Assembly: GCA_964550995.1 (NCBI GenBank)
Contig: CAZKAL010000003.1
Coordinates: forward strand, 1 to 35,305
Source of the DNA: an uncultured Candidatus Saccharibacteria bacterium
GTDB lineage: Bacteria > Patescibacteriota > Saccharimonadia > Saccharimonadales > SZUA-47
Direction: 5' to 3'
DNA: 35,305 nucleotides
Position 1 is the first letter of the stretch. The number at the start of each line of letters is the position of its first letter. Of the stretch, positions 1-35,305 are shown one piece after another. Below the pieces are notes generated by a model, which was not told the origin of the DNA, did no database searches, and saw only the letters and a list, made by a program, of their open reading frames with translations. Position numbers and translations under genes: made by a program.

Positions 1-217
1 TGTTGTGTCTACTTTTTGGCTTGGTAAGCGGTATATGTTGAGGGTTATGAAGAAGAGGGTTGAACGTGGCGAACATCCCTTCGCCGACATCTAAAACATT
101 TCAGGCAGAAATAATCCCTCTGCTGTCGAGCAGAGCTCGCCACTCTAGAGATTATTTCTTCTCTGGCTCTTTTGAATTTTTTTGTACCTCGATCTGCAGT
201 CGCCGTACGTTATGTAC

Positions 218-593
218 GACTCTTTTGCGTTCGGGCACAAAGAAAATCCAAAATAGCTCAGAGCTGAAGTGTTTTACACCCTTACGTCATTGTTAATGGG
301 ACTCTTTTGCGATACGCAGAGTTATGACAAAACTGACTCAAGCGTGAGCCTAAATATTATCAAATATTTATAGCTAGGTCCCTGCGTTTTTCAAAGAAGA
401 ACGAACAAATTGCGCTCGAGCACGTCCTAAATATCATCAAGAGACTATATGTTTGTTGTTAATAGAAGGAGTTCCGATATAGCTCCACATCTGAGCCTAG
501 ATGCGTCAAATTACATAAATAGAATGATTAGATACGGCTTGTTTGCGATCCGCAGTCAAAAATCTAATCTGACTCAAGGCAAGAATCCTAGAT
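218..593. repeat. Degenerate ~50-nt direct-repeat modules (mini-hairpin TTTGCG-N3-CGCAG followed 27 nt later by CTGACTCAAG) within a ~670-bp ORF-poor stretch
   Basis: An exact 12-mer GACTCTTTTGCG occurs at 218-229 and 300-311. Module B (306-355) and module C (542-593) share TTTGCGATMCGCAG (13/14) and CTGACTCAAG (10/10; 333-342 and 569-578) at the same 27-nt offset, then CCTARAT (349-355, 587-593). Weaker hairpin copies lie at 121-132 (TGCT-GTCG-AGCA), 224-238 and 411-420. GAGCCTARAT recurs at 345-355 and 494-503. Confidence 0.55.
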
Positions 594-670
594 GTTTAAT
601 TTTAGTTAGTCTGTTCTTTAGGGGGAGTAGGGTTGTAATGTGTGTAACCGTTGTGTACAATGTAGTTACT

Positions 671-946
671 ATGAGTAATACAGTTTTACATGTTAAGTTG
701 GATCCTGAGTTGAAGAGGCAAGCGCAAGAAGCCGCTGCCTCGTTAGGGTTACCCCTAAGTACTATTGTGTCTGCTAATCTACGACAGTTTGTTCAAACAA
801 GGTCAATTACTATAAGTGACGCTCCGCGTCTGAGACCAGAAGTAGCTGAAGAATTACAAAAACGCATAAAAGATGCAAAAAACGGTAAAGATATATCACC
901 AGCGTTCACTGATATGGAGAAAGCACGTAAGTGGATTGAGTCGTGA
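671..946 (+). CDS. RelB/DinJ-family ribbon-helix-helix type II antitoxin
   Basis: ORF 449..946 trimmed to the in-frame ATG at 671. MSNTVLHVKLDPELKRQAQEAAASLGLPLSTIVSANLRQFV fits the DinJ/RelB N-terminal RHH pattern. TACAAT at 656-661 lies 9 nt upstream. A 4-nt GTGA overlap joins it to the downstream toxin gene. Confidence 0.8.
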   Translation: MSNTVLHVKLDPELKRQAQEAAASLGLPLSTIVSANLRQFVQTRSITISDAPRLRPEVAEELQKRIKDAKNGKDISPAFTDMEKARKWIES

Positions 947-1206
947 AAGAAGTTCGTTTTACGAAGATGTTTAAGAAAGATTTGATAAAACAATCACCAA
1001 AACTCCAACAAAGATTTTGGGAACGACTTCAATTATGGCAAGAGCAGCCATTAAATCCTCTGTTATACCACCACCTACTTAAAGGAGACTTCGCAGGGTT
1101 ACATAGCATTAATATTACTGGAGATGTTCGGGCAGTATACGATGAGTTTGATAACGAAATTGTGCTGTATGTCATGATAGGCTCGCACTCTCAGCTTTAT
1201 GGGTAA
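943..1206 (+). CDS. RelE/ParE-superfamily type II toxin (mRNA interferase-like)
   Basis: 87 aa. The LKGDFAGLHSINITGDVRAVY...VLYVMIGSHSQLY pattern is typical of RelE/StbE toxins. A GTG start overlaps the antitoxin stop. Small size and antitoxin-then-toxin order fit a type II TA module. Confidence 0.8.
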   Translation: MKEVRFTKMFKKDLIKQSPKLQQRFWERLQLWQEQPLNPLLYHHLLKGDFAGLHSINITGDVRAVYDEFDNEIVLYVMIGSHSQLYG

Positions 1207-2374
1207 AAAGAAGGTATATGTCGGTTTGAGTGGTGGGGTTGATAGCTCTTTAAGCGCGGCTTTGCTATTAGAGCAAGGTTACGACGTAGTTGGTGTATAT
1301 ATGAAGAACTGGTCGAAGGATCTACCTGGTTTTCCATGTCCTTGGAAAGAAGATTATCAGGATGCTAAACGTATCGCTGTACAGTTAGGTATACCTTTTG
1401 AGATGTTTGATTTTGAAAAGGATTATTTCGATAAGGTAGTCAAGTACATGCTTGATGGCTTTAAGTCTGGCATTACACCAAACCCGGATGTCATGTGCAA
1501 CCAAGAAATAAAATTCAAGCTGTTCTATGACTTAGCAAGAGAAAAAGGAGCGGATTTTATAGCCACTGGCCACTACTCCAGAGTGAGCCACCAGACAGAG
1601 CGAATTTCTTTGTCTGAGCCTGCTGTGCTCAGTCAACGTGCCGAAAAGCACGCCTCCTTGCGCGCATCAACTCATCCGCGAACTTCATCTCTGTCTGGCA
1701 CCTCACAGTCTATAGGAGATGCAAAACTATTACGTGCGGTGGATGAGAACAAGGACCAGACTTATTTTCTGTATAGAGTGTCTGAGGATGCACTAGCACA
1801 CACACTATTTCCTCTTGGGGACATGACAAAGCCAGAAGTTCGAGCTGAAGCTAAAAAAAGAGGCCTAATAACAGCCTCGAAGAAAGAATCTATGGGTATT
1901 TGTTTCGTCGGCAAGGTAGGGATAAAAGAGTTTCTCTCCCAGTACATTGAAACAAAACCAGGAGCTATCATTGAGCAAAACGGACTAAAAATTGGCGAGC
2001 ATAACGGTGCTATTTTCTACACAATTGGTCAACGCCATGGCCTTGATGTTGGCGGAGGTATGCCTTATTACGTAACGGGCAAGGACATGAAGAAAAATGA
2101 AGTATATGTTACAAGTGATATCTCGGATAATAAACTGTGGTCAGATAAAATTAAGCTAACAAATTGCCACTGGATTAACGCGACACCAAAAGTAGGCAAG
2201 ACATACCAAATACGTACTCGCCACCGTGCTCCACTTGCAATTTGCAACTTTGTCGCAATTTCAGATAAAACAACAGAAATTAAGTTAGAAGAGCCCCTAA
2301 GGGCGCTAACTCCTGGGCAGTCGGCTGTAATATACGACGGAAACATATGCCTTGGTGGTGGAATTATCGTATAA
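1199..2374 (+). CDS. mnmA: tRNA 2-thiouridine(34) synthase MnmA (carries an in-frame insertion)
   Basis: PP-loop GLSGGVDSS, catalytic Cys motifs NPDVMCNQEIKF and SMGICFVG, and DENKDQTYFLY. Colinear with MnmA/TrmU end to end except for extra residues after ATGHY. Confidence 0.95.
   Translation: MGKKKVYVGLSGGVDSSLSAALLLEQGYDVVGVYMKNWSKDLPGFPCPWKEDYQDAKRIAVQLGIPFEMFDFEKDYFDKVVKYMLDGFKSGITPNPDVMCNQEIKFKLFYDLAREKGADFIATGHYSRVSHQTERISLSEPAVLSQRAEKHASLRASTHPRTSSLSGTSQSIGDAKLLRAVDENKDQTYFLYRVSEDALAHTLFPLGDMTKPEVRAEAKKRGLITASKKESMGICFVGKVGIKEFLSQYIETKPGAIIEQNGLKIGEHNGAIFYTIGQRHGLDVGGGMPYYVTGKDMKKNEVYVTSDISDNKLWSDKIKLTNCHWINATPKVGKTYQIRTRHRAPLAICNFVAISDKTTEIKLEEPLRALTPGQSAVIYDGNICLGGGIIV
1591..1698 (+). 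repeat. 108-nt palindromic, GC-enriched element inserted in-frame in mnmA (RPE/MITE-like)
   Basis: Perfect 10-bp terminal inverted repeats CCAGACAGAG (1591-1600) and CTCTGTCTGG (1689-1698). Internal hairpins are CTGAGC/GCTCAG (1614-1619/1627-1632) and CGTGC/GCACG (1637-1641/1648-1652). Length is 36 codons. Deleting it leaves GHY-SRVSHTSQSIGDAK-LLRAVDENKDQ, close to the short spacer I recall for E. coli MnmA at this position. Confidence 0.55.
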
Positions 2375-2381
2375 TTACACC

Positions 2382-2960
2382 ATGGTAGATTTAGAGAAAA
2401 TAGAGTTGCTACACAGAAAATACGCCCCGGACGAAAAGTTATTTGAGTTGGTTTACACTCATTGCAAAATAGTTAGGGATATAGCAATGTGGTGTGCAGA
2501 CAACATCCAGGAGCCTGTGGACAAAGCTCTATTAGAAGAAGCCTGTCTACTTCATGACATCGGATCGTATAGTTTTATGCATAATGCATTCGATAAGAGA
2601 TACTATGTCCAACACGCCACTCTGGGAGCTAAGCTCTTGCAAGGGGAAGGCTACAGTGAGAAGCTTACAGATATTGTCGAAAGCCATGTATTACTAGGTT
2701 TAACTAAAGAGGAAATTGTTAATAGTAACTGGAGATTACCCTTTAAAAACTATACGCCCACAAGCATCGAAGGAAGACTCCTGTGTTATGCCGATAGGTT
2801 TCATACTAAAAAGCCAATATTTAATAGTTATGATTTCTTGTATGAACGATTCCTAAAAGATTTTCCGGGTCAGGCATCTAAGTTAGTGGCTTGGTCAGAA
2901 GAATTTGGTATGCCAGATCTAGATAAATTATCAAAAAAGTATAAACACCCCATACAGTAA
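2382..2960 (+). CDS. HD-domain metal-dependent phosphohydrolase
   Basis: HD motif LLHDIG plus downstream His/Asp positions (ESHV, YADRFH). Start trimmed to ATG 2382 because the ORF-track start 2352 lies inside mnmA. TATAAT at 2370-2375 lies 6 nt upstream. Confidence 0.8.
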   Translation: MVDLEKIELLHRKYAPDEKLFELVYTHCKIVRDIAMWCADNIQEPVDKALLEEACLLHDIGSYSFMHNAFDKRYYVQHATLGAKLLQGEGYSEKLTDIVESHVLLGLTKEEIVNSNWRLPFKNYTPTSIEGRLLCYADRFHTKKPIFNSYDFLYERFLKDFPGQASKLVAWSEEFGMPDLDKLSKKYKHPIQ

Positions 2961-2976
2961 GATATTATCTTTAAAA

Positions 2977-4809
2977 TTAATTCAAAGAATGTTTTACGTA
3001 GACATTACCGCCTGAATAATTAGTGTCTTGTTGAACTCCATATAGTACATACGCCTGGCACCCTGTTGTAGTGCATTCTAGGGGTATGTAGTTATATGCA
3101 GGTGACGTCGCCGACGTGTTGAGAGTATCTGTATCTGAAGGGGCTACGGTGGTACTGGGCAAGACAAACAAACTATTACCGTTCGCATCAATTAGAGCTT
3201 CTGGGTCAATCCCCGGGAAGCTACTAACAGTTGGGCTTAAAGGATAGAAACCATTATCATTATAGTATTCTTCGAGTTTTTGGAATATGGTATTAATATC
3301 AAGCGATGTTGTAACATCCAAAGCCCTCACTTGTGTATTCTTAAATGTGCCTGTTATGAGTTCAAAAAGCTTGTCGCTCGTTGGAGTTGGTATTGTTTGT
3401 GCAGGCGACTCACTACTACCTGTCATACTCAAAGAAGCAGTGTACTCAAGATTACTAAAGGTTGCTGAACTACTTATTTTGGTCGTGAAGTCATCGGTAT
3501 TTACTGAAATAATGAAGTTTATGTTGCCACTATTTTGTTTATTAGTTGATGTCCATTGTAGGCGTAGTGGCATTTCAGGAGACCCGTCTTTCAGCAAGAC
3601 TGAAATATCAAAGTATTGATCTTGATTTTTTGGGCTAAACCGAATATTTCTAAGTATTTTGGAGTTCTTCGCCACCCATATATTAACCACTGTATCGTTT
3701 GGTTCATCATCTTTAAATTCTCGGTCAATGTCCTCATCTGAAAGGTAGGTATTAAGGGGTTTGTCAGCGCCTAGTTTTTTAGCTACGCCTGTAGCATCTA
3801 TGTTATCTCTGGCTTTTTTAATAAACTTCCTGATATTATTCATGTTTATATTTACTGAATATTTGCTTGAATTTACCCCTTCAAATTCTTCGTCGCCTAG
3901 ATATTCTTGCATTTGAAAAGCCATATCATCGTTGTTTGACGTCCAGATGTATTCAGTAGAAGCGTCTACTATTGCATTAGCTATATCTGTGTAGTCTTGC
4001 TGTGTAAGTGAACTTTTGTTGCTTATCGCTTTATTTGTATCATCTAGACTTATTATCCCTAAATCTACAAGTTTTTGTAAGCTTATCTTATGCCATACTC
4101 CGTCTAGATCCGTACCAAGAGTTGACGAAATGTCGCCTATTGTCAATAACCGTTGGATTAGATCTTCAACCTTAGTGGTTTTAAAATAAAAGGTTGGTAA
4201 GTTCTCTTTATCATAAGCTGTAGAAATAAATTCAATTTTAGATGCTACATCTTGTAGGTCAGTGTCTATTGTGAGTTGAGACTGTCCGTCCACATTCCAG
4301 TATCCTTTTATGCCTACACTAGCATTTACAGGCTTGGTTACTGTAATGTTTCCTGTAATGTCGGTGTTTTTTAGGTCCTTTTCAGTTACTTTAGAGACAA
4401 GCTTCTTCGCCCCAACTCCTACGGATGCTATCCCTCTTTTGTAAACATTCTCTGGTGTGTTTTGTAAATAAGCATACACAATACCACTTATTCCAAGCAC
4501 CCCAAGTATTGCAATGATAATAATTATCAGTTTCTTTCTACTCTTTTTTGCTGGCCTAGGTGTGTTGATAGAAGAGTTAAGTTGTGGATTAGGTTGTGCG
4601 GCAGCAATTGGTTGTGGTTGCACTGGAGCGGCCGGTGGCTGTGGGCTAGTCAGCGGTTGTTGGACTGGCTGTTGCCCAGGTGTTTGTGGATTTTGAACAG
4701 CTGGCCGTGGATTAACTTGAGGTTGCTCGGGTTCTACCTTTGGCGATGAGTCTGGTTGGACGGTTTCAACTGGCATCTGTGGACCTGGTGTTTGTTCTTC
4801 TGGGTTCAT
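2977..4809 (-). CDS. Membrane-anchored surface protein: Pro/Gln-rich N-terminus, one TM, large ectodomain, pilin-like C-terminal module
   Basis: The first ~90 aa are P/Q-rich and followed by KKSRKKLIIIIIAILGVLGISGIVYAYL (TM). The C-terminus contains RALDVTTSLDINTIFQKLEEYYNDNGFYP, resembling the type IV pilin/pseudopilin alpha1-C motif, and a late Cys pair (LECTTTGC). Confidence 0.75.
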   Translation of the reverse strand: MNPEEQTPGPQMPVETVQPDSSPKVEPEQPQVNPRPAVQNPQTPGQQPVQQPLTSPQPPAAPVQPQPIAAAQPNPQLNSSINTPRPAKKSRKKLIIIIIAILGVLGISGIVYAYLQNTPENVYKRGIASVGVGAKKLVSKVTEKDLKNTDITGNITVTKPVNASVGIKGYWNVDGQSQLTIDTDLQDVASKIEFISTAYDKENLPTFYFKTTKVEDLIQRLLTIGDISSTLGTDLDGVWHKISLQKLVDLGIISLDDTNKAISNKSSLTQQDYTDIANAIVDASTEYIWTSNNDDMAFQMQEYLGDEEFEGVNSSKYSVNINMNNIRKFIKKARDNIDATGVAKKLGADKPLNTYLSDEDIDREFKDDEPNDTVVNIWVAKNSKILRNIRFSPKNQDQYFDISVLLKDGSPEMPLRLQWTSTNKQNSGNINFIISVNTDDFTTKISSSATFSNLEYTASLSMTGSSESPAQTIPTPTSDKLFELITGTFKNTQVRALDVTTSLDINTIFQKLEEYYNDNGFYPLSPTVSSFPGIDPEALIDANGNSLFVLPSTTVAPSDTDTLNTSATSPAYNYIPLECTTTGCQAYVLYGVQQDTNYSGGNVYVKHSLN

Positions 4810-4843
4810 ATTTTGTTATCTTTCTTATGGTTTAATTATCTCA

Positions 4844-4852
4844 ATTTTACCA
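4844..4852 (-). promoter_or_regulatory. Extended -10 (TGGTAAAAT) for the 610-aa surface protein gene
   Basis: The minus strand reads TGGTAAAAT, 34 nt upstream of the ATG at 4809. A purine-rich AAGAAAG lies in the leader. Confidence 0.4.
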
Positions 4853-4889
4853 TACTGTTTTATATCAAGGTTTAATACTCTTAATAATC

Positions 4890-4898
4890 TGTTAATAT
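4890..4898 (+). promoter_or_regulatory. Extended -10 (TGTTAATAT) for alaS; leaderless configuration
   Basis: The hexamer ends 7 nt before ATG 4906. No Shine-Dalgarno sequence lies in between. Confidence 0.5.
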
Positions 4899-4905
4899 AG
4901 TATCG

Positions 4906-6792
4906 ATGACAGCACAAGAAATACGTCGAGCCTATTTAAAGTTTTTTGAGGACAAGGGGCACGTGGTTATTCCACGAGCTCAGTTGGTACCCAAAGATGA
5001 TCCATCAACATTGTTTGTGGGCTCTGGGATGCAACCATTACTACCATATTTACTGGGTGAAAAGCACCCAAAAGGTGTGCGTTTAACTGATTCTCAAACC
5101 TCTTTTCGTGCTGGAGACATCGACGATGTAGGCGACAACAGACACACAACATTTTTTGAGATGCTGGGTAACTGGAGCCTGGGAGATTACTTTAAAAAAG
5201 ACCAGATTAGATGGTTTTTTGAATTTTTGGTTGGAGAAGTAGGTCTTGATCCTAATAAACTCTACGTTACATGTTTCATCGGAGATGAAAAAAGTGGCAT
5301 ACCAAAAGATCTAGAGTCAGCAGAAATATGGCAAGAATTATTTGCTGAGCAAGGGATAGATAACAAAATTGTTGAAATAGGTAGCGCAAAACAAGGCGAT
5401 AAGGTAGGTATGCAGGGTGGCCGAATATTCTACTATGACGACGGAGAAAACTGGTGGTCACGAGCCGGTGGTATAACTGAAACGCCAATTGGTGATCCAT
5501 GCGGGCCTGATAGTGAGGTTTTTTATGATTTTGGTGAAGAATTGCACGATAAGACTGAATGGGGCAAAGCTCACCCTGCCAATGATAGTGGGCGCTTTAT
5601 AGAGATTGGCAATCAAGTTTTCATGCAGTACAAACGTACAGAAACAGGATTTGAACCACTGCCTGAGCAAAACGTTGATTTCGGCGGGGGCCTAGAGCGT
5701 ATTGCCGCTGCCGCAATAGATAGCCCAGATGTGTTCAAAATCAGCATAATATGGCCGATTATTGAAAAATTACAGGATTTATCTGGCAAAAAGTACCAAG
5801 AATACACCGAAGATATGCGCGTAATTGCTGACCACCTGCGGGCTGCTATGTTCTTAGCAGTTGACGGGGTTAAACCGAGCAACAAAGAGCAGGGTTACGT
5901 CATGCGCCGATTAATGCGTCGGGCGATACTTAAGGCTTTTAATTTAGGGATTGAACAGAATTTTGTTCAAGAAATCGCCCCAGTTATAGCTAGTTTGTAT
6001 AAGTCTGATTTTCCTGAGGTATTGAAGGGTGAAGAGGAAATAGTGACGGTCTTAGTTAAAGAGGAAAAAGTTTTCAAACAAACATTACGAAAGGGCTTAC
6101 GAGAGTTTAGTAAGTTGGCTTCTGGTGGTTTAAACGGAGATTTGGTGTTCACGCTATATGATACGTATGGGTTTCCTGTAGAGCTTAGCACTGAAGAAGC
6201 AGAGAATCAGAACATTGATATCTCAGACGGATGGCGTGAGGAGTTTGAGGCCAAAATGAAAGAGCAACGGGAACGATCGCGGACTGCCGCAAAGGGTACT
6301 TTCAAGGGTGGACTGGGTGGTCATGAATTAATACATAAAAAATATCACACCGCCACACATTTGATGTACCAGGCTTTGCGTGATGTACTGGGCGAACATG
6401 TAGTTCAGCATGGATCAAATATTACTGCCGAACGACTACGATTTGATTTTAGTCACGGTGAGAAAATGAGCGATGATCAGAAAAAAGAAGTTGAGGACAT
6501 AGTAAATGAGCAAATCAACAAGGATCTTAAAGTTAGTTTTGCAGAATATCCAACTAGCGAAGCTACCGGAAAGCTTGGTGCACTAGGTCAATTTGGTGAT
6601 CGCTATGGCGATACGGTTAAGGTTTACACAATGATTGAGGACGGAGCTTCAAATCCATTTAGTTTTGAGATTTGTGGTGGACCACATGTTGACCACACGA
6701 TGCAATTGGCTGAAGGTGGCAAAAAATTTAAAATCCAAAAAGAACAATCTTCCTCAGCCGGCATCCGTAGAATCAAAGCTGTTCTTGTTTAA
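4906..6792 (+). CDS. alaS: Alanine--tRNA ligase, short form lacking the C-Ala domain
   Basis: The N-terminus MTAQEIRRAYLKFFEDKGH...GSGMQPL is typical of AlaRS. Editing-domain motifs HTATHLMYQAL and ICGGPHV are present. The protein ends right after GIRRIKAV, at 628 aa. Confidence 0.95.
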   Translation: MTAQEIRRAYLKFFEDKGHVVIPRAQLVPKDDPSTLFVGSGMQPLLPYLLGEKHPKGVRLTDSQTSFRAGDIDDVGDNRHTTFFEMLGNWSLGDYFKKDQIRWFFEFLVGEVGLDPNKLYVTCFIGDEKSGIPKDLESAEIWQELFAEQGIDNKIVEIGSAKQGDKVGMQGGRIFYYDDGENWWSRAGGITETPIGDPCGPDSEVFYDFGEELHDKTEWGKAHPANDSGRFIEIGNQVFMQYKRTETGFEPLPEQNVDFGGGLERIAAAAIDSPDVFKISIIWPIIEKLQDLSGKKYQEYTEDMRVIADHLRAAMFLAVDGVKPSNKEQGYVMRRLMRRAILKAFNLGIEQNFVQEIAPVIASLYKSDFPEVLKGEEEIVTVLVKEEKVFKQTLRKGLREFSKLASGGLNGDLVFTLYDTYGFPVELSTEEAENQNIDISDGWREEFEAKMKEQRERSRTAAKGTFKGGLGGHELIHKKYHTATHLMYQALRDVLGEHVVQHGSNITAERLRFDFSHGEKMSDDQKKEVEDIVNEQINKDLKVSFAEYPTSEATGKLGALGQFGDRYGDTVKVYTMIEDGASNPFSFEICGGPHVDHTMQLAEGGKKFKIQKEQSSSAGIRRIKAVLV

Positions 6793-6829
6793 TAGAATTA
6801 ATTGCTAAAATTTTTTGATTAACAATTCA

Positions 6830-6873
6830 AAAGCTGATTTAAAGCTGATTTAACTCAGCTTTAAATCAGCTTT
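6830..6873 (+). terminator. AT-rich 17-bp stem hairpin downstream of alaS (no U-tract)
   Basis: AAAGCTGATTTAAAGCT (6830-6846) pairs perfectly with AGCTTTAAATCAGCTTT (6857-6873). AAAGCTGATTTA is tandemly duplicated (6830-6841 and 6841-6852). The hairpin is followed by CGAAGC rather than a T run. Confidence 0.35.
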
Positions 6874-6968
6874 CGAAGCAAAAACAAATTGAGTATTGTA
6901 TTCAAGTTTTGGACTCATCCTCAAATTTACTATTTATCTCTGTTGCTGTGGTGTATACTAAAACGTAT

Positions 6969-8279
6969 ATGCTAACAAAGTTAAATAAGCTGAATAAGCT
7001 AAAAAATACTACCATTGGTAGTTTAAAAAGGCGCAGTAATAAACGATCAGACCAATACATCGTGGCTCTTGATATTGGAACGGAAAACGTTAAAGCGCTG
7101 ATAGGAAGAGTGGCTGAGGACGAAATAGAGATCGTTGGAGTAGGTAAAGCACACCAATCTCTAACAGATATGCAGGCGGGTGCAATTTCTGATATTGCGT
7201 CGGTAACAGCAAATTGTAATCGTGCTCTGGCAGAAGCCGAAAAGCAAGCCGGCGTTAGTGCTAGAGCAGTTGTAATTGGTATTGCAGGTGAGTTAGTCAA
7301 AGGAACAACCATAACCGTTAATGTGCAGCGCAAGGACGCGAAGAAAACACTTGAAATCCCTGAAGTGGAGCGAATTATTGAGTTAGTACAAAAGAGAGCC
7401 TTCGAAAGAGCCAAACATCAGATTACTGAAGAATTAGGTGGTAAAGACGTTGACGTTCAACTGGTCAACAGTGCGCTTGTAAGGATGGAGATAGATGGGT
7501 ATGCGGTAACAAACCCCGTCGGATTTAAAGGCAAAGAAGTCAAGGTCCAACTCTATACAGCTTTCGCACCTATGATTCACATCGGGGCACTTGAACAGGT
7601 GGCAAGCCAATTGGACATGGATCTTCTGGCCGTAGCGGCAGAGCCATTTGCAGTAGCCAGATCTGTTATTGGCGACTCTGAGGATTCAACTCTAAATGCA
7701 GTTTTGATGGATGTAGGGGGTGGAACAACGGATATAGCTGTATTATATGAGGGCGGCGTTCAAGGTACTAAAATATTTGGAATCGGAGGGCGAGCTTTCA
7801 CTCGTTCTGTTGAACGTGATCTCTCTTTAGATTTCAAGAAAGCCGAAGAAGTAAAAGTTAGTTTAACTAATGGTTCAGAAAGCAACCCACAGGCCAAAAA
7901 GGCCAAAAAAGCCTTAGCAAAAACAACTAAAGTTTGGCGTTCTGGTGTTGAACTAGCATTATCTGAGTTTGAAAGTCTAGATCATCTCCCTCATCACATA
8001 TTACTGTGTGGAGGTGGAGCTAGCTTGAAGTCCCTTACGGTTGAACTAGAAGAAACAGATTGGTATCGAGATCTGCCTTTTGCCCGCAAGCCAAGCGTTA
8101 GATTCATAACACCAGAAGTAGTTATTGGCATTACAGATATAACACAAGACCTCAAAGACCATACGTTTATTACTGCAATGGGGCTTTTACGCGTTGGGCT
8201 TGATACAATACTGCAAAGCGACTCTGATAATGACAAAGAAGGTGTTAGTGGTAAGATAAACAGGCTACTAAGGATTTAA
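6969..8279 (+). CDS. ftsA: FtsA-like actin-fold ATPase
   Basis: Phosphate-binding motifs ALDIGTENVK and MDVGGGTTDIAV. The FtsA-like segment is AGAISDIASVTANCNRALAEAEKQAGV. The basic C-terminal tail GKINRLLRI resembles a membrane-targeting helix. Start set at ATG 6969 (TATACT 6954-6959, 9 nt upstream). GTG 7062 is an alternative start. Confidence 0.7.
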   Translation: MLTKLNKLNKLKNTTIGSLKRRSNKRSDQYIVALDIGTENVKALIGRVAEDEIEIVGVGKAHQSLTDMQAGAISDIASVTANCNRALAEAEKQAGVSARAVVIGIAGELVKGTTITVNVQRKDAKKTLEIPEVERIIELVQKRAFERAKHQITEELGGKDVDVQLVNSALVRMEIDGYAVTNPVGFKGKEVKVQLYTAFAPMIHIGALEQVASQLDMDLLAVAAEPFAVARSVIGDSEDSTLNAVLMDVGGGTTDIAVLYEGGVQGTKIFGIGGRAFTRSVERDLSLDFKKAEEVKVSLTNGSESNPQAKKAKKALAKTTKVWRSGVELALSEFESLDHLPHHILLCGGGASLKSLTVELEETDWYRDLPFARKPSVRFITPEVVIGITDITQDLKDHTFITAMGLLRVGLDTILQSDSDNDKEGVSGKINRLLRI

Positions 8280-8283
8280 AGAC

Positions 8284-9939
8284 ATGGGTACTGCAACAAA
8301 AGACACACTGTACATAGAGGCTGACGACGAGATAACCACAATTATAGAAAAGGTTGTCTCCAGTAAGCATAAAGTTATTGCGGCCGTATTGCCAAAACAT
8401 GCGACTGTTTTTCAGAGTGCCGTTAACATGAAGTTGCTAAAAAAAGCAGCTACAGAGGCAAAAAAGAATCTAGTTTTGATAACATCAGAGCCAGCAATAA
8501 ACTCTATCGCTGGATTATCTGGCATGCATGTTGCAAAAACGTTAACTTCAAAACCGATCATCCCCAAAAAACCAAAAACATCAGATAGCGAGACTACAAT
8601 AACTACGGATGATGTAAACGTAGCTGATGAGAAGCTTGGAACAGATGAAAATGTACCATCAACAGATAAAGAAGAAACTGTAGAGCTGGACAATACAGAT
8701 CCTCTTGAATCTAAGGATTCAAAGGATAATATAGTTAAGGCCAAGAAGAAAAAGTTCAAAATTCCAGATTTCTCTAGTTTTAGGTTGCGACTTACGCTTG
8801 GAATACTTGCGATAATTCTTATCGGAGTCGGGTGGTTTTTCGGGTTTGTAGTATTACCAGAGGCAACAATAACAATAAATACAGACACTAGCCGTGTAGA
8901 CGTAAATACAGATTTTATAGCTAAGGTTGGGTTAGAGAAGGCTGATATAGCCAATAACGTCATCCCAGCTAAGAAAGTGGAGATAAAAAAAGAAGATAAG
9001 GTTACTGTGCCGGCAACGGGTGAGAAAAATGTTGGTGAAAAGGCATCGGGAGTTATGACTCTGACGAACTGTATAAAAAGTAATAACAATAACGGGATAA
9101 ACATTCCTGTTGGTACTGGCTTCAGCGTCGGTAGCTATACATTTGTTACTACAGAGAAGATATCTTTGGCTGCGGCAATATACCAAGGAGCTGATTGTCG
9201 GAGTGCAGACTTTCCTGGTCTAGGCGCAATAGGTGATGTTATGGTTGTTGCTAATCAGCCAGGTGACGGTGCGAATCTAGCCTCTAGAGATTATACTTCC
9301 AGTATTAGTGGGGTATTAGCTTTTGGATCTGATATGACAGGTGGAACTACCAAGCTAACCACTGTAGTTTCAGAGGAAGACATTAAGAACGCTACAGATA
9401 AGCTAACAGGTTCAAGTACAGCAGATGCAGTTGATGAATTAAAGGCTGAATTAAATTTAGCGGAATTTCAACCATTAGAGGAAACTCTACAAGAATCAGA
9501 CTCAAAAAATACAAATTCTGCCGCTGTTGACACTGAAGTAAGTGAACTTACCGTAACAAGGTCTGTAACCTATAGTATGTCGGGCGTTTCTGCCGAAGAT
9601 TTATCAACGCTTCTAGATAATAAGGTTCAAGAAAGTCTTGTCGATAAATCTCAGAATATCAGGTCAAATGGGCTTAGCAGTGCTGTATTTCAGCTAGTAG
9701 ACAAAACTTCAGATACCGACTTTACATTAAAAATTAAGACAGTCGCTACAATTGGCCCAGAGTTTGACGAGGCTAGTATTAAGCAAGAAATTTCAGGTAA
9801 AAAGCGTGGGGAAGTACAGAAAATATTAGAAAATCGTCAAGGTGTTAAATCTGTTAATGTGGAGTTTAGTCCATTCTGGGTCTTTCAAGTTCCAGATAAG
9901 CCAGGTAGAATAACCATACTTATAAATGAGCAGAATTAA
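8284..9939 (+). CDS. Conserved-looking bitopic membrane protein of unknown function, coupled to the ftsA-like gene
   Basis: A ~90-aa soluble N-domain and an acidic linker precede the TM LTLGILAIILIGVGWFFGFVVLP and a ~350-aa ectodomain. It starts 4 nt after the ftsA-like stop and overlaps ruvX by 14 nt. Confidence 0.7.
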   Translation: MGTATKDTLYIEADDEITTIIEKVVSSKHKVIAAVLPKHATVFQSAVNMKLLKKAATEAKKNLVLITSEPAINSIAGLSGMHVAKTLTSKPIIPKKPKTSDSETTITTDDVNVADEKLGTDENVPSTDKEETVELDNTDPLESKDSKDNIVKAKKKKFKIPDFSSFRLRLTLGILAIILIGVGWFFGFVVLPEATITINTDTSRVDVNTDFIAKVGLEKADIANNVIPAKKVEIKKEDKVTVPATGEKNVGEKASGVMTLTNCIKSNNNNGINIPVGTGFSVGSYTFVTTEKISLAAAIYQGADCRSADFPGLGAIGDVMVVANQPGDGANLASRDYTSSISGVLAFGSDMTGGTTKLTTVVSEEDIKNATDKLTGSSTADAVDELKAELNLAEFQPLEETLQESDSKNTNSAAVDTEVSELTVTRSVTYSMSGVSAEDLSTLLDNKVQESLVDKSQNIRSNGLSSAVFQLVDKTSDTDFTLKIKTVATIGPEFDEASIKQEISGKKRGEVQKILENRQGVKSVNVEFSPFWVFQVPDKPGRITILINEQN

Positions 9940-10357
9940 ATTACATGGCGACATAGTTGGGTTGGATCTAGGGACTTCTCGAACGGGTGTAGCTAGGTTG
10001 AACACGGTAGCACGCATTGCCGAACCTCTAGAAGTTATTGATATGAAAAGTAATGACCTGGAGATACAAGTTGCGGAAGTAGTGAATAAGAGTGGCGCTT
10101 GCGCTATTGTAGCTGGTTTACCGCGTGGTTTAGACGGACAAGTAACAGATCAGACTAAATGGGCCGAAAAGGTAGTAGAAAAGCTCCAGAATAGCTTAAA
10201 CGTACCGGTATTTACTATCGACGAGGCTGGAACAACCAAGAAGGCCGAATCTATAATACAGCCCAATCAGAGCATTGATAGCGTGGCTGCGGGGGTGCTG
10301 TTAGAGGATTTTGCAGGAGAAGTGTTAGCTGGAAGGATTGAAAATGTCAGTTTTTAA
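9926..10357 (+). CDS. ruvX: YqgF/RuvX putative pre-16S rRNA nuclease (Holliday junction resolvase-like)
   Basis: IVGLDLGTSRTGVA and AIVAGLPRGLDGQ signatures; 143 aa. Confidence 0.85.
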   Translation: MSRIKLHGDIVGLDLGTSRTGVARLNTVARIAEPLEVIDMKSNDLEIQVAEVVNKSGACAIVAGLPRGLDGQVTDQTKWAEKVVEKLQNSLNVPVFTIDEAGTTKKAESIIQPNQSIDSVAAGVLLEDFAGEVLAGRIENVSF

Positions 10358-11393
10358 CTACAAAGAACAGATGAAATTCAAAAAAAGCTGGTTAAAGCGA
10401 ATAATATTAGGTTCCACTATTTTGCTGGTTTTGGGTATTAGTGTGATAATTTTTGGGTATAAAACTAGCATTCGACCCGTTGATCTAAATAATGAAACAA
10501 TTCAGGATATTACTATCGATAAAGGATCAAGCGAAAATGATATTAGCCGTACACTTAAGGATAATGGGTTAATTAATTCGTCGTTTTGGTATCAAATGTA
10601 CACCCGTATTAACAGGGTAAGTGGCGAGACACAGGCAGGTGTCTATGAATTATCGCCATCCATGAGTGTGTCAGATATAGTTAACAAGCTAACTAATGGT
10701 GACGTTAAGGTAAATTTAATGACTATTTTACCTGGGCAACGACTTGAAGACATTAAGCAAGTGTTCCTTAAGAAAGGCTACACATTAGAAGAGATCGACA
10801 GTGCTATGGACCCTATGAATTACGTCAATCACCCAGCGCTTGTCAATAAACCAAAATCAGCAACTCTAGAGGGATATCTCTATCCTGAAAGCTTTCAATA
10901 CACTTCTACAACACCACTAAGAGCAATAATCGAGTCGTCACTTGATAAAATGGCGGAATTATTTACTCCTGAAATAAAACAAAAACTACAAGAAGAAGGA
11001 TTATCCTTGCATCAAGCGGTAACATTAGCATCGATTGTCGAAAAAGAAGTAAGCAAAAATGAGGATAAACCCACCGTCGCTCAAGTATTTTTGACACGTT
11101 ATTCTCGAGGTATAGCTTTAGGCTCAGATGTTACGGCATTTTACGGCGCCTCCCTGGTCGGTAAAGATGAATCTGTAAGCACAGATACTATATACAATAC
11201 TCGGATACACTCCGGATTACCTCCTGGTCCTATCAGTAATGTATCAATGGACTCTCTATTAGCGGTTGCTAATCCATCAACTACTGATTATCTATATTTT
11301 GTTGCAGGTGATGATGGAGTAACGTATTTTTCGCATACACTTGCTGAGCATGAAGCTTTAGCGGCCCAACACTGTAAAATACTCTGTCAATAA
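10344..11393 (+). CDS. mltG: Endolytic murein transglycosylase MltG (YceG-like)
   Basis: N-terminal TM, catalytic-region pattern LASIVEKE, and GLPPGPISN. Start moved from TTG 10338 to ATG 10344, which has GGAAGGA (10331-10337) 6 nt upstream. Confidence 0.9.
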   Translation: MSVFNYKEQMKFKKSWLKRIILGSTILLVLGISVIIFGYKTSIRPVDLNNETIQDITIDKGSSENDISRTLKDNGLINSSFWYQMYTRINRVSGETQAGVYELSPSMSVSDIVNKLTNGDVKVNLMTILPGQRLEDIKQVFLKKGYTLEEIDSAMDPMNYVNHPALVNKPKSATLEGYLYPESFQYTSTTPLRAIIESSLDKMAELFTPEIKQKLQEEGLSLHQAVTLASIVEKEVSKNEDKPTVAQVFLTRYSRGIALGSDVTAFYGASLVGKDESVSTDTIYNTRIHSGLPPGPISNVSMDSLLAVANPSTTDYLYFVAGDDGVTYFSHTLAEHEALAAQHCKILCQ

Positions 11394-11429
11394 TGGTATT
11401 AGTGACTGTTTGTGGTTAATGCAGAAGTA

Positions 11430-11458
11430 TTGACAAAAAACGGTCTATTCTCTATACT
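11430..11458 (+). promoter_or_regulatory. Near-consensus sigma70-type promoter (TTGACA-17 nt-TATACT)
   Basis: TTGACA at 11430-11435, an exactly 17-nt spacer, and TATACT at 11453-11458. It lies ~190 nt upstream of the LysM-CHAP start. Confidence 0.6.
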
Positions 11459-11464
11459 CTATCC

Positions 11465-11650
11465 TCGTAGTTGTTAATAGAAAAGCTGTACAGTTGCAAT
11501 AAAAGCAATCAGTTGTACACTTAAAAAAGCGACTACAAATTAAGTTGAGAATTAGGAAAAAATTAAAGGCACACTACCAGAAATATCCAATAGTGCCAGG
11601 AGATTTATATCCGTACACAAATAGAATCTGTTAATGATACGCCAAAAGCG
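11465..11650 (+). promoter_or_regulatory. Long structured 5' leader or small RNA upstream of the LysM-CHAP hydrolase
   Basis: The closing stem GTAGTTGT (11467-11474) pairs with GCGACTAC (11529-11536, with 2 G-U pairs). It encloses the hairpin TGTACA..TTGC/GCAA..TGTACA (11487-11519). A second hairpin is GGCAC(A)CTA/TAGTGCC (11568-11597). No plausible ORF is present. Confidence 0.3.
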
Positions 11651-12748
11651 TTGGCTAAACAGGTAAATACCGCTGCTAAATCGGTAAATAAGAACTTAAA
11701 GAGACGCTACTTTCGAAGTAAAAAGCGCGCTGTTCGCTATAGCCTAGTTATAGTGAATGTCATGTTGTTTATAGGAGTAGCTTCATTTATTGTAGCTAAT
11801 CGCCCAAACTCATCTAATGCTTCTGCCCCTATCTTATTATCTACCGCAAAAAGTGATGAAATATCTGATCCACTAGACGTAATAAGCGGAGCAGATATAG
11901 CCGTTAATATCGCTCAGCTTACACGTATGGATGAGACCGTTGCCGTTACAAATAATGCTGATTCAGTTAATACCCAACTAGATACAATTCCGTCCGGTGT
12001 TCAAGTTGTCGCTAAGCCGCAAATCGTTAAAACTAGCTTAAAATCTGTTAAAGATGTAGTTAACTACACTGCTGTAGAAGGTGATACTGTATCTGCTCTT
12101 GCTAAAAAGTTTGGTGTTTCGTCTAATAGTATAAAATGGTCAAACAGTTTGGCACACAACAGCATAACCGTGGGTAAAAAATTGACAATACCTCCAGTCG
12201 AAGGTTTTGTCTATAAGGTAAAAGACGGAGATACCGCCAAGTCTCTAGCTTCAAAATATACGTCATCTGAGTCAAAGATTACTGCCTTTAATGACGTAGA
12301 GTTAACAGGATTAGTTGCTGGCCAGAACATAGTGATTCCAGATGGCAAGATTTCGGCTCCTGCTCGATCATCATATCGACATGCTGTTTATTCTTCTGTA
12401 GAAAACTCTGGATATAATGGCTATGACTATGGGTATTGTACGTATTATGTAGCAAACAAAATTAAAGTACCTGTTAACTGGGGTGATGCTAAATGGTGGG
12501 ATGATAATGCGTCTCGGACACCAGGCTGGGGTGTTCTGTACAATCCAGGTGCTGGTGAGGTACCGGCTGGGGCTGTATTGGTTAGCAATAGTGGCTACTA
12601 CGGTCACGTTGCATATGTAGAACGTGTTAATGCTGATGGAAGTCTATATATTACAGAAATGAATGCAAATTGGCATTGGAATGTTACGTCAAGCAGAACA
12701 ATACCTGCAGACCGTATCGGTGCCTACAATTATGTTGTTAAATACTAA
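11651..12748 (+). CDS. Secreted or anchored peptidoglycan hydrolase: signal-anchor + 2 LysM + CHAP domain
   Basis: Basic N-terminus plus TM. LysM repeats are YTAVEGDTVSALAKKFGVSSNSIKWSN...LTIP and YKVKDGDTAKSLASKY...NIVIP. The CHAP-like C-terminus is GYCTYYVANK...GHVAYVERVNADGSLYITEMN. The TTG start is uncertain. Confidence 0.85.
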   Translation: MAKQVNTAAKSVNKNLKRRYFRSKKRAVRYSLVIVNVMLFIGVASFIVANRPNSSNASAPILLSTAKSDEISDPLDVISGADIAVNIAQLTRMDETVAVTNNADSVNTQLDTIPSGVQVVAKPQIVKTSLKSVKDVVNYTAVEGDTVSALAKKFGVSSNSIKWSNSLAHNSITVGKKLTIPPVEGFVYKVKDGDTAKSLASKYTSSESKITAFNDVELTGLVAGQNIVIPDGKISAPARSSYRHAVYSSVENSGYNGYDYGYCTYYVANKIKVPVNWGDAKWWDDNASRTPGWGVLYNPGAGEVPAGAVLVSNSGYYGHVAYVERVNADGSLYITEMNANWHWNVTSSRTIPADRIGAYNYVVKY

Positions 12749-12824
12749 AGATGAGAGACAATGGTTCTAGATCAGGTTTCTAACACTAGATACTAAATAC
12801 TAACTACTGTATACTACCCCTGAT

Positions 12825-14102
12825 ATGTTTGTAGATTCAGCAAAAGTTATGGTTCGGGCGGGCAAAGGCGGTAGTGGAATAATAAGCTTCCGCCACGAGC
12901 GCTATGTTTCACTTGGAGGACCTGACGGTGGCGATGGTGGGAATGGCGGAGACGTTGTATTTATAGCAAATTTCAACCAAAACACATTATCAAGATTCAG
13001 GATTAGTAAAGAATTAAAAGCAAGCGATGGCGCAAATGGCGCAAATGCAAAATGTCACGGTAAAAGAGGTAAAGATTTAGAGGTGTTGGTACCCGTTGGT
13101 ACTCAAGTGCGCGTAGGTGGAAAAACTATAGCCGATTTTACAGAAGATGGCCAAAGAGAAGTTATTGCGGTTGGAGGCAGAGGAGGATTTGGGAATGCCC
13201 ACTTTACGACTAGTGTTCGGCAAGCACCTAGAATTGCCGAAAAAGGAGATGATGGGGAAGCCTTTGAGCTAGAGCTTGAATTAAAAATCATTGCTGATGT
13301 TGGATTGGTGGGATTACCAAACGCCGGCAAAAGCACTTTTCTTGCTAGTACTAGTTCTGCAAAACCTAAAATTGCTAACTACCCGTTTACGACACTAAAC
13401 CCACATCTGGGCGTAGTAAAAGTAGCCAAAGACCAAGAACTATTAATGGCAGATATACCAGGCTTAATAGACGGAGCGAGTGAAGGAAAAGGGCTAGGAG
13501 ATGAATTTTTGCGACATGTTGAACGTACAAAGATTTTATTGCATATGATTGATTCTTATTCAGATGATATTGTACGGGATTATAAAATAATTCAGAAAGA
13601 ATTGAAAAACTATAGGGTAGATTTAAGTAAGAAACCACAAATTATCGCACTAACTAAGATTGATGGTCTTGATGCAGACATAGTGCAAGATCAAATCAAA
13701 ACACTTAAAAAAGTTTCAAAAAAAGCGGAAATATTTACTGTTTCTTCTATCAGTGGCGAAGGGTTAAAAAAATTACTGTATAAGCTATATGAAGTTACGG
13801 ATAAGCAAAGGATAGCCGAAGCTAAAAAAGAAGCAGAGGAAGACAGTAAAATTCCAGTTATTGGAGTTTCTGATGATGTTGAAGCCTGGAGTATAGAAGT
13901 TCAAAGGCGAAGAATAATTATAAGTGGTAAAAAAATCGAGCGTTTCGCTAATCGGACTGATTTTAACAGCGAAGAAGCGGTTAGTCGTCTGCGGGATATT
14001 ATGCGAAAAATGGGAATAATGCGAGACCTTGAGCGAAAAGATATAGAACTTGGAGCAAAAATATATTTTGCAGATAACCGGGAAAACTTCTTAGAATACT
14101 AG
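12825..14102 (+). CDS. obg: GTPase Obg/CgtA
   Basis: Glycine-rich Obg fold (GGPDGGDGGNGGDVVF), G1 GLPNAGKST, G3 DIPG, G4 TKID, and a C-terminal OCT-like extension. Confidence 0.95.
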   Translation: MFVDSAKVMVRAGKGGSGIISFRHERYVSLGGPDGGDGGNGGDVVFIANFNQNTLSRFRISKELKASDGANGANAKCHGKRGKDLEVLVPVGTQVRVGGKTIADFTEDGQREVIAVGGRGGFGNAHFTTSVRQAPRIAEKGDDGEAFELELELKIIADVGLVGLPNAGKSTFLASTSSAKPKIANYPFTTLNPHLGVVKVAKDQELLMADIPGLIDGASEGKGLGDEFLRHVERTKILLHMIDSYSDDIVRDYKIIQKELKNYRVDLSKKPQIIALTKIDGLDADIVQDQIKTLKKVSKKAEIFTVSSISGEGLKKLLYKLYEVTDKQRIAEAKKEAEEDSKIPVIGVSDDVEAWSIEVQRRRIIISGKKIERFANRTDFNSEEAVSRLRDIMRKMGIMRDLERKDIELGAKIYFADNRENFLEY

Positions 14103-14233
14103 ATAAAAAATTCGAACCCAGTTATTTTATTACATAAGACAATTTAAGCCCTAGATAGACCAGAATGGCCATATATCCATAGTTTGTTTAGCTAGACTAT
14201 GAGATTCAGGCTACTGAGTTTACACTATATGTT

Positions 14234-15679
14234 ATGACGTACTATTTTTATGATTTAGAGACCACGAGTGCTAGTCCTCGCAGTGGCCGAATAATGCAAT
14301 TTGCTGGACAGAGGACTGATGTGGATTTAAAACCACTCGGAGATCCAGATAATGTCTTGATTAAGCTTGCAGGTGATGTTTTACCTGAGCCCGATGCGAT
14401 CTTAGTTCATGGGATAACTCCACAAAAAACACTAGAAGAAGGCCTAACGGAGGCTGAATTTGCAGAATTTTTTGAAAATGAGGTCTCGCTAGCAGGTACG
14501 ATATTTATCGGATTTAATAACATACGCTTTGACGATGAGTTTATCAGAAGGATTTCCTACAGGACTTTTCGAGATCCATATCAATGGCACTGGAAAGACG
14601 GTAGAGGTCGCTGGGACTTACTGGATGCTATCCGTATGATGCGTGCCTTGCGCCCTGAAGGATTAAAATGGCCAATTGTAGACGGAAAACCATCTGTAAG
14701 ATTAGAGCTAATGGCAAGTGAGAACGGATTAACACACGATAATGCTCACGATGCAATGAGTGATGTAATTGCACTAATTGAGTTGACACAGAGATTTAAA
14801 GAAGCTCAGCCGAAACTTTTTGATTATTTGTTGAGTATTAGAGACAAAAAATCAGTCTCAAAACTAGTTGAAGGTAATAAGCCTTTTGTTTATTCTTCAG
14901 GGAAGTATAGTAACGAATTTGAAAAGACAACAGTTGTCAGTACTTTGTTTAAACATCCACGTCGTGATACGGCGGTAGTTTATGATCTGCGTGAGGATCC
15001 GACTAAATGGTTAGGAAAAAGTACCCAAGATCTAGCAAAGCACTGGTTAGCTAGGTACGATAGTGAGTTAGAAAAATTGCCGGTCAAGATGTTGCAATAT
15101 AACCGCTGTCCTGCCGTCGCACCACTTGGAGTGCTAGATGATGCAAGCATAAAACGTATATCGGTAGATCTTGAAGCTATTGAGAAAAACAGAAAAATCA
15201 TAGCAGAAAACCCTAATTTTGTTAAAAAAATCGAAGGTGCACTGGACATAGTAGAGAACGAACAACAGGGTAGGCTACCATTAAATGATAAAGTAGATGA
15301 CCAGATGTATGATGGCTTTTGGGTGGGTAGTGATCAAGCTGAATTATCTGAGGTGAGTTCGGCAAGCCCAGATGAACTGACAAAATTATCAACTACCGTA
15401 AAAAATAAGCGCATAAGAGAGATGATACCGTTATTTAAAGCACGTAATTATCCCAAAAGTCTAACTGCCGTGGAAGCTTCACAGTGGGAGTCTTATCGTA
15501 AGGATTTTTTTACAAAAGGTGGAACCAACAGTCCGATTAACAAATTCTACAACCGCATGGCAGACATTGCTAAGACGCGCAAACTTAGTAGTAATGACGA
15601 ATATTTGCTTACGGAATTACAGCTTTATGTTGAATCAATATTACCAATAGACGAATCAGAGAATCAAGACCAGAGTTAG
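14234..15679 (+). CDS. sbcB: Exodeoxyribonuclease I
   Basis: The DEDDh N-terminus YFYDLETTSASPRSGRIMQFAGQRTD and HDAMSDV are colinear with SbcB at similar length (481 aa). Confidence 0.88.
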   Translation: MTYYFYDLETTSASPRSGRIMQFAGQRTDVDLKPLGDPDNVLIKLAGDVLPEPDAILVHGITPQKTLEEGLTEAEFAEFFENEVSLAGTIFIGFNNIRFDDEFIRRISYRTFRDPYQWHWKDGRGRWDLLDAIRMMRALRPEGLKWPIVDGKPSVRLELMASENGLTHDNAHDAMSDVIALIELTQRFKEAQPKLFDYLLSIRDKKSVSKLVEGNKPFVYSSGKYSNEFEKTTVVSTLFKHPRRDTAVVYDLREDPTKWLGKSTQDLAKHWLARYDSELEKLPVKMLQYNRCPAVAPLGVLDDASIKRISVDLEAIEKNRKIIAENPNFVKKIEGALDIVENEQQGRLPLNDKVDDQMYDGFWVGSDQAELSEVSSASPDELTKLSTTVKNKRIREMIPLFKARNYPKSLTAVEASQWESYRKDFFTKGGTNSPINKFYNRMADIAKTRKLSSNDEYLLTELQLYVESILPIDESENQDQS

Positions 15680-15710
15680 ACTTCATCTAGGCTAATTTTG
15701 TAGGGTAGAT

Positions 15711-16136
15711 TTATCGTTTACCGGTGCGTCGTAGGAATTTATCAAGCCATGAAAGCCGGTTACGATTTAGCATGAAGATAGTCGTTGCTCCTGCCATGAT
15801 TCCAATGCCCATTCCTTGCAGTATCCAATAATCGGCTGCGGTATTAAGCCAGATGCCTAAAATAAGTATTAATGCAGATAAAAAATCCCATGCCCGCTTG
15901 ACCCAAAGTATGTTTGGGAATAAAACGCTTTGAAGACTTTCGCTATGCTTCTTTATAAAGTGTATGACATTGTCTGCCCAGTCGTGATTTACAGCAAAAA
16001 ACCCAAAGGCTGCAAGTAGCAAGGGAATGCCACCAGGACCTGGTAGAGGCCCAATTATTGGAACTAAAATAAGCAGCACAACTCCGGTTATGTCCCAGAG
16101 TATAACTTTCCATAATGGGTTTTTTCGCTTAGTCAT
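15711..16136 (-). CDS. PGPGW-family small membrane protein
   Basis: 4 predicted TM segments and an IIGPLPGPGGIPLLLAAF motif. Confidence 0.7.
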   Translation of the reverse strand: MTKRKNPLWKVILWDITGVVLLILVPIIGPLPGPGGIPLLLAAFGFFAVNHDWADNVIHFIKKHSESLQSVLFPNILWVKRAWDFLSALILILGIWLNTAADYWILQGMGIGIMAGATTIFMLNRNRLSWLDKFLRRTGKR

Positions 16137-16229
16137 AACTATAAAGTGTAGTATACGCTACAATATCCAACCTGCGACAATTTGTGATAGTCTTTAGTTA
16201 ATATAACATGTGTAATAAGAGGAGTGACA

Positions 16230-16985
16230 ATGGGGGCTAGACGTACTATCGAAGTAGGACATACGGGTATTGACTATGGACTAACTCGTGAAGAGTTAGA
16301 AGATTTAGAATATGATAGTTTTAATAGACACGAACCACAGGCCAGAATTTCAAGGGAAATAAATCTTGCTGATACTGAGCATAGACATGCGTGGCAGGAC
16401 TTCATGAGTAGTTTTGGTCAAAAAAATGTCGATCAATTTAAGACACGTGGAGTAGGTGAAATGATGGTAGTATATGCCGGAAAAGAAGAGCTGACCGCTA
16501 TGCTGAGAGATAAATACCCATGCATATCAGACGCAAGGCTTATAAAGAAGATGTATAGAATCTCAAGAGACTTCGCTCATTTCGTAGATGACGGGGAAAG
16601 GGCCACAATTGATAAGAGGTATGATGAGGTAGAAGTACCACACCCTGACCAGTATCGCCACTGGACTTCAAATATTTTCGCTGTAGATAGAGTTTTGGCT
16701 CCCCCTCCAGGAAGTAAAACGAAATTGGCATTGAGTTTTTTGGGCGAGTCTGAAGAGATACTTAGAGACGAGGCTAGGGCAGTAAAAGATTTTTTCAAAG
16801 GTGAAGGTTTTAATCCTCGACATTTACAGCGCGAGGATCTGCACGTAACAATTGGAACGCTATATCTCCAGCTCGGATCAAGAGAGATTAAACCAGCAAA
16901 AGAACCCATGCCTGGAGTCATTGGTCTTAAGCCTCCTAAAATGAGGGTAATTGAAAACAAACCTGTCACAATATGGCCAGAATAG
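16230..16985 (+). CDS. Hypothetical protein (two H-x-T-x motifs; weak 2H-phosphoesterase-like C-terminal half)
   Basis: Start set at ATG 16230, 5 nt after a strong AAGAGGAG Shine-Dalgarno sequence (16218-16225). Motifs RHWTSN and LHVTIG lie ~60 residues apart. No other domain recognised. Confidence 0.65.
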   Translation: MGARRTIEVGHTGIDYGLTREELEDLEYDSFNRHEPQARISREINLADTEHRHAWQDFMSSFGQKNVDQFKTRGVGEMMVVYAGKEELTAMLRDKYPCISDARLIKKMYRISRDFAHFVDDGERATIDKRYDEVEVPHPDQYRHWTSNIFAVDRVLAPPPGSKTKLALSFLGESEEILRDEARAVKDFFKGEGFNPRHLQREDLHVTIGTLYLQLGSREIKPAKEPMPGVIGLKPPKMRVIENKPVTIWPE

Positions 16986-17027
16986 CATAAGCTATTTGAT
17001 ATATATGACTAATTATCAATATTAGTT

Positions 17028-17036
17028 TGTTATAAT
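17028..17036 (+). promoter_or_regulatory. Extended -10 (TGTTATAAT)
   Basis: Perfect TGnTATAAT, 11 nt upstream of ATG 17048. Confidence 0.5.
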
Positions 17037-17047
17037 GTCAATACAGT

Positions 17048-17785
17048 ATGAGTAAATTAGACGGACAGAGAAGAATTGAAGATTTTGAAGTACTTTCTGT
17101 GTACCGCAGAATTGAGGGTGGAGCTGAGAAATTTGTTGATTTAGCTAGAGGCCTAGAACTAAATATGCTACAACCGGAAACGACAGGCCTTATAGAAGTG
17201 CAGGGTGAGTCTAATCTCGTCCGTACTGTACGTCCGTACTGTGACTTTACTGGAGCTAGAGATCTAAAACTGGACATGTACTCAAGACGTGATGTACCTG
17301 AGTCGAGGTCTGAAGCAAAATTTAGAACGCTAAGGAGACGATTAAAAAAAGGCGAGAGTCAACACGCAAAGAATAAAGGCAGAGGGCCTGAGCGAGATTT
17401 GGTCACTCCGTTAACAGATCAACTTGATTACATACAAAAAATCGAGTTTGGCATAGAGGACGGGGAGGTTGAACTAGATATTGTAGCTATATCGTTCCGG
17501 ACATCACCAGACGTTAATAATGGGAAATATGAACTAACAATGATACCTAATATTGCATCTAAAGTAGGGCGTATGCTCCTTAAACAACAGGCTCATATAC
17601 ACAAACGTGTCCGCGAGAGCTCAAGACAAATTGCCTACCCATCAAGCTCAAGTGGGATTGAGATACCATTCGTAAATGTTAGGACTATTCCAGAAGACCT
17701 GGTTAATGGCGAGAGGAAGTTTCATGAAAATCTTAGGAAGATGCTGCCACTAACAGTAAGTCTTGGTGATACGCAAATTGAGTAG
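17048..17785 (+). CDS. Hypothetical protein, no recognisable domain
   Basis: 245-aa ORF with protein-like composition and a central basic patch (RTLRRRLKKGESQHAKNKGRG). It has its own promoter-like element. Confidence 0.62.
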   Translation: MSKLDGQRRIEDFEVLSVYRRIEGGAEKFVDLARGLELNMLQPETTGLIEVQGESNLVRTVRPYCDFTGARDLKLDMYSRRDVPESRSEAKFRTLRRRLKKGESQHAKNKGRGPERDLVTPLTDQLDYIQKIEFGIEDGEVELDIVAISFRTSPDVNNGKYELTMIPNIASKVGRMLLKQQAHIHKRVRESSRQIAYPSSSSGIEIPFVNVRTIPEDLVNGERKFHENLRKMLPLTVSLGDTQIE

Positions 17786-17838
17786 GGTCTAATTTCATAT
17801 TTTTAAGGAGTACTCAAAAAGGTGTATAATAGTACGTC

Positions 17839-20649
17839 ATGTCTGAGTCAATAGTAGTAAAAGGTGCCAGGGAGCATAACCTAAAGAATATTGATATTAC
17901 TATTCCTCGCCACAGCTTAACGGTAATTACGGGTTTAAGTGGATCTGGCAAATCGTCTCTTGCATTTGACACAATCTATGCAGAAGGCCAAAGGCGCTAC
18001 GTCGAGAGTTTAAGTGCTTATGCACGTCAATTTTTAGGTTTAATGGAAAAGCCTGATGTAGATCAAATCGACGGGCTAAGTCCTGCAATATCTATCGACC
18101 AGAAATCAACAAGTCGAAATCCACGTAGTACAGTGGCCACAGTCACTGAAATATACGACTATTTGCGTTTGCTTTACGCTCGCATAGGAACGGCGCATGG
18201 TCCAGACGGCGAGCCGATACATACAATGACAATTCAAGATATTTCTGGAGGTGTCGCCAACTTACCAAAGAAGCACAAGCTAATGATTTTGGCTCCTGTA
18301 GTTATTGATAAAAAGGGCGAACATGCACATATCCCAGAATTGTATATACGGCAGGGTTATGCCCGCGCTAGAGTTGACGGGGTTGTTTATTCGCTTCAAG
18401 AGTTCCCAACTCTTGATAAAAAATACAAACATAATATACAAATTGTAGTTGATCGTGTTGTAAATAACGAAGAACAGTCCAGTCGAATCTTTCAGGCTGT
18501 TGAGGATGGCTTACAACTAGCCGAAGGGCAACTGCTAGTTATTGATGTGGACAATAATGACGCTGAACACCCTTTCTCACAACGTTACTACAATCCAGAG
18601 TTTCCAGACTTTATAGCTCCTGAAATGGAACCAAGGACATTTAGCTTTAACAGTCCGCATGGAGCTTGCCTAGTGTGTACAGGTTTAGGAAATCGAAAAG
18701 TAGTTGACCCAGAATTGGTCTTACCGAACGGCAATTTGACTATCGCTGAGGGGGCAATTCGGCCTTACAATCGTATGACCCCAGATGCCTGGAACATGAA
18801 AAAAATGGCTGCTGTGGCTGATCGTTATGACTTTTCAATACATGTCAAAACATCTGATTTGACTGAGTCTCAGTTAGAAAAAATTCTATACGGTACGGGT
18901 GATGAAAAATACTCAGTAGCTCTTGGCAATGGACGACATTTTGATACAACATACGAGGGTGTAATTCCTAACCTTGAACGTCGCCATAAAGAAACTGACA
19001 GCGAATTTATGCGCCGAGAGATAGAACGATTTATGATAGAAAAACCTTGTCATGCTTGCAAAGGTAAAAGATTGAAACCAGAAGTTTTAGCGGTAACTGT
19101 AGCCAACCAGTCGATTGTAGATATTTGTGAGTTGAGCGTAGAAGATGCTGTTAAATTTTTTGTGAAAATTAAGTTTAGTGAAAGAGAAATGAAAATTGCT
19201 AAGCAAATCATTAAAGAAATCAATGAACGATTGGCCTTTTTGAATGAAGTGGGCTTAGGATATTTGACACTATTTCGTAGCGCAAATACATTGAGCGGAG
19301 GAGAGGCTCAGCGAATACGGCTTGCCACTCAGATAGGCTCAGGTCTTCAAGGAGTTTTATACGTACTAGACGAACCTTCAATTGGTCTACATCAAAGAGA
19401 CAATGGTCGATTGATAAATACACTCAAAAAATTAAGAGACATAGGTAATACAGTTATTGTGGTTGAACATGACGAAGAAACAATCCGTACAGCAGACTTT
19501 CTAGTAGACATTGGTCCTGGGGCAGGCGTTCATGGAGGGCATGTTGTAGCGAAGGGTACGCCTTCTCAGGTTGCAAAAAATAAAAAGAGCATTACCGGCC
19601 AGTATTTACGAGGAGAGCTGACAATTGATACGCCAAAAGTACGTAGGAAGGGCAACGGTAACTCCATTATAATTCGTGGAGCACGGGAACATAACTTGAA
19701 GAATATTGACGTCGAGATTCCTCTCGGGAAAATGATTGTCGTTAGTGGAGTATCAGGTAGCGGTAAGAGTACATTAATAAATGACATTGTCGCAAAAGAA
19801 CTACAGGTCAGATTGAATAGAGCCCATAAAGCGGTTGGTCGACATGATGATTTGGAAGGAATAGAAAACCTAGATAAAGTTATTATGATCGACCAGTCGC
19901 CCATCGGACGTACACCGCGGAGTAATCCAGCAACTTATGTTGGACTATTTACAGCTGTTAGAGATCTTTTTTCTAACACACCAGAGGCAAAAATCCGTGG
20001 TTATAAACCTGGGCGTTTTAGCTTCAATGTTAAAGGTGGCCGTTGCGAAAACTGTCAGGGCGATGGCATGATAAAGATTGAAATGCACTTTCTACCAGAC
20101 GTTTACGTGGAGTGTGAAGTATGTAAGGGCAAAAGATATAACAGCGAAGCATTAGAAATTCACTATAAAGGCAAAACCATATCTGACATATTAAATATGA
20201 CTTGCGAGCAAGGGTTAGAATTTTTTGAGAATGTTCCATCTATTGCTAGAAAACTTGAAACATTAGTACAAGTTGGACTCGGGTATATGCATCTCGGACA
20301 ATCAGCAACAACATTAAGCGGTGGTGAAGCTCAACGAGTTAAGTTAGCAACAGAATTATCAAAAAGAGCAACTGGTAGAACTTTGTATGTGCTAGATGAA
20401 CCGACGACTGGACTACATATGGACGACGTAAAAAGGCTAATGGAAGTTTTGCATGCTCTAGTAGACACCGGAAATAGCATGATTATAATTGAGCATAATT
20501 TGGACGTTATAAAATCTGCCGATCACATAATAGATATGGGTCCAGAGGGTGGTAATGGTGGTGGCACAATAGTCGCTGAGGGTACTCCAGAGATGATAGC
20601 TAAAAATAAGATGTCCTACACCGGAAAATACTTGTCAACAGCTTTATAA
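17839..20649 (+). CDS. uvrA: Excinuclease ABC subunit A
   Basis: Two ABC modules (GLSGSGKSS and GVSGSGKST; LSGGEAQR twice) and zinc-finger CxxC pairs; 936 aa. TATAAT at 17825-17830 lies 8 nt upstream. Confidence 0.97.
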   Translation: MSESIVVKGAREHNLKNIDITIPRHSLTVITGLSGSGKSSLAFDTIYAEGQRRYVESLSAYARQFLGLMEKPDVDQIDGLSPAISIDQKSTSRNPRSTVATVTEIYDYLRLLYARIGTAHGPDGEPIHTMTIQDISGGVANLPKKHKLMILAPVVIDKKGEHAHIPELYIRQGYARARVDGVVYSLQEFPTLDKKYKHNIQIVVDRVVNNEEQSSRIFQAVEDGLQLAEGQLLVIDVDNNDAEHPFSQRYYNPEFPDFIAPEMEPRTFSFNSPHGACLVCTGLGNRKVVDPELVLPNGNLTIAEGAIRPYNRMTPDAWNMKKMAAVADRYDFSIHVKTSDLTESQLEKILYGTGDEKYSVALGNGRHFDTTYEGVIPNLERRHKETDSEFMRREIERFMIEKPCHACKGKRLKPEVLAVTVANQSIVDICELSVEDAVKFFVKIKFSEREMKIAKQIIKEINERLAFLNEVGLGYLTLFRSANTLSGGEAQRIRLATQIGSGLQGVLYVLDEPSIGLHQRDNGRLINTLKKLRDIGNTVIVVEHDEETIRTADFLVDIGPGAGVHGGHVVAKGTPSQVAKNKKSITGQYLRGELTIDTPKVRRKGNGNSIIIRGAREHNLKNIDVEIPLGKMIVVSGVSGSGKSTLINDIVAKELQVRLNRAHKAVGRHDDLEGIENLDKVIMIDQSPIGRTPRSNPATYVGLFTAVRDLFSNTPEAKIRGYKPGRFSFNVKGGRCENCQGDGMIKIEMHFLPDVYVECEVCKGKRYNSEALEIHYKGKTISDILNMTCEQGLEFFENVPSIARKLETLVQVGLGYMHLGQSATTLSGGEAQRVKLATELSKRATGRTLYVLDEPTTGLHMDDVKRLMEVLHALVDTGNSMIIIEHNLDVIKSADHIIDMGPEGGNGGGTIVAEGTPEMIAKNKMSYTGKYLSTAL

Positions 20650-20654
20650 ATACT

Positions 20655-21311
20655 CTAGTTTTTTTTATTGAGTTTTAAATAGCTTATATAATCTTTTATC
20701 TTTAGTTTTAATTTTCTTCTGGACTTGGAGTCTCTAAGAATGTGTATTAGTGGTGGGCTAAACGTAAAAATTGTTGCTGCTAATACGGTGGGCAATAAGT
20801 AACTGTCAATATTTGGAATTCTAGTTCCTGCAAAAAAGCCCAGTAAAATAACACTAATTCCCCATATTAAAGCACCCGCAATATTAAACATAAAAAACCG
20901 TTTTCTGTCCATTTTAGCCACGCCAGCAACTACAGGCGCGAAGGTTCGAATAATTGGCAAAAATCTAGCTAGAGTTATAGTTTTTCCTCCGTGAGATTCA
21001 TAAAAATTTTCTGCACGGTTAATATATTCTGCACGGAATAATATACCGTCTTTTTTCTTGAATATTCTGTGACCAGTACGTCTGCCAATACTATATCCAA
21101 CATTGTCGCCTGATACTGCTGCGATAACTGTTACAATCATTAACCACACAATAGAAATTTTTCCTTGAGCCGCGAATACACCTGCGGTCAGTAAAAGGGT
21201 ATCACCAGGGAGAAAAAATCCGACAAGCAATCCTGATTCGGCAAACACAAATAATCCTACTATTAACAATCCACCACTTTGTAGAATTGTTGCAGGGTCT
21301 AAAAAATCCAT
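20655..21311 (-). CDS. dedA: DedA/VTT-family membrane protein
   Basis: GFFLPGDTLLLTAGVFAAQG and the ARFLPIIRTF motif; multi-TM, 218 aa. Confidence 0.85.
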   Translation of the reverse strand: MDFLDPATILQSGGLLIVGLFVFAESGLLVGFFLPGDTLLLTAGVFAAQGKISIVWLMIVTVIAAVSGDNVGYSIGRRTGHRIFKKKDGILFRAEYINRAENFYESHGGKTITLARFLPIIRTFAPVVAGVAKMDRKRFFMFNIAGALIWGISVILLGFFAGTRIPNIDSYLLPTVLAATIFTFSPPLIHILRDSKSRRKLKLKIKDYISYLKLNKKN

Positions 21312-21318
21312 AAGTCTA

Positions 21319-21327
21319 ATTGTAACA
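21319..21327 (-). promoter_or_regulatory. Extended -10 (TGTTACAAT) for dedA; leaderless configuration
   Basis: The minus strand reads TGTTACAAT. The hexamer ends 7 nt before ATG 21311. Confidence 0.5.
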
Positions 21328-21360
21328 CTAACAAAACTACTATTTATTTTATTCCTTATC

Positions 21361-21369
21361 TGTTATAAT
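21361..21369 (+). promoter_or_regulatory. Extended -10 (TGTTATAAT) for rplY
   Basis: Perfect TGnTATAAT. It is followed by a ~30-nt leader containing AGAGGA (21397-21402) 4 nt before ATG 21407. Confidence 0.5.
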
Positions 21370-21406
21370 TATATTAACAATAGACAATAACGTTATAGAG
21401 GAATAT

Positions 21407-22090
21407 ATGAGTTCTGATAAGATTGTACTGAGTGCAGATAAAAGAGAAGTAAAAGGTAAAAAAGTCCGAGCCCTAAGAGAAGCAGGGTTGTTGCCGGCGA
21501 ACATGTATGAAAAAGGTAATGAATCAGTTGCTATTCAAATGCCATTCCGCGAAATGGTTAAAGTATGGCAAAATGCAGGGAAAAATCATCCAGTCGAATT
21601 GAGTGTTGACGGGAAAAAGCATCTCGCTATGATTAAAACCGTATCCTATGACCCAGTAAAAGCAACTTTAACTCACGTTTCTTTTCATGTGATTAATCAG
21701 AACGAAGCTGTTGAAGCTGAGGTACCAGTCAAGATTGAGGGTGATGTGCCAGCAGTACAACAAGGTAACTTCATAGTACGGCCGAATAAAGACGTTATTG
21801 TTAAGGCTCTACCAGCCAATTTACCAAGTGTGTTGATAGCACTAGCTGAAACATTGCTAGAGCCAGGCGATAGCTTGAAGGTCTCTGACTTAAATGTGCC
21901 TGAAAATGTTGAAGTGCTAACTGACGCTGACCTACCTATCGCAATAGTTGAAGAACCTCGTGCAGCCGAAGAACCAGAGGTTGAAGAAGAAGTCGATCCA
22001 GCTGATGTACCGAGTGACAATGGCGGTGAAGACGGCGATTCTAGTGAAGACGGCGAAAAATCACCAGGTTCTAAAGAAGAGAATTCTTAA
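21407..22090 (+). CDS. rplY: 50S ribosomal protein L25/Ctc form with acidic C-terminal tail
   Basis: The N-terminal pattern LSADKREVKGKKVRALREAGLLPANMY is typical of L25/Ctc. The C-terminus is E/D-rich. Confidence 0.9.
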   Translation: MSSDKIVLSADKREVKGKKVRALREAGLLPANMYEKGNESVAIQMPFREMVKVWQNAGKNHPVELSVDGKKHLAMIKTVSYDPVKATLTHVSFHVINQNEAVEAEVPVKIEGDVPAVQQGNFIVRPNKDVIVKALPANLPSVLIALAETLLEPGDSLKVSDLNVPENVEVLTDADLPIAIVEEPRAAEEPEVEEEVDPADVPSDNGGEDGDSSEDGEKSPGSKEENS

Positions 22091-23856
22091 TCCTTCAGAA
22101 ATCCGCCAGATTGATGCTTCCAAAGACGGGCGTAAAGCCCGTTTTTCTTTTTAACTAGTTCACTGTGTGAACCTTCTTCAACGATTTTACCCTTATCCAG
22201 CACAATGATACGATCCATCTTTTGAATTGTACTTAGGCGGTGCGCTATCACTATTGCAGTTTTATCCTTCATCAATTTCCACAGAGCATCTTGGATCAGT
22301 TGTTCGCTTTCTGAATCAAGGGCAGATGTCGCTTCATCTAGCAACAGTATAGGTGCTTTTTTTAACAATGCTCTAGCGATAGCAACACGCTGTTTTTGTC
22401 CTCCAGATAGTTTAATTCCGCGCTCACCGACTAATGTATTATTTCCATCCGGGAGATTAGCAATAAATTCATTGGCATGCGCGTTTAATGACGCTTCTTC
22501 TATTTCGTTTTTAGTAGCATCTAGTCTTCCATATGTTATATTTTCTTTCAATGATCTATGAAAAAGCAGGGGTTCTTGCGGTACGTAGCTTATAATATTT
22601 CGTAAATCTTCTTGTTTTAATTCTGCTATATTTTGACCATCTATAGTGATTTCACCATTTTGGATATCCATAAATCTCAATATAAGTTTAGTTATGGTAG
22701 TTTTTCCACCACCACTCGGCCCAACCAACCCAATTTTTTCTCCTTGTTTAATCTCTAGATTCAAATTATGAAATAATTCATTACTATCATGTGAAAAACT
22801 AACATTGTTAAAAACAATGGTACCTTTTTTAAATTCAAAGGTTTTAGGGTTTGCTATATCCTTAACAGTCGATTCTCTCATAAGGGTTAGTGTTGCTTCT
22901 TCAGCGTCGCCAAAAGCTCTATTTAGATTCCTCAGTGCTGATTGCGGAAAATCCCAAAGTCGTTGAGTTAGGTTTGAGGTATATGCCAATATTAGAAATA
23001 CTGTTCCTATATTTGCGTTATATACAACAACGCTAATAACTGCGATTACTAAAGAAATCGCAGAAATGACTGAAGTCGCAGCTCCAAAATATGTTTCTCT
23101 AAATAGCGATGACCACATTACTCTATCAAGAGAAAGTCTCGTTTTTTCAGTGATGTTATTGAATTTGGAGTTTTCGTACGTTGATGATGAAAAGCTTTTA
23201 ATTGCCATTATATTTGTCACCATATCAGCAATATAGCCAGTTTGTTTGTTCTGTTGATCAGCACTTTTTGAGGCAAGAACTCTAACTGGTTTTGTCAGAA
23301 TAAAAGAGGTGTATATATATGCAACAGAAAATAGAAGGAGTACAACTACAAAGAGTGGTGATCGGGGCCAAAGAATTATTGACGTAGCAATATACATAAT
23401 TAGCAAAGAGTATAAATTGAACCAAAATGTATCTGCGATACGAATGTAGGCATTTGTAAATTTATTAGTTCTTGATACCAATGACCCACCAAAAGAATTT
23501 GCATGAAAATCTGTGTCTAATTGTGCTAAGTGATAGAACATTGTCCTTGCTAGGTCACGCGTTGTATAGTTTTCTAATTTCCAAATAAGATATATAACAA
23601 TTCGCCACAATATACTACCTGAGACAACTACGAAAATGCCGTATATTATTAGCTGCATCCCGTAGGTAGACCATAAGGCACTCGTATCCGTAGAAGTTGT
23701 TGCCAGTTTATCAAGTATATCAGCAGCTATTATAGGAGGAATAATTTGATGCATAATTATAACTATCGGCATGCCAAAAGCTAGCCCAAAAATGTATTTT
23801 TTATAATTTCTAATGTGTTGCCAATAAATTCGCAACGTTTGAGTAGTTGTACTCAT
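22087..23856 (-). CDS. ABC exporter, fused permease-ATPase (MsbA/MdlB-like)
   Basis: N-terminal 6-TM domain, Walker A GPSGGGKTT, signature LSGGQKQRVAIARA, and Walker B ILLLDEATSALD. Confidence 0.9.
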   Translation of the reverse strand: MSTTTQTLRIYWQHIRNYKKYIFGLAFGMPIVIIMHQIIPPIIAADILDKLATTSTDTSALWSTYGMQLIIYGIFVVVSGSILWRIVIYLIWKLENYTTRDLARTMFYHLAQLDTDFHANSFGGSLVSRTNKFTNAYIRIADTFWFNLYSLLIMYIATSIILWPRSPLFVVVLLLFSVAYIYTSFILTKPVRVLASKSADQQNKQTGYIADMVTNIMAIKSFSSSTYENSKFNNITEKTRLSLDRVMWSSLFRETYFGAATSVISAISLVIAVISVVVYNANIGTVFLILAYTSNLTQRLWDFPQSALRNLNRAFGDAEEATLTLMRESTVKDIANPKTFEFKKGTIVFNNVSFSHDSNELFHNLNLEIKQGEKIGLVGPSGGGKTTITKLILRFMDIQNGEITIDGQNIAELKQEDLRNIISYVPQEPLLFHRSLKENITYGRLDATKNEIEEASLNAHANEFIANLPDGNNTLVGERGIKLSGGQKQRVAIARALLKKAPILLLDEATSALDSESEQLIQDALWKLMKDKTAIVIAHRLSTIQKMDRIIVLDKGKIVEEGSHSELVKKKNGLYARLWKHQSGGFLKD

Positions 23857-24032
23857 ATTATCCTCGGTTTGATTATATTTTTGTAATTCTTTAAGAGACT
23901 AATAGCACGAAGGCATATTTGTCTTGTCAGTGTTCATATTTACCATTCTTGATGCCTCCATTACTTAATATTGCTAATTACTCTACACGCATATCAGTTT
24001 TGAGTCAAGAAAGTGTTAATTCTTAAGAACAA

Positions 24033-24041
24033 TGCTATGAT
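24033..24041 (+). promoter_or_regulatory. Extended -10 (TGCTATGAT) for the 647-aa membrane protein gene
   Basis: TGnTATGAT lies 33 nt upstream of ATG 24075, with a purine-rich leader. Confidence 0.4.
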
Positions 24042-24074
24042 ATTGCTTAAGAAGAAGTCAAGGTTTAGCTTACT

Positions 24075-26018
24075 ATGGAAAACATACCATTTTCATCACC
24101 AGACGAAGAAGACAAAAAGCCTTCTAGTATTTTTGAGTTTTTTAACGATGATGATGACGATGATGAAAAAGATCCAAAGTCTAAAAATAGTAAAAAAACC
24201 AGTAAGACAAAAAGAAATGTTTTTTTTGGTAAGGAAACAACAGAAGAGTCTACAGAAAATTATGAAAAAAAACCGTCAATTTTTGGAGATGCCGAGAAAG
24301 GTATATTTTCAGGAGTTATTAAATCATCAGAAAAACCATCTGAAGAAGACAAAAGTGAAAAATCAGACCATGAAGTTGAAGGTGATGATCAGGTTGAAGA
24401 AAAGAGTGAAGAATTTAGAGAATCAATTCAGGATGATTCAGAGAATATTACAAATGAGTTTGCTGAAATAGTTGACACTAAACATAGCGACGCAGTAAAT
24501 AAGTTAGAAAACTCACCTGATGAAGATAATGAGACTAATGTTGCCGATACAACATTTCTTAGCTCTGTAGGAAGTAAAATAGTCGAAGGAATTCAGCCGG
24601 AGAACGCAATTGATGAGGCCCGACAAGAATCAATTAAGGCTGTTGAAGCACAGGATTCAAATAATGAAGATGTAGTTGCTGATCTTGAAACTCCAGACTC
24701 TATAGAAGAGCAACAAGTAGTTGACGTATATGCGCCACAGCCTGAAGAAGATGATGAAGCTATAGATCCTCAAACACAAACTACATCTAGGGCTGCGTCC
24801 AGGCAAACCACTACACCTCAACCACAGCCTGTTATTCCTACTCCTACCCATAACAATATAGCACCACCAACTCTAACACCGATTAATAATATACCTGGTT
24901 ATCCTGGCAATATAGCGCCACAACCAACACCGAATCAAAATCGTTCTAATTTTAATGTACAACGAAATCAAAATTTGTCTCCAGATGATCCTGAAGTACG
25001 CCGGATGAATAGCCTCTACTATCGTGATGGTAGGCGGGGAGGTTTACTTTTGGGGGGAGCGTTAGGGTATTTGTTTGGGAGAAGAAGAGGACGCATAAAA
25101 ACAGAAAAAAAACTAGAGCCTGTTATTAACAAGAAAGAAACAGAGATCGGTAAACTAAAAAAAGATCTAGAAAGTAGTGAACAGGAAGTCCGAAAAGTAG
25201 CGTCAGAGCATCTGCCAAATTCACCAGAAGCAGTGAATGTAGTACCTGCCCATACCTTAGAACAAAGACGTCAAGAACAACATGATCGAGAGGAAAAATT
25301 CGCAGAATTACTATCTGACGAGGCAATTATTACAAAAGCAAAGTCCACTCCAGATAGAATAGTCGACCAAATGCCTACTCAAGAGCATACAGCTGAAAAA
25401 GCAGGTGATATCAAGACTGAAGTAACCGCTATTGCCAGGGATGCTGAGAAGAATCTTAATAAACAAACTTCCCGCGAAAAAGTGGCAGAAATCGCATCCA
25501 TGACTGTACCGGAGCTACTTGTTATTGCTGATAAAATTCAAGTAGAATCGACGTCGTTAAGAAGAATATATGAAAATCGTAGGATTGACGCCGTAAACTT
25601 ACGTCATGTGGTCAAAGAATATGTTTCAGGAGGCAATTACGAAAAGACTCTTCGGCAATCGATAGCGTCGGTAGAGCTCCAACAGGAACTAAAAAACGAA
25701 GTAAAATCATACGATCGCGAAAATGCTGAAATATCAAAAGATTCAACCCAAGATAGATTAAAAAACAAGGTGTTTGAAGATTCAACAGCTCCAGTTGGGG
25801 TGAATTTGCCAATTCAAAATGACAAGGCGGAAAACTCTGGACAACAACCAACAATTATACATCCGCAATCTCAGCCGCAACAGGCTTTAAAACAAGGTGC
25901 CTCTGAAGACAACAATAATAGCGACTCATCCGTTTCGATTAGTGTGGCAATTATCGCTGGGATAGCAGTGGGCATTGTACTAATGGCAGCTATTTTATTC
26001 TACAACAGTGGTGGATAA
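24075..26018 (+). CDS. Large low-complexity membrane protein (acidic N-terminus, Pro/Gln-rich region, two TM segments, coiled-coil-like middle)
   Basis: D/E/K-rich first ~230 aa followed by a P/Q/T-rich tract. TM1 is GGLLLGGALGYLFG followed by RRRGR. The charged helical middle precedes the C-terminal TM ISVAIIAGIAVGIVLMAAILFY. Confidence 0.7.
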   Translation: MENIPFSSPDEEDKKPSSIFEFFNDDDDDDEKDPKSKNSKKTSKTKRNVFFGKETTEESTENYEKKPSIFGDAEKGIFSGVIKSSEKPSEEDKSEKSDHEVEGDDQVEEKSEEFRESIQDDSENITNEFAEIVDTKHSDAVNKLENSPDEDNETNVADTTFLSSVGSKIVEGIQPENAIDEARQESIKAVEAQDSNNEDVVADLETPDSIEEQQVVDVYAPQPEEDDEAIDPQTQTTSRAASRQTTTPQPQPVIPTPTHNNIAPPTLTPINNIPGYPGNIAPQPTPNQNRSNFNVQRNQNLSPDDPEVRRMNSLYYRDGRRGGLLLGGALGYLFGRRRGRIKTEKKLEPVINKKETEIGKLKKDLESSEQEVRKVASEHLPNSPEAVNVVPAHTLEQRRQEQHDREEKFAELLSDEAIITKAKSTPDRIVDQMPTQEHTAEKAGDIKTEVTAIARDAEKNLNKQTSREKVAEIASMTVPELLVIADKIQVESTSLRRIYENRRIDAVNLRHVVKEYVSGGNYEKTLRQSIASVELQQELKNEVKSYDRENAEISKDSTQDRLKNKVFEDSTAPVGVNLPIQNDKAENSGQQPTIIHPQSQPQQALKQGASEDNNNSDSSVSISVAIIAGIAVGIVLMAAILFYNSGG

Positions 26019-26027
26019 ACAAAAATC

Positions 26028-26036
26028 TGGTATAAT
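26028..26036 (+). promoter_or_regulatory. Extended -10 (TGGTATAAT) for trhO; leaderless configuration
   Basis: The hexamer ends 8 nt before ATG 26045. Confidence 0.5.
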
Positions 26037-26044
26037 CAACGCTG

Positions 26045-26899
26045 ATGAGTAGGATTATTCTTTATTACAAATTCGTGCCAATTACTGACCCAGAGATGAC
26101 GATGCGCTGGCAGCGTGAACTGTGCACACGACTTGGTCTTAAAGGTCGTATTCTAATAAGCCCTCATGGGATTAACGGGACGCTTGGAGGCGATGATAAA
26201 GCGCTACGTCAATACAAGAGCCAAATGAATGCATCAGTTATTTTCAAAGACATTGTTTATAAATGGAGTGATGGAACTGGCGAAGATTTTCCAAAGCTGA
26301 AAGTTAAAGTCAAGCCAGAGATAGTAGCTTTTGACGCTGCTGACGAAATTGTTGTTTCAGAGCGTGGTATAGAAAATGGCGGGAAACACCTAAAACCTGC
26401 AGCCCTGCATAAACTACTTGATGAAAAGAAAAATGAGGGCGAGGAAGTCTTGTTTTATGACGGTCGTAATATGTACGAAGCCCAAATCGGTAAATTCAAA
26501 AATACTATTGTACCTAAAACAGTCACAAGCCGTGATTTCAAAGAAGACATCGAGAACGGTGAAATCTCCAAGCATAAAGACAAACCAATTGTTACCTATT
26601 GTACAGGTGGAATTAGATGTGAAATTCTAAGCGCCATGATGCTTAACCGAGGCTATAAGGAAATCTATCAGATGGATGGTGGAATTGCTAAATATGGCGA
26701 GAAGTACGGCGATAAAGGGTTATGGGAAGGCAAACTATTTGTGTTTGATGACCGAATGCAAATGGGATTTTCAGAAGATGCTAAAGATATTGCGAATTGT
26801 GAAAAGTGTGGACAAAAAACCTCAAACCTAATAAATTCCACCAATATTAGACGTCAACTGCATGTGATATGCCCAAAATGCATGAAAACCAAAGTCTAA
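26045..26899 (+). CDS. trhO: Rhodanese-domain tRNA uridine(34) hydroxylase TrhO (YceA/UPF0176)
   Basis: ILYYKFVPI...GRILISPHGINGTLGG at the N-terminus, the rhodanese active-site loop YCTGGIRCE, and C-terminal CEKCG...CPKC. Confidence 0.85.
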   Translation: MSRIILYYKFVPITDPEMTMRWQRELCTRLGLKGRILISPHGINGTLGGDDKALRQYKSQMNASVIFKDIVYKWSDGTGEDFPKLKVKVKPEIVAFDAADEIVVSERGIENGGKHLKPAALHKLLDEKKNEGEEVLFYDGRNMYEAQIGKFKNTIVPKTVTSRDFKEDIENGEISKHKDKPIVTYCTGGIRCEILSAMMLNRGYKEIYQMDGGIAKYGEKYGDKGLWEGKLFVFDDRMQMGFSEDAKDIANCEKCGQKTSNLINSTNIRRQLHVICPKCMKTKV

Positions 26900-26921
26900 A
26901 ATTGTAAAATATTCATAAACG

Positions 26922-26930
26922 TGTTATCAT
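26922..26930 (+). promoter_or_regulatory. Extended -10 (TGTTATCAT); leaderless configuration
   Basis: The hexamer ends 6 nt before ATG 26937. Confidence 0.45.
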
Positions 26931-26936
26931 AGTAAT

Positions 26937-27437
26937 ATGACAGAGTTGGATCCAAGCTTAGAAACACGAATTTTTCGTGTAACTGGTAGCCCAGAAGATT
27001 TTGCAAGGTTGTCTGGAATTTTAGGTTTGCCAGGTGTATTGGGTGATGTTGTGGTTAATGAAATAAAAAAACCACACCTAAATCCTAATTTTTATACAGA
27101 ATATAACAGACCTGATGAAGAAATAGTTCCTGTAGTTACGAAAGATAATTTTGAATCGTTTCGAGTAACTATGTTAGGAGAGGGGAAAAACTATCAGGCA
27201 ATTCGTATATGGAGTGTTCTTCGTAGAAATGTAGGCCATATAATTAGAGGTACCATGAGTGACATTGATCAATTTGCTGATATGTGGGAGATTACAAAAA
27301 ATGGAAAAGTAGTTGGTATAAAAGCGCTAGAATTTAGCAGTTTACTTGAATATGATCCGGGTAAATTAACTAATATTGGTCCAACAGCTGTTGAATTTTT
27401 AAAAAAGTTTAATGAGGCCCTTCACGCGCCACAGTAG
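26937..27437 (+). CDS. Hypothetical protein (166 aa)
   Basis: Clean ORF with its own promoter-like element. The C-terminal segment LTNIGPTAVEFLKKFNEAL is faintly helix-hairpin-helix-like. No confident domain. Confidence 0.6.
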   Translation: MTELDPSLETRIFRVTGSPEDFARLSGILGLPGVLGDVVVNEIKKPHLNPNFYTEYNRPDEEIVPVVTKDNFESFRVTMLGEGKNYQAIRIWSVLRRNVGHIIRGTMSDIDQFADMWEITKNGKVVGIKALEFSSLLEYDPGKLTNIGPTAVEFLKKFNEALHAPQ

Positions 27438-27487
27438 ATTGCTTTAACTTCTGATAAATTTATCGCTATAGATTACAATATACTTTA

Positions 27488-28990
27488 GTGAAAGATAATT
27501 TGAAAGAAAAGCTAAAAAACTTACCAACCACGCCAGGTGTCTATTTTCATAAGGATAAGTCCGGAGAAATAATATATATTGGCAAAGCCGCGGTTCTAAA
27601 AAATAGGGTACGACAGTATTTTCAAAAATCTCGTACTCGTGAGCCAAAAACAGAAGCTCTGGTTGCTGAAATAGCAGATACCGACTGGATTGAAGTTGAA
27701 ACAGAAATTGATGCGCTGTTTTTAGAGGCTGAGATGGTTAGGCGTTATTTACCCCGCTATAATATTCTTCTGCGTGATGATAAGAGCTTGTTGTATGTCA
27801 GGATTGATATCAAGAACGATAATCCTACAGTGACATTTACACGTCGTCCGCTTGATGACAAAGCAGAATATTTTGGTCCCTATATTCAAGGATACGCGGT
27901 ACGGAAAGCTTTGAGACTACTAAGACGAATATTCCCATATGCAACATCTATAAGAGAGGCGACTATGGGCAGTAGATTGTATGAACAAATTGGTCTAGAT
28001 CCGGGCGTTGCCAGTGGCAAAACATCAATAGAGACCTATAGAAAAAATTTGAGATTGCTGATGTCCTATTTGCGTGGCAATAGGACTAAACTTATGGTAG
28101 AAATTGCCAAGGAAATGAAGTTAGCCGCCAAAAGCCAGGATTTTGAGTTGGCAGCGCGACTGCGCAATAAGCTTTATGAGCTTAAGAGCTTAAAGAAGCA
28201 GGTAGTCTTTAGTGATAGAGAATTTATGGATCTGAGTAAAGACAGAGGATTGAGCGGCCTTACCGAACTACTTGGTATTAAGCTTCCTAAGAGAATTGAA
28301 GGGTATGACATTAGTCATATGTCTGGAACTGACAATGTCGCATCAATGGTTGTCTTTACGAACGGTATACCGGACAAAACTGCATATAGGAAGTTTAAAA
28401 TGCGCTTGAAAGGCAACAATGATTTTGCTCATATGAATGAGGCAATTACTCGTCGACTGCGGCCTACTAATGTCAAGTCTTGGGGAGTCCCAGATCTTTT
28501 TTTGATAGACGGTGGCAAGGGGCAAGTAGCAGCTGCAATAAAAGCCAGAGATCTTGCGGGATACGAAAAAATTCCAATGATAGGAATCGCTAAACGTGAA
28601 GAAGAGATAGTGATAGCTAAGCTTGGGTCAAACGTAGAGCTCAACCACCAATTTGCAAGAAACTTGCAATTCGAAATAAATGAAACAGATGATTTTTATT
28701 TAGTTCGTTTACCATTGACAAGTGATATTGTTAAGCTTTTGCAACGGATCCGAGATGAGTCTCATAGATTCGCGGTTAGTTATCACACAATTTTGAAAAG
28801 TGGTAGGCAAACAACCAGTTGGCTCGATGCCGTCCCTGGTATTGGCCCAGCTACTAAAAAGAAGCTTATTAGAGAATTTGGAAGCTCCCGAGGTGTTTTG
28901 CAAGCTAGATTTGCTGAGCTGCAGATGTTACTGGGTGAAAATAAAGCAACAATATTACGTCAATACATTAGGCTAGAGAAAAAACAATAA
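27488..28990 (+). CDS. uvrC: Excinuclease ABC subunit C (compact, 500 aa)
   Basis: GIY-YIG (PGVYFHKDKSGEIIYIGKA), a UVR-like helix (DFELAARLRNKLYELKSL), the endonuclease region IEGYDISHMSG, and the C-terminal HhH VPGIGPATKKKL. GTG start with TACAAT (27474-27479) 8 nt upstream. Confidence 0.93.
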   Translation: MKDNLKEKLKNLPTTPGVYFHKDKSGEIIYIGKAAVLKNRVRQYFQKSRTREPKTEALVAEIADTDWIEVETEIDALFLEAEMVRRYLPRYNILLRDDKSLLYVRIDIKNDNPTVTFTRRPLDDKAEYFGPYIQGYAVRKALRLLRRIFPYATSIREATMGSRLYEQIGLDPGVASGKTSIETYRKNLRLLMSYLRGNRTKLMVEIAKEMKLAAKSQDFELAARLRNKLYELKSLKKQVVFSDREFMDLSKDRGLSGLTELLGIKLPKRIEGYDISHMSGTDNVASMVVFTNGIPDKTAYRKFKMRLKGNNDFAHMNEAITRRLRPTNVKSWGVPDLFLIDGGKGQVAAAIKARDLAGYEKIPMIGIAKREEEIVIAKLGSNVELNHQFARNLQFEINETDDFYLVRLPLTSDIVKLLQRIRDESHRFAVSYHTILKSGRQTTSWLDAVPGIGPATKKKLIREFGSSRGVLQARFAELQMLLGENKATILRQYIRLEKKQ

Positions 28991-28991
28991 A

Positions 28992-29537
28992 TTAGATTCG
29001 TTTAGGGTTAGTAGAGATCATTTGATCGTAGAATTTGCCGTCATTGTCCCCGAAAGTATAAATGAGCCCATTTAATTGAGCAGTAAGTATTGTGTTTCTT
29101 AGAGGTATAGCAAATTCTATAAGTCTCGTTATGGGGCGGTCGTAATATCCTGATGCCGTTTGTAGTCCCTTGCGATATTTATTTCTAATAGGGAAAGGTG
29201 TCGTCCCGAAGACTTCTCGTAATTCATTTTCTGTAACCTGGAATTTGTTATCCTCGAGTGGTCCGTGCACATTTGAGCATAGAAAATCATCTGGTACGAG
29301 TTTCGGTACATCAATTATGTCGAAGTATTCAGCTTCTGGTTCTGCAAGCCCTTGCATGATACCTGCCCTGAAGTTAAGTTCAGATATTGTAGAACCCCAT
29401 AAAGCTACAAGACCTACGCTTTCGTCTATATATGTCTCGACAAGTTCCTGATGTACACTTGCCATGTTTTCAACCTGCAACATACTCATTGCATCTAAAT
29501 CTATGACTTTTGGCACTTCAATCCCTGAAAATAACAT
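28992..29537 (-). CDS. Hypothetical protein (181 aa)
   Basis: Clean ORF. The minus strand carries TGTTATAAA, ending 7 nt before the ATG. No recognisable domain. Confidence 0.6.
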   Translation of the reverse strand: MLFSGIEVPKVIDLDAMSMLQVENMASVHQELVETYIDESVGLVALWGSTISELNFRAGIMQGLAEPEAEYFDIIDVPKLVPDDFLCSNVHGPLEDNKFQVTENELREVFGTTPFPIRNKYRKGLQTASGYYDRPITRLIEFAIPLRNTILTAQLNGLIYTFGDNDGKFYDQMISTNPKRI

Positions 29538-29544
29538 AAGATTA

Positions 29545-29553
29545 TTTATAACA
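29545..29553 (-). promoter_or_regulatory. Extended -10 (TGTTATAAA) for the 181-aa gene; leaderless configuration
   Basis: The minus strand reads CGTGTTATAAATAATCTT-ATG. Confidence 0.45.
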
Positions 29554-29597
29554 CGAGGACCCTTTATTTGTTAAGGAAAGTTAAAGTAATGCCGATT

Positions 29598-29606
29598 TGG
29601 TACAAT
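29598..29606 (+). promoter_or_regulatory. Extended -10 (TGGTACAAT) for the aminopeptidase gene
   Basis: The hexamer ends 11 nt before ATG 29618. Confidence 0.45.
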
Positions 29607-29617
29607 GATCACTATAC

Positions 29618-30808
29618 ATGAGCCTAACTAAAGATTTTTATATAAACAACAGAGATAAACTAGCAACCGTTCTTCCGAGCTCGTACATTGTGATTTCGGC
29701 GAATTCTAAAGTACAAAAGTCCGCAGATTTGTCGTATCCCTTTCAGCAAGATAATAACTTCTGGTACCTAACAGGAATAAATGAACCAGATTATGTGTTA
29801 GCTATTGATACCGTATCAGGTGTATCAACATTGTTTACACCTACATTAAATCAATACCAAGAAGACTGGGACGGTACTTTTGATGAAAATAGCATTAAAT
29901 CAGCTAGTGGTATTAGAGAGTTTTGTGACATATCTAAAATAACTAGTGAGACCCAAAAAGCGGAAAAGCGAGGTTTGGAAATATGCTACCTAAAGCCACT
30001 AGATGAAGTGGTAGAGCCGTATGGGTTTTATAGTAACCCTGCACGTCGTGAGATAGAAAAAAAGATACTCAGTGTAAATTCTAATCCAAAAGATGTCAGA
30101 ATAGATATCGCGCGTTTAAGACAAATAAAACAGCCAGAGGAAATCAAACTAATACAAAAAGCTATCGATATAACAGGCAAGACGTTATCTGAGGTAAGAG
30201 CTCAGTTAAGTGAGTTTGATTCAGAGAAAGATGTAGAACGGGCAATTACTGCAGGGTTTTATAATCATGGTGGAGATGGGCATGCGTTCGATCCGATTAT
30301 TGCTGGTGGCAAAAATGCGGCGACTATTCACTACACTTCGAACTCCTCGAAGCTGTCTTCTGGGGACCTCGTTCTTCTAGACATTGGTACGAATTATGAG
30401 CGATACCCATCGGACATTAGCAGGACATGGTCTTTGGGACAGCCAACTAAACGCCAGCAAGAAATATACTCCGCGGTTCTAGACATCCAAGACCATGCAT
30501 TTAAATTGCTTAAACCAGGCGCAAATTTACGTAAGAACCAACAAGCACTGGACGCCTATGCCAAGAAAATATTAAAAAAAATCGGCATAGACAGGGACAA
30601 GTTTCCGCATGGCATATCGCACTTTGTTGGTTTGGACGTACACGATGCCGGTGATTACAATGCCTCTCTTGCAGAGAATATGATTCTTACTGTAGAGCCG
30701 GGTGTGTATTTGCCAGAAGAAAACATAGGTATCCGAATAGAAGATGTCGTGCGAATTACAAGAACTGGGATAGATATTATGTCTAAGGACATACCTAAAG
30801 AACTTTGA
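29618..30808 (+). CDS. pepP: M24-family Xaa-Pro aminopeptidase
   Basis: Creatinase-like N-domain plus the M24 metal-ligand pattern (LLDIG, PHGISHFVGLDVHD, TVEPGVY, IRIEDVV). Confidence 0.88.
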   Translation: MSLTKDFYINNRDKLATVLPSSYIVISANSKVQKSADLSYPFQQDNNFWYLTGINEPDYVLAIDTVSGVSTLFTPTLNQYQEDWDGTFDENSIKSASGIREFCDISKITSETQKAEKRGLEICYLKPLDEVVEPYGFYSNPARREIEKKILSVNSNPKDVRIDIARLRQIKQPEEIKLIQKAIDITGKTLSEVRAQLSEFDSEKDVERAITAGFYNHGGDGHAFDPIIAGGKNAATIHYTSNSSKLSSGDLVLLDIGTNYERYPSDISRTWSLGQPTKRQQEIYSAVLDIQDHAFKLLKPGANLRKNQQALDAYAKKILKKIGIDRDKFPHGISHFVGLDVHDAGDYNASLAENMILTVEPGVYLPEENIGIRIEDVVRITRTGIDIMSKDIPKEL

Positions 30809-30853
30809 TCTAAGAGAAATCGTGTATTCTATCCAGCAATACACAAACTAAAA

Positions 30854-30862
30854 TGCTATAAT
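30854..30862 (+). promoter_or_regulatory. Extended -10 (TGCTATAAT) for the holin-family/secG operon
   Basis: Perfect TGnTATAAT. It overlaps the ORF-track ATG 30861 and ends 7 nt before ATG 30870. Confidence 0.5.
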
Positions 30863-30869
30863 GATATCA

Positions 30870-31238
30870 ATGAAAAATCGAAAAATGCGATTTGTTGTGC
30901 GCTGGTTTGTGGGCAGTTTCGGGCTTTGGATAGCCTCGGAAATTCTTGGTAACGACAGCATTAGTTTTGAAGGTCGTGTTAGCGCAATAGTAGTCTCAGG
31001 CTTTATATTGGCTCTTGTAAACGTCTTTATAAAGCCCCTAGTGGTTTTCCTAACACTGCCAGCAGTTTTACTATCGCTAGGAATATTCATGGTTGCGATA
31101 AATGCTATGATGGTTTTGTTAGCGGCTTACCTCTATGGACCACTTGAAGTTAACGGGTTTGGCGTCGCAATAGTAGCAGGATTGTTGATTGGTCTGGTAA
31201 ACTGGTTAGTATCAGCATTATTGGAGGATAAAAAATGA
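30870..31238 (+). CDS. Phage-holin-family (4-TM, PF04020-like) membrane protein
   Basis: MKNRKMRFVVRWFVGSFGLWIASEIL... with 4 hydrophobic segments. Start moved to ATG 30870 because ATG 30861 lies inside the -10 box. Confidence 0.72.
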   Translation: MKNRKMRFVVRWFVGSFGLWIASEILGNDSISFEGRVSAIVVSGFILALVNVFIKPLVVFLTLPAVLLSLGIFMVAINAMMVLLAAYLYGPLEVNGFGVAIVAGLLIGLVNWLVSALLEDKK

Positions 31239-31450
31239 ACATTTGGAACTACATTATGATTGGGGCAGCATTAGTTATGATTATATTGATAATGATACAG
31301 GTTCGCGGTGCTGGCTTAGGTGCTGGCTTAGGTGGTGGAGGAGAAGTAAATACAGTACGTCGAGGCTCAGAGCGGAGCATCTTCATGTTGACGATTATTT
31401 CAGCAACTACATTTGCGTTATCTATTTTACTTGAACTTATTCTTGGATAA
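31235..31450 (+). CDS. secG: Preprotein translocase subunit SecG
   Basis: 71 aa, two TM segments flanking a Gly-rich loop (RGAGLGAGLGGGGE). ATGA overlap with the upstream gene. Confidence 0.85.
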   Translation: MNIWNYIMIGAALVMIILIMIQVRGAGLGAGLGGGGEVNTVRRGSERSIFMLTIISATTFALSILLELILG

Positions 31451-31476
31451 AATCGTCAGCGAGAGGGTGTAATAGC

Positions 31477-33276
31477 GTGAATGACGCAAAACAAAATTAT
31501 CATCGTTTGAAGCTAAAAGCCCGGCGCAAATTTCGTAAGCAGAAAAAACAAGCAGAAGAAGTAGCCGTTCAGGCTGATAATTCCTTGGAAAAGCTTGTTT
31601 TTAGGCGTATTCCACGTCTAGGAAATGTAAAAAGATTTGTTTCTGTCTGGACACTTCTAGTGATGTTGATTGGCTTTGGTGCCATATGGCAGGTTCGTGG
31701 GCTTGATAAATACTATCTAACTCTAAAACCAGCCGATGGAGGGATTTACAGGGAAGGAATAATAGGTTCATTTACAACTGCTAGCCCATTATTTGCGGTC
31801 GGACCTACGGACGTATCAGTTTCTAAATTAGTATTTTCTGGACTATTCCAAATTGCACCTGATAGTACATTAAAGCCAGATATTGCGACTGGTTTTAACG
31901 TTGATAAAAAGGGCCTAGTGTATACCGTTAAACTTAGAAATGATGTTCGTTGGCATGATGGCGAAGCTCTAACAAGTAAAGATGTTGTATTCACATACAA
32001 CAAGATTAAAAATCCCGATGCTAAATCACCACTTTTTTCTAGCTGGCGAGACGTAAATGTAAAAGCAACCGACGATTACACAGTCGTATTTACATTACCC
32101 AATGCTCTTGCATCGTTTAAGTATTCAATGATTAATGGGATTGTGCCGGAGCATATACTTAGAGATACTGAGGCTGCCGACCTAAGATCTTCACTTTTCA
32201 ATACTGATTCAGCGATAGGAACAGGACCTTTCGTATTAGATTCAGTCGACGTAAAAGGCAATAGTGTAGATGATAGACAAGAAAAAATTACTCTTCAGTC
32301 ATATGATGATTATCATAAAAACCGCCCAAAAATTGATGGAGTCGTAATCCGAACTTACAGGGATGATAGTTCGTTAATTAAAGCATTTAAAGAGCAAGAA
32401 ATCACAGCGATGGTGGGCCTAAGGGAGTTGCCAGAAGAGCTGTTAAGTGACAGCAGTATTCAGATACATAGCACTCCCTTATTAAGTTCTATCATGGTAT
32501 TCATGAACAACTCGAAGCCAGCTCTAAGTGACAAAAATGTTCGTCGGGCACTTGTTCAAGCGACAAACACAGAAGATGTACGGGCTGGTCTAGGATATCA
32601 GTCTATAAAGGTTGATAGCCCTTTCTTGCAGTCACATTTTGCATATGATGCTGATAAAGTACAGTGGCCATATGATTCAGCCAATGCAGCAAAACTTCTC
32701 GACGATGCAGGGTGGAAAATTAGAGAAAATGGTAAACGAGAGAAAGATGGTGAAAGTCTTAAATTGCGACTTGTCTCTCAAAGTTTATCGGAATATGCGA
32801 CAGTTGTTCAAAATCTACAGAAACAATGGAGAAAAATTGGAGTTGAAGTGGATGCTATCCTCCAACCAGAAGAAGACGTTCAATCGGGCTCTGTTTCAAG
32901 ACATGATTACGATTTATTATTGTACGGTATAGCTATTGGCTCTGATCCAGATGTTTTTGCATATTGGCATAGCTCGCAAGCTGATGTAAGACTGAAATCC
33001 AGGCTTAATTTATCAGAGTATAAAAACAATGAAGCAGATACTGCGCTAGAAGCAGGTAGAACGCGTTCTGATGAAGCGTTACGCAGGGTAAAATATGCAC
33101 CATTTCTAGACGCTTGGCGAGACGATTCGCCGGCGATTGGTCTCTATCAACCGCGATTTCTGTACGTTAACAGAGGTATACTTGAAGGGTACGAAGCTGG
33201 TCAATTCAGTAACTCATCAGATAGGTTCTACTCAATAACACAATGGCAGATCCGGCAAGAGAAAACAATCAAATAA
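31477..33276 (+). CDS. Family-5 (peptide/nickel-type) ABC solute-binding protein, membrane-anchored, orphan
   Basis: Basic N-terminus plus a TM anchor. The body resembles SBP_bac_5 (VRWHDGEALTSKDVVFTY, GTGPFVLDS). GTG start, with GAGGG 9 nt upstream. Confidence 0.83.
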   Translation: MNDAKQNYHRLKLKARRKFRKQKKQAEEVAVQADNSLEKLVFRRIPRLGNVKRFVSVWTLLVMLIGFGAIWQVRGLDKYYLTLKPADGGIYREGIIGSFTTASPLFAVGPTDVSVSKLVFSGLFQIAPDSTLKPDIATGFNVDKKGLVYTVKLRNDVRWHDGEALTSKDVVFTYNKIKNPDAKSPLFSSWRDVNVKATDDYTVVFTLPNALASFKYSMINGIVPEHILRDTEAADLRSSLFNTDSAIGTGPFVLDSVDVKGNSVDDRQEKITLQSYDDYHKNRPKIDGVVIRTYRDDSSLIKAFKEQEITAMVGLRELPEELLSDSSIQIHSTPLLSSIMVFMNNSKPALSDKNVRRALVQATNTEDVRAGLGYQSIKVDSPFLQSHFAYDADKVQWPYDSANAAKLLDDAGWKIRENGKREKDGESLKLRLVSQSLSEYATVVQNLQKQWRKIGVEVDAILQPEEDVQSGSVSRHDYDLLLYGIAIGSDPDVFAYWHSSQADVRLKSRLNLSEYKNNEADTALEAGRTRSDEALRRVKYAPFLDAWRDDSPAIGLYQPRFLYVNRGILEGYEAGQFSNSSDRFYSITQWQIRQEKTIK

Positions 33277-33312
33277 AAAACTAACTTATACTACATCCAT
33301 CCATCATTCTTA

Positions 33313-33321
33313 TGCTAGAAT
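33313..33321 (+). promoter_or_regulatory. Extended -10 (TGCTAGAAT) for the FAD oxidase gene
   Basis: TGnTAGAAT lies 30 nt upstream of GTG 33352, with AAAGAAAGG in the leader. Confidence 0.4.
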
Positions 33322-33351
33322 ATAAATATTCAAAAGAAAGGCAAAAATACA

Positions 33352-34983
33352 GTGAATAAAGTTGCCCATTATTTGCAACAGCACCTTAGTGGTGAGATCA
33401 TTACATCGTCTGATGTGCTGGATTATTTCTCTACTGATGAGAGCATTCTACAGTTAAAGCCTCAACTTGTTGTGTATCCTAGAAAAGAAGGGGACATTAG
33501 AAAGTCGGCTAGATTTACTTGGCAATTATCTGAAAAAGGCCGAATGGTGCCACTAACGGCGCGCGGTATGGGTACAGACCAGACGGGTGGGTCGTTAGGA
33601 TCTGGCATTATTATTGCTTTACCTGCTCATATGAACAAAGTTATTGAACTTGATTCAAAAACAGGAGTAATTACGGTTGAAGCGGGTATGAATTTAGACA
33701 AGCTACAACAAGTACTTCATACACATGGGCGATTTCTTCCGCCAGTGTCTAACGTCAATAAGTACGCAACAATTGGTGGTGCAGTCGCAAATAATGATAG
33801 TGGACGCGCAAGCTACAAATATGGACCGATGCAAGAGTTTGTGCGTGGCCTACGTGTCGTATTAGCTAATGGTGAGTTGATAGAAACGGGTCGCTTGAGC
33901 AAGCGCGAGTTTAACAAAAAACTTGGTTTAGCCTCTTTTGAGGGTGAAATCTACCGCGGTCTAGATAAATTAATTGAAGAATCCTATGATACTATCACCT
34001 CAGTTTCTGAGGTAACCGACAAAGGCTCTGCTGGATACGACATTTCTGATGTTAGGCAAAAAGATGGTAGCTTTGACTTAACACCAATATTCTTGGGTTC
34101 ACAAGGGACACTAGGTATTATTACAGAAGTAACACTTGATACAGTGCCATATAATCCGATAATTAACCGAATGGTTGCGGGTTTTGCTGAACGATCACAG
34201 GCTTGGAAAGCAATAGACGAGATAAATAAACTCAAAAATGGCCCTTCAAGTATAGATTTTATCGACATGAGCCTAATAAACATGCTGCAGGATATTAATC
34301 CGGGAGTGCTTAAACCACTTCAGGGTGGTGTGCCAGCTGTTTTGGTGTTTATTGATATAGACGACGACGGAGCTAGATCAAGCAAGAGGATTCAGAAGAA
34401 AATTTCCAAAATATTTGATACCCAGGATGCAGAATTAGTTATACCTGGTGAGGACGAAGAAGAGTGGGAAAGATTACGGGATAGTGCATCAATGTACTTG
34501 ACCTATAACAAAAGTAAAAAACGAGCCCTACCAGTTTTAGATGATGCATTAGTACCTATAGAGCGCATGAGTGAATTCTTTAATGAAGTAGAGAAGCTAA
34601 TGAGTGCATTGTCATTGCCTGATTATGCTATATGGGGACAGGCAGGAAGTGGTCTAGTCCATGTTGCTCCGCTTCTAGATATTTCTTCAGTTGGTGATCG
34701 ACAAAAAATGTTTAAAGCTATGGATGCATTTTATAGTTATGTCTGCAAAATTGGTGGATCAATAGCAGGCGAGTATGCCGAAGGACGAACGCGTGGTATT
34801 TTCTCTGGAAAGCAATTTCAGCCTCAAGCAATAGATATGTTCAGGAAGGTTAAAGATATATTTGATCCGACCAAGACTCTAAACCCAGGGCTAAAGATGG
34901 ATGCCAGGTTAGATGATGTAAAGAAAATGGTTCGTGACAGTTATTCGCTAGACCATCAGTACAACCATTTGCCTAGAGGGTAG
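33352..34983 (+). CDS. FAD-binding (PCMH-type) oxidoreductase, GlcD/D-lactate dehydrogenase-like
   Basis: FAD_binding_4-like N-half (VVYPRKEGDIRK..., ARGMGTDQTGGS, ATIGGAVANNDSG) and the C-terminal FAD-linked oxidase pattern (GGSIAGEYAEGRTRG). Confidence 0.83.
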   Translation: MNKVAHYLQQHLSGEIITSSDVLDYFSTDESILQLKPQLVVYPRKEGDIRKSARFTWQLSEKGRMVPLTARGMGTDQTGGSLGSGIIIALPAHMNKVIELDSKTGVITVEAGMNLDKLQQVLHTHGRFLPPVSNVNKYATIGGAVANNDSGRASYKYGPMQEFVRGLRVVLANGELIETGRLSKREFNKKLGLASFEGEIYRGLDKLIEESYDTITSVSEVTDKGSAGYDISDVRQKDGSFDLTPIFLGSQGTLGIITEVTLDTVPYNPIINRMVAGFAERSQAWKAIDEINKLKNGPSSIDFIDMSLINMLQDINPGVLKPLQGGVPAVLVFIDIDDDGARSSKRIQKKISKIFDTQDAELVIPGEDEEEWERLRDSASMYLTYNKSKKRALPVLDDALVPIERMSEFFNEVEKLMSALSLPDYAIWGQAGSGLVHVAPLLDISSVGDRQKMFKAMDAFYSYVCKIGGSIAGEYAEGRTRGIFSGKQFQPQAIDMFRKVKDIFDPTKTLNPGLKMDARLDDVKKMVRDSYSLDHQYNHLPRG

Positions 34984-34989
34984 GCTGTT

Positions 34990-35045
34990 GCTAGAAGCTA
35001 GAAGCTAGAAGCTAGAAGCTAGAAGCTAGAAGCTAGAAGCTAGAA
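34990..35045. repeat. Perfect heptanucleotide tandem repeat (GCTAGAA)x8
   Basis: 56 nt of uninterrupted GCTAGAA units start 7 nt after the TAG stop of the FAD oxidase gene. Every reading frame hits TAG within one 21-nt cycle, so it cannot be coding. Confidence 0.95.
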
Positions 35046-35118
35046 CGGTGCTTAAGTAGTAGTGTGCCAACATGCTCGTAGCATGATTGTAATAGGAGTC
35101 AATATAACAGATGTACCG

Positions 35119-35151
35119 AAATCCGAGTTAAATCGGAGTTAACTCCGATTT
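35119..35151. promoter_or_regulatory. 22-bp perfect palindrome with an adjacent third half-site
   Basis: AAATCGGAGTT|AACTCCGATTT (35130-35151) is a perfect palindrome. AAATCCGAGTTA (35119-35130) is a direct near-copy (1 mismatch) of the left arm. TATAAT (35154-35159) follows immediately. Confidence 0.45.
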
Positions 35152-35204
35152 CGTATAATTGGTGTACATAAACCTTTGGAGATTGGCTGTATATGAAAAG
35201 TAAA

Positions 35205-35233
35205 TTGACAAATAACTAAAAAAGAAGTATACT
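35205..35233 (+). promoter_or_regulatory. Near-consensus promoter (TTGACA-17 nt-TATACT)
   Basis: TTGACA at 35205-35210, a 17-nt spacer, and TATACT at 35228-35233. An ATG follows 7 nt later. Confidence 0.55.
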
Positions 35234-35240
35234 AGTCACT

Positions 35241-35305
35241 ATGAATTTAGCCTGCCCACAACCCTCAACTGCAACAAAAGAGGTAGGTAGCAAAGAGCCG
35301 TTAGG
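35241..35305 (+). CDS. Possible 5' end of a leaderless CDS running off the window (MNLACPQPSTATKEVGSKEPL...)
   Basis: Open frame from ATG 35241 to the window edge. It shows the same promoter geometry as the other leaderless genes here. It could instead be the start of an RNA gene. Confidence 0.3.
   Translation, partial: MNLACPQPSTATKEVGSKEPL

Follow-up and report, generated by a model that had tools for sequence, protein, structure and literature searches.

In-frame "selfish DNA in proteins" is a textbook peculiarity of Rickettsia. In the 35,305-nt stretch of DNA from an uncultured Candidatus Saccharibacteria bacterium that was analysed here (the window), mnmA is an essential tRNA-modification gene carrying an in-frame hairpin-forming repeat, and this locus raises the question of whether the repeat is an element that entered the gene, a structured RNA or a protein loop.

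A palindromic block lies in frame within mnmA

A preliminary description of this DNA had reported a discrete, 108-nt palindromic element in mnmA, bounded by perfect 10-bp inverted repeats. Both arms are present (Table 1), the block 1591-1698 is exactly 36 codons long and its conceptual removal leaves SRVSHTSQSIGDAK with the frame kept, all as claimed. Its GC content (0.53-0.55, against 0.40 for the window) and at least two internal hairpins, CTGAGCC/GCTCAG around 1614-1632 and CGTGC/GCACG at 1637-1652, also agree with that description. The element is indeed palindromic, discrete and in frame, but its natural boundaries are those of the closing helix, 1583-1706, rather than 1591-1698: the inverted repeat reaches 18 nt at 83% complementarity (1583-1600 with 1689-1706).

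Table 1. Coordinates of mnmA, of the A-element copies and of their parts in the window
Feature	Position	Strand	Basis
mnmA (tRNA 2-thiouridine(34) synthase) CDS, 391 aa, host gene	1199..2374	+	ORF; PDB MnmA matches E 5e-99
A element, in-frame short form, closing helix GTGAG..CCAGACAGAG to CTCTGTCTGG..CTCAC	1583..1706	+	inverted repeat, fold, covariance model, alignment
Left arm, perfect 10-bp inverted repeat CCAGACAGAG	1591..1600	+	sequence match
Right arm, perfect 10-bp inverted repeat CTCTGTCTGG	1689..1698	+	sequence match
Apical hairpin CGTGC-CGAAAA-GCACG (helix 7 of family fold)	1637..1652	+	RNA fold and compensation among copies
Codons for residues 134-169, predicted disordered part of MnmA	1598..1705	+	AlphaFold2 pLDDT below 50
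Second A-element copy, intergenic, long form	92..276 (R2 match 92-281)	+	38 bits, E about 1e-9; inverted repeats; local fold
Degenerate fragments resembling parts of the A element	300..578	+	direct-repeat families D1, D5, D6, D7

The RNA of 1581-1708 folds at -47.8 kcal/mol (z = -4.3), and none of 200 shuffles was as stable. The 10-mer pair is weak by itself, at least three matches being found in 15 of 100 shuffles when one mismatch was allowed, and the weight of evidence is borne by the fold z-score and by the cross-species covariation described below. The mnmA hairpins do not stand out (z between -0.6 and -3.2) when fixed windows of 150 nt are scanned with a correction for GC, other intergenic palindromes rank far higher in a GC-regressed scan of minimum free energy, and pair counts in the longest rod of each such structure had no discriminating power.

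Pfam domains PF03054, PF20259 and PF20258 are present on P0001, a protein identical to the MnmA of the window. MnmA proteins in the PDB (S. pneumoniae 2hma, E. coli 2der, 9hlv/9hln) align only to residues 3-132 and 173-390; since these alignments stop at 132 and resume at 173, about 40 residues of the window protein are almost without counterpart in solved structures, and the insert is missing from canonical MnmA as had been proposed.

The block belongs to a dispersed family of structured repeats

When copies were sought as the preliminary description had suggested, by comparing the element with the window and with related loci totalling 1.5 Mb, BLASTN (word size 7 or 9) and nhmmer both gave matches at the mnmA site only. 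This result was a false negative, because the paralogues are 32-63% identical and only covariance models detected them. Model R1, built solely from 7 orthologous mnmA copies, recovered 9 additional full-length copies outside mnmA (32-87 bits; 1.45 Mb searched, with about 20 kb sampled per genome), and model R2 raised the total outside mnmA to 15 copies in 12 Saccharibacteria genomes, one of them at 92-281 of the window. Matches to intergenic copies score 32-140 bits over the full model length with the same helices, and the mnmA copy of the window scores 112.6 (R1) and 112.9 bits (R2). The family, called the A element here, thus counts 22 copies at 16 loci (7 in mnmA and 15 intergenic), with 2 copies in the window.

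All 15 copies outside mnmA are intergenic. Most lie in short spacers, where they usually begin at the preceding gene's stop codon or overlap it, and 13 of them are co-oriented with the neighbouring genes while 2 are not, according to a manual count from the strand column and the flanking ORFs. Within the 1.45 Mb (about 20 kb per genome), no copy of the A element, or of the second palindrome family (B) described below, was found inside any other ORF. When metagenomes were scanned for a 23-base core pattern, two further copies were all that emerged, and both lie in mnmA; this pattern comes from mnmA copies and is hence biased against paralogues. Rfam 15 (4227 families) had no relevant match to the mnmA copy (E up to 10), to the L027 copies (E up to 1) or to the window (gathering threshold), and matches to SNORD35 and OxyS were set aside as chance, both being below the gathering score. 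In keeping with the earlier remark that no description of such elements in CPR-like genomes was known to its author, we found no paper on them for Saccharibacteria or CPR.

A decayed copy had been suspected at about 113-170, upstream of mnmA. A covariance-model copy does lie there, at 92-281, but the base-by-base match that had been noted is not homologous: the model aligns CTGCTGTCGAGCAG of the upstream copy to a 5' hairpin domain that the mnmA copy does not have. In the upstream copy, TAAAACATTTCAG pairs with CTGAAGTGTTTTA in the closing helix, 107-131 pairs with 135-159 in the 5' hairpin domain, the apical hairpin is CGTACGTTATGTACG at 204-218, and a strong local fold is found at 149-275. 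Degenerate fragments are represented by GACTCTTTTGCG at 218 and 300, TTTGCGAT(A/C)CGCAG.. at 306 and 542 and TGCGCTCGAGCA at 411; with R2, those in 300..578 are below significance.

Compensated changes maintain a common fold

The fold of the A element, with a consensus of 43 pairs, consists of a closing helix, a 5' hairpin domain that may be absent, and a long hairpin with bulges, in which internal motifs are conserved. Its long form measures about 170 nt and its short form, to which the mnmA copy of the window belongs, about 124 nt, the difference being a 5' hairpin domain of about 44 nt that is present in 5 of the 7 orthologous mnmA copies. In a MAFFT alignment (A4) of the 7 mnmA copies, that of the window and 6 orthologous ones, pairing holds in 93% of pair cells and changes on both sides are seen in 13 of the 43 pairs, compared with 5.2 +/- 1.6 after shuffling (0 of 500 as high) and at most 5 when partners were slid. 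Among all 22 copies, 90% of cells are paired, compared to 62% when shuffled, and 37 of the 43 pairs are compensated, so that the covariation check proposed in the preliminary description came out positive with both sets.

The closing helix varies in sequence among copies and is complementary inside each of them. In the relative L005, for example, the 10-bp repeat shows two compensated pairs (CAGACGAAG with CTTCGTCTG), and in L004 the stem of the apical hairpin is compensated to CGTAC..GTACG. At a compensated pair of this hairpin, 6 of the 7 mnmA copies have GC and 1 has AU, and in the 22-copy set 15 have AU and 6 have GC; one U-G pair is kept in 5 of the 7 mnmA copies. G-U and A-C mismatches number 10 and 12, and 31 and 21 in the intergenic copies; because these counts lack a clear strand asymmetry, they do not distinguish an RNA-level from a DNA-level constraint. 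Pairing is not invariably kept: in the close relative L092 the left arm is like that of L005 and the right arm like that of the window, and the fold weakens from -47.8 to -27.7 kcal/mol. The U-tract 3' of the apical hairpin varies between copies with no consistency. Mimicry of an anticodon loop for MnmA autoregulation was considered from the antisense loops UUUUCG and UUGUCG in two copies and rejected, these loops being unconserved in the others.

The mnmA copies apparently derive from one old insertion and show nucleotide-level conservation

Since the mnmA copies cluster together, with a mutual identity of 56-82% as against only 42-57% to intergenic copies of the same genome, they apparently represent one old insertion. 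Intergenic copies are 32-63% identical, and copies within a genome (45-57% among four in L008, 46% between two in L027) diverge as much as copies between genomes. The insert is old and orthologous, not a private recent insertion: at least 7 lineages have it in common, and identity among their MnmA proteins is 67-74% (68-74% to that of the window). MnmA proteins that are 82-84% identical to that of the window either lack an insert or carry another one, whereas members with the A element are 68-74% identical, and this patchy distribution requires many losses or allele exchange. Import of the insert with its flanks by homologous recombination between distant lineages was rejected, the third-position identity of the flanks being at background (0.38-0.42).

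At codon positions 1, 2 and 3, identity is 0.70, 0.81 and 0.62 in the insert core, compared to 0.81, 0.93 and 0.42 and to 0.77, 0.86 and 0.38 in flanking mnmA. Third codon positions are thus extra-conserved in the insert, a nucleotide-level constraint inside an ORF. The peptide itself evolves fast in L092, whose MnmA is 94% identical to that of the window and has at least 8 of its 24 amino-acid differences in residues 127-148. Presence of the same insert in distant lineages had been put forward as the sign of an ancestral protein loop; taken literally it is present there, yet because of its nucleotide-level conservation and its intergenic paralogues, the insert is an element and not such a loop.

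The insert is open in the gene frame and predicted to form a disordered loop

All 86 mnmA genes examined are intact. The lengths of the inserts examined are all multiples of three with no in-frame stop codon, and the 21 distinct long inserts are all open in the gene frame, whereas only 4 are open in the +1 frame and 1 in the +2 frame. Since a pattern of open gene frames with the other frames mostly closed is expected only under translation, the inserts are in all likelihood translated. In an AlphaFold2 model of MnmA (m5ec61ca1f799; pTM 0.80), the insert is a low-confidence loop between beta-strands 128-130 and 176-178. This model predicts that the insert forms a disordered surface loop at the tip of a beta-hairpin with the host fold preserved, in line with the surface projection that had been anticipated. 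A peptide-profile search for the insert among 5.8 billion proteins gave 40 word candidates, none of which scored, and the insert peptide appears to be absent from the other proteins searched.

The mnmA site is an insertion hot spot

Across Saccharibacteria, the site between ATGHY and LLxAxDxNKDQ serves generally as a hot spot for insertions, which the preliminary description had not foreseen. At this same codon position, about 40% of 203 orthologues carry unrelated in-frame inserts of 3-58 extra residues, and many others have none. The inserts include the second dispersed palindrome family (B), which also has an intergenic copy (45 bits), and some simple heptanucleotide repeats. The inserts of L064, L061, L015 and L009 are not divergent A elements, as R2 with filters off gave nothing on them. 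Among 22 neighbouring gene families compared, mnmA alone shows such inserts and no hairpin inserts were seen in the others. This site specificity was unexpected: one codon position of mnmA has gathered many unrelated hairpin or repeat inserts, with recombination mosaics centred there.

As a separate observation, recombination breakpoints were seen adjoining or within mnmA inserts.

The A element compared with known repeats

Rickettsia palindromic elements (RPEs) are hairpin-forming repeats of 100-170 nt that occur between genes and in frame in conserved housekeeping genes, add a translated peptide at a fold-compatible surface position and include old insertions common to related species (PMC10969869). 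The A element resembles them in forming hairpins over about 100-170 nt (fold z = -4.3, 43-pair consensus), in being dispersed at unrelated loci, intergenic and genic, and in lying in frame in an open ORF, at the predicted surface of an MnmA whose fold would be preserved. Unlike RPEs, which are found in dozens of genes, it is in frame only in mnmA, with about 20 kb sampled per genome; its copies are far more divergent (32-63% identity); and its mnmA site also hosts unrelated inserts, a feature not described for RPEs. The likeness, across different phyla, is one of functional class, for which sequence homology is not expected. The earlier proposal of an RPE-like selfish element, here in a new phylum, is largely supported by the in-frame position and by the intergenic relatives that covariance models recovered, while mobility, of which it has no sign in target-site duplications or conserved termini, is unproven.

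No flanking direct repeat was seen at any of 21 copies inspected, the copies share no conserved terminal sequence, their termini being complementary only within each copy, and neither a parent IS nor a cognate transposase was identified. No near-identical set of copies that would indicate recent amplification was found within a genome (L008 and L027 copies, 45-57%), and the copies compared gave no evidence of recent mobility or of a transposition mechanism. The A element is not a classical MITE, and it is solely its dispersal that suggests that it may have moved. Integron attC sites and IS200/IS605 or REP-RAYT elements were considered as well and discarded, since neither R'/R'' core sites nor a conserved GTAG-type motif was seen and the copies have a closing helix.

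Correia/CREE, ERIC, BOX, RUP, SPRITE and REP/BIME repeats are, like the A element, small, non-coding, hairpin-forming and intergenic near gene ends and, again like it, now and then lengthen an ORF or fuse with one; PMC10969869 reviews such fusions of MITEs within genes. Some A-element copies also share with SPRITE a resemblance to terminator-type hairpins. Unlike these MITE-like repeats, however, the A element showed no conserved terminal inverted repeats, target-site duplication, high-identity copies or cognate transposase, and REP is much shorter and less complex.

Fungal mitochondria harbour GC-rich palindromic clusters and byp elements, which are GC-rich palindromes of an AT-rich genome inside protein-coding genes that they do not destroy, and the A element appears to be like them in all three respects. 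The ribosome skips byp elements, which need not be in frame, whereas the mnmA inserts are all in frame and open. Covariation-defined helices, conserved unpaired motifs and a sequence-free closing stem liken the A element to an Rfam-type structured RNA; unlike such families, it has several copies per 20 kb, one of them inside an ORF, and 0 of 4227 Rfam families match.

Explanations for the mnmA insert

We consider it probable that 1583-1706 belongs to the A elements, palindromic repeats of Saccharibacteria that are structured and dispersed, and that this in-frame copy is an old mnmA insertion tolerated as a translated loop. One copy would have entered mnmA at the surface beta-hairpin tip of the N-terminal PP-loop domain, presumably by a transposition- or duplication-like event; in frame and stop-free, it would be transcribed and translated along with the gene, giving a disordered loop of 36-43 residues, rich in Ser, Thr, Arg and Pro, that MnmA tolerates and whose peptide may be functionally neutral. 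The old insertion would have been inherited among several Saccharimonadales lineages, probably also exchanged by homologous recombination, and lost or replaced in others. Its pairing would be kept by a constraint on the nucleic acid (RNA stability or processing, or maintenance of a DNA palindrome), not by the protein. This in-frame situation is apparently undescribed so far in these ultra-small bacteria.

Several observations would also fit a functional cis-acting RNA module (transcript-stabilising, processing or termination) placed after genes, with a mnmA copy kept because its fold regulates the mRNA, through its stability, cleavage by RNase III or a pause of the ribosome between domains, and a peptide that is a by-product. 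Every helix covaries strongly and unpaired motifs are conserved, closing-helix sequences are free yet always complementary, as in RNA families and unlike transposon ends, the very old intergenic copies (32-63% identity) have retained their folding and follow transcription at 13:2 by the manual count, and the mnmA copy has conserved third codon positions, with the U-G pair in 5 of 7 copies. We find this account unlikely, however: G-U is not in clear excess over A-C, copies differ in the U-tract that follows the apical hairpin, a half-replaced arm and a much weaker fold are tolerated in L092, and Rfam has no match. Moreover, since many orthologues are insert-free and others have unrelated inserts at the site, no specific RNA fold is needed for mnmA expression. 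A lineage-specific loop grown in place at a hypervariable MnmA hairpin and selected for length or charge, with hairpin DNA as a by-product of template switching or inverted duplication and an incidental intergenic similarity, would account for the unrelated inserts of 3-58 residues in about 40% of 203 orthologues, for the simple heptanucleotide repeats of some of them and for mnmA standing alone among 22 neighbouring gene families, a hint that a long loop is selected for. It is very unlikely in view of the intergenic matches (32-140 bits, full model length, shared helices), of the intergenic B copy at 45 bits, of third-position conservation above that of the rest of the gene and of the fast peptide evolution in L092. 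Finally, removal or skipping of the insert, through the excision at the mRNA level that had been raised earlier or through translational bypassing of the T4 gene 60 or mitochondrial byp type, so that it never reaches the protein, hardly deserves credence: a stable hairpin with matched flanks and GC-rich inserts in an AT-rich genome would suit it, but the inserts are always in-frame multiples of three and stop-free, the other frames are mostly closed and no ribozyme or intron family of Rfam matches.

If the A element is what we consider probable, in-frame selfish DNA would arise independently in reduced genomes, here in Saccharibacteria (CPR/Patescibacteria), and the birth of new protein loops from non-coding repeats, long palindromes as recombination hot spots in naturally competent episymbionts and the tuning of mnmA expression via the insert locus are made testable. 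A bolder reading, which we offer as doubtful, is that A and at least one unrelated B element form an undescribed class of structure-defined nucleic-acid modules kept by pairing selection, that the hairpin tip of mnmA is an actively targeted or positively selected landing site rather than just a permissive one, that palindromes and frame-sensitive heptanucleotide repeats modulate or phase-vary mnmA, and that breakpoints at inserts reflect palindrome-stimulated allele exchange in naturally competent populations. Modulation at this site would then act on the tRNA wobble-thiolation enzyme and through it on translation as a whole. In any case, the A element is a defined repeat family of conserved structure, and its two covariance models can serve for annotating intergenic regions of CPR genomes.

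An in-frame palindromic element in mnmA

The ORF at 1199-2374 of the window encodes MnmA (391 aa) and carries a perfect 10-bp inverted repeat, CCAGACAGAG (1591-1600) and CTCTGTCTGG (1689-1698), whose arms delimit a block of 36 codons with a GC content of 0.53-0.55, compared with 0.40 for the whole window. The RNA fold of this element reaches -47.8 kcal/mol (z = -4.3), and none of 200 shuffled sequences was as stable. Since solved MnmA structures align only to residues 3-132 and 173-390, about 40 residues of the window protein are extra. These results confirm the GC-rich, in-frame palindromic block of the preliminary description together with its 10-bp arms, but not its ends: the arms belong to a longer, 18-nt helix pairing 1583-1600 with 1689-1706 (83% complementary), so that the true boundaries are 1583-1706. 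The window mnmA copy is the short form (~124 nt) of what we call the A element, a palindromic repeat with a long form of ~170 nt. The conserved ATGH codons of mnmA (window 1565-1576, GCCACTGGCCAC) are similar to the 5' sequence of the closing helix in mnmA copies (GCCACTGGAC, GCGACTGGAC) about 24 nt downstream, which may be chance or a clue to targeting or microhomology.

All mnmA genes examined were intact, and the gene frame was open in 21/21 distinct long inserts, compared with 4/21 and 1/21 for the +1 and +2 frames. In an AlphaFold2 model of the window MnmA (pTM 0.80), residues 134-169 have pLDDT below 50 and lack secondary structure; because they sit between strands 128-130 and 176-178, the insert is predicted to be a disordered surface loop at the tip of a beta-hairpin. 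The MnmA of locus L092 is 94% identical to that of the window, and at least 8 of its 24 amino-acid differences concentrate in residues 127-148, so the insert peptide is under weak constraint.

In an alignment of 120 Saccharibacteria MnmA proteins, the baseline sequence at this site is ATGHYAxTxDGKLLxAxDxN, and ~40% of orthologues carry an insert, of very diverse sequence, at exactly this position. The window peptide motif SEPxVL..R...H.SLRAS.HP..SS recurs in proteins P0002, P0023, P0105 and P0119, for which DNA was retrieved (loci L005, L004, L001 and L003, respectively), and a pattern scan of metagenomes yielded two more, L086 and L087, each an mnmA with the element at the identical site. The L087 copy (~330-370) lacks ~28 nt directly 3' of the element and is frameshifted (..GLFMA/FCIELQ..stop); it is a pseudogene unless the 1.3-kb contig is misassembled.

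The fold of the element is conserved, with compensatory changes

RNAalifold, applied to a MAFFT alignment of the seven mnmA copies (window, L001, L003, L004, L005, L086 and L087), gave 7 helices and 43 pairs, with 93% of pair cells paired. Double-sided changes affect 13 of these pairs, versus 5.2 +/- 1.6 after column shuffling (0/500) and at most 5 with slid partners. For example, CAGACAGAG/CTCTGTCTG in the window is replaced by CAGACGAAG/CTTCGTCTG in L005, the apical stem CGTGC/GCACG becomes CGTAC/GTACG in L004, and the 5' hairpin of the long form (xxxCGGC-NNN-GCCGxxx) covaries across five mnmA copies. In a covariance-model alignment of 22 copies, which is fitted to the model and thus biased towards structure, 90% of cells are paired versus 62% when shuffled, with compensatory changes in 37/43 pairs.

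Identities at the three codon positions (window, L001, L003 and L004) were 0.70/0.81/0.62 in the insert core and 0.81/0.93/0.42 and 0.77/0.86/0.38 in the mnmA flanks. Synonymous sites of the insert are therefore unusually conserved and its amino-acid-determining sites less conserved than in the enzyme, which points to a constraint on the nucleic acid rather than on the protein. Counts of G-U versus A-C at paired positions (10:12 and 31:21) do not tell whether the constraint acts at the RNA or the DNA level, and no Rfam family matched the A element.

Diverged copies of the element lie between genes

Neither BLASTN nor nhmmer detected a second copy, whether within the window or across 1.5 Mb of related loci, and the insert peptide was absent from other proteins; covariance models nevertheless uncovered further copies. 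A model of the seven mnmA copies only (R1) gave nine more full-length matches (32-87 bits), none in mnmA, and a second model built on all 16 copies (R2) brought the total to 22. All 15 copies outside mnmA are intergenic and often begin at, or overlap with, the stop codon that ends the preceding gene; by our own count from strands and flanking ORFs, 13 have the orientation of the flanking genes and 2 do not. One of these 15, detected by R2 with filters off, is window 92-281 (38 bits, E about 1e-9), and fragments similar to the A element recur at 300-578, in agreement with the decayed copies suspected in this upstream non-coding region. The analysis largely supports the main interpretation of the preliminary description, an element resembling Rickettsia palindromic elements (features as reviewed in PMC10969869), tolerated in frame within an essential gene. 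A full-text literature search found no paper on such elements in Saccharibacteria or CPR.

A copies also lie in the spacer immediately upstream of mnmA in L003, L037 and L014, the window's copy being 1.1 kb upstream, and the spacer between a LysM/CHAP gene and obg holds palindromic elements of two families, in both orientations, in four genomes. Since the same intergenic sites recur, orthology with inversion or targeted insertion is suggested.

The mnmA copies share 56-82% identity with each other and only 42-57% with intergenic copies of the same genome, while intergenic copies share 32-63%, within one genome too. Because of these ranges, we concluded that the mnmA copies descend from a single old insertion and that a recent copying burst is absent; the mnmA copy is ancient rather than recent and is common to several lineages. 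A MITE was considered and rejected, since closing helices vary in sequence from copy to copy, each keeping its own complementarity, and no target-site duplication was seen around A copies. In these features the A element is akin either to an RNA-type structural family or to palindromes of great age whose structure has been maintained.

The mnmA site is a general hot spot of insertion and recombination

Loci L006-L091 (L006-L085 being 80 species-representative mnmA loci with 10-kb flanks) contain, at this one codon position of mnmA, many unrelated in-frame inserts of up to 58 extra residues, which R2 did not recognise as A elements and which are mostly GC-enriched single long hairpins (lowest z -9.6, L064). 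Overall, long inserts at this site mostly form one folded rod (z -1.6 to -9.6), with a few exceptions, and their GC content usually exceeds that of the locus by 5-12 points. A covariance model (R3) of one of them, the 114-nt Nanosynbacter insert, detected an intergenic relative upstream of obg in another genome (L068 11651-11764, 45 bits), with a common basal stem (GGGTCCTG..CGGTCCGCCCC / GGGCGCTGCCCCGCC) and a different but compensated apical stem; given this relative, two or more dispersed palindrome families, unrelated to each other, have landed at one codon position. Among 22 orthologous gene families of the same loci, internal inserts of at least 20 aa were numerous only in mnmA (18) and alaS (9), those of alaS being mostly non-hairpin. 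In alaS, alignment column 581 is a second variable insertion point (21-37 extra residues, 9 genomes), and the L059 insert (~13930-14040) has a GC content of 0.62 and a perfect 12-bp hairpin.

A tree of 203 MnmA proteins, computed with the insert masked, intermixes those that bear an insert with those that do not. The nearest relatives of the window MnmA (82-84% identity) have a different insert or none, and its identity to the other proteins with the A element is 68-74%. Two close comparisons revealed mosaicism centred on the insert site. In the L092 mnmA (810-1985, compared with window 1199-2374), the element joins an L005-like left arm to a window-like right arm, with 15 substitutions in 1577-1638 and zero beyond, and folds more weakly (-27.7 kcal/mol); L092 is a recombinant with its breakpoint within the A element. 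Downstream of its mnmA, the place of the HD-domain gene is taken by an rve-family integrase gene. A Nanosynbacter-like clade of ~90% nucleotide identity has three coexisting alleles (empty, 114-nt and 174-nt). From 60 nt right of the insert onward, L066 (empty) matches L047 (filled) without a difference for ~1.5 kb, but on the left side the two diverge by ~8%, a switch that indicates recombination at the site.

Some inserts consist of heptanucleotide repeats. Gain or loss of one 7-nt unit would shift the frame, so that mnmA could conceivably be phase-variable; a further case, judging from the peptide, may be the NPKSEIRNPKS family.

Coordinates of elements, inserts and neighbouring features
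Feature	Location	Remarks
Closing helix, window intergenic A copy	92-104 with 264-276	TAAAACATTTCAG with CTGAAGTGTTTTA
5' hairpin domain, same copy	107-159	inverted repeats
Element 5' ends compared with ATGH codons	L001 10385-10396; L004 1452-1462	sequence likeness
LysM/CHAP-obg spacer elements	L024 14285-14458 (-); L008 20775-20947 (+); L044 18174-18273 (+); L068 11651-11764 (-)	
114-nt insert allele	L039 6790-6906; L045; L047; L048	
174-nt insert allele	L050; L064 10373-10567	
Empty allele	L084; L062; L056; L063; L066	
Example mnmA-site inserts	L064 10373-10567; L061 10373-10519; L015 10373-10519; L009 10376-10489; L053; L055; L032	
Heptanucleotide repeat insert	L091 1650-1740	(AGATCTC)4 facing (CAAGATC)4, z = -7.2
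Heptanucleotide repeat insert	L005 ~668-690	(ACTCAAA)3
Heptanucleotide repeat insert	L017 ~2690-2720	(AAAAAGC)4
Strong intergenic palindromes	L029 9001-9150; L068 9841-9990; L021 18691-18840; L016 11011-11160; L065 11041-11190; L032 5041-5190; L058 1831-1980	
RelB-like antitoxin	window 671-946	weak, 18.7 bits, below Pfam cut-off
YafQ/ParE-family toxin	window 943-1206	39.7 bits
UvrA-like ORF	window 17839-20649	936 aa

Other palindromes and neighbouring genes

Relatives contain much stronger intergenic palindromes, with stem lengths of 25-36 bp, fold energies down to -92 kcal/mol and GC-corrected z down to -9.4. Their sequences are not related to that of the A element, and several adjoin mnmA. 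The RelB-like and YafQ/ParE-family genes of the window form a type II toxin-antitoxin pair, the antitoxin match being weak; the stop of the pair and the mnmA start share an 8-nt overlap, an arrangement also present in L090 and L092. Elsewhere in the window, a ~22-bp stem (GCGGTTGGTCGACATGATGATTT / AAGTTATTATGATCGACCAGTCGC; 19831-19907, GC-corrected z -3.7) lies within the UvrA-like ORF, and a perfect 19-bp AT-rich hairpin (AGCTGATTTAAAGCTGA..; 6828-6873), between an ORF ending at 6792 and another starting at 6909, is probably a terminator.
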